A stretch of 64,000 nucleotides of DNA from Candidatus Magasanikbacteria bacterium RIFCSPHIGHO2_02_FULL_48_18 (GTDB lineage Bacteria; Patescibacteriota; Patescibacteriia; Magasanikbacterales; UBA922): NCBI GenBank assembly GCA_001784285.1, contig MFQC01000007.1, positions 4,197-68,196 of the forward strand, read 5' to 3'. The notes under the pieces were generated by a model. It saw nothing but the letters and a program-made list of their open reading frames with translations, made no database searches and was not told where the DNA came from. How positions within the stretch are numbered: the first letter of the stretch is position 1; the number at the start of each line of letters is the position of its first letter. Below are positions 1 to 64,000 of this stretch, piece by piece. Made by a program: the position numbers and the translations under genes.

Positions 1-985
1 TTTCCGGAAAAAAAAGCAGGGAAAGACCGGCGAGCTGGGCAAAAAATATCGATGAAGTGTACTGAGGAAAAAACCATCGAAACAAAAACGGAACGAGAAG
101 AATGTACAAAATGGTCGGAATGACGACGAGGGGCGCGCTTTGCATGATTTTTTTGGGAAGTGTTTTTCGAATCAACCGAATGTCTTTGTTGGCAAATTTG
201 GGCAACGAAAGATTGACGATGGATTTAATGAGGGTTTTGACGGGATTGAGCGGCGCCAACGCAAACCAATAGATGGCAACTGTTGTAGCGCCCAGGAAAT
301 TTCCCAGAAGGAGGATATCGAGCTGGCTTGCGATTGTGCCAACAACGGCTATAACACTTAAATGTTTTCCGTACGAAATAGTATCCTTGTTAAGGATGTC
401 CGCTGTCTCAGCCACGGCTTCGCTTTTGCGGTACACAATCATGCGGAAGAACACCGTTGCCGCCAAATAGCTGGCGAGCAAGAAAAGAACATGGTCGGTC
501 AAAAAAAGGGTGATGATGGTTGCAAGAACGGTTCCGGCATGGATGAGGACGTTATATTTCGTAAGGAGGTCAAACCGTTTCTGGCCTTGCAGGCGGCCAT
601 TATAGATCGTGAAGGAATCCATAAATGGCACAATGATTGCCGCCATGAAAAAAGCCATCATAAAGATGCTGTTTCCCCGTATGCCGTAATATGCGGCCAA
701 AATCATGCTCAGTATTCCTCCAATCAATCCCCATGTGATTTTTTCTGTGAGCGCTCGTTTGAGCGATCCCCGAAATCCTTGCGCCACCGTTCTCATAACC
801 GACATATTCATGCCGGGCAAGGAAAAAATTGCAAGTGTCCCAATAATAACAAGGATATATTTATATGTTCCATACGTTTCCGGAGAAAGCAGATTGCCAA
901 AAGCGACTGCCGATAGGAGAGAAAGAACGGCCGAAATGGCCTGGCTCGTCGTGAGCCAAAATGTGCCATGAGCGACATACACCAT
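1..985 (-). CDS. Wzx-like oligosaccharide flippase / polysaccharide biosynthesis protein (MOP superfamily), N-terminal part; C-terminus lies beyond the window start
   Basis: Not in ORF track because there is no stop in the window. Reverse-complement translation from ATG (complement of 983-985) gives MVYVAHGTFWLTTSQAISAVLSLLSAVAFGNLLSPETYGTYKYILVIIGTLAIFSLPGMN..., multi-TM and typical of Wzx N-termini. Plus-strand ORFs 362..916 and 705..971 are non-protein-like shadows. In-frame alternative starts exist up to 1057. Confidence 0.5.
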   Translation of the reverse strand, partial: MVYVAHGTFWLTTSQAISAVLSLLSAVAFGNLLSPETYGTYKYILVIIGTLAIFSLPGMNMSVMRTVAQGFRGSLKRALTEKITWGLIGGILSMILAAYYGIRGNSIFMMAFFMAAIIVPFMDSFTIYNGRLQGQKRFDLLTKYNVLIHAGTVLATIITLFLTDHVLFLLASYLAATVFFRMIVYRKSEAVAETADILNKDTISYGKHLSVIAVVGTIASQLDILLLGNFLGATTVAIYWFALAPLNPVKTLIKSIVNLSLPKFANKDIRLIRKTLPKKIMQSAPLVVIPTILYILLVPFLFRWFFPQYTSSIFFAQLAGLSLLFFPE

Positions 986-1074
986 GTCGGTTTTGGTGAT
1001 TTTTTGGCTCCACACAAGCACTTTCTTGATTTTTTGTTTTATTGTGCTACACTGCATACAATTCTTTTTTCGCT

Positions 1075-2475
1075 ATGAATATTCTCTATATTGGGGCCGG
1101 GTTTGTCGGTTCATCGTCTGCCGCGGTTTCCGCGGATAGCGGGCACCAGGTTTTGGTGTATGATGTTGATGAACAAAAAATAGAGAAATTAGGATCGAAA
1201 AATCGAGAAATGATTGAGTCGTGTCTGTTTGAAGAGGGGTTAAGCGAACTCTTGATTCGCCACAAAAATCGTATTGAGTTTACCACAGACTATGAGAAAG
1301 TGGAAGGTTTTTTACATACGTGCGACGCCGTGTTTATGTGCCTGCCGACGCCGGAAATCGGCGAGACAGGAGAAAGCGATCTCCGCTATTATCTCAAAGC
1401 GGCCGAAACATTGGCCGAGGCACTGCAGAAACGAAACAATGGAGCGCAAGAAACCTATGTGGTGATTGTCAATAAAAGCACGGTTCCCATTGATATGGTG
1501 GATACGACGGGCGAAATTATGAAGCGTTTTCATGTTACAAACTATGGTATTGTATCGAATCCTGAATTTTTGGTTGAGGGAAAAGCGATCTCAGGATCGC
1601 TCAAGCCGGATCGTGTTGTCATTGGAGCGTGGAGCGAGCGTGATTTTGCTGTCATGCGCAATGTCTATCGCCGTTTTTATGACGCGCCAAGCGTGGAGTA
1701 CATTGAAGTCAACCCAAAGGAAGCCGCGGCTGGGAAGCTCCTGGCGAATTTTTATTTATTCAATAAGCTCGCGGTTTGCTTTGACGTCATCGGGCGCACC
1801 TGTGAGTCGTTTGATGGATTGCATTTTGAACATATCAGAAAAATTTTGACGAGCGACCCCCGCATTGGTTCTTGGGGATTGTATGACAGCCTCTATGCGG
1901 GAGGAAGCTGTTTTATCAAAGACGCACGGTCGCTTTCTCACCAATTGCAAACTGTGGGGGAAAATGCCGGGCTGGTGCACGAAACACATCTCGCCAACAA
2001 ACGTCAATTGGAGCATTTTTTGGGCCGGGCGGTGAAAGACGCTCGCATCGAGTGGGGGGGAAAACGAGTTGCATTGCTTGGAACGTCGTTTAAGCGCGAT
2101 ACGAATGATATTCGCAATTCTCCGAGTATTGATATCGTGCATATCTTGGAAGAACAGGGAGTCGGGGGAATTCGGATATATGATCCGGCCGGAATGGATA
2201 ATTTTAAAATAGTGTTTCCGGAATCTTCTCATATTCAGTATGCCGCGCACGAGTTTGAGGCTGTCAAAAATGCTGATGTCATTCTTATTGCCACCGATTG
2301 GCCTCAGTTTCGCGGGCTCGCGGATATGATTATGGCCGAGGCGCACAATCGGCCGCTTATTATGGATGGACGGAGAATATTACAGCATCGCTATAACGAT
2401 TTGCAAAAAGCGGGATATGATATTATTGCCGTGGGCAGTCCTTTTTTGAAATCCGCATCGGTTTTCCATTCCTAA
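1075..2475 (+). CDS. ugd: UDP-glucose 6-dehydrogenase
   Basis: N-terminal Rossmann motif MNILYIGAGFVGSSSAAV and catalytic-Cys motif GGSCFIKD; length 466 aa fits the UDP-glucose/GDP-mannose dehydrogenase family. Start taken at internal ATG 1075 rather than ORF-track start 1042. Confidence 0.85.
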   Translation: MNILYIGAGFVGSSSAAVSADSGHQVLVYDVDEQKIEKLGSKNREMIESCLFEEGLSELLIRHKNRIEFTTDYEKVEGFLHTCDAVFMCLPTPEIGETGESDLRYYLKAAETLAEALQKRNNGAQETYVVIVNKSTVPIDMVDTTGEIMKRFHVTNYGIVSNPEFLVEGKAISGSLKPDRVVIGAWSERDFAVMRNVYRRFYDAPSVEYIEVNPKEAAAGKLLANFYLFNKLAVCFDVIGRTCESFDGLHFEHIRKILTSDPRIGSWGLYDSLYAGGSCFIKDARSLSHQLQTVGENAGLVHETHLANKRQLEHFLGRAVKDARIEWGGKRVALLGTSFKRDTNDIRNSPSIDIVHILEEQGVGGIRIYDPAGMDNFKIVFPESSHIQYAAHEFEAVKNADVILIATDWPQFRGLADMIMAEAHNRPLIMDGRRILQHRYNDLQKAGYDIIAVGSPFLKSASVFHS

Positions 2476-2484
2476 CATTTTTAT

Positions 2485-3789
2485 ATGACATTGTTTGATG
2501 CGTTGGCAACTCGCACAGAAAGCATATGCGTGGTTGGCCTTGGCTATGTGGGCTTGCCGCTCGCCGTATTTTTATCAAAACGTTTTTCCGTTATCGGGTT
2601 TGATATCAATGGAAAAAGAATTGAAGAACTCGCAAAAGGCCACGATACGACCGATGAAGTGAATGATCACGATCTTCAATCTGCCTCGATTATCTACACG
2701 ACCAATCCGGAAGACATCGCGAAAGCGCGGTTCATTATCGTGGCAGTGCCGACTCCGGTCGATCACTATCTCAATCCCGATTTGACGCTCGTTGAAAAAG
2801 CCTCGGAGATGGTTGGGAGTCATCTGTCTCCCGGCTCAATTGTGGTCTATGAATCAACCGTCTATCCCGGCGTTACGGAAGATATCTGCGTTCCCATTTT
2901 GGAACGATTCTCTCGTCTTCGCGCGGGTGTTGATTTTTTTGTCGGGTACTCTCCGGAGAGAGTCAATCCCGGGGACAAAGAGCACACAATTGACCGCGTC
3001 ACAAAAGTGGTTTCCGGAATGGACGATCCGACGCTTGACTGCATCGCATCGGTGTACGGAGCAATCACCACCGTGTTTCGCGCCCGCTCTATTCGCGTGG
3101 CTGAAGCGGCCAAAGTGATTGAAAATACCCAGCGTGATTTGAATATCGCGCTTATGAATGAGTTGGCGGTTTTGTTTCATGCGCTCGGAATCAGCGTGTA
3201 TGATGTGCTTGACGCGGCAAAAACAAAGTGGAATTTTTTGCCGTTTTCTCCGGGATTGGTTGGCGGGCATTGCATTGGTGTGGATCCGTATTATCTCACA
3301 TATAAAGCGAAGGAAGTCGGATATGAGGCAAAGGTCATTCTCGCCGGTCGAGGCATTAACGATAGCATGCACAAATTTATCGCAGAACAAATTGTGAAAG
3401 AAATGGTTAAAATGGGAAAGACGGTGCGTGATTCTCGTTTTGTTATTTTGGGCATCACGTTTAAAGAGAATGTCCCGGATATTCGAAATTCAAAAGTTGC
3501 CGAACTGTATAAAGAACTCAAGGATTTTGGCGTGAACCCACTGGTCTATGACCCGATTGCGGACAAAGAGGAGGTTGCGCGCGAGTATGGAATTCCGCTC
3601 GCCCATCGAAACGATTTGGTCGGCGCCGATACGCTCATTTTGGCTGTGGCGCATGATGTCTTTCGAGCATTGGATATTTCCGATTTGAAGTCTATGATGA
3701 ATAATGATAATCTTCTTTTTGCGGATATCAAACATCTCTTTGAGCGGGATGCCATTGAGTCGCAGGGCATTCATTATTGGACTCTTTAA
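2485..3789 (+). CDS. nucleotide-sugar dehydrogenase (UDP-N-acetyl-D-glucosamine/mannosamine dehydrogenase family, WecC/TviB-like)
   Basis: VVGLGYVGLPLAV Rossmann motif; catalytic-Cys motif VGGHCIGVDPYY; 434 aa. Confidence 0.8.
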   Translation: MTLFDALATRTESICVVGLGYVGLPLAVFLSKRFSVIGFDINGKRIEELAKGHDTTDEVNDHDLQSASIIYTTNPEDIAKARFIIVAVPTPVDHYLNPDLTLVEKASEMVGSHLSPGSIVVYESTVYPGVTEDICVPILERFSRLRAGVDFFVGYSPERVNPGDKEHTIDRVTKVVSGMDDPTLDCIASVYGAITTVFRARSIRVAEAAKVIENTQRDLNIALMNELAVLFHALGISVYDVLDAAKTKWNFLPFSPGLVGGHCIGVDPYYLTYKAKEVGYEAKVILAGRGINDSMHKFIAEQIVKEMVKMGKTVRDSRFVILGITFKENVPDIRNSKVAELYKELKDFGVNPLVYDPIADKEEVAREYGIPLAHRNDLVGADTLILAVAHDVFRALDISDLKSMMNNDNLLFADIKHLFERDAIESQGIHYWTL

Positions 3790-3801
3790 TAATTCTCTTG
3801 T

Positions 3802-4728
3802 ATGGCTTCAGAAAAAAAACAGTATTTGGTCACCGGCGGCGCGGGATTTATCGGAACCAATCTTGTTATTCAGCTCCTTGAGGCGGGCCACCAGGTGCGG
3901 GTTATCGACAATTACGCGGGAGGCAAAAAACCGGAGCGTCTTCAGGAGGGTGTGGAATATCTGGAAGGGGATATCCGCAGTATGGACGACCTCAACCAAG
4001 CAATGGCTGGGATTGACGGCGTGTTTCATCTCGCCGCGCTTCCGCGCGTCACGTATTCGGTGGAACATCCGCAAGAGACGCATGATGTGAACGTCAATGG
4101 AACACTGAATGTGCTTCTTGCCGCGCGCGACAACCATGTCCGGCGTGTCGTTTTTTCTTCTTCCTCATCCACGTATGGCAATCAAGAGACATATCCTCTC
4201 GTTGAAGACGCTATGGTCAAAAAGCCCATTGCGCCATACGCATTGCATAAATTTATCGGTGAAGAATATTGCCGGCTTTTTTTTGAACTCTACGGTCTTC
4301 AAACCGTGAGTCTTATTTATTTCAACGTGTATGGACCGTTTTGCGACCCAAACGGCGCGTATGCCCTGGTTATCGGAAAATTTCTTCAGCAAGTACGGAA
4401 TGGCGAACCCATGAGTGTCTGCGGCGATGGCGAATATTATCGTGATTATACCCATGTTTCCGATGTCGCCCGCGCCAATATCTTGGCGATGACCGCAGAT
4501 ATCGTTGGAAAAGGGGAAACAATCAATATCGGCAATCACGATCCTCATTCGGTCAATGAGATTGTCAGCTTGATTGGGGGCGAAGCGATCCGCATGCCGG
4601 AAAGGCCCGGGGATGTGCGGTACACGGAAGCCGATATCGCGAAAGCAAAAGCATTGCTGGGGTGGGAGCCGCGTGTCAGTTTTGAAGAAGGTATTCGAGC
4701 GCTGAAGCACGAGTGGGGCATTGCGTAG
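3802..4728 (+). CDS. NAD-dependent sugar epimerase/dehydratase (UDP-hexose 4-epimerase-like SDR)
   Basis: TGGAGFIGTNLV glycine-rich motif and YALHK (YxxxK) catalytic motif; 308 aa. Confidence 0.75.
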   Translation: MASEKKQYLVTGGAGFIGTNLVIQLLEAGHQVRVIDNYAGGKKPERLQEGVEYLEGDIRSMDDLNQAMAGIDGVFHLAALPRVTYSVEHPQETHDVNVNGTLNVLLAARDNHVRRVVFSSSSSTYGNQETYPLVEDAMVKKPIAPYALHKFIGEEYCRLFFELYGLQTVSLIYFNVYGPFCDPNGAYALVIGKFLQQVRNGEPMSVCGDGEYYRDYTHVSDVARANILAMTADIVGKGETINIGNHDPHSVNEIVSLIGGEAIRMPERPGDVRYTEADIAKAKALLGWEPRVSFEEGIRALKHEWGIA

Positions 4729-4735
4729 TTTCCCG

Positions 4736-6127
4736 CTATTGTCCCAAACCCCGCAATATCACATTGATCGTCCGAAGAAGAATAGACAGGTCGAGAATCA
4801 ACGATCTGTTTTTTATATAATACAAATCGTATTGCAGTTTTTGCAGGGATAATTCGAGAGTATCGGTATAATTTTGATGAAGCACTGCCCAACTGGTGAG
4901 TCCCGGCCTGACCACATGGCGGAGGGGGTAATACGGCATGCGCGCTTCCAGTTTTTCCACAATTTCCGGCCGCTCCGGTCGCGGGCCAATGAGGGTAATG
5001 TCGCGGCGCAGTAAATTCCAGCTTTGAGGCAATTCATCAAGACGGGTTTTTCGCAAGAATTTTCCAATCGGGGTTATCCTTGTATCTCCTTTTTTTGCAA
5101 ATTGTACGCCTTCTGTTTCCGCGCTACCATCTTTGGAGAGCGCATACATGGACCGGAATTTATACAAGAAAAACACGACACCGTTTTTTCCTGCCCGTTT
5201 TTGTTTTATGAGCACAGGACCGCGGGAGGTTGTTTTGATGAAGAACGCCAAAAACGGGAACAATGCAAGAAAGAAAGTCCCAAGAACGAGAGAGGCGACA
5301 ATATCAACCATGCCACGGAATCGTTCATACATGGGTCGCCGTGTATTTTTAAGATGATCCAAAAACCATCCTTCGGAGAATGTTGAGGGCGGAATTCTTC
5401 CTGTAAGCAATTCATAAAAGGAAGTGAGATCGTTTACTTGAATAGGATAAAACAACAGCTGATACAATTCTTGGAGCGCTTTGGTGTCTTTACGAAGGTG
5501 GGGGGCGATAATAATCAGTTGGGCGTGATGCCGTTCCGTAATGGAACGAATATCCGAGAGTTCATGGTAGACGGAGTATGAATGCGTGTTTTCCGCGGGC
5601 CCCTCCATGGTTGGGTCAATGAGCGCGACCACGCGGTATCCTTTTTCCGGGTGAGCAAAAAGGAGGTCGATGAGCTCATTGGTTTCGGCTGTTCGGCCGA
5701 CAAAGACGACATTGACGAGCAATGCTTCTGACAAGAGCAATGCATGAAAAGCAATGCGCCAGAGAGCGCTCAGTCCATACCCAAACAATACCGACAAGAC
5801 TAGGATGGTTTTTGGAGTAATGGAACGGCTCGGGATGCTATAAAAGAAGATGACGCTGAAAACCGTACTCATGAACGCGGCTTCCATGAATCGGCGATAC
5901 CACCCTCGCACGGTGGCTTGCCGTTCCAGATCATAGAGGCCGTTGATGTAATTGACCAATAGCCACAATACAAACACGATGCCAAAGAGCGCCGTGTGCT
6001 GTTGTATCTTGACTCCGGAAGGAATTGTCCAATATCGGATGGTGAGCGCCAATACAAAACCACATCCGAAAGAAAGTAGGTCGCCAAGGGCAAGTGTGAG
6101 TTGTTTGATGCGGTAGGACAGCGGCAT
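4736..6127 (-). CDS. undecaprenyl-phosphate sugar phosphotransferase (WbaP-like polyprenyl glycosylphosphotransferase)
   Basis: N-terminal TM segments and C-terminal bacterial sugar transferase domain ...GKNGVVFFLYKFRSM...KFLRKTRLDELPQSWNLLRRDITLIGPRPERPE... Start set at MPLSYRIKQ (6127) rather than the ORF-track start, which overlaps the next gene. Confidence 0.8.
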   Translation of the reverse strand: MPLSYRIKQLTLALGDLLSFGCGFVLALTIRYWTIPSGVKIQQHTALFGIVFVLWLLVNYINGLYDLERQATVRGWYRRFMEAAFMSTVFSVIFFYSIPSRSITPKTILVLSVLFGYGLSALWRIAFHALLLSEALLVNVVFVGRTAETNELIDLLFAHPEKGYRVVALIDPTMEGPAENTHSYSVYHELSDIRSITERHHAQLIIIAPHLRKDTKALQELYQLLFYPIQVNDLTSFYELLTGRIPPSTFSEGWFLDHLKNTRRPMYERFRGMVDIVASLVLGTFFLALFPFLAFFIKTTSRGPVLIKQKRAGKNGVVFFLYKFRSMYALSKDGSAETEGVQFAKKGDTRITPIGKFLRKTRLDELPQSWNLLRRDITLIGPRPERPEIVEKLEARMPYYPLRHVVRPGLTSWAVLHQNYTDTLELSLQKLQYDLYYIKNRSLILDLSILLRTINVILRGLGQ

Positions 6128-6187
6128 AGTTGTGGGACAGCATTGGGTCTGGTATACTACCTCCAACATCCAGAGAATATCAGGATT

Positions 6188-7723
6188 ATGAGAAAAAATC
6201 AACCTTTTTTTATTATTGCTCTTACCATTTTTTGCGTTATTCTTTCGCTTTTTTTTGTTTTCCAGGATCCTCTCATAACGGTTGCGGCGCCCCAGGGTCC
6301 TTTGCTCAGTATTCTCAAGGGCAAAACCAGCACCAAGGAGAGGACACTGACACTGTATCTCACCGGTCCTGAAAATGTAAAAGAAATGAAAATTTCAAAT
6401 GAAGTGGATTTTCCGGGCGCAAAATGGGAGCCATTTCAAAAACAAAAGGAGTGGACCTTAGACTACGGCACAGGGACCAAAACGGTCTATGCAAAGTTTA
6501 AAGATAAAAAAAATAAAGAATCCAATATTGTAAAAGACACGATTCTTTTGGATATCCCCAAAGACATGGATGTGGATTTTACCATCAATAAAAAAGCAAA
6601 AGATACGAACTCGCGTTATGTTTTTCTCGAGCTCACGTATTCTTCGGGGGTGGAAACCTTTGCTATAAGCAACACCAAGGATTTTGACCTTGCGACCGAA
6701 GCATTTGTCCAGAAAGAAGTTCCTTGGATTTTATCTTCCGGTTCAGGAGAAAAAACTGTCTTTATTCGGTTTAAAGACGCGAACAAAAAATATATCACCG
6801 TGTCGAAAAAAATTACGTACACCCAAAAAGAGCCGTTTGTTGAGGCCGGGAGCGTGCTGGTCGGACAGTCTGATTATATTTATTATATGGGATTTGACGG
6901 AAGGCTTCATCTTTTTCCAAGCATCCATGTGTTTCATTCCTGGTATGACTCCTTTGAGGATGTTTTTTTTGTCAGCGATCAAAAAATTAAAGAATATCAG
7001 ATTGGATCTCCCGTGTGTGTTCGGCCGGGAACATGGTTGCTGTCTTTTGCCGGGTCGTCGCGAGTCTATGCCGTCGAGCCGGGGTGCCAATTGCGACCCC
7101 TTATGTCCGAAACAGAGGCTGGCATCCTCTATGGATCAAATTGGAACGAGCGCCACCTTATGGTTGATACGCTTGAGAGCAGTTTTTATACGATCGTCAA
7201 CTCTGGCCCGGGCGCTCCGGCCAAACAAGGGACTGATAAAGACGCGGACGGGCTGGATGCGGACACTGAAAAAGAGTATGGATCGTCTGATTCCAAAAGA
7301 GACACGGACGCGGACGGGTTGAGCGATTATGAAGAAATTTTGTATTGGTTCACAGATCCAACCAAGAGCGATAGCGACGGCGACGGTGTGAGCGACGATA
7401 TTGAAGCCTCTTTGGGGCTGTCTCCGCTTATGATGGAAGAAGATGGCACTCTCAAAGAAGGCACTTATACCTTTCCTGCAGGCACCGTCTTTTATCACTC
7501 AAAAAAGAAACAGTATTATTACCGCCATTCCAATGGGAATGATTACGCGCTTGGGTCAAATAAGGCGGCAAAATCGTTTATCGATGCGGTTCCGCAGTCC
7601 GCGTTTGCGGCAATGCCGTCCTTTGATATGCCGGTGTCAAAGAAAATTCTCAATCTTCCCGGCGCTTTGGAAGAATTGCGATATCCTACCATTCGGGTTA
7701 AGAATCACACTATTCCTCTTTGA
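6188..7723 (+). CDS. secreted hypothetical protein with two tandem beta-sandwich-like repeats and calcium-binding DxDxDG (TSP3/EF-hand-like) repeats
   Basis: Signal-anchor MRKNQPFFIIALTIFCVILSLFFVF. Duplicated ~90-aa unit (GTKTVYAKFKDKK... / GEKTVFIRFKDANKK...). Acidic DADGLDAD...DTDADGLSDYEE...DSDGDGVSDD block. Start at internal ATG 6188; ORF-track 6101 is a TTG. Confidence 0.5.
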   Translation: MRKNQPFFIIALTIFCVILSLFFVFQDPLITVAAPQGPLLSILKGKTSTKERTLTLYLTGPENVKEMKISNEVDFPGAKWEPFQKQKEWTLDYGTGTKTVYAKFKDKKNKESNIVKDTILLDIPKDMDVDFTINKKAKDTNSRYVFLELTYSSGVETFAISNTKDFDLATEAFVQKEVPWILSSGSGEKTVFIRFKDANKKYITVSKKITYTQKEPFVEAGSVLVGQSDYIYYMGFDGRLHLFPSIHVFHSWYDSFEDVFFVSDQKIKEYQIGSPVCVRPGTWLLSFAGSSRVYAVEPGCQLRPLMSETEAGILYGSNWNERHLMVDTLESSFYTIVNSGPGAPAKQGTDKDADGLDADTEKEYGSSDSKRDTDADGLSDYEEILYWFTDPTKSDSDGDGVSDDIEASLGLSPLMMEEDGTLKEGTYTFPAGTVFYHSKKKQYYYRHSNGNDYALGSNKAAKSFIDAVPQSAFAAMPSFDMPVSKKILNLPGALEELRYPTIRVKNHTIPL

Positions 7724-7781
7724 TCGTTATCCAAAGATTGGGGTCTGTAAAATACATATTTTAAAAACGACACGTATCACT

Positions 7782-9743
7782 ATGAAGAAAATTCTTTTTT
7801 TTATTTTTCCTTTTTTTTCCTTATGCTTGCCGGTTGCGGCATTAGCAAAAATTCCGAACGATCCTTTTGCCGCGCAATGGGCGTTTGAACATATTTATGC
7901 TACGGAGGCATGGGATATCACGACGGGCTCAAAGGACGTGGTCGTGGCGATTATTGACAATGGATTTGACACATTCCATCCGGATCTTGAGTCCAATGTG
8001 TGGGTCAATACAAAAGAAATCGCCGACGATGGCATAGACAACGACAAAAACGGCTATATTGACGACGTCTACGGCTGGAATTTTTTTGACAACAACAATG
8101 ATCCTCGTCCGCCGGTTGCCGAATTGAGCCAAGAGGAGAAAAATGAAGGTATTATGAGCCATGGGACGGTGGTTGCCGGCCTTATTGGAGCGGTTGGCAA
8201 CAATAACCGTGATGGCGTCGGCCTTAATTGGAAGGTGAAAATCATGAATGTCAAAGTGATTGGCAATGAAGGGAGTGGAGAAATAAAGCCGCTTTCCGAG
8301 GCAATACAGTATGCGATAAACAATGGCGCCGATATTATCAACGTGAGCATGGTTGGAGATCCGGATTCATCACTCAAAAAGGCGATTGATGATGCGTATG
8401 ACAAAGGCGTGCTTATTGTGGCCGCGGCCGGGAATACGTCTCAGTATCTCAACCTGTCTCCCCTTTACCCAGTCTGTGTTGACGCGAATCAGCCGTTTGA
8501 TTCGGTGATCGGGGTGAGCGCCATAGACAAGAGCCACCGTATAGCGTCTTTTTCCAATACCGGATCTTCTTGTATTGACATTACGGCTCCCGGAGTGGAT
8601 ATATATAGCACCGTGCGATATTCCCCAAACAATGGGTTAACCGAGTCATATGAAGGAGGATGGAACGGAACTTCCTTCGCGGCGCCGCTCGTATCAGGAG
8701 CCGCCGCCTTGATCAAGGCCATCCAGCCAGGATGGACCGGCAAAGAAATTGCTCACGCCATATTACAAACGACGCATCACACCCTATCGGACGATGAAGC
8801 CGGATATGCGGACTTGTTTGGAGCGGGACTGCTCCAAGTGAACAAAGCGGTTGCGTACGCATTAGGAGAGAAACAAACATTGTCGATGTCTCTGGGGTCT
8901 TTGGCTGTGGTAAAACCAAAAACAGGAGAAGTGAGTGAAAAAAAAGTGGGTGAAAATACCGTCGCCATAACCGCCGTTCCCGCCGTGAAAGGCGCAAACA
9001 AGGTTGCGACCTTTATGGACGAGGGGAAAATACGCCATACAACCATCAAATATATTGCGGGGAAAAAATGGAGAGTGTCTCTTTACACCGATGATTGGGA
9101 AAAAATCGTTTCTTGGTTTGTCCAATCGTCTTTTGCCCCTGATATTGCAGGGGGTGCGGTTGGCAAAGGGGGGAGTGCTACCGTCTTTGTTGCGATTCCA
9201 GGCGCCAAGACCACCACCATCGAGGCATATACCACTCAAGGAAAAAAACAATACGCATTTTCTTTTTCTACCGAGGCGCCGATTGCAAGTATTGCGGTTG
9301 TTCCTGCCGCGTCAGAAGAGCCTGGCGCGCTTCTTTCTCTTTTTTCTCAAAAAGGGGTGATTCATGTCGGTCAGTATGATACGGAAGGAAAATCCGTGCA
9401 AACACTCGCGACCACTCTTCCTTTGTCGCCATACGCGCGGGTGATTGTGGCTGATATGGATAATGACGGGAAAAACGAATACGTCGTGAGCGGTCATGAC
9501 CGCATCGTCATTATGAACCAAAAAGGAACAGTCGCAAAAACCATATTTCCTTATGGAGATGCGGCTGGCGAAGGATTTGACCTTGCGGTTACTGATTATG
9601 ATACCAATGGAAAACCGGATATTTTGGTTGTGCCATTCCAAGGGGGAGGCATGGCGCGAATTTTTGATGGAAAAGGGAAAAAAATCATGCAATGGTGGCC
9701 ATTTGAAAAGAATGCGGCCGGTCCGTTTTTTCTCCTGCAGTAA
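7782..9743 (+). CDS. subtilisin-like serine protease (peptidase S8) with C-terminal FG-GAP/VCBS-like repeat region
   Basis: Signal peptide MKKILFFIFPFFSLCLPVAALA. Catalytic triad motifs VVAIIDNGFD (Asp), SHGTVVAGLIG (His), GTSFAAPLVSGAAAL (Ser). C-terminal DMDNDGKNEYVVSG / DYDTNGKPDILVV repeats. Start trimmed from 7443 to ATG 7782. Confidence 0.85.
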   Translation: MKKILFFIFPFFSLCLPVAALAKIPNDPFAAQWAFEHIYATEAWDITTGSKDVVVAIIDNGFDTFHPDLESNVWVNTKEIADDGIDNDKNGYIDDVYGWNFFDNNNDPRPPVAELSQEEKNEGIMSHGTVVAGLIGAVGNNNRDGVGLNWKVKIMNVKVIGNEGSGEIKPLSEAIQYAINNGADIINVSMVGDPDSSLKKAIDDAYDKGVLIVAAAGNTSQYLNLSPLYPVCVDANQPFDSVIGVSAIDKSHRIASFSNTGSSCIDITAPGVDIYSTVRYSPNNGLTESYEGGWNGTSFAAPLVSGAAALIKAIQPGWTGKEIAHAILQTTHHTLSDDEAGYADLFGAGLLQVNKAVAYALGEKQTLSMSLGSLAVVKPKTGEVSEKKVGENTVAITAVPAVKGANKVATFMDEGKIRHTTIKYIAGKKWRVSLYTDDWEKIVSWFVQSSFAPDIAGGAVGKGGSATVFVAIPGAKTTTIEAYTTQGKKQYAFSFSTEAPIASIAVVPAASEEPGALLSLFSQKGVIHVGQYDTEGKSVQTLATTLPLSPYARVIVADMDNDGKNEYVVSGHDRIVIMNQKGTVAKTIFPYGDAAGEGFDLAVTDYDTNGKPDILVVPFQGGGMARIFDGKGKKIMQWWPFEKNAAGPFFLLQ

Positions 9744-9770
9744 GCCCTCGTTGCGGCGCACCTTTTGGGG

Positions 9771-9799
9771 TTGACACGTTTCTGCTTTTTGTATATACT
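9771..9799 (+). promoter_or_regulatory. sigma70-like promoter upstream of rplU (TTGACA-17-TATACT)
   Basis: TTGACA at 9771-9776, 17-nt spacer, TATACT at 9794-9799; about 70 nt upstream of the rplU ATG. Confidence 0.45.
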
Positions 9800-9866
9800 A
9801 TTGCCACAGTTTTGGCGGTATAGTGTTTGCCAAAATCGTCCTCTTGACATGTTTTATTTTTGTCCT

Positions 9867-10172
9867 ATGATCGCAGTTATCGAGACCGGCGGGAAACAGT
9901 ACATGATTCACACCGGCGGCGCGCTCAAAATAGAAAAATTAGATGCCGAGCCTGGCAAAGAGATTGTCTTTGATAAAGTACTTCTTTTGGTAAAAGATGA
10001 TGGAACCGATCTTCAGGTGGGCGCCCCATATCTGAGCGGGGTGACCATTGCCGCGTCGGTCGAGGCTCAGGGGCGAAGTAAAAAAGTGCGTGTGGTCAAA
10101 TTTAAACGAAAGGTTCGGTACAAACGCGTCCACGGGCATCGCCAGCATTTTACCAAAGTCGTCGTCAAATAA
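9867..10172 (+). CDS. rplU: 50S ribosomal protein L21
   Basis: MIAVIETGGKQYMIHTGGALKIEKLDAEPGKEIVFDKVLLL...KVRVVKFKRKVRYKRVHGHRQHFTKVVVK is a typical L21 sequence; 101 aa. Start trimmed to ATG 9867. Confidence 0.85.
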   Translation: MIAVIETGGKQYMIHTGGALKIEKLDAEPGKEIVFDKVLLLVKDDGTDLQVGAPYLSGVTIAASVEAQGRSKKVRVVKFKRKVRYKRVHGHRQHFTKVVVK

Positions 10173-10184
10173 AACTCATTCAAT

Positions 10185-10790
10185 TCAGCTTACTTGTCGA
10201 TGTTTGAGCGCGCTTCCGAGCGTGATGTCGTCGGCGTATTGGAGGTCGGCTCCCATAGGGAGGCCTCGTGCCAGTCGGGAGATGGTAAGGGTTGGATTTA
10301 TTGCTTTGCATTTTTTTTCCAAAAACATCATGGTGGTTTCCCCGGCCAGATTGGGATTGAGCGCAAGAATAATTTCTCGGATTGGCGAGGTTTGTGTTGC
10401 GATGCGTTCAAAAAGTTCCGGTATTTTCGTTTTATGCATGGTTTCTTCGTCATCAGGGGTGAGGAGGCCGCGCAGGATATGATATCGGCCTGTATATTGA
10501 CCGGTTCGTTCAATCGTGGCGGCGTCTTGCGATTCCTGCACAATACAGAGCATGGTCGGATCCCGTTTTTTATCTAGGCAAATGGCGCACGGGCTTCGAT
10601 CCGAAAAATCCCAGCAGATCTCGCAACTTTTGACCGTTTCAATGAGATTTTTTAATGCAACAGTGAGCTCGGCCGCGTCTTTTTTGCCGGATTTCAAAAG
10701 GTGGAAGACAAACCGCTCGGCGGTTCGCTGTCCCACGCCGGGCAATGTGGCAAATGCCCGAATCAAATTGTGAATTGGGATGGGGTACAT
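10185..10790 (-). CDS. recR: recombination protein RecR
   Basis: HhH motif LPGVGQRTAERFVFHLL, C4 zinc finger CEICWDFSDRSPCAICLD, Toprim region; 201 aa. Confidence 0.9.
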   Translation of the reverse strand: MYPIPIHNLIRAFATLPGVGQRTAERFVFHLLKSGKKDAAELTVALKNLIETVKSCEICWDFSDRSPCAICLDKKRDPTMLCIVQESQDAATIERTGQYTGRYHILRGLLTPDDEETMHKTKIPELFERIATQTSPIREIILALNPNLAGETTMMFLEKKCKAINPTLTISRLARGLPMGADLQYADDITLGSALKHRQVS

Positions 10791-10804
10791 GACAGAGGCA
10801 ATGG

Positions 10805-11107
10805 TTAATTCAGCCCGGGTATATTGGGCAATCCGCCCATTTCTTTCATTTTTACAGCCATAATGCGCTGGATTTTTTTTACGGCGTCATTAAAGGCTTC
10901 TTTCAATTCTGTCTGGAGTTTTTCTTGTTTGTCTTTTGACAGCAATGCTTCATCAATCGCAAGCCCTGTGACCGTGAGATTGCCATCCATCGTGAGCACA
11001 ATGCTATCTCCCGCCTTTTTTATCGTTACCGATTCTTCAGCCAGTTTGCTTTGCAGATCTTTGGCCTGGCTACGAAGATCTTTGAATTGTTTCAATTTGT
11101 TGAACAT
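10805..11107 (-). CDS. ybaB: nucleoid-associated protein YbaB/EbfC
   Basis: 100-aa protein ending ...KIQRIMAVKMKEMGGLPNIPGLN. Classic YbaB family and position immediately upstream of recR. Confidence 0.8.
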   Translation of the reverse strand: MFNKLKQFKDLRSQAKDLQSKLAEESVTIKKAGDSIVLTMDGNLTVTGLAIDEALLSKDKQEKLQTELKEAFNDAVKKIQRIMAVKMKEMGGLPNIPGLN

Positions 11108-11154
11108 ACGATCATTGAATTATTATAATAATTGGATATTTGATATTGTCATTA

Positions 11155-12588
11155 TCAAAATGACGGGATTCGTTCCACCATTGGCGCCGCCGGGGTCATG
11201 GGCGGCTCTGCCCCGCCATATCGGGTATCAAGATCGTGAAAACTGGCTCGGGGTTCATCAAAAAATACTTTCACTTGTCCGGTAGGGCCGTTTCTGTGTT
11301 TTGCAATATGGATTTCAGCGATATGCCGCTCATCTGGCGCTATATCGTCAAGCCGATAATTTCTATCCGCCGCTTTTCGATAGATAAACATGACAACATC
11401 CGCGTCTTGTTCAATACTGCCCGATTCTCTCAAGTGCGAAAGTTTTGGGATAGCCGGTTTGGTTTGTTCCACCGCGCGAGAAAGCTGTGACAGCGCAAGA
11501 ACGGGAACGTTCAATTCGCGGGCGATGCCTTTGAGGTTTCGGCTCATTTCCGCCACTTCTTGGACACGGTTATCCGACGCGCCGCGATGCGATTCCATGA
11601 GTTGCAAGTAATCAATGATAATGAGGCCAAGCCCGTGTTCTGCTTGGAGCCGACGCGCTTTGGTCCGGATGTGCATGACCGTGTTTCCTGGGTTGTCGTC
11701 AATAAAGATTTTGGCTTCGGATAATACGCCCATGGCATGGCCGATCCGGGGAAAGTCTTGGCTGTCCGGCCGGTCTGATAAATTTCCGGTCCGCATTTTC
11801 CAGAGATCAACGCCGGCTTCGGCGCACAGAAGGCGGTCAACCAGCTGTTCTTTGCTCATTTCCAAAGAAAAGATGCCAACCGATTCTTTGCCGCGCACCC
11901 CCACATGGCGCGCGATATCAAGCGCAAACGAGGTTTTTCCAACCGATGGACGGGCGGCAAGGACGATAAGATCCGACCGCTGGAGTCCTGCGAGAAGATT
12001 ATCCAATGGATGGAATCCAGTTGCGATGCCGCGGAGTTTTCCTTTTTCTTTATGCAATTCATCAATGCGTTCAAATGCTTCGCTCAATACGCTCCGGATG
12101 GGCGCGAATGATTGTTTGAGATGTTTTTGCGTGACGCCGTACAGATATTGCTGGGCTTCATCAAGCAATTCATCCACGTTTTCTCGCTCTTCTTCATACC
12201 CAAGCCGCACCATTTCTTGGGCCGCTCTCAAGAGTTTTCGGTGAGTGGATTTTCGTCGGACGATATTCGCATATTCTTTGACATGCGCGGCTGTCGGGAC
12301 CGTATTGCTCAAAGTGACAAGGTACGTTCGGCCGCCGACTTTTTCCAGCATGCCTTTTTCTTCTAAGCGGTTGCCAAGCGTGAGGAGATCCACGGATTCA
12401 TTTTTATTGTAGAGCTCGTCCATGGTTTCAAAAATGGTTGCATTGGCGTCTTTATAAAAATCTTCCGGATCAATAATATCCGCGATTTTGATCATCGCGT
12501 CTTTGTCGAGCAATACCGAACCGAGGAGCGACATTTCTGCCTCCATATTTTGAGGTGGAATTTTTTCTCTTTGGATGATGTCAGTCAT
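11155..12588 (-). CDS. dnaB: replicative DNA helicase DnaB
   Basis: N-terminal PPQNMEAEMSLLGSVLLD, Walker A GARPSVGKTSFALDIA, RecA-like C-terminal domain. Start set at MTDIIQREK (12588); the ORF track extends to 12816, which is probably upstream read-through. Confidence 0.85.
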   Translation of the reverse strand: MTDIIQREKIPPQNMEAEMSLLGSVLLDKDAMIKIADIIDPEDFYKDANATIFETMDELYNKNESVDLLTLGNRLEEKGMLEKVGGRTYLVTLSNTVPTAAHVKEYANIVRRKSTHRKLLRAAQEMVRLGYEEERENVDELLDEAQQYLYGVTQKHLKQSFAPIRSVLSEAFERIDELHKEKGKLRGIATGFHPLDNLLAGLQRSDLIVLAARPSVGKTSFALDIARHVGVRGKESVGIFSLEMSKEQLVDRLLCAEAGVDLWKMRTGNLSDRPDSQDFPRIGHAMGVLSEAKIFIDDNPGNTVMHIRTKARRLQAEHGLGLIIIDYLQLMESHRGASDNRVQEVAEMSRNLKGIARELNVPVLALSQLSRAVEQTKPAIPKLSHLRESGSIEQDADVVMFIYRKAADRNYRLDDIAPDERHIAEIHIAKHRNGPTGQVKVFFDEPRASFHDLDTRYGGAEPPMTPAAPMVERIPSF

Positions 12589-12727
12589 AGAGCCGGGAGC
12601 AAAAGTAAGAGTATCATAGCCTATTCGTCTCATGGGTTCAACCGCGCCATGGGGAGGGAGTGTGGGAAATGTGTGGAGGGTTTTCCCATTGCCAGGAAGG
12701 CGCTCTTTGCCTATACTGAAAGGGATT

Positions 12728-13618
12728 ATGCCACAAAAATCTCGGCTCAAAGACACATTTCCCTGCCATCCGTATGAAAAAAATCCGGGTATTTTGGTGT
12801 GTTGGCACGATGCCATGGGCGACTTAGCGAAAGACGAAGCACACCACCACGATGATGACGATGCAGATCAATTTGAGACCCACCAACTCAATGCGTGGCG
12901 GAATCTGTTTTATCATAAACAATTTCAATCCATAATCCAATCGGCTGTGCCAAAAGGTTCCCCCCTGCTTGAAATTGGCGCTGGGAGTGGGGTCGACGCG
13001 AAGGTCTTGGTTCAGGATCATCCGCTGACGATTACCGATGTTTCTCCTGCCACGCTTGATCGGCTGTCGCAATGGCTCAGAGGACCGGATATTTTTTTTA
13101 TTGCCGCGGACGGGCAATTTTTGCCGTTTGAGGATCATCAGTTTGGCGCGGTGTACATGGCGGCGACGTTTCATCATTTTGAAGATCCGCAAAAAGCTAC
13201 CGCGGAATGTTATCGCGTGTTGCGAAAAGATGGCATAATAGCGATTGCGGTTGAGCCAAACGCCACGTATTTCCGTCCATTAAAACGATTCCAAAACGTG
13301 TTGTACCGATTAACGCATACCGACCCGGAACATATTTCTCACGCGGATGCGGAAATGGAAGGATTCCGGAAGAGCGATTTTGAACATATTTTTGACTCAG
13401 ACCAGTGGACTGATCGCAGGATCCGGCCCATGTGGTTTGTGGCGGGGTGGATCCATTATTTTTTGGAATTTTTATTCCGTGCGTTTCGTCTCAAAAAGCG
13501 GATTATTCTTCCGCTTTGGTTGGAAAAAGGTATTGTCGCGTTTGATGAAGTTTTTTTTCGTATTCCGGGGATGAAGTATTTTTGCTGGCATTGGATTGTG
13601 AGCGCGAAAAAACGATGA
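12728..13618 (+). CDS. class I SAM-dependent methyltransferase
   Basis: Motif I LLEIGAGSGVDA, ...DGQFLPFEDHQFGAVY (Methyltransf_11-like). Start uncertain; 12632, 12728 and 12815 are all ATG. TATACT at 12712-12717 sits just upstream of 12728. Confidence 0.6.
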   Translation: MPQKSRLKDTFPCHPYEKNPGILVCWHDAMGDLAKDEAHHHDDDDADQFETHQLNAWRNLFYHKQFQSIIQSAVPKGSPLLEIGAGSGVDAKVLVQDHPLTITDVSPATLDRLSQWLRGPDIFFIAADGQFLPFEDHQFGAVYMAATFHHFEDPQKATAECYRVLRKDGIIAIAVEPNATYFRPLKRFQNVLYRLTHTDPEHISHADAEMEGFRKSDFEHIFDSDQWTDRRIRPMWFVAGWIHYFLEFLFRAFRLKKRIILPLWLEKGIVAFDEVFFRIPGMKYFCWHWIVSAKKR

Positions 13619-13627
13619 ATGATATAT

Positions 13628-14845
13628 ATGAAAGTGTGCATTATTGAAAATATTTATCCGCCCTATGATCGCGGCGGCGCCGAACAAGTGGTGGCAAAAA
13701 CCGTGGAAGGATTGCTCCATCAAGGGCATGACGTTATCATCATTACCACCATGCCCCAGGGAAATGTGGTGGAAACCGATGCACATCTTACCATTTATCG
13801 CCGCAGGCCATGGAACCTCTTTTTTTATACGGACGCACAGCATCATTCCGTGTTTGTCCGGTTTCTTTGGCACGCGATTGACATGGTCCACATCCCCATG
13901 ATGTGGTGGGTAAGAGGTGTCCTTAAAAAAGAACAGCCCGATGTGGTGCATACGCACAATTTGATGGGGCTCAGTTTTCTTATTCCTCGCATGATTCGAC
14001 GGCTTGGATTTCCTCATATCCACACCGTGCATGATGTTCAGCTTGTGGAGCCGAGCGCCATGATTTTAAAGACCCAAGAAAAAAGCTGGCGCTATACGGG
14101 ATGGCCAACCAACATGTATTCGTGGCTCATGAACATACTTATGGGTTCGCCCGATATCGTGATTTCACCATCCCAGTTTTTATTGGATTTTTATCAATCG
14201 CGCGGTTTTTTTTCAACGTCTGAGTTTGTGGTGTTGCGCAATCCCATGACCATGGATGTTTCAGGAGAAAAAAAGAAAAAGCCGGAACGCCGGCCATTTC
14301 GTTTTCTGTATCTTGGTCAGATTGAACGCCACAAAGGGATTGTGTTTTTGATTGAGGTATTTCAACAATTGATACGGGAGAAAAATGAAAATTGCGAATT
14401 GCATATTGTGGGAAGCGGTTCCATAATGCCCGAGGTTGAATCATTGGTCCGCGGGACGCCGCAGATACGTATTCATGGCCGAATGGATCGATCTCAAATT
14501 CCGGAACTTTTTTCACAGACTGATGTAACGGTCGTGCCGTCGTTGTGCTACGAAAATTCACCAACGGTTATTTTTGAAAGCCTCACGTGCGGCGTGCCGG
14601 TCGTGGCAAGCCGTATTGAAGGAATCGCTGAGCTTATTCAAGAGGGAGAGAACGGCCTTACCTTTGAAACCGAGGACTCAGCGTCTCTGAGAGAAAAGCT
14701 CTTGTGGTGTTTGGAGCACCGGGAGCAAATACAACACATGAGTACAAAAGCTGTTCAGTCGGTGGTTGGGCTATCGCTTCGAGAGTATATAGAACGGCTC
14801 GTGGTGCTGTACGGACGGAAGAAATCCGCAGGGTTACGTTCGTAG
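13628..14845 (+). CDS. glycosyltransferase family 4 (GT4, GT-B fold)
   Basis: MKVCIIENIYPPYDRGGAEQVV N-terminus and C-terminal E-x7-E motif region CYENSPTVIFESLTCGVPVVASRIEGIAELI. Confidence 0.8.
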   Translation: MKVCIIENIYPPYDRGGAEQVVAKTVEGLLHQGHDVIIITTMPQGNVVETDAHLTIYRRRPWNLFFYTDAQHHSVFVRFLWHAIDMVHIPMMWWVRGVLKKEQPDVVHTHNLMGLSFLIPRMIRRLGFPHIHTVHDVQLVEPSAMILKTQEKSWRYTGWPTNMYSWLMNILMGSPDIVISPSQFLLDFYQSRGFFSTSEFVVLRNPMTMDVSGEKKKKPERRPFRFLYLGQIERHKGIVFLIEVFQQLIREKNENCELHIVGSGSIMPEVESLVRGTPQIRIHGRMDRSQIPELFSQTDVTVVPSLCYENSPTVIFESLTCGVPVVASRIEGIAELIQEGENGLTFETEDSASLREKLLWCLEHREQIQHMSTKAVQSVVGLSLREYIERLVVLYGRKKSAGLRS

Positions 14846-14889
14846 TTCCTCCCGCTCTCTCAGAAATGAATCCAAAAAACAATATCGTT

Positions 14890-17055
14890 TTATGATGACG
14901 GACGATTGAATGTAAAAATCCACATTTCTCCATTGCCAATTTCTTGCCACCCATCGGCCGATTGTTTCGCGCTGAAAATAATGTGCTCTGCGTCGTCCCA
15001 ATAGCGAGGAACAACCACATACGCACGATTCGTACGGGTAAGCTCAAGAACCGAGAGAACGGTTTCTTTTTTTTGTCCCTGGTATAAAAAGTCGAGGTAG
15101 GCTTTGTAGAGAGGGCTTCCGGTTGGAATGGAATAATAAAAAAGGTTTCCCTCGCCGGTTTCGTAATATCGTTCAAATCCGAATTGTTCAATGGACGCCG
15201 CGGCAGTAAGAATCGGCGAAAGAACAATGTACGCCGTTGATGAAGGAGCCGTGTTGTGAATCCATGCCGCTCCCGCCATGTCCGACGACGTCACGTTATA
15301 CCCTTTTGCAACGACTTTGGGGTTGCTTTGGGGGTAGAGAAGATAGAACGATCCGGTAAGAAACACGGCAAAGAGAATACTGATGGGGATCTTGACAAAA
15401 TTGATTGTTGCAATTCGGTTGAGTCCATAGACGATGCCACATAAAAAAAGCGGTAAGAGGGGGTATATCGCGATATGAAGGAGCCGCCCGGCATATTGCA
15501 GTTGATCGTATACATGGAGATCCGGAAATGTAAGCCAGGTACTCGTAAAAAACGCGTTGACAACAATAGTCGCTGAGAGAAAAAGGACTAATCGGAAAAA
15601 AGGACGAAACGGTTCTTCTGTTTTTTTTCTATGAACGATAACAAGAAGAGCGATCAAAAGAATAATCGGTATAATCATTTTTCGATAAAGGTAGAGAGCA
15701 TCCCATAGCCACGCAACCGGTTCTTGGGAAAAATAGTATGGGTCTTTAAAAAATGAAAAAAAATGATTGATATTTTTTGGGATGTTTGAGAGAGAAGGAA
15801 GGGGAAGATGTTGGATGACGCGCTGATAGATCAAGAAAAAAAGAGGAATGACGAGCGACCCAACAGCGCCGCAACATATCCAGAATATTTTTTTTCCGAT
15901 GAAATGTGATTTTTTTTTCTTTTCAAACCACAAAGCAAAAAAGAGGCCAAAGGAAAAAAGCAGCGCAAAAATGCCCGGAAGAATATGAATCATCGCCGAT
16001 GTTACAGAGAGTAGTACCAGCGGAATGTATAATGCGCGATGCCGGATTGCAAGCGGCGCGGCAAAGATGACAAGAAGAAAAAACAGATTTGCCAAATTGT
16101 GCGGGGTCGTCGCGATCATGGTTGTAAGAGGAAAGAAGAGAAGAAGAGGAGTAACAAATCGCGATTGCTTGTCCGAGATACCAAAACCATGGCGGAGGCT
16201 TGTGACGGCGAGAAAAGGCAGAAGAAGCGACGCGAGAAGCGGGGTTAAAAAAATATCAAGAATGGTGATTGGAATATGGGTGATATGCGTGAGGATATTG
16301 ACGATAACGTATTGGCCGATATAAAACGGGGTTTTGGGGGCAATAAAACCATAGTCAAAAATATGCTGTTCCGCGGCTCGGTGGAGAAACGGATCATACC
16401 CAAATCCTAAAGGGTAAAGCACGGTTGCCACGCCGAAGGTGAGAAAAAAGTGGAGCGTAATAAGAAGAAGACCGGCGGCTGTATTGGCGGTTCGACATTG
16501 GTAGAAAAGAAGAATGGCTGTTGTTATGCCGTAGAGGAGAAAAAATTTTGGGCCAACCGCAAGCCAGGGGGAGGGGAGGACTCCTGTGGTTGCCCGTGAC
16601 AAAAGAAGAACAAACAAGACGGTTTGACCAAGGAGAATCAAGAGAAAAAGAATGAGGTTGGGTGTTGTTTCTTGAAAATTATTTTTCCATTTTTTCATCG
16701 TCTGCGTCTGGTTTTCCCTGAGGTCTTTTTTTCTATACATCAGGAATCCAATCATAATCGCGACGGCAGCAAACGTTGCCAAAATCGTCACTGGCGTACT
16801 TGCAAAAACAACATAGACTGCTCCATGGAGAATAATAAGAAGAGCCGTGACACACACGACGCCCCAACATGACGCATAAGGATTTTTTGAAAAAACGGTT
16901 TTCCCAAGGAGTTTTCCCAACAGCCCAATACACCCGAGGAGAGAAACCGCGCCAAGAATACCAAACAACGGCGTGGCAAAGGCCATGCCGAGCCAAATTC
17001 CTGCTATGCACAGGGGAATAATTATGCTATAATAAAAGAAATATTGGCGGAACAT
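14890..17055 (-). CDS. large polytopic membrane protein with C-terminal soluble domain, putative membrane glycosyltransferase or glycan-polymerase-like; function unknown
   Basis: 721 aa; about 14 or more predicted TM helices from hydrophobic runs, then a ~180-aa hydrophilic C-terminal domain. True ATG start. Flanked by GT4 and CDP-alcohol phosphatidyltransferase/GT-C genes. Confidence 0.5.
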   Translation of the reverse strand: MFRQYFFYYSIIIPLCIAGIWLGMAFATPLFGILGAVSLLGCIGLLGKLLGKTVFSKNPYASCWGVVCVTALLIILHGAVYVVFASTPVTILATFAAVAIMIGFLMYRKKDLRENQTQTMKKWKNNFQETTPNLILFLLILLGQTVLFVLLLSRATTGVLPSPWLAVGPKFFLLYGITTAILLFYQCRTANTAAGLLLITLHFFLTFGVATVLYPLGFGYDPFLHRAAEQHIFDYGFIAPKTPFYIGQYVIVNILTHITHIPITILDIFLTPLLASLLLPFLAVTSLRHGFGISDKQSRFVTPLLLFFPLTTMIATTPHNLANLFFLLVIFAAPLAIRHRALYIPLVLLSVTSAMIHILPGIFALLFSFGLFFALWFEKKKKSHFIGKKIFWICCGAVGSLVIPLFFLIYQRVIQHLPLPSLSNIPKNINHFFSFFKDPYYFSQEPVAWLWDALYLYRKMIIPIILLIALLVIVHRKKTEEPFRPFFRLVLFLSATIVVNAFFTSTWLTFPDLHVYDQLQYAGRLLHIAIYPLLPLFLCGIVYGLNRIATINFVKIPISILFAVFLTGSFYLLYPQSNPKVVAKGYNVTSSDMAGAAWIHNTAPSSTAYIVLSPILTAAASIEQFGFERYYETGEGNLFYYSIPTGSPLYKAYLDFLYQGQKKETVLSVLELTRTNRAYVVVPRYWDDAEHIIFSAKQSADGWQEIGNGEMWIFTFNRPSS

Positions 17056-17131
17056 AGATCAAAATAATCATAGCATACCAGTATAAAATACACGAGTATT
17101 TCTATTTCCATAGAATGTAATCCAAAAAGCG

Positions 17132-17749
17132 ATGAATAATTTTTTTGTGCGGAATCATCCGCAGTTATTTACTTTTTTACCAGCCACGGAGGTTCATCCG
17201 CACGACCATTTTTTTGCGGTTACCATTTTACGGCTGTTTCCCCGGCGCATTACTCCAAACATGATAACCACGGTTCGGGTTCTTATGACGCCGGTCGTTT
17301 TTTACATTATCCTCTTTGGAAATTATCGGCTGGGGATTGTGTTATTTTTAGCCGCCGCGTTTACCGATGCGATTGACGGCACCATGGCGCGAACCAGAAA
17401 TCAAATTACGCGTTTTGGCATGATGTTTGATCCTTTGGCCGATAAGTTTCTCATTGGGTCCATGGTCCTCTTGCTGGTATTTCGCTATTTCCATTTTTTG
17501 CTCGGGATTGCCATTTTGGGGTTGGAAATTGCGATTATCGCGAGCGCGTTTGTGATAAAAATAAAATTTAAAAAAGAAATCATGGCCAATCGATGGGGCA
17601 AAATGAAAATGCTTTTTCAGGTCATCGCCACGTTTGTGACGTTACTTGCCTTATTGCTGGATTTTCCCTATTTTTTTACACTCGCCGCATGGATTTTTGG
17701 GCTTGCGATCGGTTTTGCCATTTTGAGTTTGTTTAAACATGGAATTTGA
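17132..17749 (+). CDS. CDP-alcohol phosphatidyltransferase (PgsA-like)
   Basis: Canonical motif D-G-x2-A-R-x8-G-x3-D-x3-D: TDAIDGTMARTRNQITRFGMMFDPLADKF. Multi-TM, 205 aa. Stop overlaps the next start (ATGA at 17746-17749). Confidence 0.8.
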   Translation: MNNFFVRNHPQLFTFLPATEVHPHDHFFAVTILRLFPRRITPNMITTVRVLMTPVVFYIILFGNYRLGIVLFLAAAFTDAIDGTMARTRNQITRFGMMFDPLADKFLIGSMVLLLVFRYFHFLLGIAILGLEIAIIASAFVIKIKFKKEIMANRWGKMKMLFQVIATFVTLLALLLDFPYFFTLAAWIFGLAIGFAILSLFKHGI

Positions 17750-19326
17750 ACATGAAGAAACAGACACCCCACACAATTATTCTTTTTTTCCTTGCCGGGA
17801 TTTTTTTTATTCTCTATAACCTTCTCAATTTTTCCACTCCTCGGCTGTTTAATTCTCCGGACGAAACCATGCATCACGCATTTATCAAACAGTTTGCGCA
17901 AACCAATCAATTTATTTTTCCTCACACGCATGATTACGGCGACTTTGCGCGTTTTGTTTTTCCACGGAGCACGTATGGTGTGGGACCGGTTATTGTGCCG
18001 GTTGGTTTTTGGGGGCTCAATGTCGTGTATGGATTTTTGGCAAAAATCGTCGGTGTTTCCTTCGTTGTTTTTTTGACATCCATCCTGGTTATCATTGGCG
18101 TTTTTTGTTGGTATAGTCTTATCAGACATCTGTTTCATCGATCGGTTGCGTTTATTTCTTCGGTGTTGTTTTTGTGCCAGCCGGTTCTCTGGTATTACAC
18201 CGAACGCAGTTTGTTTCCCAATGTGCCATTTCTCATGTTTTTGATTATAGGCCTTTGGTTTTTGATTGTCCGCCCTCTGTTTTCCAAAAGAAAAACAGCG
18301 TCGTTATTGAATGAATTATTTGGATCAATAGTTTTTTTTACCGCAATTCTTATTCGTCCAAGTGAGGTACTTTGGCTGGGAGTTGGAACCGCGATTGTCC
18401 TTTTTGCTTATAGAAAAAAAGTTGATTGGACGCGTTTTGGCATATTCGCGGCGGTTGGATTTCTCTTTTTGTGTTTGTATGTGCTCGTCAATGGCGTCTT
18501 GTTTCGCGGGCATCTTATTGGGTATGCGGCGTCTCAATCCGCAGTACTCCCTCATTGGTATAGTGTTGTTTTTCCGTTTGGGATTGATATATCACAGATT
18601 ATAAAAGCAAAGTATGTGTATTTGTTTCAACTCGTCTGGTGGTATACCGTTCCTGCCGGAATAGGCATACTTATTTTTTTGAACCAATGGAAACACCGGA
18701 TGCTGCCAAAAAAACAGCGGGTGTACGGTGCGGTTTTTTTCTGTATGGCTTTCTTTTTACTTGTGTTGTATGGAAGTTTTCATGACGCGCGTTTTTCGCT
18801 CCATACGATTGGTATTTCGTACACCCGCTATTGGCTCCCCATAAGTATTGGACTCTTGCCGTTCGCGGCTTTGTGTCTTTTGCGATTGCAAGAATTTTTT
18901 CATCGAGCGTGGCAAAAACAACTGGTTGGTGCGTGGATATTGTTTTTGGTATTTTTATTGAGCGCGCGCGCGGTATTTTTGGGGGACGACGGCATTATCA
19001 AAACCGGAGAAAATATTGCCCATGGTGCGGAAATAAAAACATGGACGCTCGCGGAAATACCGGAGAACGCGATTGTTGTCACTGACACGGAGGATAAATT
19101 TTTTTGGCCGGAGAGACAGGTGATGGTAAATATAAAAAATGGTGATATTCGGATGGGCATTCATGGGCTGTTGAAAAAAAGGTATCCGCTTTATTTTTTT
19201 ACGCCGCGACTTGAAGACAACACGATGAAAGAACTTCAGGAGTTGCTGCGTACGTCATCACTTGAATTAGAAAAAATCATGGAATTCCCCCCGCACGAGA
19301 TGTATCGCATAAAAATAGCTCTCTAA
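17746..19326 (+). CDS. GT-C fold membrane glycosyltransferase (PMT/ArnT-like, GT39/GT83-type)
   Basis: 526 aa, about 11 TM segments. First periplasmic loop has the DE motif (FNSPDETMHHAFIKQFAQ) typical of GT-C glycosyltransferases. Soluble C-terminal domain. Confidence 0.55.
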   Translation: MNMKKQTPHTIILFFLAGIFFILYNLLNFSTPRLFNSPDETMHHAFIKQFAQTNQFIFPHTHDYGDFARFVFPRSTYGVGPVIVPVGFWGLNVVYGFLAKIVGVSFVVFLTSILVIIGVFCWYSLIRHLFHRSVAFISSVLFLCQPVLWYYTERSLFPNVPFLMFLIIGLWFLIVRPLFSKRKTASLLNELFGSIVFFTAILIRPSEVLWLGVGTAIVLFAYRKKVDWTRFGIFAAVGFLFLCLYVLVNGVLFRGHLIGYAASQSAVLPHWYSVVFPFGIDISQIIKAKYVYLFQLVWWYTVPAGIGILIFLNQWKHRMLPKKQRVYGAVFFCMAFFLLVLYGSFHDARFSLHTIGISYTRYWLPISIGLLPFAALCLLRLQEFFHRAWQKQLVGAWILFLVFLLSARAVFLGDDGIIKTGENIAHGAEIKTWTLAEIPENAIVVTDTEDKFFWPERQVMVNIKNGDIRMGIHGLLKKRYPLYFFTPRLEDNTMKELQELLRTSSLELEKIMEFPPHEMYRIKIAL

Positions 19327-19385
19327 AAAAGAATCGACCCGAGCGCTCAAGCGTCCCGGGCCGTATCTCCTTGGTTGTGGTGTCC

Positions 19386-20099
19386 TTACGTCGGGCCACG
19401 TGCGGCGAGCTTCTGTTTCAAGCTCAAAACCGCAAACGGTATAGCTAGGATGTACGCCGCCGTTCCTGCGTAGACCGGCCATGTGTCGAGGTTGTCGTTC
19501 GCGAGCACCAGCCCGCCGGTTCCAATGAGCTCAAGCGTGAATTTGAGCTTTCCGGACATTCTGGCCTTGAGCGCACGGTCATCGACCCCGTGGCGTGTTG
19601 CGTAGAAGTCGTCCACCCGCACGACCGCGAGCCAAACCTCAACGACGAGGAGAATGGCGATCGCGGCAAACGTCGGCAGGTGGATGTACCAGACGGCGTT
19701 CATAAAGTCCGCCGTGGCGAGCGCTCCCAGGGTCACGACGACCCAAAACGCTTTGTCGCAAAAGGCGTCGAGGAAGGCTCCCAACACGCCGTCGTGCGGG
19801 TGGCCGTTCTTTTTGTGGACCATGGCCACAAGCCCGTCCACAAAGTCGAGAACGCCCGCGACGACATAGAGCCAGAAGGCGGTCGCGGTCAGTCCGATTT
19901 TTAGAAGAACGGCGACCGGGATCGCCATGAACGTTCTGAAAATTGTGACGCGGTTTGCCGTCACGAACATGACCTCGCCGTAGAACGGAATCGAGATCGT
20001 ATACGGCAGGATCACTTCGGCGATCGGGCCAAAGAATTTGCGAAGACGGGCATAAAGTCCGCCAAAAATCGAAAGGACGAACGTTGTAAAAACTTCCAT
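19386..20099 (-). CDS. CDP-alcohol phosphatidyltransferase family protein, GC-rich copy
   Basis: Motif DFVDGLVAMVHKKNGHPHDGVLGAFLDAFCDK (D-x2-D-G...G-x3-D-x3-D, with Met in place of the usual Arg). Multi-TM. Local GC about 60% versus about 45% in flanks. AGGAGG Shine-Dalgarno (complement of ~20107-20112) about 6 nt upstream of the ATG. Confidence 0.65.
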   Translation of the reverse strand: MEVFTTFVLSIFGGLYARLRKFFGPIAEVILPYTISIPFYGEVMFVTANRVTIFRTFMAIPVAVLLKIGLTATAFWLYVVAGVLDFVDGLVAMVHKKNGHPHDGVLGAFLDAFCDKAFWVVVTLGALATADFMNAVWYIHLPTFAAIAILLVVEVWLAVVRVDDFYATRHGVDDRALKARMSGKLKFTLELIGTGGLVLANDNLDTWPVYAGTAAYILAIPFAVLSLKQKLAARGPT

Positions 20100-20294
20100 T
20101 GTGCCCTCCTCCAGGCAATGGGTTTCAATTCAAAACTGTTGTTGGTTGGTTTTGTATCATGACGTTTGAAGGAAAGCAAGGCTTTTTGAGTTTTCTGAGA
20201 TATCTGACAAAACAGAGAAAATCTAGACAACCTGTTCAAAAAAAGGTATTCTAACCGTGGAAGCTTCCACTTCTTATTTTTGTGTCCTTCTCGT

Positions 20295-20699
20295 ATGAAA
20301 GATTGTATTTTTTGCAAAATTATCAATAAAGAAATTCCAAACCATACGATATACGAGGATAATCACTCACTCGCTTTTTTGGATATTTTTCCTCATGCCA
20401 AAGGCCACGCTGTCGTCATTCCAAAAATTCACGCAGAAACTATATTTGATTTGAATGAAGAATTATTCAAAGAATTGTCTGTGGCAATAAAAAAGACCAT
20501 GAACCGAATTGAAGAGGTGCTCCACCCGGATGGATATAATGTCGGGTGGAATCACGAAAAAGCCGGCGGACAAGTAGTGCCGCATGTGCATGTGCATATT
20601 ATGCCCCGCTGGGAAGGGGACGGAGGCGGCAGTCAGCATTCGGTCATCAAAAATCCCGGGAGTATGACCGTTGATGAGGTCGCAAAGTTGTTCAGCTGA
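20295..20699 (+). CDS. HIT-family (histidine triad) nucleotide hydrolase
   Basis: MKDCIFCKII..., histidine triad HVHVHIMPR. Start at ATG 20295; ORF-track start 20280 is TTG. Confidence 0.85.
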   Translation: MKDCIFCKIINKEIPNHTIYEDNHSLAFLDIFPHAKGHAVVIPKIHAETIFDLNEELFKELSVAIKKTMNRIEEVLHPDGYNVGWNHEKAGGQVVPHVHVHIMPRWEGDGGGSQHSVIKNPGSMTVDEVAKLFS

Positions 20700-20706
20700 T
20701 TGTTGT

Positions 20707-21270
20707 ATGCCCAAGCATCTCAAAAAATTGTCAGAAGAAGTCCTTCATCAAAATCCATGGTGGACGTATAAACACGATACCTACGAAAAACCGAACGGTG
20801 AAACCGGAGATTATTATTATGCGGTATTGCCCGGCAATTCCATTATTATTCCAGTATTATCGGATGGACGATTGATTCTCACGCTTCAATACCGGTACAT
20901 TACCGAAAAAATGAGTATAGAGTTTCCCTGCGGCGGGCGGCATGATACAGAGGCGACCGCGCTTGATACCGCCAAGGCGGAATTGTTGGAAGAAACCGGC
21001 TTTACCGCTCACGAATTTATTCATATTGGAACGTTTCAGGCGTTGAATGGTGTTGTGGATGACGAAAGTCACGTGTTTCTTGCGCATATACAAGAACAGG
21101 GCGCGCCCCAGCCGGATGATACGGAAGAAATTGAAATACTTTATCGAAAGCCGGAAGAAGTGGATGAGATGATTCGAAGGAATGAAATTTGGGATGGGCA
21201 GACCATGGCCGCCTGGGCCATGGCGCACCATCATTTTTTACATAAAGAAAAAATGGTTGATGAAAGTTAG
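20707..21270 (+). CDS. NUDIX hydrolase (ADP-ribose pyrophosphatase-like), native low-GC copy
   Basis: Nudix box PCGGRHDTEATALDTAKAELLEETGF; 187 aa. Start trimmed to MPKHLKK after the HIT stop. Confidence 0.75.
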   Translation: MPKHLKKLSEEVLHQNPWWTYKHDTYEKPNGETGDYYYAVLPGNSIIIPVLSDGRLILTLQYRYITEKMSIEFPCGGRHDTEATALDTAKAELLEETGFTAHEFIHIGTFQALNGVVDDESHVFLAHIQEQGAPQPDDTEEIEILYRKPEEVDEMIRRNEIWDGQTMAAWAMAHHHFLHKEKMVDES

Positions 21271-21275
21271 ATTGT

Positions 21276-21707
21276 ATGGATCAAGAGCCTATCGTTCACA
21301 TACCAAAAGAGGAAGAGCCGACGAACGCCCACGCCAATCACTTTCTTCAAATTTTTTTATTTGTGGACGATGCCAGCAAAACCGGACGCGTGCTTTCGAC
21401 CGCAAAAATCGGCGAAGTCTATATGTCACGGTTAACGATCGAGCCGGGCATTGTGACAGGTAATTTGTACAGCAAAGAGACAAATATCATGTTTTTTGTA
21501 GAACGGGGTTCGGTCATTGCGGAATTTGAACACATAGAAACAAAAGTAAGAAAACATATTGAGATGAAACCTGGAAAAAATGCAGTGCATGTGTTTCCTT
21601 ATGTGGCACGGGCTATAAAAAATGTTGGCCATAATGAAGCCGTTTTGATTTTTTTTTCGAACAGGCGACTTCGGTCAGGAGATGATTTTGAGTATCTTCT
21701 TGTATAA
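21276..21707 (+). CDS. hypothetical protein, possible small beta-barrel (cupin-like) protein at the head of the rml genes
   Basis: 143 aa with no catalytic motif I can name (no HxH cupin signature). Positioned immediately upstream of rmlB/rmlD, so an RmlC/FdtA-like role is only a positional guess. Confidence 0.35.
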   Translation: MDQEPIVHIPKEEEPTNAHANHFLQIFLFVDDASKTGRVLSTAKIGEVYMSRLTIEPGIVTGNLYSKETNIMFFVERGSVIAEFEHIETKVRKHIEMKPGKNAVHVFPYVARAIKNVGHNEAVLIFFSNRRLRSGDDFEYLLV

Positions 21708-21716
21708 TTTTATATT

Positions 21717-22742
21717 ATGCGAACGATATTGGTCACCGGCGGTGCGGGATTTATTGGATCCAATTTTATTCACTACTGGATGGACGCATACCCCGAAGAT
21801 CGAGTTTTGAATGTTGATCTTTTGACGTACGCGGGCAATTTGGAAAATTTAAAATCGGTAAGCGAAGACCTACGCTATACGTTTATTCGGGCGGATATTA
21901 CGGATTTTGAAGTTATGAAACGCGCCATGCAGGGGGTGGATTTTGTGGTCAATTTTGCGGCAGAGTCTCATAATGACCGTGCGGTTCTTGATCCGGGTGT
22001 TTTTGTCCGAACCAATGTATTGGGGACTCAAATTTTACTTGAGGCCGCTCGTCAAGCTGGCGTCAAACGGTTTCATCATATTTCCACGTGTGAAGTGTTT
22101 GGTGATCTCGCACTTGATGAAGACCGCGCGTTCAAAGAAGACGACGCATATGTGCCTCGAACGCCATACAACGCGTCAAAAGCCGGAGCAAACCACGAAG
22201 TGATGGCGTATTTTCATACGTATGGCATGCCGGTGACCATCAGCCACTGCTCCAATAATTACGGGCCGTATCAATTTCCGGAAAAATTAATTCCGTTGTT
22301 TACCACGAACGCGCTTGAGGACAAACCGTTGCCGCTCTTCAAGAGCAGTGCCAATAGAAGAGAATGGATTCATGTGGATGACCACTCCCGCGCGATTGAT
22401 ATGATTTTACAGAAAGGGACCGTTGGCGAAGCGTACAACATTGGAACTGGGGTGGAAAAAAGCATTGAAGACATTACGGATATTATTTTGGACGCTTTAC
22501 AAAAACCGGAGTCATTAAAAACCTATGTGCCGGATCGGCTTGGCCATGATCGGCGGTATCTCCTTGACACATCAAAAATTCGTTCCAAGCTTGGATGGAA
22601 GCCGGAGAAGGGATTTGAAGAGGGGATACGCGAGACCATTCGCTGGTATGTTGATCATCGCGAGTGGTGGGAACGGGTGAAAAGCGGCGCATATCAGGAA
22701 TATTACAAGACATATTATTATGATAAAATTGGCAAACAATAA
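21717..22742 (+). CDS. rfbB: dTDP-glucose 4,6-dehydratase
   Basis: MRTILVTGGAGFIGSNF, YNASKAG (YxxxK), ...HISTCEVFGDL... region; 341 aa. Classic RmlB. Confidence 0.9.
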   Translation: MRTILVTGGAGFIGSNFIHYWMDAYPEDRVLNVDLLTYAGNLENLKSVSEDLRYTFIRADITDFEVMKRAMQGVDFVVNFAAESHNDRAVLDPGVFVRTNVLGTQILLEAARQAGVKRFHHISTCEVFGDLALDEDRAFKEDDAYVPRTPYNASKAGANHEVMAYFHTYGMPVTISHCSNNYGPYQFPEKLIPLFTTNALEDKPLPLFKSSANRREWIHVDDHSRAIDMILQKGTVGEAYNIGTGVEKSIEDITDIILDALQKPESLKTYVPDRLGHDRRYLLDTSKIRSKLGWKPEKGFEEGIRETIRWYVDHREWWERVKSGAYQEYYKTYYYDKIGKQ

Positions 22743-22746
22743 TTTT

Positions 22747-23619
22747 ATGAAAATACTTATTGTTGGCAATGGATACATTGCAAAGCGCTGCGCCAAGGCG
22801 TGGGAAAACGCGATTCATGATCCGCGTAAAATATATTCCAAAGAAGACGTGCTGGCGATTTTGGATACTCACCAGCCTGATGTGGTGTTGAATGCGGCAG
22901 GCGTGCGCGGCAAACCCAATGTCGATTGGTGCGAGACCCATCAAATGGAAACGATTTTGGGAAATACGAAATTACCGATTATCATCGCCGAAGGCTGTCA
23001 AGAAAGAAATGTATATTTACTGCATATTGGTTCAGGCTGTATTTTTTATGGTGATTCACCGCATCCGGATAAGAAGTGGCGAGAACATGATATGGGGAAT
23101 CCAACCGAAGTAACCTATTCGCGCACCAAATGGGCCGCGGATTTAGTGCTGTCCACGCTTCCCAATACCGGCATCGCGCGCATTCGCATGCCGATTGACT
23201 GGATTCCGTCAGCCTTTAACATGATTGATAAACTCGCGACCTATCCAAAGGTGATTGACGTAGAAAACAGCGTGACCGTGATTGACGATATGGTGGATGT
23301 GTTTTATAAGCTTATGGAGAAAAAAGCAGAGGGTATTTTTCATGTCACGAATCCGGGGACGCTCAAACACAAAGAAATTGTCGCACTCTACGAAGCAATG
23401 GTTGATCCGACACACACGAATGAATGGATTAGCAACGAGGATTTAGTAAAGCAGGGGCTTGCCACAAAAGGTCGCTCAAACAATTTTTTGGCGTCCGAAC
23501 GTCTTGCCGAAATCGGTATTTCCATGCGTGAGGTGCATGAAGCCATAAGCGATACCATGGAAAAATACGCAAAAGCGAAGAAAGAGGGGATGTCGAGTGA
23601 TGAGGTATTGGCGTGTTGA
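22747..23619 (+). CDS. dTDP-4-dehydrorhamnose reductase-like (RmlD family) NAD(P)-binding protein
   Basis: MKILIVGNGYIAKR N-terminus; size (~290 aa) and position after rmlB. Sequence is divergent, so the assignment is by family and shape, not strong motifs. Confidence 0.55.
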   Translation: MKILIVGNGYIAKRCAKAWENAIHDPRKIYSKEDVLAILDTHQPDVVLNAAGVRGKPNVDWCETHQMETILGNTKLPIIIAEGCQERNVYLLHIGSGCIFYGDSPHPDKKWREHDMGNPTEVTYSRTKWAADLVLSTLPNTGIARIRMPIDWIPSAFNMIDKLATYPKVIDVENSVTVIDDMVDVFYKLMEKKAEGIFHVTNPGTLKHKEIVALYEAMVDPTHTNEWISNEDLVKQGLATKGRSNNFLASERLAEIGISMREVHEAISDTMEKYAKAKKEGMSSDEVLAC

Positions 23620-23670
23620 CATACGCAATGGCGATGATATATTTGAAGTATGTATTTTTAATTTTATTCT

Positions 23671-24168
23671 ATGAAGGAGGAAAATAGCAAAAAAAGAATG
23701 GGAGAACGAAAAACGAATTTGGATAAACCGGTGACGCTTGGGTTGTTACTCGAGTTCACGGATGATTTTCTTATTCCACGGTTGTCTGATGTTATGTCTG
23801 ACACCATAAAAAGCGAAGTCGGAAAATCCGAACATCGAATGAAGATATATGTGGATGATAAACTCGCTCGGTTTGCGGCTGAAATAACGGGAAGGTCTGA
23901 GAAACGGTTTGAGAAGATTGATAGAAGGTTTGAAACAATGGACAAGAGGTTTGAAACAATAGAGAAGAGAATGGAGAAAGGGTTTGAAAAAGTTGATAAG
24001 AGATTTGAAAAAATGGATAAGAGGTTCGAGAATATGGATAAACGATTTGATAGATTGGAACATATTCGTGGAAGAGATGTCTTGTTCAAAGAAAAAGTTG
24101 TGGATGTATTTGAAGAGCGGGGTGTTTGTGGGCCGGATGACACGGCATATTTAAGAGGAGTCATTTGA
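23671..24168 (+). CDS. coiled-coil protein with tandem heptad DKRFExM repeats (XhlA/DUF1640-like repeat architecture); function unknown
   Basis: ...KRFEKIDRRFETMDKRFETIEKRMEKGFEKVDKRFEKMDKRFENMDKRFDRLE...; encoded by a 21-nt tandem repeat. The antisense ORFs are mirror artefacts. Confidence 0.5.
   Translation: MKEENSKKRMGERKTNLDKPVTLGLLLEFTDDFLIPRLSDVMSDTIKSEVGKSEHRMKIYVDDKLARFAAEITGRSEKRFEKIDRRFETMDKRFETIEKRMEKGFEKVDKRFEKMDKRFENMDKRFDRLEHIRGRDVLFKEKVVDVFEERGVCGPDDTAYLRGVI
23899..24060 (+). repeat. about eight tandem 21-nt coding repeats (aagaggtttgaaacaatggac-like units)
   Basis: Visible 21-nt periodicity: ...aaacggtttgagaagattgat agaaggtttgaaacaatggac aagaggtttgaaacaatagag... aagagatttgaaaaaatggat aagaggttcgagaatatggat aaacgatttgatagattggaa. 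Confidence 0.7.
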
Positions 24169-24307
24169 ATTTTGAGCCACCCCGAGGAAGATCAAAATTT
24201 TTAAACATCAAAAAACAGCGAACAGCGATGTTGGCTGTTTTTTATTTGTCTTGTACTATTGACAGTAGGTGAGGGGGTGGAATTAAACCCAAAAAAAGGA
24301 GGAAGCC

Positions 24308-24778
24308 ATGAAAGTGGCAACGCTCTGCTACGTGTTTCGGCACGGACAGGTGCTCCTGATTCGGGGCACCAAAAAGTACGCACCGCACTACGGCGTCTGG
24401 AACGGCCTCGGCGGCAAGGTCGAGGTCGGGGAGACGCCGGAAGCGTGCGTTCGAAGAGAAGTTGCCGAGGAGGGCGGTATTATCCTCGGCAACGTCCTGC
24501 TTCTCGGCCGGATGCTCGTGTCCGGCCTCGGCCCGGAGCCGTGGCTGGTTCACGTGTTTATTTCTTCCGACTTCACCGGCGAAGTGGAAGAAACCGTGGA
24601 CTTTGGCTGGTTTGACCTTGAGGAGGTGTGGGAACTCCCGCTTCTCGAGGCCGATCGCCGATACCTTCTGCCGGCCGTTTTTGCCAGGGCCGTCTTTAGC
24701 GCCTGCTTTGTGTATCAGCACGGCGTCCTTGTCGGCGGGTTCCTCGCGGAGAGGAATAACGAGGAGGAATTGAATTAG
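24308..24778 (+). CDS. NUDIX hydrolase (MutT-like), GC-rich copy
   Basis: Nudix box GGKVEVGETPEACVRREVAEEGGI. About 60% GC. Perfect AGGAGG Shine-Dalgarno (24291-24296) upstream of the ATG, followed by a strong terminator. Confidence 0.8.
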   Translation: MKVATLCYVFRHGQVLLIRGTKKYAPHYGVWNGLGGKVEVGETPEACVRREVAEEGGIILGNVLLLGRMLVSGLGPEPWLVHVFISSDFTGEVEETVDFGWFDLEEVWELPLLEADRRYLLPAVFARAVFSACFVYQHGVLVGGFLAERNNEEELN

Positions 24779-24811
24779 CCCCGATACGTATCGGGGTTGC
24801 TTGTTTTTTTT
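24779..24811 (+). terminator. rho-independent terminator
   Basis: Perfect palindrome ccccgatac/gtatcgggg (24779-24796) followed by ttgcttgtttttttt. Confidence 0.75.
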
Positions 24812-24844
24812 AGATATTCTCTATACCATAGTAAAGAGAAACCT

Positions 24845-25702
24845 ATGGATTTGTCGGTTATTACGGTCACGTGGAATTCTGCTGATTTTATAAGAGAACA
24901 GCTCCGTTCGGTTGTTTTGGGTTGCCGAACTATTTCTTTTGAACAAATTGTGGTGGATAATGCCTCAACCGACAAAACAGTGGCATTGGTGCAGAAGGAA
25001 TTCCCTCAGGTTCGGGTGATTGCCAATATGGAAAATAAAGGATTTGGCGCGGGCAATAATCAGGGTGTTGCAGTAAGTATGGGCAGGTATTTGTTATTTC
25101 TTAATGCTGATATGCGATTACACGAGGGAAGCCTTGACGCAATGGTTTCCTGGATGGACGCGCATCCGGATGTTGGTATCGCGAGTCCAAAATTAGTGGA
25201 TGAACATGGTTATATCAATTGGGACGCGTCTCCAAGACGATTTCCACGCGTATGGGAACAGGCCGCCCTCATTTTAAAATTGCCGCATCTGTTTCCGCAA
25301 CTCTTGAATGGTTATCTTATGAAAACGTTTAATTTTGAAAAAGAGCAGGTGGTTGACAGTGTCCGCGGTTCTTTTTTTTGTATGCGGCGTGAACTTGTCG
25401 ACAAACTTGGCTGGGCGTTTGATCCTCGGTATTTTCTCTGGTTTGAAGAGGTGGACGCGTGCCATGAAGCAAAACAGTTGGGATACCGAGTTATGTACAC
25501 GCCTGTTATTTCGTGTGTGGATTATATCGGCCAAAGTTTTAAACAACGCACCACGCTCTGGAAACAAAAACAATTTACCAAAAGTATGCTCACGTATTTT
25601 CAAAAATGGGAACCGTGGTGGAAATGGGTATGGATCGCGATCGCGCGGCCGATTGGGATATCGATCGTGTGGATAGGTGAGAAAGGTAAAATTCATTTTT
25701 GA
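24845..25702 (+). CDS. glycosyltransferase family 2 (GT-A fold)
   Basis: MDLSVITVTWNSADFI...VVDNASTDKT...NKGFGAGNNQG... matches DxD/GT2 signature motifs. Start trimmed to ATG 24845. Confidence 0.8.
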   Translation: MDLSVITVTWNSADFIREQLRSVVLGCRTISFEQIVVDNASTDKTVALVQKEFPQVRVIANMENKGFGAGNNQGVAVSMGRYLLFLNADMRLHEGSLDAMVSWMDAHPDVGIASPKLVDEHGYINWDASPRRFPRVWEQAALILKLPHLFPQLLNGYLMKTFNFEKEQVVDSVRGSFFCMRRELVDKLGWAFDPRYFLWFEEVDACHEAKQLGYRVMYTPVISCVDYIGQSFKQRTTLWKQKQFTKSMLTYFQKWEPWWKWVWIAIARPIGISIVWIGEKGKIHF

Positions 25703-25727
25703 CTTTTGAGTTTTTCCTTTTGGTTCT

Positions 25728-26825
25728 ATGTCAAAACTCTCTGTGCACCTCGTCACCTGGAACGGCGCGAAATATATTCCGTATCTTTTTGATTCCTTTA
25801 AAAAACAGACGTTTCAAGATTGGCAGATGGTTGTTTTGGATAATGCCTCTGAAGATGCCACGGTTGGGGCGATAGAAAACGAATTGATATCATTTTCATA
25901 CCCGCATGAATTGATTCGAAACAAAGAAAATAAAGGATTCGCGGGCGGGCATAATCAGTTGTTTCGATTGGCCATGAACAAAGAACAAGACGCTCCTGAG
26001 TATATAGTATTGCTCAATCAAGACATGTATCTTATGCCGGATTGTTTGGAGAAGCTGGTAGTATTTTTGGATAGAGAACACGATGTCGCGGCCGTGACGC
26101 CGAGGCTCATGAAATGGAATTTTTGTCTTCTCAAGGAAAAGCCAGGCATTTCATTAGAAGAAAGTTTTACGGATTGCATTGATTCTCTCGGTCTCAAAGT
26201 ATTTCGAAGTCGGCGAGTGATAGAAAAATATGCAGGAAAAGAATGGGAAAACATAAAATCAAAAATGAATCTTTCTTTCCGCGCAACGCCGTTTGAACGC
26301 GATACGATTCTTGAGGTGTTTGGCGTGTCTGGGGCGCTTCCTCTGTTTCGGCGATCCGCGCTTGAAGCTATTTCGTTTTCGGACGGGACCTTTTTGGATG
26401 AACAATATCATGCATACAAAGAAGATGTGGACCTCGCGTTTCGTCTGCGTTTAGCAGGTTATCGGGCCTTTGTTGAGCTTGACGCGGTTGCGTATCATGA
26501 TCGCTCTGCCGTTGGTATGGAACGCATGAGTGACACGGTCGCGGCGGAGAACAAAAAAAAACAATCGTCGTGGGTAAAGCATAACAGTTATAAAAACCAT
26601 CTCATGACCCTGTATAAAAATGAATATTGGCAGAATGTCGTCTTGGATTTTCCTTGGATTTTTTGGTACGAACTAAAAAAGTTTTTTTGGTTTTTGCTGT
26701 TTGATCGGTCTGTATTGAAAGGACTTGGGGACATCTGGCGTAAGCGGAACGCGTTGAAAGAAAAAAGAACACATATTCGAGCAAAAAGAAAAATTTCTTG
26801 GAAAGCAATGAGACAGTGGTGGTAA
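25728..26825 (+). CDS. glycosyltransferase family 2
   Basis: LSVHLVTWNGAKYI...VLDNASEDAT...NKGFAGGHNQL; 365 aa. Confidence 0.8.
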   Translation: MSKLSVHLVTWNGAKYIPYLFDSFKKQTFQDWQMVVLDNASEDATVGAIENELISFSYPHELIRNKENKGFAGGHNQLFRLAMNKEQDAPEYIVLLNQDMYLMPDCLEKLVVFLDREHDVAAVTPRLMKWNFCLLKEKPGISLEESFTDCIDSLGLKVFRSRRVIEKYAGKEWENIKSKMNLSFRATPFERDTILEVFGVSGALPLFRRSALEAISFSDGTFLDEQYHAYKEDVDLAFRLRLAGYRAFVELDAVAYHDRSAVGMERMSDTVAAENKKKQSSWVKHNSYKNHLMTLYKNEYWQNVVLDFPWIFWYELKKFFWFLLFDRSVLKGLGDIWRKRNALKEKRTHIRAKRKISWKAMRQWW

Positions 26826-26856
26826 AATGAGAAACGAGAGTTTTTAATATATTTTT

Positions 26857-27786
26857 ATGGAATATCTCACCTTTCATAATGGCACAGCAGTGCCGCAGTT
26901 GGGATTGGGGACATGGCAATCACCAGCAAGCCACGTGACAAACGCGGTTGTGTTTGCCATCCGAGACGCGGGCTACCGCCATATTGATTGCGCGGCCGTG
27001 TATAAAAACGAACCGGCGGTTGGTGACGCATTTTCTCAGCTGTTCCCGAGGGTCGTGCCAAGAGAAGACGTTTTTGTCACGAGTAAACTATGGAATTCCG
27101 CGCATCATCCTCATGATGTGCGTCCGGCTTGCTTGCAAACGCTGAAAGATCTAGAGCTCGAGTATCTTGATGTATATCTCATGCATTGGGGCATTGCCAC
27201 AAGGGGGGGGTTGGGCGGCAATTCAAAAAAAATGGATCATTTGGCGCCAGTGTCAATTCAGGAGACCTGGCACGCTATGGAAAAGTTGGTTGATGAAGGG
27301 CTGGTGCGCCATATTGGCGTCAGTAATTTTACTGGAATTATGTTGGTGGATCTTTTGACGTACGCGCGCTATCGTCCGGTTATGAATCAAATCGAACTCC
27401 ATCCATATAACGTCCAGGAGCGGTTGGTGCAGTTTTGTCAAGGCATGGGTATGTGTGTTACCGCGTATTCACCGCTTGGCAGACCTGGCAATGCGATCAC
27501 CGAGGCAGAGCCGGACGAGAAAGCGCATCATCTTTTTAACGAACCAATCATCAAAGATGTCGCCGCGTCCCTTGGAAAAACACCCGCACAAGTGGTGTTG
27601 CGGTGGGCTGTCGAGAGAGGAGTCTGTGTTATACCGAAAAGCACCTCTGAAGAACATATTATGGGTAACAGCAAGATTTTTGATTTCGCGCTAACCAATG
27701 AACAGATGCATCGGATTTCATCTTTGGATGAACATTTTCGTTTTGTTGACCCAATTGCGTGGGACGAGGTTCCGTATTTTGATTAG
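26857..27786 (+). CDS. aldo/keto reductase (AKR superfamily)
   Basis: LGLGTWQS, IDCAAVYKNE, SKLWNS, IGVSNF motifs; 309 aa. Confidence 0.85.
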   Translation: MEYLTFHNGTAVPQLGLGTWQSPASHVTNAVVFAIRDAGYRHIDCAAVYKNEPAVGDAFSQLFPRVVPREDVFVTSKLWNSAHHPHDVRPACLQTLKDLELEYLDVYLMHWGIATRGGLGGNSKKMDHLAPVSIQETWHAMEKLVDEGLVRHIGVSNFTGIMLVDLLTYARYRPVMNQIELHPYNVQERLVQFCQGMGMCVTAYSPLGRPGNAITEAEPDEKAHHLFNEPIIKDVAASLGKTPAQVVLRWAVERGVCVIPKSTSEEHIMGNSKIFDFALTNEQMHRISSLDEHFRFVDPIAWDEVPYFD

Positions 27787-27843
27787 TACCCTTGTTTGTT
27801 CAGTGGGTGTGTGGTAGGGTAGCCGCCGGTATATGAGAAACGT

Positions 27844-28692
27844 ATGAAAGATGTAAACATCGTATTTTTGAATTATTTTTGCAAAGACGACATTTTGAAT
27901 GCCGTGGATTCTTTGGTTCAGGATATCAAAGATTGCCCGTATGACGTGCAGATCACGGTTGCCGATAATTCGGAAAATAAAGACGGTATGAAAGAAGATC
28001 TTCTTTTGCGCTTTCCACAGGCGCTTTATGTGGATACCGGCGGCAATGTTGGCTTTGGCAAAGGAAATGTTTGTGGGTTTCAAAGGACCGTCGCGCGATA
28101 TTATTTTGCCTTAAACAGAGATACCATCATTCCCGAACAGTCAAAAACAATTCAGCGTATTATTGCATTTATGGACGGGCATCCCCAGATCGGATGCATC
28201 GGCCCTAAATTATTAAATATGGACGGCACGTTGCAATATTCGTGTTATCGTTTTGATTTGCCTTCCATCCTCATCAAACCGTTGAAACAAATTCATTTTG
28301 ATCGAAAATATCGATGGGTAAAATTGAGAACCGATCATTTGCTTATGACGGATTTTGATCATGAAAGCACGCGTCCCGTTGACTGGGTCCTTGGCGCCGC
28401 CATGGTGGTTCGCAAGGAAGTGGTAGACCATATTGGATGGTTCGACGATCGGTATTTTATGTACTTGGAAGATTGCGATTGGTGCCGACGGATGTGGGAC
28501 GTGGGCTGGCCGGTGTATTATGTTCATGATATAGTGATACGGCATAAACACGCGCGCGATTCCGCAAAAATTCCAGGTTTGTTGCGCGCGTTGTTTAAAA
28601 ATAAACTGGCCCGCATTCACGCCTCAAGCTGGATAAAATATCTTCTCAAGTGGCGGGGCAAACACAAATATTATGCTTCAAAATTATCCTAA
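27844..28692 (+). CDS. glycosyltransferase family 2
   Basis: ...QITVADNSENKDG...GGNVGFGKGNVCG...; GT2-type catalytic region ...WFDDRYFMYLEDCDW (ED motif). Confidence 0.7.
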   Translation: MKDVNIVFLNYFCKDDILNAVDSLVQDIKDCPYDVQITVADNSENKDGMKEDLLLRFPQALYVDTGGNVGFGKGNVCGFQRTVARYYFALNRDTIIPEQSKTIQRIIAFMDGHPQIGCIGPKLLNMDGTLQYSCYRFDLPSILIKPLKQIHFDRKYRWVKLRTDHLLMTDFDHESTRPVDWVLGAAMVVRKEVVDHIGWFDDRYFMYLEDCDWCRRMWDVGWPVYYVHDIVIRHKHARDSAKIPGLLRALFKNKLARIHASSWIKYLLKWRGKHKYYASKLS

Positions 28693-29776
28693 GGTCGCGA
28701 TTATTTATCTTTCGTTTCATTGCGAACCCTATATTGACGATGTCGTATCATCACTCAAAAAATTAACCTATCCGAGAGATCGGGTTGAATGTATCGTGGT
28801 CGACAACCCGCATCCGGAGTTCGGGCCATCGGTTCGTTTTCTGGAAGAAACCGTTTTGCCGCTTTCTCAAAAAGAAATTCCACATGTGACCCTGTTGCCC
28901 CAAAAAGAAAATACCGGATTTGCGGGCGGCAACAATGTTGGCGTTCGCTGGGCGCTCGCGCACGGGTTTGATTATGTTTTTTTCCACAATAATGACGGAT
29001 TTATGGCGTCCAATTGTCTTGAGCCAATCGTTGAGGCAATGGAAAAAGACAAGACGATCGGCGCCGCGCAGTCGCTCATGTTGCTCCACCCGGAGACGGA
29101 TCTTATCAACAGCACGGGGAATTCATTTCATTATTTGGGGTTTGGATTTTGCGATCAGTACCGTATGAAATTTGAGGAACTTCGACTTCCTCCCATCAAA
29201 GAAATTTCATACGCGAGCGGCGCCGCGCTGTTGATGCGCGCCGATCTTATCCGCCAGTACGGCATGTGGGATGAAAATTTTTTTCTCTATCATGAAGATT
29301 TGGAATGGTCCTTGCGTTTGAGAGCGGTGGGATATCGCATTGTGCTTGTCAGCGACTCCATTTTTTATCATAAATATCAATTTAGCCGGAGCATTACCAA
29401 ATTTTATTGGATGGAAAGAAACCGGTATGGCACGATGCTCATGTTTTTCAAATGGCGCACGCTGGTTCTTCTTCTCCCCATAGGGCTTGCGCTTGAGCTT
29501 GGTCTTTGGTTTTTTGCGTTCAAAGGCGGGTGGGCGGATAAGCGAGTCCAAATTTATCGCTATTGGTTGCAACCAAAACACTGGACACTGTGGCTCAAAA
29601 AACGGAAGAACATTCAATCGATGCGGAAAGTAAGCGACCGATTTTTGCTGTCATTTTCCGTTGCCGGTATTTATTTTCAGGATAAATCGGTGGATAATCC
29701 GCTCGTGCGGTATATTGCCAACCCTGTGATGACGCTCTATTATTGGATTGTGGTGAAGGGGCTTATTTGGTGGTGA
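28673..29776 (+). CDS. glycosyltransferase family 2 with C-terminal membrane anchor
   Basis: VVDNPHPEFG...NTGFAGGNNVG...LYHEDLEWSLR; C-terminal TM helices (LVLLLPIGLALELGLWFFAF). Overlaps the previous gene by 20 nt. Confidence 0.7.
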   Translation: MLQNYPKVAIIYLSFHCEPYIDDVVSSLKKLTYPRDRVECIVVDNPHPEFGPSVRFLEETVLPLSQKEIPHVTLLPQKENTGFAGGNNVGVRWALAHGFDYVFFHNNDGFMASNCLEPIVEAMEKDKTIGAAQSLMLLHPETDLINSTGNSFHYLGFGFCDQYRMKFEELRLPPIKEISYASGAALLMRADLIRQYGMWDENFFLYHEDLEWSLRLRAVGYRIVLVSDSIFYHKYQFSRSITKFYWMERNRYGTMLMFFKWRTLVLLLPIGLALELGLWFFAFKGGWADKRVQIYRYWLQPKHWTLWLKKRKNIQSMRKVSDRFLLSFSVAGIYFQDKSVDNPLVRYIANPVMTLYYWIVVKGLIWW

Positions 29777-29777
29777 T

Positions 29778-30869
29778 ATGAAAATCAAAAAAGCAGTGCT
29801 TACCGGCGGCGGCCGCGCCACGCGGCTTCATCCGATTACCACGACAATTAACAAGCATCTTTTGCCATTGGCGAACAAGCCAATGATTTTTCATGCTATT
29901 GAAAAAGCGGTCGAAGCGGGTATCACCGAGATTTTTATCAATATGAATCCCGGAGAGACAGAACTGCAAAAGTATATCGGCGATGGCGGGCACTGGGGCA
30001 TTCGCATCCGATTTTACGAACAAACCGGCGGTCCGCAGGGTGTGGCGCATGTGGTCAAAGAGGCCGAGCGTTTTATCGGCCATGATCCATTTCTTTTTTA
30101 TTTGTCCGATAATATTCTTTTGGGCAGTTTGAAAGAAATGGTGGATTCGTTTACGCGTGAGCGGTACGACTGCATGCTCGCGCTCTCCCAAGTTGAAGAT
30201 CCGGAGCGTTTTGGCGTGCCGGTATTTGACGACCGCCGTCATATTATTGATGTATTGGAAAAACCGGCGAATCCGCCGAATAACTTTGCGGTTACCGGCG
30301 TGTATCTCTACGGCCATCGAGTCTTTTTTGACGCGTTCGATCATATCGAAAAAAGCGCGCGCGGCGAATATGAAATTTCGAGTATTCATTCCTATTTGTT
30401 GCATGCCGGCAAAAAGGTAGGCTATAGAGAAATTACCGGCTGGTGGAAAGATACAGGGAAAGTGGAGGATTTATTGGTTGCCAATCGCTTGCTTTTGGAT
30501 CAGCTTGAGCCGGGAGAATTTTCAAATCACGGGACCGTGCATCATGATACTCAGATCAACGGCAATGTGAGAATTGGCATTGGCACACAAACCCAGGAGG
30601 GCGTGGTTGTACATGGGCCGGTTATTATTGGAGAGAATTGCGTTCTTCGGAATTGTGCCATTGGGCCCCACGTCACGATTGGCCCGGGAACGGAAATACG
30701 AGGATCCACTATTTTCAACTCCATCATTCTCGACAATGTCGTGATTGACGGCGATATTCATATTCGCGACAGTCTTATCGGAAAAAAGGTGGAGATACGA
30801 AAACAAAACGATGACGCGGCGGCCGGTCATCGAATGATTGTAGGAGACAAGACGGTTATTGAAATATAA
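29778..30869 (+). CDS. sugar-1-phosphate nucleotidyltransferase, long form with C-terminal left-handed beta-helix (RmlA-like glucose-1-phosphate thymidylyltransferase)
   Basis: N-terminal LTGGGRATRLHPITTTINKHLLPLANKPMI (GxGTRL motif); C-terminal hexapeptide repeats VIIGENCVLRNCAIGPHVTIGPGTEIRGSTIF... Confidence 0.75.
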   Translation: MKIKKAVLTGGGRATRLHPITTTINKHLLPLANKPMIFHAIEKAVEAGITEIFINMNPGETELQKYIGDGGHWGIRIRFYEQTGGPQGVAHVVKEAERFIGHDPFLFYLSDNILLGSLKEMVDSFTRERYDCMLALSQVEDPERFGVPVFDDRRHIIDVLEKPANPPNNFAVTGVYLYGHRVFFDAFDHIEKSARGEYEISSIHSYLLHAGKKVGYREITGWWKDTGKVEDLLVANRLLLDQLEPGEFSNHGTVHHDTQINGNVRIGIGTQTQEGVVVHGPVIIGENCVLRNCAIGPHVTIGPGTEIRGSTIFNSIILDNVVIDGDIHIRDSLIGKKVEIRKQNDDAAAGHRMIVGDKTVIEI

Positions 30870-30874
30870 TTGTG

Positions 30875-32242
30875 TCAATAGGCGAGTTCAAAAATTCCTT
30901 GTTCTTTATTCACTTCTCCAAAAAAATAAATTATGCGTTTTTTGACGTCCACGCCGAAACTTTCTATACGCACGTCCGAAAGAACGGTTTGGCTCATATG
31001 GTAGTCGGGATGAAACGCAATGAGCGCGTTTTCTTTTGCAATAAACAGCGCGCCATGAATATCCAGAGCTTTGACATCCTTCATGGGTTCGCTCGTGCGA
31101 TTGAAAAGAGCCAAAGAGCCATTCTCATAAATATTCCATAGTTCCCAAGGCGACCAAAGGACCCACTCGGAGACAAAAGGGTTGTAATACCACGAATCAA
31201 CAGCAACCGTCTTTTTTCCTTGTATGTCAATGCCGTTGCTTCGGGAAAAGATCATGACACCTGCGGGGCCATGCGCAATAAGGCGATTGTCGTTGATGTC
31301 AATAATCTGATCGATTTCTTCCTCAAGATATATTGCTGATTGATTTTTTGGCGAACGTTCAAGAACATTTTTCTCAGGGGCATACGAAAAAACCGTTTGA
31401 TGATCATCCACATACCATATCGAAGAGGATGAAATGGCGATATTTTTTTCACTGAGCGTATTGATGCGCTGGATCATGTCTTCCTTTTGGATGTATACGC
31501 CTTGTTCTGTCTTTTGTTTTGGCCATTGAGAGACATGTGCGCTTTTTGTGGTTGTCACTGTTGCCGTTATCGCGGGGTTTTTGGCCGAGAAAATCGTTGA
31601 TGAAACGATATCTTTTTCCATTTCTCCGATAAGCCCATAATGCCCTGACCATGACCAGGAAAGAGAGAACGGCGCTGTTCCCGCGGTTGTGCTCACAGGA
31701 ATACGTTTTGGCGGTCTTTTGGAAAAATCAATAAGGTCGACTGTTATACCCGTTTCCGTTTGTTGTTGCGCCATGGCATACTGCCCATCATGCGAAAATA
31801 CGACATGTTCCGGAGTCGTCGTTGCCGAAAAAAAATTGAGCCTCACCGGAGAGGCCTTTTTCATAAGACTGAGGTCTCGAATATAGGTGGTTTGGGTGCT
31901 TTCGACCGGCATCTCTTTTTCCCACGGATAATATCCTTCTTTTTCAATTCGAATGCGATAGGCGCCGGGTTTGAGATTGGTGATGCGGGCGCTGGTTTCT
32001 CCGGAGAAAATGCCTATTTTTTTGGAAGAAACGGGTAGAGCATTGATAAAAATATTGGCATCTGCCGGCCGTATGGTGATGCTCACGACACCGGTTTGCT
32101 GTACATGAAATGTCCGAAAATCAATCCGGTAACCGATGGTATAAAAAATGAGCATGGGCGCCGAGATAGAAAAAATGGCAATCAAGCCAATCATAATGGC
32201 TCGTCTCAAGCGGCGCGTAAGAAACGTATTGGGATAGGTCAT
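30875..32242 (-). CDS. PEGA-domain membrane-anchored protein, function unknown
   Basis: N-terminal TM helix (MIGLIAIFSISAPMLIFYTIGY), then a PEGA-like beta-sandwich (ANIFINALPVSSKK...LKPGAYRIRIEKEGYYPWEKEMPV). Start trimmed to MTYPNTF (32242). Confidence 0.5.
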   Translation of the reverse strand: MTYPNTFLTRRLRRAIMIGLIAIFSISAPMLIFYTIGYRIDFRTFHVQQTGVVSITIRPADANIFINALPVSSKKIGIFSGETSARITNLKPGAYRIRIEKEGYYPWEKEMPVESTQTTYIRDLSLMKKASPVRLNFFSATTTPEHVVFSHDGQYAMAQQQTETGITVDLIDFSKRPPKRIPVSTTAGTAPFSLSWSWSGHYGLIGEMEKDIVSSTIFSAKNPAITATVTTTKSAHVSQWPKQKTEQGVYIQKEDMIQRINTLSEKNIAISSSSIWYVDDHQTVFSYAPEKNVLERSPKNQSAIYLEEEIDQIIDINDNRLIAHGPAGVMIFSRSNGIDIQGKKTVAVDSWYYNPFVSEWVLWSPWELWNIYENGSLALFNRTSEPMKDVKALDIHGALFIAKENALIAFHPDYHMSQTVLSDVRIESFGVDVKKRIIYFFGEVNKEQGIFELAY

Positions 32243-32307
32243 AGGGATTGCCTTTTTCTTTTCTCTACGGTATAATCCTATCACATTATGTGTCAAAATC
32301 AACCGGT

Positions 32308-33630
32308 ATGGGAATGTTTTTGATTCACGGCGGAAAACAATTGCATGGAACCATTGATGTCACCTCAGGAAAAAATTCGCCCGTCGCTCTTTTGATGGGT
32401 TCATTGGTGATCAAGGGCAAGGTGCGTCTTGAAGATATGAGCCGCGTCGAAGACGTGGAACGCGTGCTTGAACTTTTGGAGAGTATCGGCGTTTCCTACG
32501 CGTGGGAAACGGAAAAAATCGTTGTCCTCGATACGTCAAAACCGCTGACGCTTGAGTCCATTGACCGGCAGGCATGTCGAAAACTTCGGATTTCGTTATT
32601 ATTGTTTGGCGCGCTTTGCGCTAGAGAACGTTCATACAAATTATATAAATCCGGAGGGTGCAAGCTCGGCAATCGTTCGATATTTCCCCACGCGCACAGC
32701 CTGGAAAAGTTTGGCATTCGCATTATTTCAAAAACCAGATGGTACGAGGTTGTGACGCGCAAGCTCGCGGCGGCGCACGTCGTGATGTATGAATCCGGGG
32801 ATACAGCGACCGAAAATGTTATTTTGGCGGCAGTTCTTGCCCCCGGCACTACCACCATTACCTTTGCGTCGGCCAATTACATGGTGCAAGACCTGTGCCA
32901 CATGCTGGTTGCGGCGGGCGCGCGGATTGAGGGCATTGGCACGACCACGCTCACGATTACGGGAGTAAAACGCTTGCACGATGTCTCGTTTGCGGTTTCC
33001 CCCGATCCAGTGGATGCTATGGCATGGATTTCGCTCGCAGTCACCACGCAGTCGCCGCTCACCATTCGCCATTGCCCCATTCAGTTTCTTGAATTGGAAT
33101 TGGAAAAGCTCTCTGTCATGGGACAGAAATACCGTTTGGGAAAAAAACGAAAGGCAAAAAACGGCAAAACCGATTTGGTCGATGTGACCATCCGACCTTC
33201 CACGCTTTCCGCGCTTCCCGATAAGTTGTATGGCAGGCCATTTCCCGGGTTGAATATTGATAATGTTTCATTGTTTGTTCCACTATTAACTCAGGCAAAA
33301 GGGCGGACGCTGGTGCATGATTGGTGTTATGAAAACAGGGCGCTCTATTATTTGGAATTGCAAAAATTGGGCGCCAAAGTGACACTGCTTGACCCGCATC
33401 GCGTGTTTATCGAAGGACCAACGCCGCTTATTGGCAATGAATTGATTTGTCCCAACGCAATACGGCCGGCCATGGCGCTTCTTATCGCCATGATCGCGGC
33501 AAAGGGAACATCGGTCCTGCGCAATACGTATCCTATCGAGCGCGCGTATGAAGATTTGGTGGGCAGGCTCACTCATATTGGCGTCAGCATTCAACGCGTG
33601 GACGCAAGGCCCGACAGTATCGTATTTTAA
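32308..33630 (+). CDS. murA: UDP-N-acetylglucosamine 1-carboxyvinyltransferase
   Basis: GGKQLHGTIDVTSGKNSPVALL N-terminus; catalytic-Cys loop KSGGCKLGNRSIFPHAHSLEKFG; EPSP-synthase fold length (440 aa). Start trimmed to ATG 32308. Confidence 0.85.
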   Translation: MGMFLIHGGKQLHGTIDVTSGKNSPVALLMGSLVIKGKVRLEDMSRVEDVERVLELLESIGVSYAWETEKIVVLDTSKPLTLESIDRQACRKLRISLLLFGALCARERSYKLYKSGGCKLGNRSIFPHAHSLEKFGIRIISKTRWYEVVTRKLAAAHVVMYESGDTATENVILAAVLAPGTTTITFASANYMVQDLCHMLVAAGARIEGIGTTTLTITGVKRLHDVSFAVSPDPVDAMAWISLAVTTQSPLTIRHCPIQFLELELEKLSVMGQKYRLGKKRKAKNGKTDLVDVTIRPSTLSALPDKLYGRPFPGLNIDNVSLFVPLLTQAKGRTLVHDWCYENRALYYLELQKLGAKVTLLDPHRVFIEGPTPLIGNELICPNAIRPAMALLIAMIAAKGTSVLRNTYPIERAYEDLVGRLTHIGVSIQRVDARPDSIVF

Positions 33631-33637
33631 AAAAAAG

Positions 33638-34915
33638 ATGCATATGATGGAGTATCCTCTTCGGAACACTCAGAGAAAAAGAAAAAAGATTATCGTGATT
33701 TTTTTGGTTTGTCTTTCTTTTGGTCTTGGTTTTTTTGCCGGTGATTTATGGTCCGTCGGCAGGGCGGTGACGAATGAATCCGGCCAGGTGGACATTACCA
33801 AGGTCGTGGACCTTTATTCCAAAACACGGTCGCCATCGGTGAGTTTTTCTCAGTATTGGGATATTTGGGACAGCATTCAGTCAAACTATGTCGGGAATAA
33901 CACCGATGACGTGTCGCTATTTTATGGGTCGCTCGAAGGGCTGGTCAACAGCCTTGACGATCCGTATTCCGTCTATTTTCCTCCCAAAAAGGCGGCAGAA
34001 TTTGCCCAGGATTTGTCTGGAAAATTTGAAGGCATTGGTGCGGAAATCGGCGTAAAAGATAAACAAATTATTATTTTAGCCCCACTGCCATCATCACCGG
34101 CCGAACAGGCAGGCTTGCGCCCGGGCGACATGGTTCTTGCGATTGATGAAAAAGAGACATTTGGGATGACCTTGGAAGAGGCGGTATCGCGGATTCGAGG
34201 TCCAAAAGGGACGTCCGTCCGATTGAGCATTGTCCGCGAAGATGCGCTTGATAAAACGCGCAATATTGTGATTACTCGCAACACCATAGACGTGCCGAGC
34301 ATTATGTTTGAGATGAAAGAGAATGGCATTGCTTTTATTCGAATCGGCTATTTTAATGAAAAGACAAAAAAAGAATTTGACACCGCGGTTCGTTCGTTTT
34401 TGGAAAAATCAGGAAAAGGAATCATTCTTGACATGCGGAGCAACCCCGGAGGGTATTTGGACACGTCGATTGATGTGGCAAGCGAGTGGATCGCGGAAGG
34501 GGTGATTGTAAAAGAGGCATTTCGGGATCCCGCGCAGAATCAAGAACATGCCACAACAGGAAACCATCGTCTCGTTGGCGTGCCGACCGTGGTTTTGGTG
34601 GATGATTTAACGGCGTCAGGCGCGGAAATTGTTGCGGGCGCCCTCCAGGATTATAAGGCGGCCACCATTCTCGGCCAACAAACTTTTGGGAAAGGATCGG
34701 TCCAGGATTTTCAGTTTCTTCCCGACGGATCGGCGCTCAAATTAACAGTGGCAAAATGGCTTACCCCGAACGGAAGACATATTGATCAAGAAGGCATTCT
34801 GCCCGATATCATTATTGACCCCATGTTTCGTCTGGTTGACGACCAAAATCAGCCGCTCGAGAAGCCCGTTGATGAGGGAATGGAAAAGGCAATGGAGATA
34901 TTGAACAAATTATAA
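33638..34915 (+). CDS. carboxyl-terminal processing protease (peptidase S41, CtpA/Prc-like) with PDZ domain
   Basis: N-terminal TM; PDZ region GLRPGDMVLAIDEK; S41 motifs IILDMRSNPGGYL, DLTASGAEIVAGAL, FGKGSVQ. Confidence 0.85.
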   Translation: MHMMEYPLRNTQRKRKKIIVIFLVCLSFGLGFFAGDLWSVGRAVTNESGQVDITKVVDLYSKTRSPSVSFSQYWDIWDSIQSNYVGNNTDDVSLFYGSLEGLVNSLDDPYSVYFPPKKAAEFAQDLSGKFEGIGAEIGVKDKQIIILAPLPSSPAEQAGLRPGDMVLAIDEKETFGMTLEEAVSRIRGPKGTSVRLSIVREDALDKTRNIVITRNTIDVPSIMFEMKENGIAFIRIGYFNEKTKKEFDTAVRSFLEKSGKGIILDMRSNPGGYLDTSIDVASEWIAEGVIVKEAFRDPAQNQEHATTGNHRLVGVPTVVLVDDLTASGAEIVAGALQDYKAATILGQQTFGKGSVQDFQFLPDGSALKLTVAKWLTPNGRHIDQEGILPDIIIDPMFRLVDDQNQPLEKPVDEGMEKAMEILNKL

Positions 34916-34943
34916 GATTTATTTCATAATTTTTATTTTTTAT

Positions 34944-36110
34944 ATGACCGACATGAACGAGGCGCATCAAAACGATGGGGGCACAGCATCGCACCCAGAC
35001 GATGTATCACCAAAGAAAAAAACATCCCACCCCGGAAAAATGTTTTTGTATGGCATTCTCACCCTTATCGCTCTCGCGCTTATTGGCGGGTATTATATGG
35101 TGCGTGTGGGCGCTCAAGAGCTGTCTCCTGCGCCTTACGTAGTGAAGGCCGCGACGGTCATGCGTCTTTCTATTGGCAGTGTTAACGGGCAAAAGATTCT
35201 TTTTTCCGATTATGCGAAAGATTACACCAGTTTAAAAACGTTTTTTTCACAGCCGCGGGAAGGATTTGAAAGCCCTGAAAAAGAAGAATTGCGAAAAATT
35301 GTCGCACAGCGTTTGTTTTTGAATGCCCTGGTCAAGAGCGCCGCCAATATGTTTGGTGTCTCCGTGACGAATGATGATTATGAAGAAGGTAAAGCAGACC
35401 TTATTGCGTCTCGAGGGTCGGAAGAAGTCGCGGCCGGGGAATTGATGGATCAATATGGGTGGACGATCGACGATTTTCTGCACCGCGTCATCGGGCCATT
35501 GGTGCTTGAGCGAAAATTACGGGAAGCATTTGGCGAGAGTACCGACTCCGCGTATGAACAATATGAGACCGGAGAAGAAGAGGTGCGGGCGAGCCACATT
35601 CTTTTTCCTGTCGACACCGCCGATCTTGAAGGAAAAGCGCCAGAAGATGCAAAGGCGCAGGTGCGTTCAGCGGCTCAAGAAGTGCTTGATTCCATGTCGT
35701 CCGATACCGATTTTGCGGCGCTCGCAAAACAATACGGCAGTGACGCGACCGCGCCCAAAGGCGGGGATTTGGGATGGTTTGGCCGGGGAGACATGGTGGC
35801 GCCTTTTGAGGAAGCGGTGTTTGCCTTGGACATCAATCAGGTAGGTCCGCAATTGGTTGAAAGCCAATTTGGGTATCATATCGTCAAGCTCACCGGCAGG
35901 CGGCAGGCAAAAAATTTTGAAGCGTTTATGAACGATCAACTGCGGAATGCAAACGTGAAGATGTCCGCCAATTTGGAAAATCCATTTGTTGAAATTATCC
36001 AAAGTTTGGACGCCCCTGCTCCTGCTCTTGAAGATGCGCCAATCAGTATTGATGAAAATGAAAATGGTGATGGAGAAAATCCTGCGGAGAGTGTTGAGCC
36101 TGTTCAATAA
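34944..36110 (+). CDS. parvulin-type peptidyl-prolyl cis-trans isomerase (PrsA/SurA-like), membrane-anchored
   Basis: TM anchor FLYGILTLIALALIGGYYMV; parvulin domain RASHILF...GGDLGWFGRGDMVAPFEEAVFAL...SQFGYHIVKL. Confidence 0.8.
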   Translation: MTDMNEAHQNDGGTASHPDDVSPKKKTSHPGKMFLYGILTLIALALIGGYYMVRVGAQELSPAPYVVKAATVMRLSIGSVNGQKILFSDYAKDYTSLKTFFSQPREGFESPEKEELRKIVAQRLFLNALVKSAANMFGVSVTNDDYEEGKADLIASRGSEEVAAGELMDQYGWTIDDFLHRVIGPLVLERKLREAFGESTDSAYEQYETGEEEVRASHILFPVDTADLEGKAPEDAKAQVRSAAQEVLDSMSSDTDFAALAKQYGSDATAPKGGDLGWFGRGDMVAPFEEAVFALDINQVGPQLVESQFGYHIVKLTGRRQAKNFEAFMNDQLRNANVKMSANLENPFVEIIQSLDAPAPALEDAPISIDENENGDGENPAESVEPVQ

Positions 36111-36130
36111 AAGATACGCGGCTTTGTATG

Positions 36131-36169
36131 CCCCGGATCAAAGAGGGACGTCGCACCGTCCGGGGTTTT
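36131..36169 (+). terminator. hairpin plus U-run downstream of the PPIase gene
   Basis: ccccgga...tccgggg stem followed by ttttg. Confidence 0.45.
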
Positions 36170-36241
36170 GCGGGTGTCGTATAATGGCTATTACGCCAGC
36201 TTCCCAAGCTTGATACGGCGGTTCGATTCCGCTCACCCGCT
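36170..36241 (+). tRNA. tRNA-Gly (anticodon CCC)
   Basis: GCGGGTG acceptor / CACCCGC-T; anticodon loop TTCCCAA; T-arm GGCGGTTCGATTCCGCT. Hand-folded cloverleaf. Confidence 0.8.
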
Positions 36242-36262
36242 CAAATAGCATAGTCGTGTTTT

Positions 36263-36335
36263 GCCGATGTAGCTCAGCTGGTAGAGCAGACCCTTCGTAA
36301 GGGTAAGGTCAGCGGTTCGATTCCGCTCATCGGCT
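36263..36335 (+). tRNA. tRNA-Thr (anticodon CGU)
   Basis: GCCGATG acceptor / CATCGGC; D-arm GCTCAGCTGGTAGAGC; anticodon loop TTCGTAA; T-arm AGCGGTTCGATTCCGCT. Confidence 0.8.
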
Positions 36336-36360
36336 CTTCAACATTCAATACAGATACGCT

Positions 36361-36663
36361 ATGGTTGTCAAAGAATTTTTGCAATTTATAAAAGAATACA
36401 AAATTATTTCCCTTGCGATCGCATTTGTGATGGGAAGCGCGAGCACGAGCCTTGTCAATTCTCTTGTGAAAGACGTGCTCATGCCCATTCTCAATCCGAT
36501 TCTTTCCACACAATCATGGAAAGAAATAGCCCTTCACGTTGGGCCGATCAGAATTCCATATGGCTCGTTTTTGGCGGAATTGTTTAATTTTTCTATCCTC
36601 GCGCTTATCGTATTTATTGTTGCCAAAAAAATTCTCAAAGAAGAAGTCGTAAAGAAAAAATAA
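36361..36663 (+). CDS. mscL: large-conductance mechanosensitive channel
   Basis: MVVKEFLQFIKEYKIISLAIAFVMGSASTSLVNSLVKDVLMPILNPIL... with two TM helices and a C-terminal KKILKEEVVKKK tail; 100 aa. Typical MscL. Confidence 0.8.
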   Translation: MVVKEFLQFIKEYKIISLAIAFVMGSASTSLVNSLVKDVLMPILNPILSTQSWKEIALHVGPIRIPYGSFLAELFNFSILALIVFIVAKKILKEEVVKKK

Positions 36664-36670
36664 TAACCAA

Positions 36671-36700
36671 AAAATCCTCTGAAAGATCAGAGGATTTTTT
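36671..36700 (+). terminator. rho-independent terminator after mscL (bidirectional with the minus-strand gene hairpin at 36703-36740)
   Basis: aaaatcctctga / tcagaggatttt perfect 12-bp stem with 4-nt loop and U-tract. Confidence 0.8.
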
Positions 36701-36775
36701 AATGGTCGGATTGGGCGTCTCGTATCGCCCTGGAGTCCGACCGGCTCCGTGTTGCCCCCCTTGTGGTGCCCCCAG

Positions 36776-37201
36776 CTACCCGCCCTTGGCCCGGGCGAGC
36801 TGAAGTATCCAGACGCAGACGATGGCGCACTTCATCGCCTGCTTCGCGTTGTCCGGCGTGGCGAACAGGCGCTGGGCCATGCGCCCGGCCGCGGCCGAGA
36901 TATCGCCACCATTGGCCGACATCAGAAAATCGAGCATGTGGCATTCGTTGTCCGTCAGGGCGAAAGTCTCGACGCACTCCCTCTCATCGACGGTGCATGT
37001 CTCGAGGGCCTTGGCGACCCTCCGAAAGAGTTCAATGAACATGACAGACCCGTCCGGCGCCGCGTGCCGGACGTTTGTGGTGATCAGGGCACGAATCGCG
37101 CCCTCGTTCGCGGCCTCGCGGACCAACCGGTCCACGAAGGCCTCGCCTTCCTCTTGCGTGTACATGAGCCCTCCGGTTGCGAGTTGCGTGGACGTTAGCA
37201 T
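36776..37201 (-). CDS. hypothetical protein in GC-rich islet
   Basis: 141-aa ORF with protein-like composition (MLTSTQLATGG...AAAGRMAQRLFATPDNAKQAMKCAIVCVWILQLARAKGG). True ATG. About 62% GC region. Competing +-strand ORFs here look like GC-rich frame artefacts. No function recognised. Confidence 0.4.
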   Translation of the reverse strand: MLTSTQLATGGLMYTQEEGEAFVDRLVREAANEGAIRALITTNVRHAAPDGSVMFIELFRRVAKALETCTVDERECVETFALTDNECHMLDFLMSANGGDISAAAGRMAQRLFATPDNAKQAMKCAIVCVWILQLARAKGG

Positions 37202-37254
37202 AGGTCATTTTCTTTTTCAAGGGGCAATACCATCTATATCGCTTTTTTATTTTA

Positions 37255-37263
37255 TGCTATACT
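37255..37263 (+). promoter_or_regulatory. extended -10 element TGCTATACT upstream of ftsE
   Basis: Identical 9-mer also at 43592-43600 and 45001-45009, each 20-100 nt upstream of a + strand start codon. Confidence 0.35.
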
Positions 37264-37288
37264 TTTTATAATTGATCGCGTTTTTGGT

Positions 37289-37969
37289 ATGATCACCCTT
37301 AAAGGATTAACAAAGCAATACAACAAAGACACGCTGGCACTTGATAATATTTCGGCCCATATTGGGGCAGGAGAGTTTGTTTCTATTGTCGGCCAAAGCG
37401 GAACCGGCAAAACCACGCTGATCAAAATTTTGATTGCGGAAGAAAAGCCCACTGCCGGAACTGTGGAAATAGGGGGATGGGATATTTCGGGTATTCGCAA
37501 ATCGGATATTCCTTTTTTGCGTCGCCAAATTGGCGTTATTTTCCAGGATTTTAAATTATTGCCCAAAAAAACAGTTCAAGAAAATGTATCATTTGCGCTC
37601 CAGGTGGCCGGGGAGACCCAGCATCGCATTCATGATGTGGTCCCGCGCGTTCTTGATATTGTGGGATTGGGGTATAAGGCCGACCGATATCCCGGGCAGT
37701 TGTCCGGAGGAGAACAACAGCGCGTTGTTATCGCGCGGTCGCTTGTCCATCGGCCAAAAATTGTCGTCGCGGACGAACCAACCGGAAATTTGGACGCGAT
37801 CAATACATATGAGGTGATTGAAATTTTAAAAAAAATCAATGAATTTGGAACCACCGTCGTTCTGGTGACGCACAATAGGGAAGTGGTCAATAGTCTCAAA
37901 AAGCGCGTGATTACGCTTCACAACGGCAAAATTATTGCCGATGAACAAAACGGGAAATATCGCCTTTAA
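37289..37969 (+). CDS. ftsE: cell-division ABC transporter ATP-binding protein FtsE
   Basis: Walker A GQSGTGKTT, signature LSGGEQQRVVIARSL, Walker B IVVADEPTGNLD; 226 aa. Followed directly by ftsX. Confidence 0.85.
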   Translation: MITLKGLTKQYNKDTLALDNISAHIGAGEFVSIVGQSGTGKTTLIKILIAEEKPTAGTVEIGGWDISGIRKSDIPFLRRQIGVIFQDFKLLPKKTVQENVSFALQVAGETQHRIHDVVPRVLDIVGLGYKADRYPGQLSGGEQQRVVIARSLVHRPKIVVADEPTGNLDAINTYEVIEILKKINEFGTTVVLVTHNREVVNSLKKRVITLHNGKIIADEQNGKYRL

Positions 37970-37979
37970 ATTTTCTTCC

Positions 37980-38888
37980 ATGGTTTCTTTTTTGCGTGTT
38001 ATCAAGTTTGCGTTTCAAGATTTGGCCCGCAATATCAGTTTGTCCGCGATGACAGTTCTTATTTTGATTCTCATGCTTTTGTCCGTGAATACATTATTGG
38101 TGATTCGCGTATTGACGAGAGAGGCGATCACATCCATCAAAAGCCAAATTGACGTGAGCGTCTATTTTGAAAATGCCGTGTCTCAACAAAGTATTGACGA
38201 GGTGATTTCATTTGTCACTTCATTTCCCGAAGTGATCGGCACGGAATACCAATCCAAAGAGCAGGTGCTTGAGGCATTCAAAAAAACCCATGAAAACGAT
38301 AAACATATTTCAGAAGCGCTGGCTGAACTGAAAGAAAATCCGCTTGGCGCTGTTTTAATTATTCAGACGCGCGATCCGGCAGAATATAAAAATATCATTG
38401 ATGCCCTATCTGTCCCGGAGTACGAAGATATTATCGAAGCAAAAACGTTTGACGACACAGAAAAAGCGATCGAACGCATTGATATGATTACCAAACAAGT
38501 GGAACGATTGAGCTATGCGTTGACGATTTTTTTCGCGGTTATTGCGTTTCTCATCATTTTTAATACCATTCGAGTGGCTATTTATACCCAGCGCATTGAA
38601 ATTGCCATCAAAAAATTGGTCGGGGCCACGGATTGGTTTATTCGCGGGCCTTACATCGTTGAGGCCTTTCTATTTAGTGTGTTGAGCACCTTTTTGACTG
38701 CAGTCATTGTTTTTTTTGCATTTCGCGTTCTTGACCCCTATGTCGCCGCTGTGTTTGAACAGCCGTCCATCTTGACACAATACTTTTTTTCCCATATATT
38801 ATTGTTGCTTGGCGGACAGTTTATGGCCGTCCTCTTTTTAACTATCATGACCAGTTTTCTCGCTATGCGAAGACATCTTCGGGTCTGA
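37980..38888 (+). CDS. ftsX: cell-division permease FtsX
   Basis: Four TM segments with a large first periplasmic loop; adjacency to ftsE. Start set to ATG 37980 just after the ftsE stop. Confidence 0.8.
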   Translation: MVSFLRVIKFAFQDLARNISLSAMTVLILILMLLSVNTLLVIRVLTREAITSIKSQIDVSVYFENAVSQQSIDEVISFVTSFPEVIGTEYQSKEQVLEAFKKTHENDKHISEALAELKENPLGAVLIIQTRDPAEYKNIIDALSVPEYEDIIEAKTFDDTEKAIERIDMITKQVERLSYALTIFFAVIAFLIIFNTIRVAIYTQRIEIAIKKLVGATDWFIRGPYIVEAFLFSVLSTFLTAVIVFFAFRVLDPYVAAVFEQPSILTQYFFSHILLLLGGQFMAVLFLTIMTSFLAMRRHLRV

Positions 38889-38901
38889 GAAAATATATAA
38901 T

Positions 38902-38972
38902 TCGGGGCTCGTCTAATGGTAGGACTTCAGGTTTTGGTCCTGACTATCGGGGTTCGAATCCCTGGCCCCGAG
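38902..38972 (+). tRNA. tRNA-Gln (anticodon UUG)
   Basis: U1-A72 pair (TCGGGGC/GCCCCGA) and G73, both Gln-tRNA hallmarks; anticodon loop TTTTGGT; T-arm CGGGGTTCGAATCCCTG. Confidence 0.75.
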
Positions 38973-38986
38973 CAAATACAGGTTTA

Positions 38987-39072
38987 CTGAGTTTTCTTGG
39001 TTCTCTCAGTTTACTAAGTTACAAAAATAACTTAGTAAACTCAGTTAACTTAGATCAACTAAGAAAACTGAG
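38987..39072. repeat. nested inverted-repeat (double palindrome) element between tRNA-Gln and tRNA-Asn
   Basis: Inner IR 39005-39020 ctcagtttactaagtt / 39029-39044 aacttagtaaactcag (1 mismatch, 8-nt loop). Outer IR 38988-39003 ctgagttttcttggtt / 39057-39072 aactaagaaaactgag (2 mismatches). Direct repeats gtttactgag / gtttactaag. Confidence 0.7.
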
Positions 39073-39078
39073 ACAAAT

Positions 39079-39457
39079 TCGGCGGTAGCTCAGCGGTAGA
39101 GCAGTTGGCTGTGAGAAAAGCAGCTCTCGATAGAAATATCGGGATGAAAACGAGGTGAATTGCTGGAAGTCCTCATTCCAACGGTGGAGCAGGATAATCA
39201 GCAGCCAATCTTTTGTTCAGGGAGAGAACAGTGCTTTCGCACTGTAACCCTGTCGGAAGCAGGTTCAGAGACTATCCATTTATTGGAGTACCTTGTGCCG
39301 GACGTACATTGTCTGTCCGATACTGGGGAAGCGCCTCGCACCCTAACGTTTCCGATTCAATCGGAATTTGGCGAGGGTGATAATATAGTCCATCCTTTTG
39401 GGAAACCGGAAGACTGATGTAACCAATTGGTCGTCGGTTCGAATCCGACCCGCCGAG
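39079..39457 (+). tRNA. tRNA-Asn (anticodon GUU) interrupted by an insertion with group I intron hallmarks; exon 1 39079-39112, exon 2 39420-39457
   Basis: Joined exons give a 72-nt cloverleaf: TCGGCGG-TA-GCTCAGCGGTAGAGC-A-GTTGG-CUGU|UAA-CCAAT-TGGTC-GTCGGTTCGAATCCGAC-CCGCCGA-G. U1-A72 and G73 as in bacterial tRNA-Asn; anticodon loop CUGUUAA. Confidence 0.8.
39113..39419 (+). ncRNA. candidate group I self-splicing intron (about 307 nt, no ORF) in the tRNA-Asn anticodon loop
   Basis: P1: exon GCUGU (39108-39112) pairs with internal guide GCAGC (39120-39124), giving U.G at the 5' splice site. Core elements in canonical order: P AATTGCTGGAAG (39158-39169), Q AATCAGCAGCC (39196-39206), R GTTCAGAGACTA (39263-39274), S AATATAGTCC (39382-39391); R/S and P/Q are mutually complementary. 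Insertion ends in G (39419). Confidence 0.75.
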
Positions 39458-39458
39458 C

Positions 39459-39483
39459 AAAAAATCCCGTGAGGGATTTTTTG
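39459..39483 (+). terminator. rho-independent terminator after the tRNA cluster
   Basis: aaaatccc-gtga-gggatttt hairpin plus U-run. Confidence 0.7.
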
Positions 39484-39564
39484 GTAGAAGAAGATCAAAA
39501 AGTTATCCGTATAACTTTTATAGAGTTGGACGAACGGCCACTCTTGTGTTATCATAATTTTTAT

Positions 39565-39975
39565 ATGGTTTTTTCTCTTAAACAAATTGTTGCATTTCTC
39601 CTATTTTTCGTCCTTCTATGGTCGTGCGTCGGTGTTGGGATTGGCATGATTGGCCACACACTGCTCAGTGGGCACGATCCTGAACACACAGAAATAGCAT
39701 CGTCGCAGAACTGTTGCGCCACGGACACAACAGGAGAATCTTCCGAGAATACTACGGCCACTCATCATACGCTCGCATCGGCTGTGTTGGTTTCTTTTGA
39801 GTTTGCAGTTTTGGTATTGGGTATCGCCTTATGTATCTCCGTATTGCGTCCCTTGCGTGCGTTTTCTCTTTGGTGTCGTTCGTATCTTCTTCAATGGAAA
39901 TATCATTGGGCATATTTTGCCCTGCTGTTTCGGCGATTATTTTCAGGAGGGATTCTTCATTCCAAGGCTTGGTAA
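39565..39975 (+). CDS. small hypothetical membrane protein (His/Cys-containing), upstream of the HMA-domain protein
   Basis: MVFSLKQIVAFLLFFVLLWSCVGVGIGMIGHTLLSGHDPEHTEIASSQNCCATD... with two or three TM segments. ORF-track start 39427 overlaps the tRNA-Asn 3' exon, so trimmed to ATG 39565. Confidence 0.35.
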   Translation: MVFSLKQIVAFLLFFVLLWSCVGVGIGMIGHTLLSGHDPEHTEIASSQNCCATDTTGESSENTTATHHTLASAVLVSFEFAVLVLGIALCISVLRPLRAFSLWCRSYLLQWKYHWAYFALLFRRLFSGGILHSKAW

Positions 39976-40038
39976 TGCGCGCATGAAAGCGTCCATGAGT
40001 ACTGATGTGCTCATTTTTTCATTGTGTTATACATCCAT

Positions 40039-41451
40039 ATGAAAGAAAAAATCTATTTTATCGGCGGCATGCATTGCGCCTCGTGTGAACTCTTAATTGA
40101 AAAAAGAGTGTTGCAGGAAAAAGGCGTCAAGGTTGCCGATGCATCACTTGGAAAGAATGCTCTTCGGATTGAATATGAAGGGAACGCGCCGCATGTGAAC
40201 GAATTAAACGGGTGGTTCAAAAACGATGGCTATACCTTTTCTGAAACGAAACCACAGCCGAAAAAACAGCCGTTATTCTATGTTCAAAAAGGACAGCAGG
40301 GTATACGCTTGGATAGAAAACTTCTTCGAAAAAAGCTTGGTACGTTGGCTCGCGTGGGGCTTGTGTTTTTTGCCCTCTATCTTATAGAAAAAACAGGCGC
40401 CGCGACGTACGTGAATGTCAGTGACAATTCGTCGCTCGGTATTTTTTTCCTCTTTGGGCTGGTCGCAGGGCTCTCCAGTTGCGCGGCGTTGGTTGGAGGA
40501 ATTCTTTTGTCGCTCACGAAACAGTGGAATGGGCAATATGGATATGACGCACCCACAAGGAAAAAAATGATCCCGCATTTCTTTTTCCATGGGGGGAGAT
40601 TGTTTGCCTATGGGCTTTTTGGTGCACTGCTTGGCGCCCTGGGGAAAGCGATTGCGCTTGAGCAGGTGACGCTCTACGCCCTTATTACTCTTTTGGTTTC
40701 GTTCGTCATGCTGATGATTGGCCTTCAAATGGCAGGGGTCACGTGGGCGGAGCGATTTCAGATTCGCATGCCCAAAATAGTGACGCGACGTATTGCGGGG
40801 TCTGAAGGAAAAAAGGGGAATCAGCTTCCATTTGCGATTGGCGCCGGCACGGTGTTGCTCCCATGCGGGTTTACGTTAATCGCCCAAGGAGTCGCGCTCA
40901 CGTCCGGAAGCGCCACTCGCGGGGCTTTGATTCTTCTGTTCTTTGTCCTTGGGACGATGATTCCTCTTCTTGGCATTGGTCTTGTGAGTGTCCGTGGAAC
41001 AGCCAACCCAAATCGAGCAAGAGTGTTTTCCTTTTATGCCGGCGTTGTTCTCATCATTTTTGCGCTGTATAATGTGAATGGCCAATTGAATGTCTTGGGG
41101 TTGCCAAGCGTGAGCGATGTGTTGGCAAAAGATGCGGCGAACGAAAACGTGGAGGTTGAAGAGCCTGCAAACACAACAGGAGAACAACAGGTGACCATGG
41201 TTGCAAAAGGATTTTCCTACACGCTCACAAGCCAGTCCACCATTCGTCCGGGCATTCCGACAAAACTGATTGTGAATAATCAAGGCATCCAAGGGTGTGG
41301 GGCATTTTTATCCGCTCGAGGGCTCAAAAGCGGTTTTGTACAGTTGCAACCCGGGAAAAATGTGATTGATCTTGGGAAGCCGAAAAAAGGAACATACAAA
41401 ATTACGTGTTCGATGGGCATGGTTGCGCCGGTAACGATCCGGGTGCAATAG
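40039..41451 (+). CDS. heavy-metal-associated (HMA) domain membrane protein with DsbD/CcdA-like transmembrane core and C-terminal small beta-sandwich (cupredoxin-like) domain
   Basis: N-terminal GMHCASCE metal-binding motif (GMxCxxC); about 6-8 TM helices with Cys residues (SSCAAL; LPCGFTL); C-terminal ...GKNVIDLGKPKKGTYKITCSMGMVAPVTIRVQ. Confidence 0.55.
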   Translation: MKEKIYFIGGMHCASCELLIEKRVLQEKGVKVADASLGKNALRIEYEGNAPHVNELNGWFKNDGYTFSETKPQPKKQPLFYVQKGQQGIRLDRKLLRKKLGTLARVGLVFFALYLIEKTGAATYVNVSDNSSLGIFFLFGLVAGLSSCAALVGGILLSLTKQWNGQYGYDAPTRKKMIPHFFFHGGRLFAYGLFGALLGALGKAIALEQVTLYALITLLVSFVMLMIGLQMAGVTWAERFQIRMPKIVTRRIAGSEGKKGNQLPFAIGAGTVLLPCGFTLIAQGVALTSGSATRGALILLFFVLGTMIPLLGIGLVSVRGTANPNRARVFSFYAGVVLIIFALYNVNGQLNVLGLPSVSDVLAKDAANENVEVEEPANTTGEQQVTMVAKGFSYTLTSQSTIRPGIPTKLIVNNQGIQGCGAFLSARGLKSGFVQLQPGKNVIDLGKPKKGTYKITCSMGMVAPVTIRVQ

Positions 41452-41485
41452 CGCATAAATAGTGTATTATCCGGAATAATCTTCT

Positions 41486-41639
41486 ATGTCAAATTCTGAT
41501 CCAAAGCAACTTTATGCGGCATTGACTGCTAAGCTTGTGTTGCTTCGACGCCGTGCTCGGAAAATTCGAAAGACAATGCAAAACGATATTGATCGCGAAG
41601 AATTGGAAAAGACAAAGAAAAACATTGATGCCATGTAAT
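41486..41639 (+). CDS. small basic hypothetical protein (50 aa) preceding the large acidic protein
   Basis: MSNSDPKQLYAALTAKLVLLRRRARKIRKTMQNDIDREELEKTKKNIDAM; below the ORF-track length cut-off. Ends 8 nt before the next ATG. Confidence 0.25.
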
Positions 41640-41646
41640 AATTTCT

Positions 41647-43575
41647 ATGCCCGAGACTACTGAAGATCAAACACATCTATTGGTCGAGGCCGCCGCGCAA
41701 GAGGAGGGGGAAGAGGAGGGAGCCACTCTGGAAGAGGAAATTCCTGATCACGAAGCACCCTTAAAAGAAGCTGTTGTTTTTTTAGAACGGGGATTACATG
41801 ATATTACTTCGGTTACAGAAGAAGAACGGCAAGCATTTCAAATTCTTCTTGACCGCACAGAAGAAGAACAGCTGCCTCCGGAAGTCCGGAAACGCTATGC
41901 CGAGCAAATTCAGATGATGCTTGATCAGTTCACCTCTCTTTCGTCCAAGTATAAGGAGGAACTGGAACATTTCGTAGAAGGAATGGTTGGGTCTAAATAT
42001 GGAACACAAGATTTTTTTCAATTTGCGAACCAAGAACGCGTGGCGCGTACAAAATATGCCGCGTCCGCTGATATAGAGAAACACACACGTCCCTTTGTTG
42101 AACGTCTTGATACTTTGGAAGATCAAGAACATCACATCGACGAAGAACTGCGAACATTAGAACTTCAAGAAGGCACGCTTCGCCAGATGGCTGACTTTCG
42201 TCGATCCCTCATGAAGGAGATTCTTCGGAATGATGTTCTTGAAACAGAACAATACGACGCGTTATCAAAACGGGTCGCGGATCGGCTCAAACGAGAATCG
42301 TCCGAATGGGCCGCGTATGAAGAAGAAGGGGTTGACGCATTTCAAGATGATCTTGTGAACCAACCACGATTTCCAGAAGCAAGCCGAATTGTGTTTTTGG
42401 ATGCGGATCGCTTATCCGAAGAAGAAAAAGCAACGCTTCTTGGCGCAAAACACGTGGAAGAGATTATCAACATACGAGATGCTTATAATCTCCCCTGCAC
42501 AACCGATGAGGAATTATCCCACATTCAGCGCGCGGTGAAAGCGGGGGGATTCTATACACAGGATGGCCACTTTATGAGCGAGCGTTCTTTGGTATACGTT
42601 ACCGGCAATCAACCCACAAAAAAAGAACGGATGCGCGGTCTCGCAAAGGACGGCTCTCTTCCATACAATTATGGGTTATTGGTCCATGAACTGCGCCATG
42701 CCACGCAAAGTAGAGTCTCTCGCGGAGTGTTGGGGAAATCTCGCGATCAGGCGGTCACAGCGCTTGTTGAAGCGCAAGCCATGCATTCGGCGCCATTTGT
42801 GGACACTATTGATGCGCGAAGAACATTGAAAGGACGCCAATATGGCATAGACGAACCTATGGCGGATCAAGCATGCACTGTTATAGAAACACTGAACGCA
42901 ATGGGTTTTTCTCAAACGGATATTGCCATTTTTTTGCATGGCACAGACAAAAAATATGATGTGCTCAAGGATCAATACGGGGGCATACAACGGCGAATAA
43001 AAACTGTGATGAAAGAGCGCGGTATTGGTTATGGCGATCTGGAGCGGCGCAAAGAACGGCAAAAACGTCGTCATCGTATTGGTCGATTAGAAGCCAAAGC
43101 CATTACTCAAGAAGAATATATGGCGCTTGCGGATCCGGAACAAGTGAGACAGATTGGCGCTCGGGTAAAACCGGATGTGGAGGCGCGTCTTTTGGATGGG
43201 ACTCCTATTATTCCAATTTTCAGTAAGGAGGAAGAGCCCCTGATTGATATTGAGTTGGTTATCTTTCCAAATGATAGTGACCATCCTTATACCTTAGAAG
43301 AGCACGTTGGTTATGCCATGCGGCTTGATGCAGAGGGAAGTCCGTTGTTTCGACCCATTCGACAATATCTGGAAGATGGCGCCGTAAAAGAAGAAAATAT
43401 TGAAAGAGATGAACCTTTTGATGAACAAGAGGTTCTTGCGGTGTTATCCGAACGGGCAGGTGAGGGGAGGCTTGGTTTTGGTGTTGATTGTATTGTTAAT
43501 CATCCGGGGTATGACGCATTTGAGAAAAAAATGGTGGCGGCAGGGAATCGCTCTTCGACCCATCCATCCCCTTGA
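41647..43575 (+). CDS. large acidic hypothetical protein (642 aa) with an internal HExxH motif
   Basis: Glu-rich N-terminus (AAQEEGEEEGATLEEE); LLVHELRHATQ (HExxH) at about residue 355. No other family recognisable. Confidence 0.5.
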   Translation: MPETTEDQTHLLVEAAAQEEGEEEGATLEEEIPDHEAPLKEAVVFLERGLHDITSVTEEERQAFQILLDRTEEEQLPPEVRKRYAEQIQMMLDQFTSLSSKYKEELEHFVEGMVGSKYGTQDFFQFANQERVARTKYAASADIEKHTRPFVERLDTLEDQEHHIDEELRTLELQEGTLRQMADFRRSLMKEILRNDVLETEQYDALSKRVADRLKRESSEWAAYEEEGVDAFQDDLVNQPRFPEASRIVFLDADRLSEEEKATLLGAKHVEEIINIRDAYNLPCTTDEELSHIQRAVKAGGFYTQDGHFMSERSLVYVTGNQPTKKERMRGLAKDGSLPYNYGLLVHELRHATQSRVSRGVLGKSRDQAVTALVEAQAMHSAPFVDTIDARRTLKGRQYGIDEPMADQACTVIETLNAMGFSQTDIAIFLHGTDKKYDVLKDQYGGIQRRIKTVMKERGIGYGDLERRKERQKRRHRIGRLEAKAITQEEYMALADPEQVRQIGARVKPDVEARLLDGTPIIPIFSKEEEPLIDIELVIFPNDSDHPYTLEEHVGYAMRLDAEGSPLFRPIRQYLEDGAVKEENIERDEPFDEQEVLAVLSERAGEGRLGFGVDCIVNHPGYDAFEKKMVAAGNRSSTHPSP

Positions 43576-43600
43576 CATCGTGCCCTTTTTCTGCTATACT
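43572..43600 (+). promoter_or_regulatory. sigma70-like promoter with extended -10 (TTGACA-17-TGCTATACT) for the DEAD-box helicase gene
   Basis: TTGACA 43572-43577; TG-n-TATACT 43592-43600. Confidence 0.5.
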
Positions 43601-43698
43601 CGTATATTCACTTATGTCCCGAATGGAGTTTGGGACGACTCGAATCTTTATGGTGTCAATGTGTGACCTCGAAGACTATCGGGTCACACATTTTTTTT

Positions 43699-44967
43699 AT
43701 GACACAACAGCACGCCACCGGTCGTTTTCACGACCTTGGAATAAGCAAGAATTTTCTTGATATTCTCACAAAAAACGGGTTTGATACGCCGACCCCCATT
43801 CAGCACCAGGTTATTCCCGGGGCGCTTGAAGGAAAAGACATTGTGGGCATCGCCCAAACCGGCACCGGAAAAACGCTTGCGTTTGGTATACCAATCATCC
43901 AACGACTTGCGGTAAACAAAGGACAAGGACTTATTTTGGTACCCACCCGAGAGCTCGCGCTTCAAGTGGAACAGGCGCTGAGACAAGTCGGCACGCCGCT
44001 CGGATTGCGCTCTGCCGTTATTATTGGCGGCACATCGCAGCAGCCGCAAGTACGCGCTATTAAAAATAATCCGCATATTGTGATTGCAACCCCCGGCCGT
44101 TTGGTGGATCTTTTAGACCAAAAGCTCTATCGGCTGGACAGAGTGAATATCGTGACGCTTGACGAAGCTGATCGCATGCTTGACGTGGGATTTTTGCCCC
44201 AAATCAAGCGCATTCTCCAAACCGTGACAAAAGATCGGCAAACCATGTTGTTTTCTGCCACCATGCCCCCATCCATTTCGTCCCTGGCGAGCGCATTTAT
44301 GAAAATGCCTTTGAGAATTGAGATCGCGCCGCAGGGCACGTCTGCGGAAAACGTGGAACAAGAAGTATTTGTCGTATCAAAAAATGACAAAATTCGGCTC
44401 TTGGATTCTCTGCTTCAAAAATATCGCGACGATATTATTCTTATTTTTTCTCGAACCAAGCATGGCGCAAAGAAAATCGCGCGCGATATTCGAAACATGG
44501 GACACACGGCAACGGAGATCCATGGCAACCGGTCCCAGCCGCAGAGAAAAGCCGCGCTTGAAGGATTTGTACGAGGAAGATTTCGTATTATGGTCGCGAC
44601 CGATATTGCCGCCCGCGGCATTGACGTCAAGAATATTTCGTTGGTTGTTAATTTTGATCTCCCTGATAATTCCGAAGATTATGTCCACCGTATCGGCAGA
44701 ACCGGCCGCGCGGGTCGTTTTGGCAAGGCCATTTCGTTTGTGACGCCGTCAGAAAAAGCGGATATCAAAAAAATTGAACGCCTTATTCGAAAATCTCTTC
44801 CTATTCTTTCTCTTCCGGCACTGCCGCCGGAAAGGGCGAAGCCGCCTCATGAAGATTCGCGAGAGCCTGCAGGACAAAAACAGTTTGGAGGCCGCGGTCG
44901 CGGTCAGCATTCGCATGCCGCACAGCAACGACGAGCGCCTCGTCGGCGTCAGCATTCCCGTTATTAA
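43699..44967 (+). CDS. DEAD-box ATP-dependent RNA helicase with C-terminal RG-rich tail
   Basis: Q-motif/Walker A GIAQTGTGKT, PTRELA, DEAD-box as VTLDEADRML, SAT, HRIGRTGRAG; C-terminal GGRGRGQHSHAAQQRRAPRRRQ. Confidence 0.85.
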   Translation: MTQQHATGRFHDLGISKNFLDILTKNGFDTPTPIQHQVIPGALEGKDIVGIAQTGTGKTLAFGIPIIQRLAVNKGQGLILVPTRELALQVEQALRQVGTPLGLRSAVIIGGTSQQPQVRAIKNNPHIVIATPGRLVDLLDQKLYRLDRVNIVTLDEADRMLDVGFLPQIKRILQTVTKDRQTMLFSATMPPSISSLASAFMKMPLRIEIAPQGTSAENVEQEVFVVSKNDKIRLLDSLLQKYRDDIILIFSRTKHGAKKIARDIRNMGHTATEIHGNRSQPQRKAALEGFVRGRFRIMVATDIAARGIDVKNISLVVNFDLPDNSEDYVHRIGRTGRAGRFGKAISFVTPSEKADIKKIERLIRKSLPILSLPALPPERAKPPHEDSREPAGQKQFGGRGRGQHSHAAQQRRAPRRRQHSRY

Positions 44968-45028
44968 CCATCTCTTTTTTTCTTCCTCGATCTTTTTTTA
45001 TGCTATACTTTGCCAATACTTCTCTCGT

Positions 45029-45577
45029 ATGCCCCAGGAGCATATTTTGTATAGCATAAAACGGCACCGGCAAGCCAAACGGCTTCGTATTTTGGTCCAC
45101 GGGAATGGCCAGGTGGTCGTGACCGCGCCCATGAGGACAAAACAAGGGCATATTGAGAGGGCGGTCCGCAATCATCAGGCGTGGATTGTTCAGTCGCTTC
45201 AAGATGTGTTTCAAAAACAACGCCGTTGGGAAATACCGGATCATATAACGCAAGAGCGCTACAGCGCCTGCCGGGCGCGGGCAAAAAAATTTATTTGCGA
45301 ACGGATGAATGTGTTTAATACCCACTATGGTTTTGCGTATCATGCCATTACCGTAAAAGATATGCACAGCCGGTGGGGGAGTTGTTCCCACAAAAAAAAT
45401 CTCAATTTTCATTATCGCCTGCTTTTTTTGCCGCTTTACCTCGCGGACTATGTCATTGTGCATGAGATATGTCACCTGAAAGAGCTCAATCATTCCAAAG
45501 AATTTTGGCGTTTGATTTCTGAAACAATACCCGATTATCGAGAACGACAAAATACATTGCGTCAGTTTGCACTATAG
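45029..45577 (+). CDS. YgjP-like zinc-dependent hydrolase (DUF45/M48-related, HExxH)
   Basis: ...WGSCSHKKNLNFHYRLLFLPLYLADYVIVHEICHLKELNHSKEFW matches the YgjP/DUF45 signature. Extended -10 TGCTATACT at 45001-45009. Confidence 0.7.
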   Translation: MPQEHILYSIKRHRQAKRLRILVHGNGQVVVTAPMRTKQGHIERAVRNHQAWIVQSLQDVFQKQRRWEIPDHITQERYSACRARAKKFICERMNVFNTHYGFAYHAITVKDMHSRWGSCSHKKNLNFHYRLLFLPLYLADYVIVHEICHLKELNHSKEFWRLISETIPDYRERQNTLRQFAL

Positions 45578-45592
45578 ACAGGAAATTTTGGT

Positions 45593-46984
45593 ATGGCTTT
45601 CCCTTGGAAAAAATTATTTATCCGAAAAGAGTGCGACCTCCCCACGTTTGGCGCGGCCATTCAAACGGCCTATCATATACTTTGGCGTTTCACAAAATTA
45701 AAAAAAGAATATTTGTTCGCGCACCTTAAAGGAAGAGATATTTATTACTACATCCATGATGTGGACGAACGAGCGGTCGGGCGATCGCTCTATCAGAAAA
45801 AATACAGTACGCCATTGCATATTCAGGAGAGATACGCCGAAGGCGTGGCCTTTCTCAAACAAACCAAAATAACAGCCCGTTATTGGCAAAAATCCTTGGC
45901 AAAAAATTTTTCACGCGACCATCTTTCTCGCGCGTTTGCCGCGTTTCAAAAAGATTTTGCCATCATTAATAATGAGTATAGTATTCTTCCGTGGTGGGCG
46001 CTCGAATCATGGCAATATGATTTTTTGGAGACCACTCATGCGTTGATACAAAAGAAAAAAGCCGAAGCATATCAGGATACCATTCTTGCCTCGCTTTTAC
46101 GGCCATGGAAGCGGACGGCGGTTCAAGACATTGAGCGAAAGTTTCACAAAGGGGTTCCGGTATCTCGGTTGGTTCACGATTATCAATTTTTACGAAGCTG
46201 GACGGTTGTTTGGCATACTCCTATCACCGCCGAATGGATTGAAGACGTCTGCAAAAAAGTGGCTCTCCCAAGACAGGATGCTTTTTCTCAGAAAAAAATT
46301 ATTCAGCTTCTTCGGCCAAATACACAAGAAAAAAGATATATTGAAGCCGCTCCGTATGTCGTCTTTTTTAAAGATTGGCGCGATGATGTGCGCCGCAAGC
46401 ATGCATTTCTGTGGACGTTTTTATTTGACGGACTGTCGCGGTATTTTGATGTCGCGTATGATGATATTGGGTACTCTCCGTTATGGGAAATTGATACCGC
46501 GTTGAAAAAGGACAGAATTGACCGCCAGAGTATTCAAGAAAGAAAACAGTATGGATGCGTGTTAACGTCTGCGCCGCGTGCCCTTGATATCAGGGTGATA
46601 GAACGGCCGCGTTATGAACGATATGTCAAAAGAGCGCTGGCAGTGGATATGGCTTGGACATCCATGGAAATACATGGAATCATCGCTCAGCGGGGTGTGG
46701 CGCGGGGGAGAGTGCGCGTGGTGAGGAAGTACGCGGATGTGTTCCATATCAAGGGAGGCGATATCCTGGTTGCCAACACGACGCACCCGAATTATCTCGT
46801 GGGCATGAAAAAGGCGGCAGCCTTTATTACGGACGAGGGCGGTATTGCGAGCCACGCGGCGATTGTAGCAAGAGAAATGAAAAAACCTTGTCTTGTGGGA
46901 ACGGGAAACGCCACAAAAGCGCTTCGCGACGGCGATATGGTGGAAGTTGACGCCGAGCGGGGAACGGTGTGTACAATACAATAA
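45593..46984 (+). CDS. protein with C-terminal PEP-utilising-enzyme mobile (phosphohistidine swivel) domain and an unrecognised ~330-aa N-terminal region
   Basis: C-terminus GGIASHAAIVAREMKKPCLVGTG matches the PEP-utilizers phosphohistidine motif. N-terminal part is rich in W/Y/K with no motif I recognise. Confidence 0.55.
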   Translation: MAFPWKKLFIRKECDLPTFGAAIQTAYHILWRFTKLKKEYLFAHLKGRDIYYYIHDVDERAVGRSLYQKKYSTPLHIQERYAEGVAFLKQTKITARYWQKSLAKNFSRDHLSRAFAAFQKDFAIINNEYSILPWWALESWQYDFLETTHALIQKKKAEAYQDTILASLLRPWKRTAVQDIERKFHKGVPVSRLVHDYQFLRSWTVVWHTPITAEWIEDVCKKVALPRQDAFSQKKIIQLLRPNTQEKRYIEAAPYVVFFKDWRDDVRRKHAFLWTFLFDGLSRYFDVAYDDIGYSPLWEIDTALKKDRIDRQSIQERKQYGCVLTSAPRALDIRVIERPRYERYVKRALAVDMAWTSMEIHGIIAQRGVARGRVRVVRKYADVFHIKGGDILVANTTHPNYLVGMKKAAAFITDEGGIASHAAIVAREMKKPCLVGTGNATKALRDGDMVEVDAERGTVCTIQ

Positions 46985-46998
46985 TTTTTTATACGAAT

Positions 46999-47223
46999 AT
47001 GAAATGGAACAAATTTTTCATATACATTATCGTACTCCTTATGGTATCGGCGGGTTTTGTTGTATATATCATATATGGTTTTGGAAAACCGAATGCCAAA
47101 CCTGCAATACCGACGCCGATAACCACATTTGAGGAATGTGAAAAGGCAGGATACCCGGTGTATTTTCCCCGTCCGCGTTTGTGCGTGGCGGACGGAAAAA
47201 CATTTGTGGAAACCTTGCGTTGA
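46999..47223 (+). CDS. small signal-anchored hypothetical protein
   Basis: MKWNKFFIYIIVLLMVSAGFVVYIIYGF... then PRPRLCVADGKTFVETLR; 74 aa. Confidence 0.35.
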   Translation: MKWNKFFIYIIVLLMVSAGFVVYIIYGFGKPNAKPAIPTPITTFEECEKAGYPVYFPRPRLCVADGKTFVETLR

Positions 47224-47254
47224 ATAAAAATTTCCCCCCCCATAGTACAATTTC

Positions 47255-47284
47255 TTGACAGTTTTTTTTGCTTTTGAGTATACT
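47255..47284 (+). promoter_or_regulatory. sigma70-like promoter (TTGACA-18-TATACT) for the giant-protein operon
   Basis: TTGACA 47255-47260; TATACT 47279-47284; about 50 nt upstream of ATG 47336. Confidence 0.45.
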
Positions 47285-47335
47285 CAATGATATTATTGTA
47301 CAATGTTGGTCTGATTTATTTTTTATTTTTCATCT

Positions 47336-50300
47336 ATGACGTACACGCATCGCCCGCTTTTCCACTGGATGACGGCGGCATGTCTTCTTTCATCCCTTCT
47401 TTTTGCGCCGTTTTTGGTGGTCCGCGCGCAAGTCTCTGACGAAATCCTTACGGAAGAACCTGTTGTCTCTCTTCCAGAAACAGCCACAGACCTGGAGGAC
47501 AGCAGACCACTTTCCTACACAGCCCTTATGCGGCGGTTTCATGCGCTTCGCACACAGGATCAGGATACTGTGGAGGATGCCGAGCGCACAGCGCTAAGAG
47601 ATGATCTTGCCGCATTTCTTGAACAAGAAAAAATCAAGACTGGCGGGTTACCTGTTTCTCAAGAAAAACAGCGCGCGTATATTGACCGGCTCGAAGCCAT
47701 GATACAGATATTGACGCCGCAAGAAACTCCTGAAGAATCGTGGTGGAATCGTTTTGTCCGCACGATTACGGAATGGTTTCACGAGGACACAGCGCTCACG
47801 TTTGATGAAAAAGAATTTCGCGCGCCGGACTTTCCATCGCAATTTCAATTTGCTGATGACGTTATTGAAGTAAAAGAGCTCAAAAATCCTGTGGTTAGAG
47901 TTGCTGAAGGGGAAACAATAACCGATGCGCTCAAAAAATTGGTGCGCATTGAGGTGGCGTCTGCCGATACCACGCTTCCGGTCCTTGCGGATATCAAACC
48001 GGACGGAGAAGCCGTTATTCCAGAAGAGATACGCACCCTTGCCAAAGATTTGGACAACAATCCTGTTGCGATTATGAACTATGTGCAAAATGCCATTCAG
48101 TATGAGCCGTATTTTGGCGCAAAAAAAGGAAGCGTGGGATGTTTGCATGAAAAGGCATGCAATGATGTTGACGCCTCGTCGCTCACGATTGCGCTTTTGC
48201 GCGCCGCCGGGATTCCGGCTCGGTATAAGACGAGCATTGCAGTTTTTTCCATGGATCAGTTGAAGTCCCTTCTTGGCGTTGACGAGGCAAACACGGTCTA
48301 CGCCGCGTTCGCATCCAATCATGTGCCGGTGTACACTATTTCCGGCAATCCGCTTCCGGAAAAATTGGACGATGCGAATCTTTCGGGTGAGACCCATCTT
48401 GCGCTGGAATGGGTTTTTGCCGAAGCATTTTATGATTATGACGAACGCGGAGCCAATATCCCCAATACGCTTGAGGCGGGTGGCGCGCAGACGTCGGAGG
48501 AGCTTCACGCGCTTCTCGCGCCATTTCCAAAAAAGCAATGGATTCCGATCGATGTCATTGTTCGTTCCTATATACACACGAAAAATCCGATTCTCGCCGA
48601 GTCGGCAAATTTTAACGCTGAGTCATTTTTCTATGATTATCTCGCGTATCAAGGAAATTTGGATCCGGTGGAAAAATACGCCGAAGAACTGAAAACAAAA
48701 ACAGGAAAAACGCTCGAAAGTTCTTTGTCCACGAAGGGGTACACCGAAAAGTCTTTGGATATTATCCCGATTACCTTGCCCTATCTCTTGGGCGAAGGAT
48801 CAGCAGAAGACGGAAGCGTGGTTGCGCCAGAGGCATTTTCAATCCTTCCGGAAAGTTTTCGCTATCAGCTAACGCTTTCCCTCCTTCAAAGTTTCACTAA
48901 TGAAAGTGTCTTGGAAACGACATTCCTGGCAAGTGTCGTGAATAATGCAGAACTTAATGTTTATTATGAAGGGTTTACCCCGGAAGACCAGGCAATTATT
49001 GATAGTTATGGCGGCATTCATCTCACCCCGGCGGAACTGGTTGATATTCGGGCAATGCTGAGGACAGAGGATGCCATATTTTCCGGAACAAAAGCGATTG
49101 CCATTGGCGAATCGCTCGTGATGAAATTTCGGCTGACCCTGAACGGGGAAGAATTACATATTGATGAAAAGTTTTCCACAGCCGGAAACCATGAGGGTGT
49201 GTATCTTGCGTTTTCAAAAACAATTCCCCATCCATTTTTGATCGACGACAATGATCCGGACAAAAACAGCAAAATTCTTCTTGAAGGAAATACAGCGGTG
49301 GCGCGAGAGTATCTCCGCACGATTGAAAAACAAGGGGCACTCCTCAAACAATCACTTGATTATGAATATCAAACGCTTGTCACGCGCGCGGTCGTCACGC
49401 AAAATCGTATTTTGAATACGGCAAACGGCGTGCCGACCACGTTTGACTTCCAAGGCCTTACGATTGACGCGACCACCTTTGTCGCGGATTATTCCAATCG
49501 GGGAAATTACAAAAATCATCGCAAAGATTTTCGGCTTCTTTGGGGGCTTATGGCTTCGTATGAAGAAGGACAGGTCTTTACCGACCTTGCCGGCTTGAAC
49601 GGCATTTCAACGGTCAAAGGCCTGCAATATGCCTATGGAAATCCCGGGACCTATACCATTCATATTATTACCAGCGCCAATAAAGCGGTGATCGACACCT
49701 TAACGCTTTCCGAAAATACGAAAGAGAATATGAAGGCGGATGTGGATAAAGGGAATACCGTTATTACGCCGCAAAAAGCAATCGAAAAAGGCAAATGGAA
49801 GGGTGTCCTCTATATTTCGCTTGATCCCACCTGGACCGGCACATACGCGATCGGCGAGCAGGTGAGTCAAAATGGGGGATTTACGACAGATGATTTGGAA
49901 GTGGCAAGCGTGTATGACCCGGAGGTTGCATCTTGGATAGATTATTATTTTAAAACCATCCAGCTCCTCTCTGAGAATGCCAAGTTTGGTTATCAAGATA
50001 TGCCCAAATCTATTGGAAGTGTCGCTTGCACGCTCAAAGAAACAACGTTTAATGCCATCAAAAGTGAATCTGGCTGGAAAACGGAATATGGATTTCCCTG
50101 TCGGAAGGATATTATTTCGTTTGGTCCTGTCGAACATATATATATTTTGGCTACAAATGCCATAAAATTTTACAGAACCGGGCAATATAATTACTGGACA
50201 AAACCGGCAAATGTTCTTCAAAAAATAGATAAATACATCGAAGAAAATACAGCCATAAGCAGTCAAGATATTCAAGGGAATAAAGATCTTGGACTTATAA

Positions 50301-51577
50301 AAATGGGGAATGATTTTACAACATATGGTGTGAGTTTTTCTACTATTTTGGGAACATACAAGACAGGTGCTTGTGAAAATCAAAATTTGACATATTGTCC
50401 CGATGATGAGGAAAGTGTGGTGTATTATAGTCCAAACGGCAATGGCGGGGATGTGTTTCGGGTTATAGGTGAACTGTTGGAAAAATTGGATGTACAAAAA
50501 AATGGCATACCTAAATATGCGGTTAAACAGGTTGGTTTCCCGGTAAGTCATGAAGCATATGCGGGCACAAGCCCGATTGGCACCCAGGGCACATATCAAA
50601 ATTTTGTCAATGGGCAATTGTACAAACAAACAAATGCATCAAAAAGTGTTGCGTACGTCCCTCAGGCGATTGTGAATGTATTCAATGGAGAAAATGGGAC
50701 ATGGGGAAAACTCGGATTTCCTTCAGGGGATCCCTATTCGTGGAAAGGGACACTGGCACAGGATTTTGAGACAGGAAGAATTGAAGGGTGGGGATCTGGC
50801 TATGCCGTGAGTCCGATTTGGTATTCACAAAAAGATAGTCATCACTTCCTCATCGTGAATTTGAATCCAAATGCAAGCAAGCGGGCGTGCTTCAAATCAT
50901 ATATTGGGCTTGCTGATGGCGTTTCAATTGGAGACAAAAATGTGGATGGAACATTAAAAAAACAATTTAGTGCACGGCATTTTGGCGATATTTTATTCTC
51001 GACGGTTGCAAGCGTGATTGCAAATAGAAAATTATCAGGGTATGAACCGGTTGCCGGGATAAACGCGGATTTCGTTGATAATAGTGCTCCAATGGGGATC
51101 AATTTTAGTCTTGGTCATGATTATACGGGGTGGCGTGACTTCTGGACTGCGATGGGAATATCAAAAAACAACGAGGTTATATTTAGCGGGGATAAGGGAG
51201 TGGTAGAGGAAAAATATAAGCACGCCATCGTGGGGGGAGGACCAAAAATTATTACAAAGGGGGAGATGACCAAGACTTCTTGTTCTGATTTGATCGGTTT
51301 TGCAAATTGTAATATTGCCCATGATCAAAGAACAGCGGTGGGTATCACTGGCCAAAATTTTATGATTGTTTTAGTGACTGACGATGGCCCCTTTGATGAT
51401 TTGCCCAGCATATTGAACACCTATGAAAAAAGTTATGGAAAAGTAAAAGAGGCAAATATGTTCGATGGCGGCGGTTCTCCGTCTTTGATATTTGAAAATG
51501 GAATTAAAAGAGAAGGGGGAAATACATTGTCTTCTCTCCTGCTTATGTATTCAGGAGATGCCTGCGCAAATCTATGA
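47336..51577 (+). CDS. giant secreted protein (1413 aa) with transglutaminase-like cysteine-protease core and a C-terminal phosphodiester-glycosidase-like (NAGPA/DUF2233-type) domain
   Basis: Signal peptide MTYTHRPLFHWMTAACLLSSLLFAPFLVVRAQV. Transglutaminase-core motif ...KKGSVGCLHEKACNDVDASSLTIALLRAAGIPARYKT. C-terminal ~250 aa ending ...ANMFDGGGSPSLIFENG, a tentative NAGPA-like match. Stop overlaps the next start (ATGA). Confidence 0.65.
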   Translation: MTYTHRPLFHWMTAACLLSSLLFAPFLVVRAQVSDEILTEEPVVSLPETATDLEDSRPLSYTALMRRFHALRTQDQDTVEDAERTALRDDLAAFLEQEKIKTGGLPVSQEKQRAYIDRLEAMIQILTPQETPEESWWNRFVRTITEWFHEDTALTFDEKEFRAPDFPSQFQFADDVIEVKELKNPVVRVAEGETITDALKKLVRIEVASADTTLPVLADIKPDGEAVIPEEIRTLAKDLDNNPVAIMNYVQNAIQYEPYFGAKKGSVGCLHEKACNDVDASSLTIALLRAAGIPARYKTSIAVFSMDQLKSLLGVDEANTVYAAFASNHVPVYTISGNPLPEKLDDANLSGETHLALEWVFAEAFYDYDERGANIPNTLEAGGAQTSEELHALLAPFPKKQWIPIDVIVRSYIHTKNPILAESANFNAESFFYDYLAYQGNLDPVEKYAEELKTKTGKTLESSLSTKGYTEKSLDIIPITLPYLLGEGSAEDGSVVAPEAFSILPESFRYQLTLSLLQSFTNESVLETTFLASVVNNAELNVYYEGFTPEDQAIIDSYGGIHLTPAELVDIRAMLRTEDAIFSGTKAIAIGESLVMKFRLTLNGEELHIDEKFSTAGNHEGVYLAFSKTIPHPFLIDDNDPDKNSKILLEGNTAVAREYLRTIEKQGALLKQSLDYEYQTLVTRAVVTQNRILNTANGVPTTFDFQGLTIDATTFVADYSNRGNYKNHRKDFRLLWGLMASYEEGQVFTDLAGLNGISTVKGLQYAYGNPGTYTIHIITSANKAVIDTLTLSENTKENMKADVDKGNTVITPQKAIEKGKWKGVLYISLDPTWTGTYAIGEQVSQNGGFTTDDLEVASVYDPEVASWIDYYFKTIQLLSENAKFGYQDMPKSIGSVACTLKETTFNAIKSESGWKTEYGFPCRKDIISFGPVEHIYILATNAIKFYRTGQYNYWTKPANVLQKIDKYIEENTAISSQDIQGNKDLGLIKMGNDFTTYGVSFSTILGTYKTGACENQNLTYCPDDEESVVYYSPNGNGGDVFRVIGELLEKLDVQKNGIPKYAVKQVGFPVSHEAYAGTSPIGTQGTYQNFVNGQLYKQTNASKSVAYVPQAIVNVFNGENGTWGKLGFPSGDPYSWKGTLAQDFETGRIEGWGSGYAVSPIWYSQKDSHHFLIVNLNPNASKRACFKSYIGLADGVSIGDKNVDGTLKKQFSARHFGDILFSTVASVIANRKLSGYEPVAGINADFVDNSAPMGINFSLGHDYTGWRDFWTAMGISKNNEVIFSGDKGVVEEKYKHAIVGGGPKIITKGEMTKTSCSDLIGFANCNIAHDQRTAVGITGQNFMIVLVTDDGPFDDLPSILNTYEKSYGKVKEANMFDGGGSPSLIFENGIKREGGNTLSSLLLMYSGDACANL

Positions 51578-52119
51578 GCGGACAATGTAAAAAAGTAAAA
51601 ATTATATTTTTTATTATTTTCCTTTCTAGTGTGTCGTTGTGGCTATCCACAATCATGACACAACGAAGCGCTCCCTTTTCAGGAGAAGATACTCCTGAAT
51701 GGCGGTGGGGATTTCCTATTCAGTATGTGATAGATAACAGAGAGGGCGAATCAGTAGATCATATAAGTTTCAGCGATGATGTCATTCTTTGGGATAGGTT
51801 TAGTTTCAATGTCATTTTTTTCCTGCTTTTCTTTTTTACGGCATTGGGCGGTCTTTTATGGAAACAAGTACCCGGAATGATTTATTTTATCGGGGTATGT
51901 GTTGTGGCGCTCCTTTGGGTGAATCTTTTTTTTGTCAGCGGACCGTTTGAATTTTTTGTTCATTCATGGGAAGCCCGTCCGAGGCCTTTAACAATTATAG
52001 AAAAAAAATCAATCGTTGGCTCACTGTTGGTTATTGACGCAGTTTTGCTCCTCTTTTCCATGGGTGTGTATTGGCTGGTGGGTCATATGAAGGCAAAAAA
52101 AGTACGATATGAATTATGA
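51574..52119 (+). CDS. hypothetical integral membrane protein (translationally coupled between the two giant genes)
   Basis: 181 aa with about 4-5 TM helices; ATGA overlaps at both ends (51574-51577 and 52116-52119). Confidence 0.45.
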   Translation: MSGQCKKVKIIFFIIFLSSVSLWLSTIMTQRSAPFSGEDTPEWRWGFPIQYVIDNREGESVDHISFSDDVILWDRFSFNVIFFLLFFFTALGGLLWKQVPGMIYFIGVCVVALLWVNLFFVSGPFEFFVHSWEARPRPLTIIEKKSIVGSLLVIDAVLLLFSMGVYWLVGHMKAKKVRYEL

Positions 52120-55106
52120 GTATAGATGTGACACAAACGAAAAGTAAAATAGTATCAAAAGTAATCCTCCGAAAAATAAATAATAACTTTTTTCATATGA
52201 CCACGCGCACCATTGCCATACTCCTCACGTTCTCGCTTGTGAGCCTGGAGTTTTTTCCTGCCTTTCAAGTAATAGCTCAGGAAGAAAGAGGCGAAACCCA
52301 GCTCGAAACAAACGAGCCGCGCGCTCTTCCAAATGCGCCACTTCCGCTGTTTGATGGGAGGGATCGGTTTGTGGAACCGATCCCTGTTATTCAAGAATTA
52401 CACCCTGATTTTCGCGCGCTTGAGGAGCGTGAGCTTCCTCGGCCCATACAGGCGCGCGTGATTGACGGGCGGACCCCATTTGAGAAGCGCATGCTTCAGT
52501 TTTCCTCAAAAGCTTTGCAGGAGCAGTTTCAAAAAGGAAATATCGCGCCTCAGCAAAAAGGCGAGGTTCGCTTGCACAAGGTCAGTGAGCGGGCGTCTTC
52601 ATGGGTGCGCGCCCTCTTTGCAGATGACGTCCATGCGGCAGAGTTTGTGCCCATTATGGATTTTTATGATGGGATTGAAGATGTCCCTATTGATTATGCG
52701 TTACAGTATCTGTCACAGCACCAAAATTTGGATGGCAGTTTTGGCGCGTATAGTCGGTATGAGACAACCTTTTTGGTTTTCTTTTCACTGATTGAGTGGG
52801 GGAAAACCGACAATGATCAGTATGATCTCGCGCTTGAGTATTTGACAAACGCAACCCCAACAAACAATCGTGAACGCGCGTTCAAAATTCGCGTGCTTTT
52901 TGCCCTGGAACAACCGTACGCGCCCCTGCTTTCCGAACTTTTGGCAACGCAAAACGACGACAACGGATTTGGATTCGACGCATATTATGCCAGTGATGTA
53001 TTAACGAGTCTTGAAGTGCTTTTAACACTCAGCCAAAGTGAACTTTTAAATGCGAATTTTCTTACGTGGGGAAAAACATTTGGGTATGTGGCAAATCACA
53101 TTGAAAGTGATGGAACCATTCGTTTCACCGAGGAAAGCGCTCCCAGTTTTTATCTCATGAATCGAGTCGCGAGAGATATGTTTCCCATGAATGGGTATGT
53201 CGTTGAGCTCAATGGAAAGACATACGATATTGAAGATATAACGAATTCGGTCGTAGGGTTTTTGGACAATCAGGTTAAAACAAATCCGGAAACGCTCCTT
53301 GGTGCGGTCGACCCAATCGACTATGCGCTCACGGCCGAAACATTGGCTGTGTATGAAAAACAAAGCGCTGTAGCAGTAAAAAATTTGTTGGAAGAAATGC
53401 AACAGGCAGATGGCGGTTTTGGCGGTATTTTGCCGACGATGTATGCGCTCTCCGCGCTTGCACAGGGCGATCTTTCACTCACAGGTCTGGTTCCTCTTTC
53501 CACGCTCACAACCGGGGTTCCTGGGTCATTGAATGTTTCTATTTATAACAACGGCATCGCGCCGGTTTCTTCCGGGAAAGTGTACCTCTTTGCAGATCAA
53601 TACCAGCTGGACTTTTTGTTTGATTTTGCAGGACAAAACGTTGTTTTGCCGCCCGACGCAACAATGGAACTTGAGTGGCCGCTTGATAATACAAACATGT
53701 TTGTTGGGACAACAGAGTTTCGATATTATGCCGAAGCTCTAAATGAAATGCGGTATACCAATAACTGGATCCAAAAAACATTCACATTTGCAAAACATCC
53801 GCAAAATATGCCGGCGTCGCCCGTTTCTTATATTGCCTATAAAAGCGTGTTCCAAGGAACGCCGGCGGTTCAATTTGTATGGGCGAAAAAATCCGATCCA
53901 TTGCGGAAAAACTATATCATTATGTCTCGCGTAAAGGGTGCAACTCAGTGGAAATTTTCCGCTGTTGACCCAAATGCCGATCAGATTATTCTCCATTCTT
54001 TGGAGCAGGGGAAAGTATACGAAGTGACCGTCGGGTCGCTCGCCATGAATGGCACAAGCGTGATATTTCATTCGACCATTACCGACGTAACGGTGAGTGC
54101 CAGTCAGGCAAATTATTTGGGAAACATGAATGGGGTTGTCACCGTGGATCAAACACCGGCGCAGGGCATTACCCTTGCCGGGTATGTGATCGGCGCCTTG
54201 AGCGGTGACAATGGCGTATTCGCAAAGAATAATCTTCCCAACGGGTCACAGTTTGTTTTTCCGTTTGATCCGCAGTATGTTCCGCTCAAAATTCGTTATA
54301 CCGTCAAACCCGGACAAACAACCAACAACGTCCGCGTATTTACGAGCTTCACTCCGGACACCACGCCTCCAGTTGGTTCAAATATCGCCATTCTCGAGGC
54401 CGTCAATAACGCAATTTCGAATAATACAGAAGTCACTATTGTTGCGAATGGAACTGATGCGGTTGCGATAAAAGATGCGGATTTCTTTTTTTATAATCCT
54501 ACCGAGGGCATCTGGGAGTATCTTGGGACGTCTCCTGTACAAAATGGCGAGGCAGTCATACCGTGGTTTGTGCCGGACACACTCAAAGGCAGTGAATACA
54601 AAATTCAGGCAATGTTTTCCGACTATCAAGGAAATATATCGAGTCCAATTGTCTTTGGTCCGTTTATCATTGACGATACCACGCCACCAATAGTTGATAC
54701 GGATGGAGACGGTATTCCAGATACCAGCGATAATTGTGTATTTGTGTCAAATCCCACTCAAGGAGATTATGACCAAGATGGGAAAGGGGATCATTGTGAT
54801 CTTCCGAAGGGAGAAGTAACAGGAGACGGCGCTATTAATGTGGTCGATGTGCAATGCACAATTTTAACCGCATTGTGGGAGTTGGCCGGGAAAAATGGGC
54901 CAATGCCCATTTGTCTTTCACCACAGGAAGTGGATAATGCGGATCTCAATTGTGATGGCGCGGTTGATATTGTCGATGTTCAAATGACTATTCTTCTTTC
55001 GCTTGATTTGGAGTGTGATGCCGGAACCGGCATGTGCTCGCCGATATTTGTCACTGAGCTTGACGCAAATCAAGATAATATCGCGGATACGTGTCAGGCG
55101 TTATAA
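52116..55106 (+). CDS. large secreted protein (~996 aa) with prenyltransferase/terpene-cyclase-type alpha/alpha-toroid repeats, Ig-like beta regions, one thrombospondin type-3 repeat and two dockerin-like repeats
   Basis: Q-x2-DG-[SG]-[FW]-G repeats (QNLDGSFGAY, QNDDNGFGFD, QQADGGFGGI). TSP3 repeat DTDGDGIPDTSDNCVFVSNPTQGDYDQDGKGDHCD. Dockerin-like TGDGAINVVDVQCTIL and NCDGAVDIVDVQMTIL. Possible alternative start at ATG 52197 (MTTRTIAILL..., signal-like). Confidence 0.6.
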   Translation: MSIDVTQTKSKIVSKVILRKINNNFFHMTTRTIAILLTFSLVSLEFFPAFQVIAQEERGETQLETNEPRALPNAPLPLFDGRDRFVEPIPVIQELHPDFRALEERELPRPIQARVIDGRTPFEKRMLQFSSKALQEQFQKGNIAPQQKGEVRLHKVSERASSWVRALFADDVHAAEFVPIMDFYDGIEDVPIDYALQYLSQHQNLDGSFGAYSRYETTFLVFFSLIEWGKTDNDQYDLALEYLTNATPTNNRERAFKIRVLFALEQPYAPLLSELLATQNDDNGFGFDAYYASDVLTSLEVLLTLSQSELLNANFLTWGKTFGYVANHIESDGTIRFTEESAPSFYLMNRVARDMFPMNGYVVELNGKTYDIEDITNSVVGFLDNQVKTNPETLLGAVDPIDYALTAETLAVYEKQSAVAVKNLLEEMQQADGGFGGILPTMYALSALAQGDLSLTGLVPLSTLTTGVPGSLNVSIYNNGIAPVSSGKVYLFADQYQLDFLFDFAGQNVVLPPDATMELEWPLDNTNMFVGTTEFRYYAEALNEMRYTNNWIQKTFTFAKHPQNMPASPVSYIAYKSVFQGTPAVQFVWAKKSDPLRKNYIIMSRVKGATQWKFSAVDPNADQIILHSLEQGKVYEVTVGSLAMNGTSVIFHSTITDVTVSASQANYLGNMNGVVTVDQTPAQGITLAGYVIGALSGDNGVFAKNNLPNGSQFVFPFDPQYVPLKIRYTVKPGQTTNNVRVFTSFTPDTTPPVGSNIAILEAVNNAISNNTEVTIVANGTDAVAIKDADFFFYNPTEGIWEYLGTSPVQNGEAVIPWFVPDTLKGSEYKIQAMFSDYQGNISSPIVFGPFIIDDTTPPIVDTDGDGIPDTSDNCVFVSNPTQGDYDQDGKGDHCDLPKGEVTGDGAINVVDVQCTILTALWELAGKNGPMPICLSPQEVDNADLNCDGAVDIVDVQMTILLSLDLECDAGTGMCSPIFVTELDANQDNIADTCQAL

Positions 55107-55182
55107 CGGTTTTCCTCCGTAAAAGTTGTTTTTGGCATTTATTGGCGGGGTGGTATACTGTATCCGTTCGTCTTCTTTGTGT

Positions 55183-55830
55183 ATGATGCCCTCTTTTCGC
55201 CTCCGCCATTTTCTTCTTCTCTTTTTTTTCGTTGTGATGGGTTTTTTTATTGCATTTCCCTTTGGAATTGTATCGCACGGGAAAAAACTCTCCTATAAAA
55301 CAGGAGAAGATGTGGTACCGGTCAATGTCGCCATTGTTTTTGGCGCAGGACTTACCGCAAACGACCAGCCATCAGACGTACTGTACGATCGGTTGCGCGT
55401 CGCGTCCGAGCTTTTTCATCAGGGAAAAGTGACGACCCTCCTCGTGTCCGGCGATAATCGGTTTGAAGATCACAATGAACCCGAGGTCATGAAAAAGAGT
55501 CTTGTTGACGATTTTTCTGTTCCCGAAGGCGCTATTGTGGCCGATTATGCCGGTCGGCGGACATACGATACCTGTATTCGGGCCAAAACCATTTGGGGCG
55601 TTGACAGGGCGGTCTTGGTGTCGCAGGGGTTTCATTTGTATCGCGCCATTTGGACGTGCGAGCATATGGGTATTGAAAGCTCGGGGATTTCCGCGAGCTT
55701 GCGTCCTTATATATTTGGGACACAGTATAAGGTGCGGGAGGTTCTTGCCATTTACAAAGCGTTTTCTGACGTGTATTTTTTGTCTCCGGCATATATCGGC
55801 GGCGAATTTATTATTGATATTGATGTATGA
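55183..55830 (+). CDS. DUF218 (SanA/ElyC/YdcF-like) membrane-anchored protein
   Basis: N-terminal TM, then VAIVFGAGL...LLVSGDNRF...VLVSQGFHLYRA, which are DUF218 signature motifs. ORF-track start 55126 is TTG, so ATG 55183 is used. Confidence 0.6.
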   Translation: MMPSFRLRHFLLLFFFVVMGFFIAFPFGIVSHGKKLSYKTGEDVVPVNVAIVFGAGLTANDQPSDVLYDRLRVASELFHQGKVTTLLVSGDNRFEDHNEPEVMKKSLVDDFSVPEGAIVADYAGRRTYDTCIRAKTIWGVDRAVLVSQGFHLYRAIWTCEHMGIESSGISASLRPYIFGTQYKVREVLAIYKAFSDVYFLSPAYIGGEFIIDIDV

Positions 55831-56321
55831 AACGTCAGCTCTTTTTTTCTCTCGGTGTGCTGAGTAGCTGCACCATTGGCTTGTATTTTTTTTCCCATAT
55901 CTTCAGCACCCTTGATCGGGCGTATTTTCGCGCGAACGAAGGCATTTTGACGCATTCAGAAACGATAGTAACCAACGGATCAATGGTGACAAATTATACC
56001 TACAGCCACACGCCGTTTTTTTATCCCATGATGTTCTTTTCTTTTGCCGCGCTTTTTGTGCCGATTTTTTTGGTATGGTTTTTAAGCGTGCGATTTTTTC
56101 GTGTTTCTGTTGGCAAAAAAACGTATGTCCAAAGCCTTTTCTTCCCCCTTGTCTACGCGCTCATCAGTATCATTTCATTTTTTATTGTTATGGATCCCGC
56201 TCTCGGCTGGGAGTATTCGGTGGGTATGGCGCTCATGTTTATCGAGATTGGGCTGGTGTTTACCGTTACGGCGATCGTGAATGGTATCATGTGGAAAAAA
56301 AAGAAAAAGAAGTCTTTCTAA
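55827..56321 (+). CDS. hypothetical integral membrane protein
   Basis: 164 aa, 4 TM helices, C-terminal KKKKKKSF; ATGA overlap with the previous gene. Confidence 0.4.
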   Translation: MKRQLFFSLGVLSSCTIGLYFFSHIFSTLDRAYFRANEGILTHSETIVTNGSMVTNYTYSHTPFFYPMMFFSFAALFVPIFLVWFLSVRFFRVSVGKKTYVQSLFFPLVYALISIISFFIVMDPALGWEYSVGMALMFIEIGLVFTVTAIVNGIMWKKKKKKSF

Positions 56322-56425
56322 GGTTATCTATGCCGCAAAAATATTGGTTCAAACCAGAAGGGGGATAAAAAGGGACAATGTGGATTATAAAAAATAGCTA
56401 AAATAAGCTATTATTTTCTATTTTT

Positions 56426-56462
56426 GTTACTTGTTGACATGGTAGGTAACAAAAGGTAGTAT
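56426..56462 (+). promoter_or_regulatory. promoter (TTGACA-17-TAGTAT) with overlapping inverted-repeat operator for the HTH/Doc operon
   Basis: TTGACA 56434-56439; TAGTAT 56457-56462; IR gttac (56426-56430) / gtaac (56446-56450) brackets the -35. Start codon is only 9 nt after the -10, so a short or absent leader. Confidence 0.45.
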
Positions 56463-56470
56463 GTATATGT

Positions 56471-56728
56471 ATGGAAGATAAAAAATTTTTTTCTACCGCT
56501 GAGCTTGCCCTACTCCTTGGCATCAGTCGGGTGGAGGCGTTTCGTAAAATTCAAAAGGGTCAAATCCCGGCGAAAAAAGCAGGACGGAATTTTTTAATTG
56601 CCAAGAAAGATGTGGCGCACCTGCTCTCGCGTGAGCTAACTAATAAGGAAAAGAAAAAAATAGATATGGCAGTTGATAAAGTGATAGAGGAGTATGGCGA
56701 AACGCTAAAATTACTTGGAAAAGAATGA
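56471..56728 (+). CDS. helix-turn-helix DNA-binding protein (excisionase/MerR-like HTH), putative antitoxin of the Doc pair
   Basis: FSTAELALLLGISRVEAFRKIQKGQIPAKKAGRNFLIAKKDV is an HTH_17-type motif; 85 aa. Stop abuts the next ATG. Confidence 0.55.
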   Translation: MEDKKFFSTAELALLLGISRVEAFRKIQKGQIPAKKAGRNFLIAKKDVAHLLSRELTNKEKKKIDMAVDKVIEEYGETLKLLGKE

Positions 56729-56729
56729 T

Positions 56730-57158
56730 ATGGCAAAAATAGCACTAGTAGCCGTGGCAGATGTTGAATATATCGCCCACAGACTTGCCAAGCGGTTCTT
56801 TGAATGGAACGAACCAATTCCAGATTTTGGCACGCGGTTTCCAAACATATTGGAAAGTTGTCTTGCGGTTCCGTTTCAAACATTTGCGCGCCAGACGCTG
56901 TATAAAGGTTTGCTGGGGAAATCATCCATTTTATTTTATGTGATGATAAAGAATCATCCGTTTCAAAATGAGAATAAACGAATTGCAATAACGACACTAC
57001 TTATATTTTTGCGTAGAAATGGGAAATGGCTGAAAGTGGACAATCAAAAATTGTACAATTTTGCAAAGTGGGTGGCGGCGAGCGAGCCGGAAGTAAAGGA
57101 CGCCACAGTGACAGCAATTCGAGATTTTTTACGGAAGTATCTTATTGATATAAGTTGA
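56730..57158 (+). CDS. Fic/Doc-family protein (death-on-curing-like putative toxin)
   Basis: HPFQNENKRIAITTLLIFL resembles the Fic/Doc motif HxFx(D/N)GNKR, with N-E in place of D/N-G; about 143 aa, the size of Doc. Confidence 0.55.
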   Translation: MAKIALVAVADVEYIAHRLAKRFFEWNEPIPDFGTRFPNILESCLAVPFQTFARQTLYKGLLGKSSILFYVMIKNHPFQNENKRIAITTLLIFLRRNGKWLKVDNQKLYNFAKWVAASEPEVKDATVTAIRDFLRKYLIDIS

Positions 57159-57262
57159 GAGAAACGCCACGATGGCAGGTGGAATGAGTATGCAATCATA
57201 TAAAAAAATTTATTGTTTTCTATTTGGAAGTATTGCCTTTGCCGGGCATGTAATTTTTTGCC

Positions 57263-57781
57263 ATGGCGCAGCTCGCACAATCATTTTTCCGCCGGCCGGT
57301 TCTTGAGGTCGCGCCGGAACTTTTAGGAAAACAGCTTGTCCGTTCGCTCCCAGCCGGAGATGTTTTCCGGTATCGCATTACCGAAGTGGAAGCCTACGAC
57401 GGCTCAGCGGATCTTGCGTGTCATGCGTCGCGCGGAAAAACACCTCGGACCGCGGTGATGTATGAGCCGGGCGGTGTGTGGTATGTGTATTTGGTGTATG
57501 GCATGTATCATATGCTCAATATCGTAACCGGCGAATCAGGGTACCCGGCCGCGGTGCTCATCCGAGGTGTGGAAACGATTTCAGGTCCAGGACGTCTCAC
57601 AAAAAAACTTTTTATCAATAAAACACTCAACCAAAAAAAAGCGATAAAACATAATGGACTTTGGATAGAAGATGACGGATTGGCCGTGTCAGCCTTTGCT
57701 GTCACCCGCACGCCGCGCATTGGTGTGGCGTACGCCAAAGAGTGGGCTGAAAAGCCCTATCGGTTTGTGTGGCAAACATGA
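57263..57781 (+). CDS. DNA-3-methyladenine glycosylase (MPG/AAG family)
   Basis: ITEVEAYDGSADLACHASRGKTPRTAVMYEPGGVWYVYLVYGMYHMLNIV matches the MPG family signature; 172 aa. Confidence 0.85.
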   Translation: MAQLAQSFFRRPVLEVAPELLGKQLVRSLPAGDVFRYRITEVEAYDGSADLACHASRGKTPRTAVMYEPGGVWYVYLVYGMYHMLNIVTGESGYPAAVLIRGVETISGPGRLTKKLFINKTLNQKKAIKHNGLWIEDDGLAVSAFAVTRTPRIGVAYAKEWAEKPYRFVWQT

Positions 57782-57879
57782 TTATGGCCAACAATAAAAA
57801 GTTTTGTCTTTTGGGCCATTGACAATGGCGAGATTCTTCTTTATACTTGTGCTTTCGCTATAGTAAGCTTTTTTTGGTT

Positions 57880-59676
57880 ATGGAAATTCGCAATGTCGCC
57901 ATTATCGCGCACGTTGACCACGGAAAAACGCGTCTTACGGATGGGTTGATGCGCCAGACCGGCATGGTGACGGACGACACCGTCAGTATGGATTCAAACG
58001 TTCTTGAAAAAGAACGCGGCATTACGATTTATTCAAAAAATACGTCTGTCTTTTATAAAAATACAAAAATTAATATCGTCGACACGCCGGGGCACGCGGA
58101 TTTTGGCTCCGAAGTGGAGCGTGTTCTGCGTTCGATCGATTCCGTTATTCTTGTGGTGGATGCGCAAGAAGGCCCCATGCCACAGACCAAGTTTGTTTTG
58201 AAAAAGTCGCTCGAGCTGGGATTAAAGCCCATTGTCGTTTTGAATAAAATCGATAAGCCGGCCGCGCGGCCCGAGTGGGCGCACGAAAAGGTTCTGGAAC
58301 TTTTTATGGATCTCGGCGCAAACGACGAACAATTGAATTTTCCAACCGTCTATGCAGTGGCCAAAGATGGGGCGTCAAAAATACATCTTTCCGATGCTCT
58401 TTCCGATCTCACACCTCTTCTTGACACCATTCTCTCTCACGTTGAACCGATTTCGGGCGATGTCGCCAAACCCTTTGCGTTCCAGCCGTTCAATCTCGCG
58501 TACGATACGTACCTCGGCCGATTGGGGATTGGCCGCATGTATCAAGGTGTTGCAAAGGCCGGCGACAAGGTCTTCATGAAAAAAGTTGACGGCGCCGTCG
58601 TGTCCGGGACCATTTCAAAATTGTTTACGTTTGAAGGTTTGCGACGAAAAGAGGTGACAGAAGCGGTTGCGGGGGATATCGTTATGATGGCCGGCCTATC
58701 GGATATTTATATTGGCGATACGATATGCGCGGATCCGTCGCAAGAATCCCTTCCGGCGATTTCCATTGATGAGCCGACGATTTCATTGAATTTTTTGGTC
58801 AACAATTCTCCGTTCGCGGGAAAAGAAGGAACGTTTGTCACGAGCCAGCAAATAAAAGGGAGATTGGAAAGAGAGTTGGAAGTGAATGTGGGATTACAGG
58901 TTGATTTTTCTTCCAATGATTCATACATGGTGTATGGCCGCGGCGAATTGCATATCGCCGTTTTGCTCGAAACCATGCGCCGCGAGGGATTTGAACTTCA
59001 GGTATCTCAGCCGCATGTTATTATCAAAGATATTGATGGCGTGAAACACGAACCATTTGAAGAAACAACGATTGACGTGCCGCAGGAATATACGGGAATT
59101 GTCATCGAAAAAATGTCAAAACGAAGAGGGGAGATGACGGAAATGCGTCCGGAGCACCAGTATACGCGCATGATTTTTCGGATTCCAACCAGAGGACTGT
59201 TGGGGTATCGGAGTGAATTTGTGGTGGATACGCGCGGGGAAGGCATTTTATGCAGTGAAACCACTGGATTTTTTCCCATGGTGACTGGCGTTATTGAAAA
59301 GCGTCAGGTGGGGTCGATGGTTTCCGGGGAAAAAGGCAAAGTGCTCTCGTATGCGCTTGCCAATCTTCAAGATCGGGGCACGCTCTATGTGGGGCCAAAT
59401 GTGGAGGTTTATGAGGGTCAAGTGATTGGGAATACCGCGAAGGGCATGGATATGACGGTCAACCCAACCAAAGGAAAACACCTTACCAATATGCGCGCGT
59501 CGAGCGCGGATATTGCGGTTCAGCTCACTCCGCCGCTCCTTTTGACCCTTGAACATGGGCTTGAAATTATGGCAGAGGATGAATATCTGGAGGTCACGCC
59601 CAAAAGTGTTCGTCTGAGAAAGCAGTATTTGACAGAAGTAGACCGGGTGCGAGCGACCAGAAAGAAAAATGCATAA
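57880..59676 (+). CDS. typA: translational GTPase TypA/BipA
   Basis: IRNVAIIAHVDHGKTRL (G1), DTPGHADF (G3), NKID (G4); EF-G-like domain order; about 598 aa. Start at ATG 57880; ORF-track 57847 is TTG. Confidence 0.9.
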   Translation: MEIRNVAIIAHVDHGKTRLTDGLMRQTGMVTDDTVSMDSNVLEKERGITIYSKNTSVFYKNTKINIVDTPGHADFGSEVERVLRSIDSVILVVDAQEGPMPQTKFVLKKSLELGLKPIVVLNKIDKPAARPEWAHEKVLELFMDLGANDEQLNFPTVYAVAKDGASKIHLSDALSDLTPLLDTILSHVEPISGDVAKPFAFQPFNLAYDTYLGRLGIGRMYQGVAKAGDKVFMKKVDGAVVSGTISKLFTFEGLRRKEVTEAVAGDIVMMAGLSDIYIGDTICADPSQESLPAISIDEPTISLNFLVNNSPFAGKEGTFVTSQQIKGRLERELEVNVGLQVDFSSNDSYMVYGRGELHIAVLLETMRREGFELQVSQPHVIIKDIDGVKHEPFEETTIDVPQEYTGIVIEKMSKRRGEMTEMRPEHQYTRMIFRIPTRGLLGYRSEFVVDTRGEGILCSETTGFFPMVTGVIEKRQVGSMVSGEKGKVLSYALANLQDRGTLYVGPNVEVYEGQVIGNTAKGMDMTVNPTKGKHLTNMRASSADIAVQLTPPLLLTLEHGLEIMAEDEYLEVTPKSVRLRKQYLTEVDRVRATRKKNA

Positions 59677-59687
59677 CCCTCCTTGAA

Positions 59688-59710
59688 CCTCCCCCTGCGG
59701 GAGGTTTTTT
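59688..59710 (+). terminator. rho-independent terminator after typA
   Basis: cctccc-cctgc-gggagg hairpin followed by tttttt. Confidence 0.75.
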
Positions 59711-59794
59711 GCAGAAAAATAGTAATTCATATATACTCTATTTTTTACAGAAAGAACAAGCAATAAATTGTTCCTTCGCCGACAATCAACAACT

Positions 59795-60148
59795 ATGCAA
59801 AACATTCAAGAAATTTTTGACCGGGTTCAAAAAAATAAAGATGAATCAAAAAAAATTCGCGGCATGTACAAGGATTCTTTATCGACGAATGGGGAATATG
59901 AAGAGATCGGAGAAAAAATAAAAACCCTGCGGGAAAGAAAAAAACAGATTGAACTTGCCGTGCGTCAGGGCATGGAAAAGGAACTGATGACGTTGGAGGA
60001 TTTGAAAATTGATATTGCCTCGGATATGGAGCTCTTGAGCGATTTGGCGCTTTCAGAGCTCGTCAAGGGAGAAACGGTTGCGGTAAAGGACGCGGCAAAC
60101 AACGAGTACGAACCGATTTTTAGCGTAAAATTTAAAAAAGTGTCCTAA
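59795..60148 (+). CDS. hypothetical coiled-coil protein
   Basis: MQNIQEIFDRVQKNKDESKKIRGMYKD...; 117 aa, charged and helical. No family recognised. Confidence 0.4.
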   Translation: MQNIQEIFDRVQKNKDESKKIRGMYKDSLSTNGEYEEIGEKIKTLRERKKQIELAVRQGMEKELMTLEDLKIDIASDMELLSDLALSELVKGETVAVKDAANNEYEPIFSVKFKKVS

Positions 60149-60154
60149 TGCTGT

Positions 60155-60733
60155 ATGAAAGAAATTGTTTTTGATATTGAAACCTATGGCAATATAAAAG
60201 ACCAGGCCAACATGAAAGTGACTGTGGTATCGGTTTATCACTATGAAACAGATACATATCGCTCCTTTGACGAGACGCAATTGGGGGATATGTGGCCCTT
60301 ATTTGAAAAAGCGGATCGCATTATCGGTTTTAATAGCGAACATTTTGACATTCCCATTCTCAATAAATATTATACGGGAGATCTTTTTCGTTTTGCCCAC
60401 CTTGATCTTTTGAAAGTGATCAAAGACAGCACGGGAAGGCGGTACAAATTGGATGATTTGGCGAAAGCCACGCTCCAGATGCAGAAAAGCGCGGACGGGC
60501 TTCAAGCGATGCAATGGTACGAAGCGGGAGAAATTGAAAAAATTAAACAATATTGCGAACAGGATGTGCGCGTGACCAAAGAATTGTACGAATTTGGGAG
60601 AAAAAACAAGATGATTTATTATCCCACACTGACCGGCGACATTATTCCCATTGCCGTTGATTTTGATCCGCCCGTGAGGCACATCAATACTCCGGATACT
60701 GGCCGGAGCATCAATCTCACGCTTCCTCTGTAA
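60155..60733 (+). CDS. predicted 3'-5' exonuclease (DEDD/RNase H-like fold, YprB/PolB-exonuclease-like)
   Basis: VFDIETYG (Exo I), FNSEHFDIPIL (Exo II), YCEQDVRVT (Exo III-like); 192 aa. Confidence 0.6.
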   Translation: MKEIVFDIETYGNIKDQANMKVTVVSVYHYETDTYRSFDETQLGDMWPLFEKADRIIGFNSEHFDIPILNKYYTGDLFRFAHLDLLKVIKDSTGRRYKLDDLAKATLQMQKSADGLQAMQWYEAGEIEKIKQYCEQDVRVTKELYEFGRKNKMIYYPTLTGDIIPIAVDFDPPVRHINTPDTGRSINLTLPL

Positions 60734-60742
60734 AAAACGTTA

Positions 60743-61429
60743 TCAAAAAATTTCAAATTTGATCGCCTTCGCGCTCGCTCCTTCTTGCAGAAGAATGGTT
60801 CGGACATCTTTAATCATTTCTCCATTTCCGCACAAATAAAAAAGATCGTCCTGGCCGGGGGTCGGGAGATGGCTCGTGACTCGGCCGCTCAGTCCTTCCC
60901 ACGATTGGCCGGGCCGCGAAACGGTAAGCTGATAAGAAAAATTGGGGTGCGTTTTTTGCAAATCGTTCAGCCGCTCAGTCCAAAAAATATCTTTTTCCAT
61001 TCGAACCCCAAACAGGAGACGAATCTCGTGGTTGGTTTTTTTTGTTTCGAGCTGATCTCGTATGATGCTCAAAAGAGGCGCAAGACCCGCGCCTGTGGCA
61101 ACGGCGGAGAGCGGTTTGTTCGCATCGTTCATTACAAAACGTCCTTGCGCTTTGGTACAGAGGAATTCTTCGCCCTCGCGCATGCGCAAGAGGTGTGCTG
61201 ACGCGACGCCATTTTCGATCATTTTGACGCAAAATTCCAGATATGGATCTCCCGGAATAGACGAAATGGAATAAGCCCTTAACGCCAGTGATCCGTCGGA
61301 AGACGGCACGGCAAATTGGACGAATTGGCCTGCCGTAAAAACAAACATATCCGGCTTGGCAAACCGGAAAGAATACACGAAATCGGCAATATGTTTTTTT
61401 TCGAGAAGGGTGAGGGCGTATGTTTCCAT
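60743..61429 (-). CDS. FAD/NAD(P)-binding oxidoreductase (ferredoxin-NADP reductase-like)
   Basis: FAD-binding RAYSISS (RxYS) motif; NAD(P)-binding AVATGAGLAPLLSI; 228 aa. Confidence 0.7.
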   Translation of the reverse strand: METYALTLLEKKHIADFVYSFRFAKPDMFVFTAGQFVQFAVPSSDGSLALRAYSISSIPGDPYLEFCVKMIENGVASAHLLRMREGEEFLCTKAQGRFVMNDANKPLSAVATGAGLAPLLSIIRDQLETKKTNHEIRLLFGVRMEKDIFWTERLNDLQKTHPNFSYQLTVSRPGQSWEGLSGRVTSHLPTPGQDDLFYLCGNGEMIKDVRTILLQEGASAKAIKFEIF

Positions 61430-61493
61430 ATCTTGACAAATAGCTGGGAGAAAGATACCATACTCTCTAAGTATGAATTAACCTTTTTATACC

Positions 61494-61883
61494 ATGATTA
61501 TCCTCACTCGACAAGTAGATTATGGCGTACAGTTTTTAAAAGCGCTTGCCGTTCAGAAAAACGGAAAATCGCTCAGTGTACGGCAATTCTCTCATGATTC
61601 TACCATATCGTTTCTCTTTTTGCAACGCATTGTCCGAAAGTTGAAGCTCCATGGCATTATCCATTCCGAACGAGGACCCTCCGGAGGATATGTGCTGGCT
61701 CGTCCGGACATGTCCATTTCTCTTTCCGACGTGATTGAGGCGGTTGAGGGACCTCATGGCATTGTCCAATGTCTCAAGGCCGGAAAAATGTGTGAGCGCA
61801 AAGACGTCTGCACCGCGCGTCCGACGTTTCAATCCGTTCAAGATACAATGAATCATATGTTTCGTGAGATCCGGATTGTCTAA
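61494..61883 (+). CDS. Rrf2-family transcriptional regulator (IscR-like, with Cys ligands)
   Basis: Winged-helix signature SERGPSGGYVLARP; Cys cluster CLKAGKMCERKDVC; 129 aa; immediately upstream of the cysteine desulfurase. Confidence 0.8.
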   Translation: MIILTRQVDYGVQFLKALAVQKNGKSLSVRQFSHDSTISFLFLQRIVRKLKLHGIIHSERGPSGGYVLARPDMSISLSDVIEAVEGPHGIVQCLKAGKMCERKDVCTARPTFQSVQDTMNHMFREIRIV

Positions 61884-61885
61884 GT

Positions 61886-63166
61886 ATGGCTTCTGTTTCA
61901 TTTCCCGCACGTCCAAAGCAAATTCGCGAGATATATTTCGATTATGCGGCAGGCGGCCCTATGTTGTCATCTGTTTTTGTTGCCATGCGGCCGCATCTCA
62001 CAAATCGTTTTGCCAATCCGTCGGGTCTTCATGCTCTGTCTCAGCGGGAGCGGGTCTCTGTTGAAGAGAGCCGCAGTCTTATCGCCGATGTGCTTCATGC
62101 CACTCCGGATACGGTCATTTTTACGAGCGGCGGCACCGAATCCATCAACATGGCCATTCTTGGGGCCGCGCGGGCATACGCGCAAAAAAAGAAAACTGGA
62201 AAACGTCGCGGCCATATTATTACAACCGCGATTGAACACGCGGCCGGCATGGCTCCGGTCCGGTATCTGGAAGTTTCCGGTTTTGATGTCACATATCTTC
62301 CAGTCGATAGCAACGGTTTTGTGTCGGTCAACGACATCAAAACCCATCTTCGCTCTGATACTTTTTTGGTGTCGGTCATGTATGCCAATAATGAAATCGG
62401 CGCCATTCAGCCCATTTCCGATATTGGCCGAGAAATTCTTGCGTGGCGCAAAAAGCAAAATTCTATTTTTCCGTTATTTCATTCTGACGCATGCCAGGCA
62501 ATTGGGTTTTTGCCCGTTGACGTGGAAAAATGCCATGCGGATCTTTTGAGCTTTAATGGAAGTAAAATTGGCGGTCCGAAGGGGATTGGCGTCTTGTACA
62601 AGCGCCGCGGGGTCGTTCTCGAACCACTGCTGTTTGGGGGAGGACAGGAGTTTGGGTTGCGGAGCGGGACAGAACATGTGGCCGGCATTGTCGGTATGGC
62701 AAAAGCGCTCACGCATGCGGCGGCGTCAAGAGCCACAGAAGCAAAACGTTTGGCCGCGCTGTCCGTATATTTTTGGAAAGGAATTCACCATTCTATTCCC
62801 AATGTGAAACTGAACGGGCCGGCATTGTTTGAAAATAATACAATGCGCGGGAAGCGGAAAGAGAGCGGCATGGCAAGACTTCCCAATAATGTTCATGTTT
62901 CTTTCCCCGGCCTTGAGGGCGAAGCGCTGGTTTTGTATTTGGAGCGGTATGGAATTTTGTGTGCCACAGGTTCGGCTTGTAATAGCAATAAAGAAACGAC
63001 ATCGCATGTGCTTTCTGCAATCGGACTTACAAACGAAGAGCGGACAGGAAGCATTCGGTTTACTCTGGGGCGGGAAACCGCCAAAGCCGATATAGCCTAT
63101 ACTCTGAAATATCTTCCTCCGGTCGTGTCAGCCGTGCGCCGCATGCGCCAGGTCATTTCCGGATAA
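61886..63166 (+). CDS. cysteine desulfurase (class V aminotransferase, IscS/NifS-type)
   Basis: PLP-lysine region SFNGSKIGGPKGIG; active-site Cys loop ATGSACNS; 426 aa. Confidence 0.85.
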   Translation: MASVSFPARPKQIREIYFDYAAGGPMLSSVFVAMRPHLTNRFANPSGLHALSQRERVSVEESRSLIADVLHATPDTVIFTSGGTESINMAILGAARAYAQKKKTGKRRGHIITTAIEHAAGMAPVRYLEVSGFDVTYLPVDSNGFVSVNDIKTHLRSDTFLVSVMYANNEIGAIQPISDIGREILAWRKKQNSIFPLFHSDACQAIGFLPVDVEKCHADLLSFNGSKIGGPKGIGVLYKRRGVVLEPLLFGGGQEFGLRSGTEHVAGIVGMAKALTHAAASRATEAKRLAALSVYFWKGIHHSIPNVKLNGPALFENNTMRGKRKESGMARLPNNVHVSFPGLEGEALVLYLERYGILCATGSACNSNKETTSHVLSAIGLTNEERTGSIRFTLGRETAKADIAYTLKYLPPVVSAVRRMRQVISG

Positions 63167-63174
63167 CTTGTTGT

Positions 63175-64000
63175 ATGCCAAAAAAAACGAAAAAAAATTC
63201 TGTCGCGTTTGTGCCCGAAAACACGGCGTTGTATGAACAAGCGGATAATGACCGTTCTCGTTTTCGCGCAGAACCGGGGATACATGAAGCGGTGATTCGG
63301 GAAATTTCGAGCCAAAAAAAAGAACCGCAATGGATGCTTGAAAAACGGCTCAAAGCCTATGAATTTTTTTTAAAAACGCCGGTGCCAACCTGGGGTGTTG
63401 ATTTGTCGCTCCTCAATTTGGATGAGATTGTTTATTTTGTCCGTCCGGACGCAAAAGAGTCTGCGCGCTGGGAAGACGTGCCGGAAGAAATCAAACGAAC
63501 GTTTGACCGTTTGGGCATTCCGGAAGCGGAAAAAAAATCATTGGCAGGCGTTGGCGCGCAGTATGATTCCGACGTGGTGTATCATAATATTAAAAAAGAA
63601 TTGAGCAACAAAGGCGTTATTTTTGAAAACATGGACGTGGCGCTAGAAAAATATGAGCCGATGGTCAAAAAATATTTTATGACGCAGTGCGTTCCAATCA
63701 ATGACCACAAGTTTGTCATGCTCCATGGAGCTGTGTGGTCCGGCGGGACATTTATTTACGTGCCAAAAGGCGTCACAGTGGGCCTGCCGCTCCAGGCATA
63801 TTTTCGCATGAACGCGGAACAAGGCGGCCAATTTGAACACACCCTTATTATCGCGGACGAAGGAGCCGAAGTCTCCTATATTGAAGGCTGTTCCGCGCCG
63901 CGCTACACGTCCAATTCTCTTCATGCCGGCTGTGTGGAAATTTTTGTAGGACGCGACGCGCGCGTAAAATATTATTCCATTGAAAACTGGTCAAAAAATA
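63175..64000 (+). CDS. sufB: Fe-S cluster assembly protein SufB (SufB/SufD family), N-terminal ~275 aa; continues beyond the window end
   Basis: Not in ORF track because there is no stop in the window. Translation from ATG 63175: MPKKTKKNSVAFVPENTALYEQ...PVPTWGVDLSLLNLDEIVYFVRP...MLHGAVWSGGTFIYVPKGVTV...HTLIIADEGAEVSYIEGCSAP. Confidence 0.8.
   Translation, partial: MPKKTKKNSVAFVPENTALYEQADNDRSRFRAEPGIHEAVIREISSQKKEPQWMLEKRLKAYEFFLKTPVPTWGVDLSLLNLDEIVYFVRPDAKESARWEDVPEEIKRTFDRLGIPEAEKKSLAGVGAQYDSDVVYHNIKKELSNKGVIFENMDVALEKYEPMVKKYFMTQCVPINDHKFVMLHGAVWSGGTFIYVPKGVTVGLPLQAYFRMNAEQGGQFEHTLIIADEGAEVSYIEGCSAPRYTSNSLHAGCVEIFVGRDARVKYYSIENWSKN

Follow-up and report, generated by a model that had tools for sequence, protein, structure and literature searches.

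The question raised by this locus is how a single, conspicuously GC-rich NUDIX gene came to lie among the native genes of a bacterial glycan locus. The window analyzed here, by which we mean the whole stretch of 64,000 nucleotides, comes from a population of Candidatus Magasanikbacteria (CPR/Patescibacteria) in Rifle aquifer groundwater. An initial annotation of this DNA had singled out positions 24259-24812 as a recently acquired gene cassette, on the grounds of atypical composition, self-contained expression signals and a function duplicated elsewhere in the window. Taken as a whole, the evidence is best explained by horizontal acquisition of a self-contained single-gene unit, with an MTH1-like product, from a GC-rich donor that uses Shine-Dalgarno (SD) signals, and we hold this reading with considerable confidence.

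The compositional anomaly coincides closely with a coding sequence. The only ORF of the islet begins with an ATG at 24308, and its stop codon ends at 24778; this 471-bp CDS (24308..24778, + strand) specifies a protein of 156 aa, which on the combined evidence of Pfam, PDB matches and an AF2 model we assign to the MTH1/NUDT1-like NUDIX hydrolases. GC content is 57.9% for 24259-24812 and about 60% (60.1%) for the ORF, in keeping with the approximately 60% given by the initial annotation, as against 46.3% for the whole window (471-bp windows across the 64 kb: mean 0.463, sd 0.039). By codon position, GC1, GC2 and GC3 of the CDS are 0.68, 0.38 and 0.75. Amino acid content alone might in principle generate such a bias, and this alternative was checked: recoding the CDS with host codon usage gives an expected GC of 51.3%, against 60.4% observed, and its GC3 of 0.742 compares with 0.498 expected from the amino acids, an excess that survives the correction with z = +7.8 (reference: 38 host genes). 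The corresponding overall GC excess after amino-acid correction has z = +7.0, and the codon log-likelihood z = -2.1. The suspected atypicality is thus upheld by the GC and k-mer profiles alike: among 1269 windows the islet has the fourth-largest 3-mer distance, and only the two other islets of the window are outliers of comparable size. A GC likelihood change point falls at ~24316, indicating a sharp step in composition at the ORF itself.

A further line of evidence, independent of composition, comes from the translation signal. A perfect AGGAGG SD motif, evident on reading the sequence at 24297..24302 (+ strand), precedes the ATG by 5 nt; the motif had been recognized correctly before, but placed 6 nt too far upstream, at 24291-24296. 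Such a motif stands at the start of none of the 51 native genes of the window, and of just one among 253 conserved genes of 48 relatives. When SD matches of 5 nt or more are counted at the first start, they are found in 9 of 25 GC-rich islet genes versus 1 of ~304 native genes (Fisher test, computed with 307 native genes: p = 1.6e-10). Loss of the anti-SD has been reported for a subgroup of the Parcubacteria (PMC9297842), and nothing beyond this general report emerged when the literature was searched for horizontal transfer or SD usage in Magasanikbacteria. Because the lineage's own genes lack SD motifs, the ribosome-binding site of the islet is stronger evidence than the initial annotation had appreciated: the AGGAGG is a translation signal foreign to this host. 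Composition and translation signal of the gene are therefore both foreign, and codon usage of this kind, coupled with a ribosome-binding site unlike those of host genes, argues for capture from an unrelated GC-rich bacterium.

The unit is bounded on both sides by transcription terminators. On the left the limit is set by the terminator of the native coiled-coil gene upstream (AAAAAACAGC...GCTGTTTTTT; 24210..24243, + strand), with a fold of -16.8 kcal/mol (z = -4.4); the same AAAAAACAGC/GCTGTTTTTT structure also lies 3' of the homologous coiled-coil gene in the related species L037, and in part in L026. The leader and possible promoter region that follows (24244..24296, + strand), as read from the sequence, contains a TTGACA at 24260-24265 unaccompanied by an acceptable -10 box and, from near 24270, the GC-rich stretch GGTGAGGGGGTGG. 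A promoter consensus scan yielded no site in 24244..24296, and the 5' leader folds no better than its shuffled versions (z = -1.1). Downstream of the stop codon lies the islet's own intrinsic terminator (24779..24811, + strand), a GC-rich hairpin CCCCGATACGTATCGGGG with a U-run, whose fold of -14.8 kcal/mol (z = -3.9) was attained by 0 of 200 shuffles. It comprises a perfect palindrome CCCCGATAC/GTATCGGGG at 24779-24796, followed by TTGCTTGTTTTTTTT up to 24811, and ends 33 nt before the start codon of the next gene. A terminator had been proposed at precisely this position, and a strong one is indeed present; the hairpin is better described by a stem of 7-10 bp with a 4-nt loop than by a loopless stem of 9 bp. 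The initial annotation had also suggested a search for short direct repeats at the islet borders. This gave one weak direct match of 12/14 positions, between GTTGGCTGTTTTTT (24230-24243) and GTTGCTTGTTTTTT (24796-24809), but shuffling produced a match as good in 2.9% of cases, random window pairs gave one in 2.3% and pairs of T-tails in 0.8%. As the repeat is at about chance level and both its copies are terminator tails, we rejected it as a target-site duplication. No border repeats were found for the two other islets of the window, islets 1 and 3.

The predicted protein can be placed within the NUDIX superfamily with some precision. It matches the Pfam NUDIX profile (PF00293) with E = 1.6e-19 and a score of 70.7 bits (cutoff 21.1), over profile positions 4-132 of 134. 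In translation, the Nudix box occupies residues G36-I58 (GKVEVGETPEACVRREVAEEGGI; 24413..24481, + strand) and conforms exactly to GX5EX7REUXEEXGU, in the form G36-X5-E42-X7-R50-E51-V-A-E54-E55-G-G57-I58, its residues being invariant columns of the family alignment. ORF, Pfam score and box all agree with the earlier description of a single 156-aa NUDIX gene. The AF2 model (pLDDT 93.8, pTM 0.88) displays a Nudix alpha/beta/alpha fold, and a Foldseek comparison with the PDB returned 526 matches at E <= 0.001; among the 50 listed, MTH1 occupies ranks 1-49, followed by a bacterial MutT at rank 50, and TM scores to MTH1 are 0.84-0.86 over 153-155 aligned columns. The fold as modeled is hence MTH1-like. 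At the sequence level, phmmer aligned residues 2-143 with zebrafish NUDT1 (1e-15) and residues 4-138 with human MTH1 (3e-13), and the similarity to MTH1 is full-length, including the C-terminal beta-hairpin extension past the core Nudix domain. An E. coli-type MutT was also considered as a candidate: the scores of 30.7 bits for TIGR00586 (cutoff 97.9) and 27.5 for NF008044 (cutoff 148) lie below the equivalog cutoffs, and the protein is therefore not an orthologue of that enzyme.

MTH1 recognizes the base by means of Asn33, Trp117, Asp119 and Asp120, and its pocket includes Phe72 and Phe74. In the alignment, the equivalent of Asn33 is kept as N32, within an intact WNG motif. The positions of F72 and F74 are occupied by V and G, and that of W117 by L or E; the W117/D119/D120 region reads L-E-A-D-R-R, so that one Asp of the two is kept. 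The islet protein therefore shares with the 8-oxo-dGTP/2-oxo-dATP triphosphatases MTH1/NUDT1 of human, mouse, dog and zebrafish (PDB: 3q93, 5ghi, 5otn) its length of 156 aa, the full-length match, the predicted fold, the Nudix box and the W-N-G motif with the base-recognizing Asn. It differs from them in being prokaryotic and of predicted activity, in showing only 28-32% identity, and in its unconserved pocket residues. We infer that it is a divergent member of a bacterial MTH1/NUDT1-like branch of the NUDIX superfamily.

Where a source is named, the closest relatives of the protein lie outside the CPR. Besides its own 99% variant, the best matches are proteins of 152 aa that are 42-46% identical over ~91% of the length; most are metagenome proteins, and the homologues with a named source belong to Ignavibacteria, Bacteroidetes, Anaerolineales and Aenigmarchaeota, none of them CPR. 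This family (P0002-P0109), annotated as 8-oxo-dGTP diphosphatase, is typified by 152 aa and the signature 'MKLATLCYV...KWNGLGGK...LPLWEGD'; the N-terminus MKxATLCYV is common to the islet protein. The latter nevertheless forms a long branch, with a mean identity of 39% to the family as compared with 60% among its members. Of 56 family positions that are at least 90% conserved it shares 38 and has changed 18, which implies that its substrate may differ or that constraint has been relaxed; among the changed positions, the LPLWEGD motif of the substrate pocket reads LPLLEAD. Its G/A/R/P content is 28%, versus a family mean of 21%. The three top homologues lie in ordinary chromosomal regions of 33-56% GC, in unrelated, non-glycan contexts, and in the three family genomes sampled (four loci) the GC content of the homologues is host-like, whereas the islet gene stands 14 GC points above its genome. 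The search for a donor named none, the closest homologue being only 46% identical, and transfer is consequently argued from signatures and absence rather than from a donor-recipient pair.

Much of the neighborhood of the islet is conserved across related species, which permits a comparison of the site with and without the gene. In relatives the order runs from a CDPOH gene through genes for a membrane protein, HIT, NUDIX, RmlB and an RmlD-like protein to a gap, followed by four GT2 genes (GT2a-d) and an NTP transferase. The NUDIX gene of this block, found at the same position in many relatives, corresponds in the window to 20707..21270 (+ strand), a host-like gene of ~45% GC without SD whose product resembles NudF/ADP-ribose pyrophosphatase. 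The low-GC native NUDIX gene to which the initial annotation had pointed is thus present, but the two do not amount to a duplicated function: native NudF-like and islet MTH1-like proteins belong to different subfamilies and have no significant pairwise similarity (BLASTP E = 2.9). The islet had further been located between the rml genes and the GT2 run. On the right this is accurate, its neighbor being GT2a (24845..25702, + strand), the first of the four GT2 glycosyltransferases, with 58-69% identity in relatives; on the left it does not adjoin the rml genes directly, as a native gene for a coiled-coil protein of 165 aa intervenes (23671..24168, + strand; GC 0.39, host-like, no SD), which carries in-frame repeats of 21 nt.

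At the syntenic gap, none of 48 related species has the islet NUDIX gene, its presence being lineage-specific; among these relatives, none exceeds 80% identity in the flanking genes. In L026 and L037 the coiled-coil homologue and terminator are followed, after a spacer of 40-44 nt, directly by GT2a. A same-species empty site was not found in the ten assemblies retrieved, and when metagenomes were scanned with the protein of the flanking coiled-coil gene, only distant repeats and likewise no empty site came up. These ten assemblies, from differing samples and assemblers (NCBI MFQL01, MFQO01 and DNHU01; ENA k141 contigs; Logan per-run assemblies), represent one population: over islet and flanks, nine of them show 100% identity to the window and the tenth 99.9% (2 differences in 2200 bases).

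The islet has counterparts both in the window and at the equivalent junction of other species. Sister islet 1 (19386..20110, - strand; 58% GC, GC3 0.74, z = +7.2) encodes a CDP-alcohol phosphatidyltransferase with nearest homologues 41-44% identical, and has a perfect AGGAGG at 20105-20110. Sister islet 3 (36776..37201, - strand; 64% GC, GC3 0.83, z = +9.8) is an orphan gene, whose protein finds its own species as sole match among 5.8 billion proteins; an internal ATG at codon 13, preceded at a distance of 4 nt by GGAGG, is probably the true start. Among species, the junction between the RmlD-like gene and GT2a ranges from 15 bp to 4.9 kb and holds such cargo as PGI/PMI, 2,3-dehydratase, cupin and FdtA-like genes. 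Immediately 3' of the RmlD-like gene, and before GT2a where that is present, GC-rich islets of relatives encode Nudix-fold proteins: two NUDIX genes in L011, one in L049, and, in L013, L017, L053 and L040, half-size NDP-hexose 2,3-dehydratases related to EvaA. Recombination between L011 and L049 appears to have affected the RmlD-like gene as well. No similarity to the window NUDIX was detected in the relatives' Nudix-fold islet genes, which belong to different subfamilies, and the islets are therefore not a single orthologous cassette. The junction is a hot spot for GC-rich, often SD-bearing Nudix-fold genes in these relatives. Comparable variability, with atypical GC and genes replaced through recombination, is seen in the variable regions of surface-polysaccharide loci of the O-antigen or capsule type; here, however, the atypical genes lie above the genome GC and each has a foreign SD, and the insert of the window is a NUDIX of nucleotide-pool type, not an obvious sugar enzyme.

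Several readings other than acquisition of a free-standing gene deserve to be weighed against these data. A native, vertically inherited gene, with a GC content set by its amino acids or by selection on the mRNA, would agree with the G/A/R/P enrichment of the protein, and the GC of 51.3% expected from its amino acids is already 2.3 sd above host genes; this explanation is close to refuted by the GC3 excess that outlasts amino-acid correction, an SD within an SD-less genome, the absence of the gene at the syntenic site in relatives and the lack of CPR among source-named family members. An assembly or binning chimera, in which a GC-rich fragment was mis-joined into a CPR contig, could produce sharp composition steps confined to ~0.5 kb. 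It is exceedingly improbable given that the same junctions recur in all ten assemblies at the identities cited above, that syntenic native genes occupy both sides in contigs of up to 186 kb, and that the insertion is cleanly intergenic and brings its own terminator. A cassette of a formal mobile system, be it an integron cassette, a phage moron in a prophage or a miniature transposon, is suggested by the single ORF with its own terminator and no obvious promoter, and by the weak border repeat, but we consider it highly unlikely. That repeat is at chance level, and the other two islets have none. Pfam recognized no integrase, transposase or phage genes among the genes called within 10 kb on either side, no attC-like structure or cassette array was found (the sole inverted repeat is the terminator palindrome), no tRNA lies near, and the islet is one gene and not a multi-gene island. 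Phage and plasmid collections gave nothing closer than partial-length matches of at most 44% identity, IMG/VR gave none, and PHROG matches are to generic NUDIX families only. The word cassette in the initial annotation, if meant in the formal mobile-element sense, does not hold. Integron gene cassettes resemble the islet as compact, intergenic, single and apparently promoter-less ORFs; the islet differs from them in having no attC, integrase or array and in carrying its own terminator. A phage moron, in the sense of Hendrix and colleagues, is one gene that brings its own promoter and terminator, deviates in composition and has been inserted between two neighbors that directly adjoin each other in related genomes. 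The islet is similar to a moron in its terminator and translation signal, composition and placement, but it resides in a chromosomal CPR glycan locus with no convincing promoter and no phage genes nearby.

Two other readings accept the gene as foreign and concern its age and role. Acquisition might be old, GC-rich SD-bearing islets being long-lived residents, in which case composition would say little about age; we rate this as possible, though on balance unlikely. A GC-rich NUDIX gene of relatives (NUDIX216) was already present in the common ancestor of L011 and L049, where it has 87.5% nucleotide identity as against ~90% for its flanks; its codon differences, 19 nonsynonymous and 54 synonymous, show purifying selection, and it remains ~15 GC points above its hosts after ~10-12% nucleotide divergence. 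The window NUDIX, for its part, is fixed in the assemblies retrieved and forms a long branch. Yet its GC3 is still 0.745, its 6-nt SD is still perfect, and it is missing from every sampled relative, while in NUDIX216 amelioration is visible between L011 and L049, both in GC3 (0.65 versus 0.54) and in an excess of 49 GC-to-AT over 20 AT-to-GC differences. Alternatively, the acquired enzyme might have been recruited into the glycan/deoxysugar locus to act on an NDP-sugar or nucleotide-linked substrate instead of cleaning (d)NTPs. Selection for Nudix-fold enzymes at the site would explain its location, the locus already has a NudF-like NUDIX, RmlB, an RmlD-like reductase, an NDP-sugar transferase and four GT2 genes, relatives carry other Nudix-fold proteins in GC-rich islets at the same place, and the substrate-pocket motif of the family is altered. 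We find this proposal doubtful, as the resemblance to MTH1 extends along the whole protein, its homologues elsewhere occur in unrelated contexts, the relatives' Nudix-fold genes are of other subfamilies with no detectable similarity, and co-location could equally reflect a permissive insertion hot spot.

We accordingly favor horizontal acquisition of a single-gene unit, and the earlier reading of an acquired gene with self-contained expression signals is supported by foreign GC3, outlying k-mers, absence from the 48 relatives, a long branch and the SD. The unit would consist of the leader with its SD site, the 471-bp CDS and the intrinsic terminator. Its donor may have been an organism of high GC content (about 60% or above) that uses SD signals and is absent from current databases. 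Integration probably involved illegitimate or short-homology recombination of taken-up DNA, and would have targeted a short promoter-bearing spacer between the terminator of the coiled-coil gene and the first GT2 gene, in a conserved cell-envelope glycan locus. The insertion would postdate the split from all 48 sampled relatives and would now be fixed in the Rifle population. The most likely activity of the enzyme is Mg2+-dependent cleavage of damaged or non-canonical (d)NTPs to the monophosphate and PPi, with the Glu residues of the Nudix box as the proposed catalysts. CPR organisms probably salvage nucleotides, and the cleaning of (d)NTPs may be useful to such a host.

Taken alone, the islet adds one more transferred housekeeping-type gene, a divergent MTH1-like NUDIX; the acquisition is of an ordinary kind, though its setting is interesting, and it changes no major paradigm. 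Its wider value lies in the SD motif, which in an SD-less CPR lineage flags foreign DNA cleanly and independently of composition and could be used genome-wide, and which raises the question of whether Parcubacteria, of which some are reported to lack the anti-SD, express foreign genes led by an SD. The hot spot, in turn, hints at selection for Nudix-fold enzymes or at a shared donor pool. More speculatively, and with a good deal of reserve, we suggest that the SD-independent Magasanikbacteria and neighboring Parcubacteria may repeatedly capture GC-rich, SD-bearing single genes, with a preference for a small number of hot spots that includes the RmlD-like/GT2 junction, where the Nudix fold (NUDIX, half-size EvaA-like 2,3-dehydratases) would be enriched. 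Such captures could draw on GC-rich donors that form one shared pool, perhaps the organisms on which these bacteria live. Were repeated capture true, the islets would provide an intrinsic label by which the unknown hosts or donors of an uncultured CPR lineage could be traced, and a natural experiment on the functioning of SD-led genes in ribosomes that may lack the anti-SD.

The unit at 24259-24812 (islet 2) has a GC content of 57.9%, rising to 60.1% over its single ORF (24308-24778, forward strand), in a window of 46.3% GC whose 471-bp segments average 0.463 (sd 0.039); likelihood-based GC change points at 24316 and 24755 delimit essentially the ORF body. The ORF starts with ATG and encodes 156 residues with a Pfam NUDIX match (E = 1.6e-19) and a perfect Nudix box at residues 36-58, as the initial annotation had proposed. 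Its claim of a perfect AGGAGG Shine-Dalgarno (SD) motif also holds, but the motif lies at 24297-24302 (+), 5 nt 5' of the ATG, and not at 24291-24296, which is an A-run. The terminator claimed after the gene is likewise real (24779-24811, +), comprising the palindrome CCCCGATAC/GTATCGGGG (24779-24796) and a T-run, with a folding energy of -14.8 kcal/mol (z = -3.9). The downstream side is indeed occupied by the run of GT2 glycosyltransferase genes (GT2a-d); the upstream neighbour, however, is not an rml gene but a gene for a 165-aa coiled-coil protein (23671-24168, +), followed by a native-looking terminator (24210-24243, +; -16.8 kcal/mol). Within the coiled-coil gene, about seven 21-nt repeats, all in frame, span 23878-24069 and code for (D/E)KRFExh heptads; its homologues were found only in L026 and L037, two of the 48 loci retrieved from related species, and its PHROG matches are weak and of unknown function.

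The islet protein matches zebrafish and human MTH1/NUDT1 over the full length (E = 1e-15 and 3e-13), and the best 49 PDB neighbours listed for its AlphaFold model (40-sequence alignment, pLDDT 93.8) are all MTH1 entries, with TM-scores of 0.81-0.86. Its closest relatives, at 42-46% identity, form a compact bacterial and archaeal family of 152 aa annotated as 8-oxo-dGTP diphosphatase, whose source-named members come from Ignavibacteria, Bacteroidetes, Anaerolineales and Aenigmarchaeota, while every score against the NCBIfam MutT equivalogs falls below the cutoff. Taken together, these matches in sequence and modelled fold place the protein in an MTH1-like branch. Within the family the protein forms a long branch, with a mean identity of 39% against an average of 60% among the members, each of which has a neighbour at 53% identity or more. 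Of 56 highly conserved columns it keeps 38, including the Nudix box and a WNG motif, and it has LPLLEAD for the family's LPLWEGD. Sampled family genes have GC contents of 0.34, 0.52 and 0.50 in genomes of 0.33, 0.56 and 0.51, and their gene contexts are ordinary and non-conserved. The low-GC NUDIX gene at 20707-21270 (+), which the initial annotation had correctly recognized, belongs to the conserved gene set of the locus in relatives; the NCBIfam match of its 187-aa product is NudE (8e-14, under that family's curated cutoff), and its PDB matches are NudF/ADP-ribose pyrophosphatases (5c7q, 4e-20). The supposed duplication of function was not borne out, the NudE/NudF-like protein and the MTH1-like one matching in BLASTP only at E = 2.9.

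The strongest single clue to a foreign origin of the islet is its ribosome-binding site. No SD-like motif precedes any of 17 native genes near the islet, as called in the public annotation, or of 34 further native genes elsewhere in the window (0/51 in total), and across the 64 kb AGGAGG stands in the ribosome-binding position only before islet 2 and islet 1, another GC-rich single-gene unit. Across the 48 related species, an SD core of 5 nt or longer precedes just one of 253 conserved genes. Of the 22 ORFs in GC-rich islets of these relatives, 7 carry such a core before the first start codon and another 5 before a plausible internal one. When the count is limited to first starts, the motif is present in 9 of 25 islet genes (these seven plus islets 1 and 2) versus 1 of about 304 native genes (Fisher p = 1.6e-10, computed with 307 native genes). 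Tsurumaki et al. 2022 (PMC9297842) reported that a Parcubacteria subgroup often lacks the anti-SD motif. The -10-like boxes of L026 and L037 stop 10-12 nt short of the GT2a ATG, positions which suggest that native mRNAs may be nearly leaderless.

Composition sets the islet apart as well, in both GC and k-mer profile. When the protein is back-translated using codon frequencies from 38 host genes, the values predicted for the CDS are 51.3% GC and a third-position GC (GC3) of 0.498, against the observed 60.4% and 0.742. Since this GC3 excess lies 7.8 sd beyond host genes (sd of observed minus expected, 0.031), amino-acid content alone is ruled out as its cause, and a native origin of the gene is highly improbable. 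By 3-mer distance the islet ranks 4th among 1269 windows, the other top windows belonging to islets 1 and 3. The three share a third-position profile (C3 0.41-0.45, G3 0.31-0.40, A3 and T3 at most 0.16), that of the host being T3 > G3 > A3 ≈ C3. Islet 1 is a CDP-alcohol phosphatidyltransferase gene (19386-20099, reverse strand; to 20110 with its perfect AGGAGG) with a GC3 excess of z = +7.2 and likewise GC-rich homologues at 36-42% identity in L022, L028 and L034. Islet 3 (36776-37201, reverse strand; z = +9.8) is an orphan gene, for which 5.8 billion proteins include homologues from its own species only; GGAGG lies 4 nt before an internal ATG at codon 13, probably the true start. Directly upstream of islet 3 are tRNA-Gly and tRNA-Thr genes (36170-36336) and a short MscL gene (36361-36663), with a low-GC bidirectional terminator-like hairpin at about 36665-36700 between the latter and the islet. 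Elsewhere, about 50 nt after a tRNA-Gln gene, a group I intron (Rfam RF00028, 79.4 bits; 39024-39412, flanks ~38990-39460) appears to interrupt a tRNA gene, as ARAGORN, run with introns allowed, predicts an intron-split tRNA there and the 3' flank contains a T-arm, GGTTCGAATCC.

The related loci place the lineage in Candidatus Magasanikbacteria (CPR/Patescibacteria), whose conserved gene order is CDP-OH transferase, 526-aa membrane protein, HIT, NudF-like NUDIX, (cupin), RmlB, RmlD-like, a gap of 15 bp to 4.9 kb, GT2a-d and NTP-transferase; the islet NUDIX is present in this gap at none of the 48 related loci. In L026 and L037 a coiled-coil homologue (phmmer 2.5e-16 and 1.2e-20) is followed, as in the window, by the AAAAAACAGC...GCTGTTTTTT terminator (of which the 3' half alone is recognizable in L026), and from there a spacer of 40-44 nt leads straight into GT2a; in the window, foreign DNA of about 0.53-0.57 kb interrupts this spacer. 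An aldo/keto reductase gene (26857-27786, +) between GT2b and GT2c, at that position in no relative, is another accessory insertion, of host-like GC and without an SD, unlike the GC-rich islets. We consider it likely that islet 2 is a single-gene unit encoding an MTH1-like NUDIX protein, horizontally acquired from an unsampled, GC-rich, SD-using donor after the split from all sampled relatives. It would have entered the spacer between the coiled-coil gene's terminator and GT2a by illegitimate or short-homology recombination of taken-up DNA.

An assembly chimera is the least probable of the alternatives and very unlikely, because the same islet and flanks recur in ten assembled loci. The identical protein is encoded on GCA_001783045.1 (MFQL01000009.1), in two other NCBI MAGs and in ENA and Logan assemblies of Rifle aquifer data; islet and flanks are 100% identical to the window in nine of the ten loci, and the tenth (L007, a same-population assembly) differs at 2 of 2200 bases. 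Within-species variation is practically nil over this region, and the islet is fixed in the sampled Rifle population. That it is a formal mobile cassette is hardly more probable: called genes within 10 kb on either side include no integrase or transposase Pfam families, no tRNA lies near the islet, and phage, plasmid and IMG/VR collections hold no close relatives. The sole border repeat, in which two terminator tails agree at 12 of 14 positions, is at chance level and was rejected as an insertion mark; islets 1 and 3 have none. The islet resembles a phage 'moron' in being one gene with its own translation signal and terminator between genes adjacent in relatives, but it lies outside any phage, and a promoter scan gave no convincing site.

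The junction itself proved to be a recurrent site of such genes. In 856 kb (the window and 48 loci) we identified 42 GC-rich islets, at least 13 GC points above their locus, nine of them within 34.6 kb of RmlD-like/GT2a gaps, a density of about one per 3.8 kb versus one per 25 kb elsewhere. These junction islets contain two GC-rich NUDIX genes in L011 (5349-6883), one in L049 (10934-11656), half-size NDP-hexose 2,3-dehydratases in L013 (11040-12393), L017 (11698-12450), L053 (11907-12524) and L040 (10935-11666), and several genes of unknown function; those named all lie just 3' of the RmlD-like gene and 5' of GT2a, except in L040, which lacks GT2a. Also present in the gaps are genes of native GC, among them PGI/PMI, SLT, HAD and cupin. 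The L013 dehydratase matches EvaA (4j7g, 2e-21), whose domains have the Nudix fold. The NUDIX and dehydratase genes belong to different subfamilies. The dehydratases are mutually 28-42% identical, whereas the RmlD-like genes next to them in these four loci share 63-81% identity with that of the window, a difference suggestive of independent acquisitions or very rapid evolution.

One junction gene, NUDIX216, is common to L011 and L049 by descent (87.5% nucleotide identity versus about 90% in the flanks); of its codon differences, 19 are nonsynonymous and 54 synonymous, and the lower-GC genome shows amelioration (GC3 0.65 vs 0.54; 49 GC-to-AT vs 20 AT-to-GC differences). GC-rich islets can thus be long-lived and selected, which weakens the 'recent' in the acquisition first proposed for the window gene, the acquisition itself being upheld; an old acquisition, equally horizontal, is possible though not favoured. 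The RmlD-like genes of L011 (4302-5177) and L049 (10149-10839) are only 65.6% identical in nucleotide sequence between flanks of about 90%, suggestive of allelic replacement by recombination right beside the hot spot. As to function, the horizontally acquired enzyme would most likely hydrolyse damaged or non-canonical (d)NTPs; a role in the glycan pathway, also compatible with acquisition, seems unlikely.

The finding is ordinary in that a divergent, new member of a known family was brought by a known process; three points raise its value slightly. The SD motif is a marker of foreign DNA in this SD-less CPR lineage, the expression of GC-rich, SD-bearing islet genes poses a question of its own, and GC-rich genes of the Nudix fold recur at a single hot spot.

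Follow-up and report, generated by a model that had tools for sequence, protein, structure and literature searches.

At positions 39079-39457 of the window, that is, of the whole 64-kb stretch of DNA that was analyzed, the two halves of a tRNA gene flank an insertion. This locus raises the question of which tRNA is encoded, whether the insertion is a self-splicing intron, and whether an intron at this site is new. The sequence-only reading of the window had proposed that a group I intron splits a tRNA-Asn(GUU) gene between anticodon positions 35 and 36, and it had added that the host tRNA or the insertion site might be new. The first part of that reading stood, whereas the second part did not, as such introns had already been published. 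Very probably, positions 39079-39457 are the tRNA-Asn(GUU) gene of Magasanikbacteria-like Patescibacteria, split between U35 and U36 by a 307-nt group I intron with an IA-type architecture. All features described here lie on the + strand.

Exon 1 (39079-39112, 34 nt) comprises the 5' strand of the acceptor stem, the D arm, the 5' strand of the anticodon stem, and the loop positions 32-35 (CUGU). Exon 2 (39420-39457, 38 nt) comprises the loop positions 36-38 (UAA), the 3' strand of the anticodon stem, the variable loop, the T arm, and the 3' strand of the acceptor stem; it ends with the discriminator G39457, and CCA is not encoded at this end. The insertion point is located between the anticodon nucleotides U35 and U36 (CUGU / intron / UAA). 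When the two exons were joined, ARAGORN folded the resulting 72 nt as tRNA-Asn(GTT) with the anticodon loop CTGTTAA, in agreement with the earlier claim that the exons splice to a canonical 72-nt tRNA-Asn(GUU) with the loop CUGU/UAA. The spliced product is a canonical tRNA-Asn, and the exons match the intronless tRNA-Asn genes of two related MAGs (L012, positions 6191-6265, and L016, positions 7979-8051). The intervening IA-like group I intron (39113-39419, 307 nt), which was recognized by the Rfam model RF00028, by covariation and by homology, does not contain a homing endonuclease gene. It ends at the 3' splice site with the terminal guanosine G39419 (omega-G), and the aligned column contains a G in 53 of 53 homologues. 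Both the length of about 300 nt and the omega-G had been predicted from the sequence.

The whole window was scanned with the Rfam model RF00028 (Intron_gpI), which has a gathering score of 50. One significant match was obtained over the region, with 79.4 bits and an E-value of 1.6e-18, and it covered the model positions 1-253. The core of the alignment was correct for P3, P4/P5, P6, the element R, P3', P8, the element S, and P9. The 5' end of the alignment (39024-39070, the first 46 model positions) was rejected, as it placed a spurious P1/P2 on repeats upstream of the tRNA.

The tRNA search programs did not recognize the gene for what it is. Plain ARAGORN and the Rfam tRNA model both missed the split tRNA-Asn, and the resulting list for the window contained only tRNA-Gly, tRNA-Thr, and tRNA-Gln. 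When introns were allowed, ARAGORN detected the split gene, but mislabeled it as tRNA-Ser(gga) with a 290-nt intron, whereas it called the spliced sequence tRNA-Asn(gtt). A separate, intact tRNA-Asn gene was also looked for, and none was found within the 64-kb window. Because the split tRNA-Asn is missed or mislabeled by the tools, a genome such as that of the window would wrongly appear to be devoid of tRNA-Asn and would look less complete, and the practical value of the present analysis thus lies in annotation.

Folding of the precursor yielded a minimum free energy (MFE) of -144.3 kcal/mol, with a z value of -5.3 in comparison to shuffles. The MFE fold returned the acceptor, D, and T arms of the tRNA together with P1, P2, P3, P4, P5/P5a, an extended P6, P8, and P9, and it also gave two hairpins between P7 and P3', which represent P7.1 and P7.2. 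The P7 pseudoknot was added to this fold by hand.

Homologues were retrieved from metagenomes with the pattern ATAGTCC N{18,48} G TAAYCAATTGGTCGT, which combines the element S with the start of exon 2. With at least 119 matching stretches in this single scan, the tRNA-Asn 35/36 intron family turned out to be very abundant in metagenomes. At least 103 of the matches represented complete split tRNA-Asn genes with both exons on the contig, and all of them were cut at 35/36. In the complete genes listed, exon 1 ends with CTGT, the intron ends with G, and exon 2 starts with TAAY in 103 of 103 cases, while the introns range from 201 to 614 nt and comprise at least 92 unique sequences.

For the analysis of covariation, 53 distinct members with introns of up to 345 nt were aligned with MAFFT, and the structure of the window intron was projected onto the alignment, in which P6b/c, the inner part of P8, and the inner part of P7.2 were poorly probed because they are common to few sequences. 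Across these 53 homologues, 88.4% of the cells formed a standard pair, in comparison to 36-46% when the 3' partners were slid by 1-3 columns. Changes on both sides were observed for 67 of 99 pairs, a number that was not reached in any of 500 shuffles. The number of compensatory cells was 744, compared with 233 +/- 15 in the shuffles, and again 0 of 500 shuffles reached the observed value. Compensatory substitutions were present in P2, P3, P4/P5, P6, P7.1, P7.2, P8, and P9. P1 and P7 were essentially invariant and thus exhibited conservation, not covariation, as was to be expected, since the anticodon loop constrains P1 and the guanosine-binding site constrains P7. The covariance test that had been proposed for the P1-P9 fold therefore supported the fold across 53 homologues, beyond all shuffles and all slid controls.

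The individual helices are as follows. P1 (39108-39124) is formed by the exon sequence GCUGU (39108-39112) and the internal guide GCAGC (39120-39124), with the wobble pair U39112.G39120 at the 5' splice site, exactly as the sequence-only reading had it. The loop of P1, L1, has a length of 7 nt (GAGAAAA). In the alignment of 53 sequences, four of the five P1 pairs are invariant, 94.7% of the cells are paired, and the U.G is present in 53/53. Pairing of the exon 2 start (UAACC) with the P1 loop, which would form a P10, was not evident in the window. Some relatives with a long L1 have the sequence GGUU or GUU just 5' of the guide. P2 (39125-39144) is an 8-bp hairpin of the MFE fold with a GAAA loop, and 8/8 pairs vary on both sides. 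The 5' strand of P3, CGAGGUG (39151-39157), pairs with the 3' strand CGCCUCG (39332-39338); 92.1% of the cells are paired, and four of seven pairs are compensatory. P4 (39161-39166 with 39198-39203) encloses P5 and P5a (39169-39195), and compensatory changes were found in this region; the entire span of 39161-39203 contains the elements P and Q. P6 with its extensions P6a, P6b, and P6c (39204-39264) was derived from the fold, and P6 and P6a were included in the helix test with 53 sequences. The P6 extension is longer than in most relatives, and P6b and P6c occur in few relatives only.

P7 is a pseudoknot relative to P3 and is presumed to be the guanosine-binding helix. Its 5' strand GACUAU (39270-39275) lies in the element R (39263-39274) and pairs with the 3' strand AUAGUC (39385-39390), which is located within the element S (39382-39391). 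Five of the six P7 pairs are invariant in all 53 sequences, again a matter of conservation and not of covariation. The region between P7 and P3' (39276-39327) contains P7.1 (39276-39278 with 39284-39286; 97.8% of the cells paired, 3/3 pairs compensatory) and the P7.2 hairpin (39291-39327; 87.6% of the cells paired, seven pairs compensatory). The P8 hairpin (39339-39379) has a basal helix with 85.9% paired cells and compensatory changes in five of six pairs, and the P9 hairpin (39395-39412) consists of 7 bp with a GAAA loop, with 93% paired cells and compensatory changes in six of seven pairs. The coordinates that had been assigned to the four core elements, 39158-39169 for P, 39196-39206 for Q, and those given above for R and S, proved to be exact, and the elements form P4 and P7. 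The presence of P7.1/P7.2 between P7 and P3' is the architectural hallmark of subgroup IA. Judged from this architecture, in which P7.1/P7.2 follow the 5' strand of P7 and precede the 3' strand of P3, the window intron would be IA-like.

Neither the host tRNA nor the insertion site is new, contrary to what had been suggested, and the accompanying list of bacterial host tRNAs (Leu, fMet, Ile, Arg) is out of date. According to Williams 2020 (bioRxiv 10.1101/2020.01.27.920355), the four classical types of tRNA introns have been expanded to 21. One of these types, 'Asn.4Ug', corresponds to the tRNA-Asn 35/36 setting in the form in which it is cited by Nakagawa et al. (mSystems 2026, PMC13011429); in that citation, the name denotes a tRNA-Asn whose intron follows loop nucleotide four, with U at -1 and g as the last intron nucleotide. 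In 95 complete Patescibacteria genomes, Nakagawa et al. reported 15 tRNA-Asn(GUU) 35/36 introns, and they demonstrated precise GTP-dependent self-splicing in vitro, including sequencing of the ligated product. Among 4,934 complete genomes, they found 28 insertions at 35/36, 19 of them in Patescibacteria, where these introns were enriched; 25 of the 28 introns were classed as subgroup IA, and HNH endonucleases were present in four Asn introns. They also noted that a genome rarely has both an intron-containing and an intronless copy for the same anticodon, and that the tools tFind and ARAGORN often call members of the tRNA-Asn 35/36 family Thr(UGU) 33/34. Most Patescibacteria genomes in the accessible part of their Table S2 have a single tRNA-Asn (PMC13011429).

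When the window gene, including exons and intron, was aligned with three published sequences of Table S3 (PMC13011429), the identity was 60-64% over about 300 positions. The identity to the gene of GCA_016700035.1, which was spliced in vitro, is 64%; all core blocks are common to both genes, and the context of the exon junction is identical (GTTGGCTGT / ... g / TAACCAATTGG). The host tRNA, the site, the phylum, and this exon junction are the same in the window and in the Patescibacteria tRNA-Asn 35/36 family. The homologous blocks are the GCAGC guide, GGTGAATTG, AATCAGCAGCCAA, GGTTCAGAGACTA, AGCGCC, and GATATAGTCCA. Like most published members, the window copy is devoid of an endonuclease gene, and its P7.1/P7.2 architecture agrees with the published assignment of the family to subgroup IA. 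Differences concern the P6 extension, which is longer, and P7.2, which is larger than in most relatives. Moreover, the P7.1 hairpin and a GAGUA block are common to the window intron and Paceibacteria-type members, but are not shared by the validated Saccharimonadia intron. The window intron thus represents an ordinary case, without an endonuclease gene, of a family that has been published and validated by experiment, and it is probably functional. The biological addition is small, as the intron type, the host tRNA, the site, the phylum, and self-splicing have all been published.

Two other groups of group I introns lend themselves to comparison. [quoted passage not shown] In common with these, the window intron is a small endonuclease-free ribozyme in a tRNA anticodon loop, nucleotides of the anticodon loop take part in its P1, a U.G pair marks the 5' splice site, and its last nucleotide is a G. 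In contrast to them, it resides in a different host tRNA, at the site 35/36 instead of 34/35, 33/34, or 36/37, and it contains a P2 and the IA-type P7.1/P7.2 insert; IC3 introns are not known to contain P7.1/P7.2. Phage introns of subgroup IA are represented by td, nrdB, and sunY of T4 and by introns of the Staphylococcus phage Twort and the Bacillus phage SPO1. The phage introns and the window intron have in common that P7.1/P7.2 are located between P7 and P3' and that the family is tied to HNH-type homing endonucleases. However, the phage introns are found in protein-coding genes, whereas the window intron is in a tRNA gene. A blastn search with the intron against 50,697 phage records yielded nothing at E <= 0.01. 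In a published tree, the IA introns in tRNA genes are split from the IC introns (PMC13011429).

The absence of a homing-endonuclease ORF from the insertion, as claimed earlier, was confirmed. An 85-aa ORF is present at 39160-39417, for which a Pfam match was not obtained, and L1 has only 7 nt. In longer relatives, the P1 loop contains a gene for an HNH homing endonuclease. ORFs were searched for in the 29 unique introns with lengths of 519-614 nt among the metagenome matches listed. In 28 of them, the longest ORF runs in the sense direction and codes for 89-125 aa, and most of the ORFs contain the motif CxxCGY...EFHH...CxNCHRE. Two ORFs of long introns were tested with Pfam: one passed the threshold for HNH PF01844 (E 2.4e-5, 24.8 bits versus 21.4), and the other was just below it (E 0.0039, 17.7 bits). 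HNH-bearing relatives are thus found both in the present metagenome set and in the published one (PMC13011429). Because it has no homing endonuclease, the window intron is a copy that is not mobile and has been retained vertically, in a family with HNH in the P1 loop of the longer members.

The genes in the neighborhood are chromosomal housekeeping genes, namely those for a ctp protease, a PpiC-type isomerase, ftsE, ftsX, an HMA-DsbD protein, and a DEAD-box helicase. The nearest named relatives of the adjacent FtsX are from Candidatus Magasanikbacteria/Patescibacteria MAGs, with 58-67% identity, and the best match among GTDB species representatives has 63% identity. Protein similarity together with synteny thus places the host among Magasanikbacteria-like Patescibacteria, and the tRNA-Asn 35/36 intron family extends to such lineages. 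The published complete-genome table does not list an example for this lineage. The lineage may belong to the GTDB class ABY1; if so, it is of note that none of the four ABY1 accessions in the accessible part of Table S2 is among the 15 Asn-intron genomes of Table 1 (PMC13011429).

The order ftsE-ftsX-tRNAGln-tRNAAsn is retained in relatives. Four metagenome contigs (L002-L005), with FtsX proteins of 64-67% identity, have this gene order and contain a group I intron of 430 or 433 nt at 35/36. In two GTDB representative Magasanikbacteria, the L012 and L016 genomes mentioned above, an intronless tRNA-Asn(GTT) follows downstream of the same tRNA-Gln, and its length and features match the spliced product of the window. 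An uninterrupted allele, which had been proposed as a target for a search in related genomes, is thus present at the same locus. The intron-bearing syntenic relatives came from metagenome contigs, not from GTDB representatives; in 19 GTDB representative loci around ftsX, no group I intron was found at the Rfam gathering threshold. As intron-bearing and intronless genes occur at this locus, both alleles exist in the group. The intron-containing, HNH-bearing, and intronless alleles among related lineages form a useful set for the study of intron gain and loss.

An additional metagenome contig (L001) contains the same intron and matches the window with 99.96% identity along 5.4 kb. Only two differences exist in 5407 nt, and both are within the split tRNA-Asn gene, where each of them breaks a pair: G39108T affects P1 and the anticodon stem, and T39378A affects P8. 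The differences could hint at relaxed constraint, and they could equally represent an assembly error or tolerated variation. They enter into the first of the alternative explanations, namely that the gene is a decaying pseudogene that is no longer spliced and that its role is taken by an intact tRNA-Asn(GUU) at another site of the genome. In favor of this explanation, both deviations of L001 from the window, the only ones in this stretch, fall into the split gene, and the view of the genome is limited to one 64-kb window. Nevertheless, we regard a pseudogene as very unlikely. Every core helix is intact in the window copy, which also has a U.G pair, a terminal G, and R/S elements of canonical form. 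The gene occupies the ftsX-tRNAGln-tRNAAsn locus, which is conserved and which in relatives contains a tRNA-Asn that is either split or intronless, and another tRNA-Asn does not occur within the window. In addition, the single tRNA-Asn of most Patescibacteria genomes in the accessible part of Table S2 and the rare coexistence of intron-containing and intronless copies of one anticodon (PMC13011429) argue against a second gene.

The assignment to tRNA-Asn could also be questioned, as the intron-aware version of ARAGORN called the gene tRNA-Ser(gga) with a 290-nt intron, and as published tools often call Thr(UGU) with an intron at 33/34 for this family (PMC13011429). A different tRNA or boundary is extremely improbable for the window gene. 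With the boundary of a tRNA-Thr(UGU), two bases upstream, the intron would end with A39417 instead of a G, and therefore the ambiguity with 33/34 does not exist at 39079-39457. A tRNA-Ser(gga) would need a mispaired anticodon stem, and intron core sequence would be left inside the tRNA. Against both stand the location of the U.G pair of P1 at U39112 and the match of the exons to the intronless tRNA-Asn of relatives, and the site 35/36 has been confirmed with the sequenced spliced product of a homologue with an identical junction (PMC13011429). A third explanation would be a resemblance to group I introns by chance, in favor of which it can only be stated, as a general caution, that the motifs P, Q, R, and S are short. 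The probability of such a coincidence is practically nil, as it has already been refuted by the Rfam score (E 1.6e-18), by at least 103 homologues at the same site, and by the strong covariation among 53 homologues.

For a tRNA-Asn(GUU) gene with a functional intron, which is the preferred explanation, we infer splicing of the window copy from the structure and its conservation and from the homology to an intron with proven self-splicing activity; the presumed steps are those of standard group I chemistry. The tRNA-Asn precursor would probably be transcribed together with the upstream tRNA-Gln, and the intron would adopt a fold that comprises P1-P9 and P7.1/P7.2. An exogenous guanosine bound at P7 would attack the phosphodiester after U39112, at the U.G wobble of P1. 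Subsequently, G39419 would take the place of the guanosine in the pocket, and the freed 3' OH of exon 1 would attack after G39419, such that ...CUGU would be joined to UAA... and the GUU anticodon would be restored. Because a P10 is not evident, the exons would presumably be held and aligned by the anticodon and acceptor stems of the tRNA itself.

It is plausible that the organism depends on the splicing of tRNA-Asn. Nakagawa et al. (PMC13011429) speculatively raised the idea of a checkpoint. For the window, this would mean that the gene is the sole tRNA-Asn, that decoding of Asn is tied to a guanosine- and Mg2+-dependent ribozyme, and that the intron is kept as a checkpoint at the RNA level and not as a stranded selfish element. 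We consider this to be very unlikely. If it were true, the supply of tRNA-Asn would be coupled to the GTP/nucleotide status in a reduced genome that is poor in regulators, and the pair-breaking differences of L001 would represent functionally relevant variation of the splicing efficiency.

The upstream tRNA-Gln(UUG) gene is located at 38902-38973, 105 nt from the tRNA-Asn gene, and the two are probably co-transcribed. A terminator scan did not call a terminator after the tRNA-Asn gene. A hairpin, AAAAAATCCC-GTGA-GGGATTTTTT, was seen by eye 3' of tRNA-Asn at 39459-39482.

The intron was not present in every related tRNA-Asn gene. In two Magasanikbacteria MAG loci, an intronless tRNA-Asn(GTT) was found 3' of the ftsX-tRNAGln cluster (L012, 6191-6265; L016, 7979-8051). 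These two alleles showed that intron presence is polymorphic in the Magasanikbacteria-like group.

Further members of the intron family differed in the genes that they carried or adjoined. Introns of 519-614 nt encoded an HNH endonuclease of about 100-125 amino acids inside the P1 loop. This arrangement was found in the metagenome loci L026, L031, L033, L038, L046, L065, and L134 as well as in about 20 more, and in most of them the HNH gene started roughly 15-40 nt past the 5' splice site, 5' of the internal guide sequence. The copy in locus L048 looks truncated or decayed. The syntenic relatives with the 430/433-nt intron (L002-L005) contained, on the strand opposite to the split tRNA-Asn gene, a large serine recombinase gene with Resolvase, Recombinase, and Zn_ribbon_recom domains. 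In L002 this gene (7656-9152, minus strand) started about 50 nt past the end of the tRNA, and in L003 (7235-8953), L004 (6025-7269), and L005 (5984-7228), all on the minus strand, the called range covered the last 120 nt or so of the split gene. These positions suggest that a mobile element was inserted beside, or into the end of, tRNA-Asn. No serine recombinase gene was present at the corresponding position after tRNA-Asn in the window.

A nearly identical sequence was the metagenome contig L001 (ENA ERZ27254756), which agreed with window positions 37102-42508 at all but two of 5407 nt. The two mismatches were both located within the split tRNA-Asn gene, and each disrupted base pairing: G39108T (L001 position 2020) affected P1 and the anticodon-stem pair 31-39, and T39378A (L001 position about 2290) affected P8. 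These pair-breaking differences could stem from an error in assembly, from polymorphism between strains, or from a relaxation of constraint.

The flanks of the two tRNA genes were also analyzed. A sigma-70-like promoter match (38772-38800; TTGACA, 17 nt, TATATT; 11 of 12 consensus positions) was found some 100 nt 5' of tRNA-Gln, at a site still within the ftsX gene near its 3' end. This predicted promoter could give rise to a tRNAGln-tRNAAsn transcript. The 105-nt spacer between the tRNA genes was crowded with overlapping inverted repeats (38982-39076; arms of 14-27 nt, 80-88% complementarity), which were composed of the words CTGAG/CTCAG and CTAAG/CTTAG and possibly form a processing or termination hairpin. 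The Rfam group I alignment placed P1/P2 on these repeats, and this placement was rejected as wrong. The tRNA-Asn gene lacked an encoded CCA and was directly followed by the hairpin AAAAAATCCC-GTGA-GGGATTTTTT (39459-39482), which looks like a bidirectional terminator; a consensus terminator scan made no call for it.

In the related MAG L008, two Rfam matches to the Acido-Lenti-1 RNA (gathering score 37) were detected 3' of ftsX, at 4930-4975 (minus strand, 40.9 bits) and 5101-5146 (plus strand, 50.4 bits). This MAG carries the label "uncultured Gammaproteobacteria", but the bin is probably from Patescibacteria and the taxon name wrongly assigned.

Follow-up and report, generated by a model that had tools for sequence, protein, structure and literature searches.

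A probable HTH_17-Doc toxin-antitoxin module of Candidatus Magasanikbacteria with a recurrent Gly-to-Glu substitution in the toxin catalytic loop

Introduction

Two adjacent genes of a Candidatus Magasanikbacteria MAG, the first for a small helix-turn-helix (HTH) protein and the second for a Doc/Fic-like protein, raise the question of whether they form a toxin-antitoxin operon when the class of the antitoxin and the catalytic motif of the toxin both look unlike those of P1 Phd-Doc. The genes lie on the plus strand of a 64-kb stretch of DNA from this MAG, the whole of which is called the window below. The original prediction for this locus, made from the letters of the window, had proposed an autoregulated pair with a non-standard antitoxin, a deviant Fic motif and a near-leaderless transcript.

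In the classical census of type II systems, the partners of Fic/Doc proteins were AbrB, Xre, YhfG and Phd, and truncated MerR-like HTH antitoxins were found with PIN toxins only (PMC2701414). The published Doc motif is HxFx(D/N)(A/G)NKR (PMC13034048), and a Doc class in which motif position 5 is Asn, HxxxN[A|G]NKRxx[!R], is also recognised (PMC4454073). The two genes, their surroundings and their relatives were compared with these systems.

Gene pair and chromosomal setting

The antitoxin gene (56471..56728, plus strand) encodes 85 aa and the toxin gene (56730..57158, plus strand) encodes 142 aa. The two are joined at TGA-t-ATG, a 1-nt spacer between the antitoxin stop and the toxin ATG at 56730. 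The size of the first protein and the spacer had been predicted correctly; the second protein had been given as 143 aa and is one residue shorter. A 147-aa toxin starting from an in-frame TTG at 56715 was considered and rejected, as the closest homologues begin MAKI... and favour the ATG at 56730.

Both proteins were exact matches to proteins of Candidatus Magasanikbacteria MAGs (HAZ29107/HAZ29108, OGH77305/OGH77306 and others). The exact toxin protein was recorded in 32 blocks of the assembly collection, and at least 24 contigs, counting those that were read, carry it. Its setting was the same in all of these (at least 24) and was chromosomal. The order of genes around the module was a DUF218 protein, a membrane protein, the HTH_17 antitoxin, the Doc toxin, a methylpurine-DNA glycosylase (MPG) and TypA/BipA. 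An RNase H-like exonuclease was also among the flanking genes, and no integrase, recombinase or other mobile-element gene was found among the genes flanking the pair. The DNA of the module was identical in five of the six loci that were recovered. An apparent upstream difference in locus L082 was treated as an assembly artefact, an N-gap with inserted sequence inside the scaffold.

Downstream, a consensus scan returned a tentative terminator-like hairpin followed by a T run (57234..57258, plus strand), 76 nt past the toxin stop and ahead of the MPG glycosylase gene. Such sites are no more numerous across the region than shuffled expectation, and the hairpin is a possible end of the operon.

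Pairing of the two genes across Patescibacteria

Toxin relatives were collected by a scan of one genome per species, which returned 545 loci, and the best 80 were examined. In 78 of these 80 best loci, the gene immediately ahead of the toxin gene was a homologue of the antitoxin, at a spacing of 0-10 nt; the two exceptions were a contig end and a truncated toxin. The pairing was also seen at greater distance. A relative with a 30% identical toxin (P0388) had an 84-aa HTH_17 gene immediately upstream, and a relative with a decayed catalytic motif (P0337) had an 88-aa HTH_17 gene in the same place. The antitoxin, which had been called non-standard, is therefore so only when measured against P1 Phd-Doc; within its own clade the HTH_17 partner is the rule.

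Toxin homologues at E<=1e-3 numbered 4566 among 90%-identity clusters, nearly all of them from Patescibacteria. The size of the family, at least 4566 clusters of proteins (90% identity) and 545 species-level genome loci, places the HTH_17-Doc module among the commonest toxin-antitoxin modules of Patescibacteria.

The locus was read, with good confidence, as a conventional, autoregulated chromosomal type II module belonging to a large Patescibacteria (CPR) family in which a Doc toxin is joined to an antitoxin built of a winged HTH (wHTH) and a helix. Judged from the DNA and the protein profiles, it has the tight gene spacing, the conserved pairing, the predicted DNA-binding domain and the candidate operator overlapping the promoter that characterise a type II operon.

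Toxin family and fold

A profile search for the Fic/Doc fold had been named beforehand as the check on this assignment, and the profile and fold searches both returned Doc. The toxin scored 47.5 bits against NCBIfam TIGR01550 DOC_P1 (cut-off 38.65) and 30.2 bits against Pfam PF02661 Fic (cut-off 24). Sequence matches in the PDB were to Doc 9VZC (E 2e-5) and P1 Doc 3K33. An AlphaFold (AF2) model built on 47 homologues had a pLDDT of 85.7, and its best superposition in the PDB was on P1 Doc (3k33_A, probability 1.00, TM 0.69 query-normalised and 0.78 target-normalised). Fic proteins were lower-ranked structural matches. The model thus predicts the all-helical Doc/Fic fold.

Several homologues already carry the NCBI name 'type II toxin-antitoxin system death-on-curing family toxin', and relatives whose motif is canonical share 77% identity with the window toxin. 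That the protein belongs to the Doc family by descent is not in doubt.

Catalytic loop and Glu81

The catalytic loop HPFQNENKR (toxin residues 76-84, nt 56955-56981, plus strand) was compared with HxFx(D/N)(A/G)NKR. The H, F, N, N, K and R of the motif are kept; position 6 is Glu81 (codon GAG, 56970-56972, plus strand) where the family has Gly, which leaves the motif incomplete at that position. The loop reads on as NKRIAIT, with Lys83 present and no Arg at +3, as in the class HxxxN[A|G]NKRxx[!R] (PMC4454073). The Asn-Glu pair as a whole had been taken to be deviant. By comparison of sequences, the Asn at motif position 5 is normal for this Doc class and Gly81Glu is the sole deviation, so that the claim of an unusual motif stands for Glu81 and falls for the Asn.

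Of the 245 relatives whose motif could be read, 243 had Gly at position 81. HPFxNGNKR was present in 119 of the 120 closest homologues, and the sole exception was a 98%-identical variant with Glu from a different sequencing run. When the 150 best representatives of 50%-identity clusters were taken, 125 had a recognisable motif, of which 124 had Gly and one, an 88-aa fragment, had Arg. The GAG codon of Glu81 is one transition away from GGG, and GGA or GGG is used at this codon by about 39% of relatives.

Sequencing error behind Glu81 was rejected, the allele being present in at least 24 contigs, in several MAG accessions and in the 98%-identical variant, which came from another run. A general decay of the toxin was likewise rejected: only two of the 51 columns that are at least 95% conserved differ in the window toxin (L71V and G81E), a number within the range of its relatives.

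For recurrence of the substitution, HPFxNENKR was sought in 241 million metagenome records. Of the 17 stretches returned, four lay in real Doc genes. These were the window's own sequence (L093); a family member of 145 aa that shares 56% identity with the window toxin and has the antitoxin gene ahead of it (L096); a member 72% identical over the part on its contig, also with the antitoxin gene upstream (L102); and a fragmented Doc of another subfamily (L094). L096 and L102 are nearer to Gly-bearing relatives (63% and 74%, respectively) than to the window toxin, and the change from Gly to Glu is therefore taken to have arisen independently at least three times in the family. On these alignments, Glu81 is confined to the window lineage and two independent ones and is not a trait of the family.

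A Glu at this position would bring a carboxylate, and hence a negative charge, into the phosphate-binding loop. We give somewhat better than an even chance to Gly81Glu weakening or abolishing the kinase activity, because the Gly is near-invariant and the carboxylate of the Glu would sit in that loop. The rarity of Glu81 among thousands of members fits a transition that is slightly deleterious or causes loss of function and that arises repeatedly. The locus probably holds a toxin that is attenuated and otherwise undecayed.

In its strongest form this effect would give a dead pseudo-toxin, in which Gly81Glu has abolished catalysis and the locus is either a decaying remnant or a transcription-factor pair with no toxic function. 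The near-invariant Gly and the negative charge of the Glu speak for it, as do the relatives with fully decayed motifs that still adjoin an HTH_17 gene and the fragmented state of the Glu-variant locus L094. Further decay is missing: both reading frames are intact, two of 51 conserved columns differ, the C-terminus of the antitoxin matches the consensus and the sequence is identical over many samples. Ala is, in addition, tolerated at the position in active Doc proteins (PMC13034048). A dead toxin is possible and we regard it as doubtful.

The opposite reading, put forward just as tentatively, is that Gly81Glu has no functional effect and that the locus encodes an ordinary Doc toxin-antitoxin system with full activity. 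P1 Doc and E. faecalis Doc both have Ala at the position of Gly81; the position therefore accommodates a side chain, and Glu may do no harm. In the population the allele is stable; it originated independently at least three times, and the partner gene was intact each time. That the allele is neutral or functional, and perhaps tolerated or even useful, was kept as a possibility because of the Ala in active Doc, the persistence of the allele and its recurrence with intact partners. Against neutrality stands the count of relatives, as only two of the 245 with a readable motif are without Gly, and from this near-invariance purifying selection against any substitution was argued.

Fic antitoxins and alpha-inh helices put an inhibitory glutamate into the active site. 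By an improbable extension of this principle, Gly81Glu would be a built-in brake that has been selected recurrently, with the kinase gated or re-specified rather than lost; that the loop glutamate mimics the inhibitory glutamate in cis is improbable to the same degree. If this were true, Glu81 in at least three HTH_17-Doc lineages, each with an intact partner gene, would be a case of convergent evolution. As a naturally occurring point mutation of the Doc catalytic loop, Gly81Glu lends itself to comparison with E81G, which would probe the role of the invariant glycine.

It is very unlikely that the second protein is a Fic-type AMP-transferase and not a Doc-type kinase. The PF02661 match and the Fic proteins among the lower-ranked structural matches would allow it, but the loop reads NKR and not GNGR, with Lys at the place of the second Gly, and lacks the Arg that ends GNGRxxR; the Doc-specific TIGR01550 is above its cut-off, and P1 Doc is the best match by sequence and structure.

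Antitoxin fold and C-terminal helix

The first protein had been described as an excisionase/MerR-like HTH protein, and this description held. It scored 31.6 bits against Pfam PF12728 HTH_17 (cut-off 27) and 30.6 bits against NCBIfam TIGR01764 excisionase (cut-off 28.8). The AF2 model (pLDDT 86.6) consisted of a winged HTH and one long helix. The excisionase/MerR-like winged HTH, placed by the model and the profiles, spans residues 6-52 (nt 56486-56626, plus strand), and the long C-terminal helix of the model, which ends in EYGETLKLLGKE, spans residues 58-84 (nt 56642-56722, plus strand). The nearest fold was Xis of mycobacteriophage Pukovnik, and BldC, RacA and MerR-type domains were also among the best matches. 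No match to Phd/YefM was found in Pfam or NCBIfam at E<=1. The antitoxin is, from its predicted wHTH fold, not of the Phd/YefM family.

Antitoxin homologues numbered 401, of 84-85 aa. Across 40 of them, the near-invariant C-terminus (EYGETLKLLGKE) was the most conserved part, and that of the window antitoxin agreed with the family consensus. Residues 53-82 gave a weak match to the C-terminal positions 44-72 of TIGR02609 doc_partner (E 0.039, 14 bits against a cut-off of 55.9). The same weak match was seen in four of the 40 family antitoxins, with a best E of 0.0032. The C-terminal helix is a candidate toxin-binding segment, because EYGETLKLLGKE is the most conserved part and the weak match to TIGR02609 is repeated.

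Profile searches of the PDB, run with the whole antitoxin alignment and with the C-terminal 36 residues, returned no solved Phd or Doc-partner chain; the matches were at chance level (malate dehydrogenase, SiaP and S100). A Pfam scan of the antitoxin tails gave no match. Since the PDB searches lent no support, the link between this tail and those of Phd or AbrB-type partners stays a hint, and homology between them is not established.

It is hardly credible that the HTH_17 protein serves a mobile element as excisionase or recombination directionality factor and adjoins the Doc gene by chance, since the TIGR01764 match and the structural match to Pukovnik Xis are set against the absence of an integrase or mobile-element gene flanking the pair, adjacency in 78 of 80 loci at 0-10 nt and a conserved C-terminal helix that simple Xis proteins do not have.

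Operator, promoter and start of translation

Upstream of the antitoxin gene, a TTGACA-17-TAGTAT promoter within an inverted repeat had been predicted, and both were found. The -35 hexamer TTGACA (56434..56439, plus strand) and the -10 hexamer TAGTAT (56457..56462, plus strand) agree with consensus at 10 of 12 positions over 56434-56462 in the consensus scan. The repeat is longer than had been claimed. Its left arm, TTTTGTTAC (56422..56430, plus strand; core TGTTA at 56425-56429), is complementary at 9/9 positions to its right arm, GTAACAAAA (56446..56454, plus strand), which lies inside the promoter spacer. The arms TTTTGTTAC and GTAACAAAA thus form a perfect 9-bp inverted repeat with N15 between them and straddle the -35 box.

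There is a single copy of the core TGTTA-N17-TAACA in the 64-kb window, where 0.07 copies would be expected by chance. Of the best 80 of the 545 related loci, 36 had it a short way ahead of the antitoxin gene, and it was almost absent elsewhere in those loci of about 6 kb. The inner core GTTA-N17-TAAC begins 42-46 nt ahead of the ATG in most loci, and at -45 in the window. The upstream design common to the relatives is TGTTA(AC) / (GT)TAACA around a TTGAC(A/T) -35, followed by the -10 and the ATG, and the TTGAC(A/T) is at the equal position in most of them. Some relatives have variant half-sites (GATAAC, GACAAC or CTTAAG-type) or two full palindromes 29 bp apart. Because the half-sites vary among relatives, co-divergence of the operator and the recognition helix is suggested.

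Measured between their centres, the half-sites in the window are separated by 21 bp, and the -35 box lies between them. As 21 bp is two helical turns, they would lie on one face of the DNA, and a repressor bound there would block access to the promoter. The position and conservation of the inverted repeat point to an autoregulatory operator.

Between the last base of the -10 (56462) and the A of the ATG (56471) there are 8 nt, which agrees with the predicted 9 nt within counting convention. The antitoxin mRNA is predicted to be leaderless or to have a leader of 1-2 nt, as had been proposed. Among the 58 related loci whose promoter matched at 9/12 positions or better, 40 had a -10 that ended 6-9 nt before the ATG, and the leaderless geometry is thus conserved in the family. 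It is also a general habit of this genome. Of the 43 large genes in the window, just seven are preceded by a Shine-Dalgarno-like tetramer, even when a loose match is accepted, and in several a TATAAT-like box stands about 8 nt ahead of the ATG. Since the genome barely uses Shine-Dalgarno sites, a leaderless start is not special to this operon.

No Shine-Dalgarno-like motif was found upstream of the antitoxin gene and none that was clear for the toxin gene. The toxin is probably translated by coupling to the antitoxin gene, in view of this lack of a clear site of its own and a start only 1 nt after the antitoxin stop.

Proposed mode of action

A possible mode of action follows from the analogy to other type II modules, Phd-Doc included; the DNA binding, the neutralisation by a helix, the target and the effect of Glu81 are its inferred parts. 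The wHTH of the antitoxin would bind TGTTAC-N15-GTAACA and repress its own sigma-70-type promoter. The mRNA would be leaderless, with translation of the toxin coupled across TGA-t-ATG. The conserved C-terminal helix of the antitoxin (..EYGETLKLLGKE) would dock onto the toxin and neutralise it. Toxin that was free of its partner would phosphorylate EF-Tu and so stop translation, and the toxin would probably be attenuated by the Gly81Glu of its phosphate-binding loop, HPFQN(G>E)NKR. None of this changes the current understanding of how toxin-antitoxin systems work.

Comparison with known systems

P1 Phd-Doc (PDB 3K33, 3DD7) shares with the window module the Doc fold, the HxFx(D/N)xNKR loop, an order of two genes with the antitoxin first, and an inverted-repeat operator at the promoter. 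The C-terminus of the window antitoxin is predicted to be helical, like the Doc-binding segment of Phd. The two systems differ in the antitoxin, which has a PF12728 winged HTH here and the Phd/YefM fold in P1. Identity between the toxins is only about 20%, and Asn-Glu in the loop here corresponds to Asp-Ala in P1. The module of the window lies on a Patescibacteria chromosome, whereas that of P1 is on a plasmid prophage.

The closest solved toxin by sequence is that of Enterococcus faecalis Phd-Doc (PDB 9VZC, E 2e-5; PMC13034048). That system also is a chromosomal module, and its toxin also has Asn at motif position 5 (HCFYNANKR; PMC13034048). It has a single palindromic operator, and the C-terminal helix of its antitoxin (residues 52-79) binds Doc (PMC13034048). 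The N-domain of the E. faecalis antitoxin is an AbrB-like beta-sheet dome, in contrast to the wHTH here, and the loop has Ala where the window toxin has Glu. With the AbrB-type doc_partner family (TIGR02609), the weak match of the tail is consistent with a shared toxin-binding tail, whereas the N-terminal DNA-binding domains of that family are unrelated to the wHTH.

No paper describing an HTH_17-Doc pairing was found in the literature, and the combination appears to be undescribed, though each part is known and the shuffling of antitoxin domains is familiar. Matches around the topic concerned MerR-COG2856, entry-exclusion proteins and dissolved organic carbon. What seems new at this locus is the combination of HTH_17 and Doc with a well-conserved operator and, in the catalytic loop, a natural and recurrent change of Gly to Glu. 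HTH_17-Doc adds a further case to those of shuffled antitoxin domains. For study, the family presents a clean and conserved layout of operator and promoter, in which TGTTA and TAACA, 17 nt apart, are placed around the -35 of a leaderless transcript.

Beyond Doc, the MerR-like HTH antitoxins of PIN toxins (Makarova et al. 2009, PMC2701414) have a similar small MerR/excisionase-like HTH module. They differ from the window antitoxin in having a PIN nuclease as partner and in carrying their extra toxin-binding segment at the N-terminus (PMC2701414).

Toxin variants

The catalytic loop HPFQNENKR, with glutamate at the near-invariant glycine of the family, was found in two further HTH_17-Doc family toxins, encoded at L096:1049-1486 (minus strand) and L102:2283-2531, two loci whose source metagenomes are unrelated. 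Both glutamate-bearing toxins are preceded by an antitoxin gene. Both show higher similarity to glycine-bearing relatives than to the window toxin, and the substitution of glycine by glutamate is therefore recurrent. The catalytic motif is thoroughly decayed in some full-length relatives (P0280, P0288, P0337 and P0363; L109:147-811), as exemplified by NRPFKKDNDKI and SRPFKGGNAQM. At least one of these lies directly 3' of an 88-aa HTH_17 gene, and such pseudo-toxins seem to be retained as pairs with an antitoxin gene.

In the AF2 model of the window toxin, a short beta-hairpin was placed at residues 51-56 (nt 56880-56897), between helices 2 and 3, coinciding with the position of the target-binding flap of Fic proteins. 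P1 Doc is reported to lack this flap (PMC4454073).

Other partners and architectures

For P0348, a Doc relative with 35% identity (L105), no partner gene was called. The 290-nt gap upstream contains a 41-aa ORF (L105:1295-1420) ending in ...VKYEKALRKLAYN, similar to the conserved antitoxin C-terminal motif EYGETLKLLGKE; this ORF could encode a mini-antitoxin without a DNA-binding domain. A 365-aa protein (L107:2001-3098) carries an N-terminal Doc-like domain and adjoins a 1645-aa SNF2-like helicase, and the C-terminal parts of the PADLOC defence-candidate models PDC-S23 were matched by the window toxin (E 2.6e-17). Doc domains of this clade therefore also occur in larger proteins, which are possibly defence-related.

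Operator and upstream region

Operators unlike the single split inverted repeat were found in upstream regions of relatives (L004, L043, L049, L063 and L075). In several relatives it is replaced by two full 14-bp palindromes (TTAACATATGTTAA) spaced 29 bp apart, and in others the half-sites are of the GATAAC, GACAAC or CTTAAG type; operator sequence appears to diversify together with the antitoxin. On a scaffold of the same organism (L082:2620-2740), an N run and ~100 nt of unrelated sequence separate the -10 box from the antitoxin ATG, with the result that the antitoxin gene was called as 92 aa (P0243); this insertion is probably a scaffolding artefact.

Immediately upstream of the window operator lies an AT-rich hairpin (56389-56416; arms AAAAAATAGCT / AGCTATTATTT, 10 of 11 positions paired, 6-nt loop) followed by a T-rich run, which may be the terminator of the membrane-protein gene at 55827-56321. 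Further upstream are two very large ORFs of 1413 aa and 996 aa (47336-55106), the products of which are probably cell-surface proteins; the 996-aa ORF matched the thrombospondin type 3 repeat marginally below the Pfam cut-off (24.3 bits versus 25).

Translation initiation

Across the whole window, a loose Shine-Dalgarno-like tetramer was present upstream of only 7 of the 43 large genes, and several genes (e.g., those at 21717 and 37289) have a TATAAT-like box ~8 nt 5' of the ATG. From these sequence features, initiation in this genome seems largely Shine-Dalgarno-independent and often leaderless.
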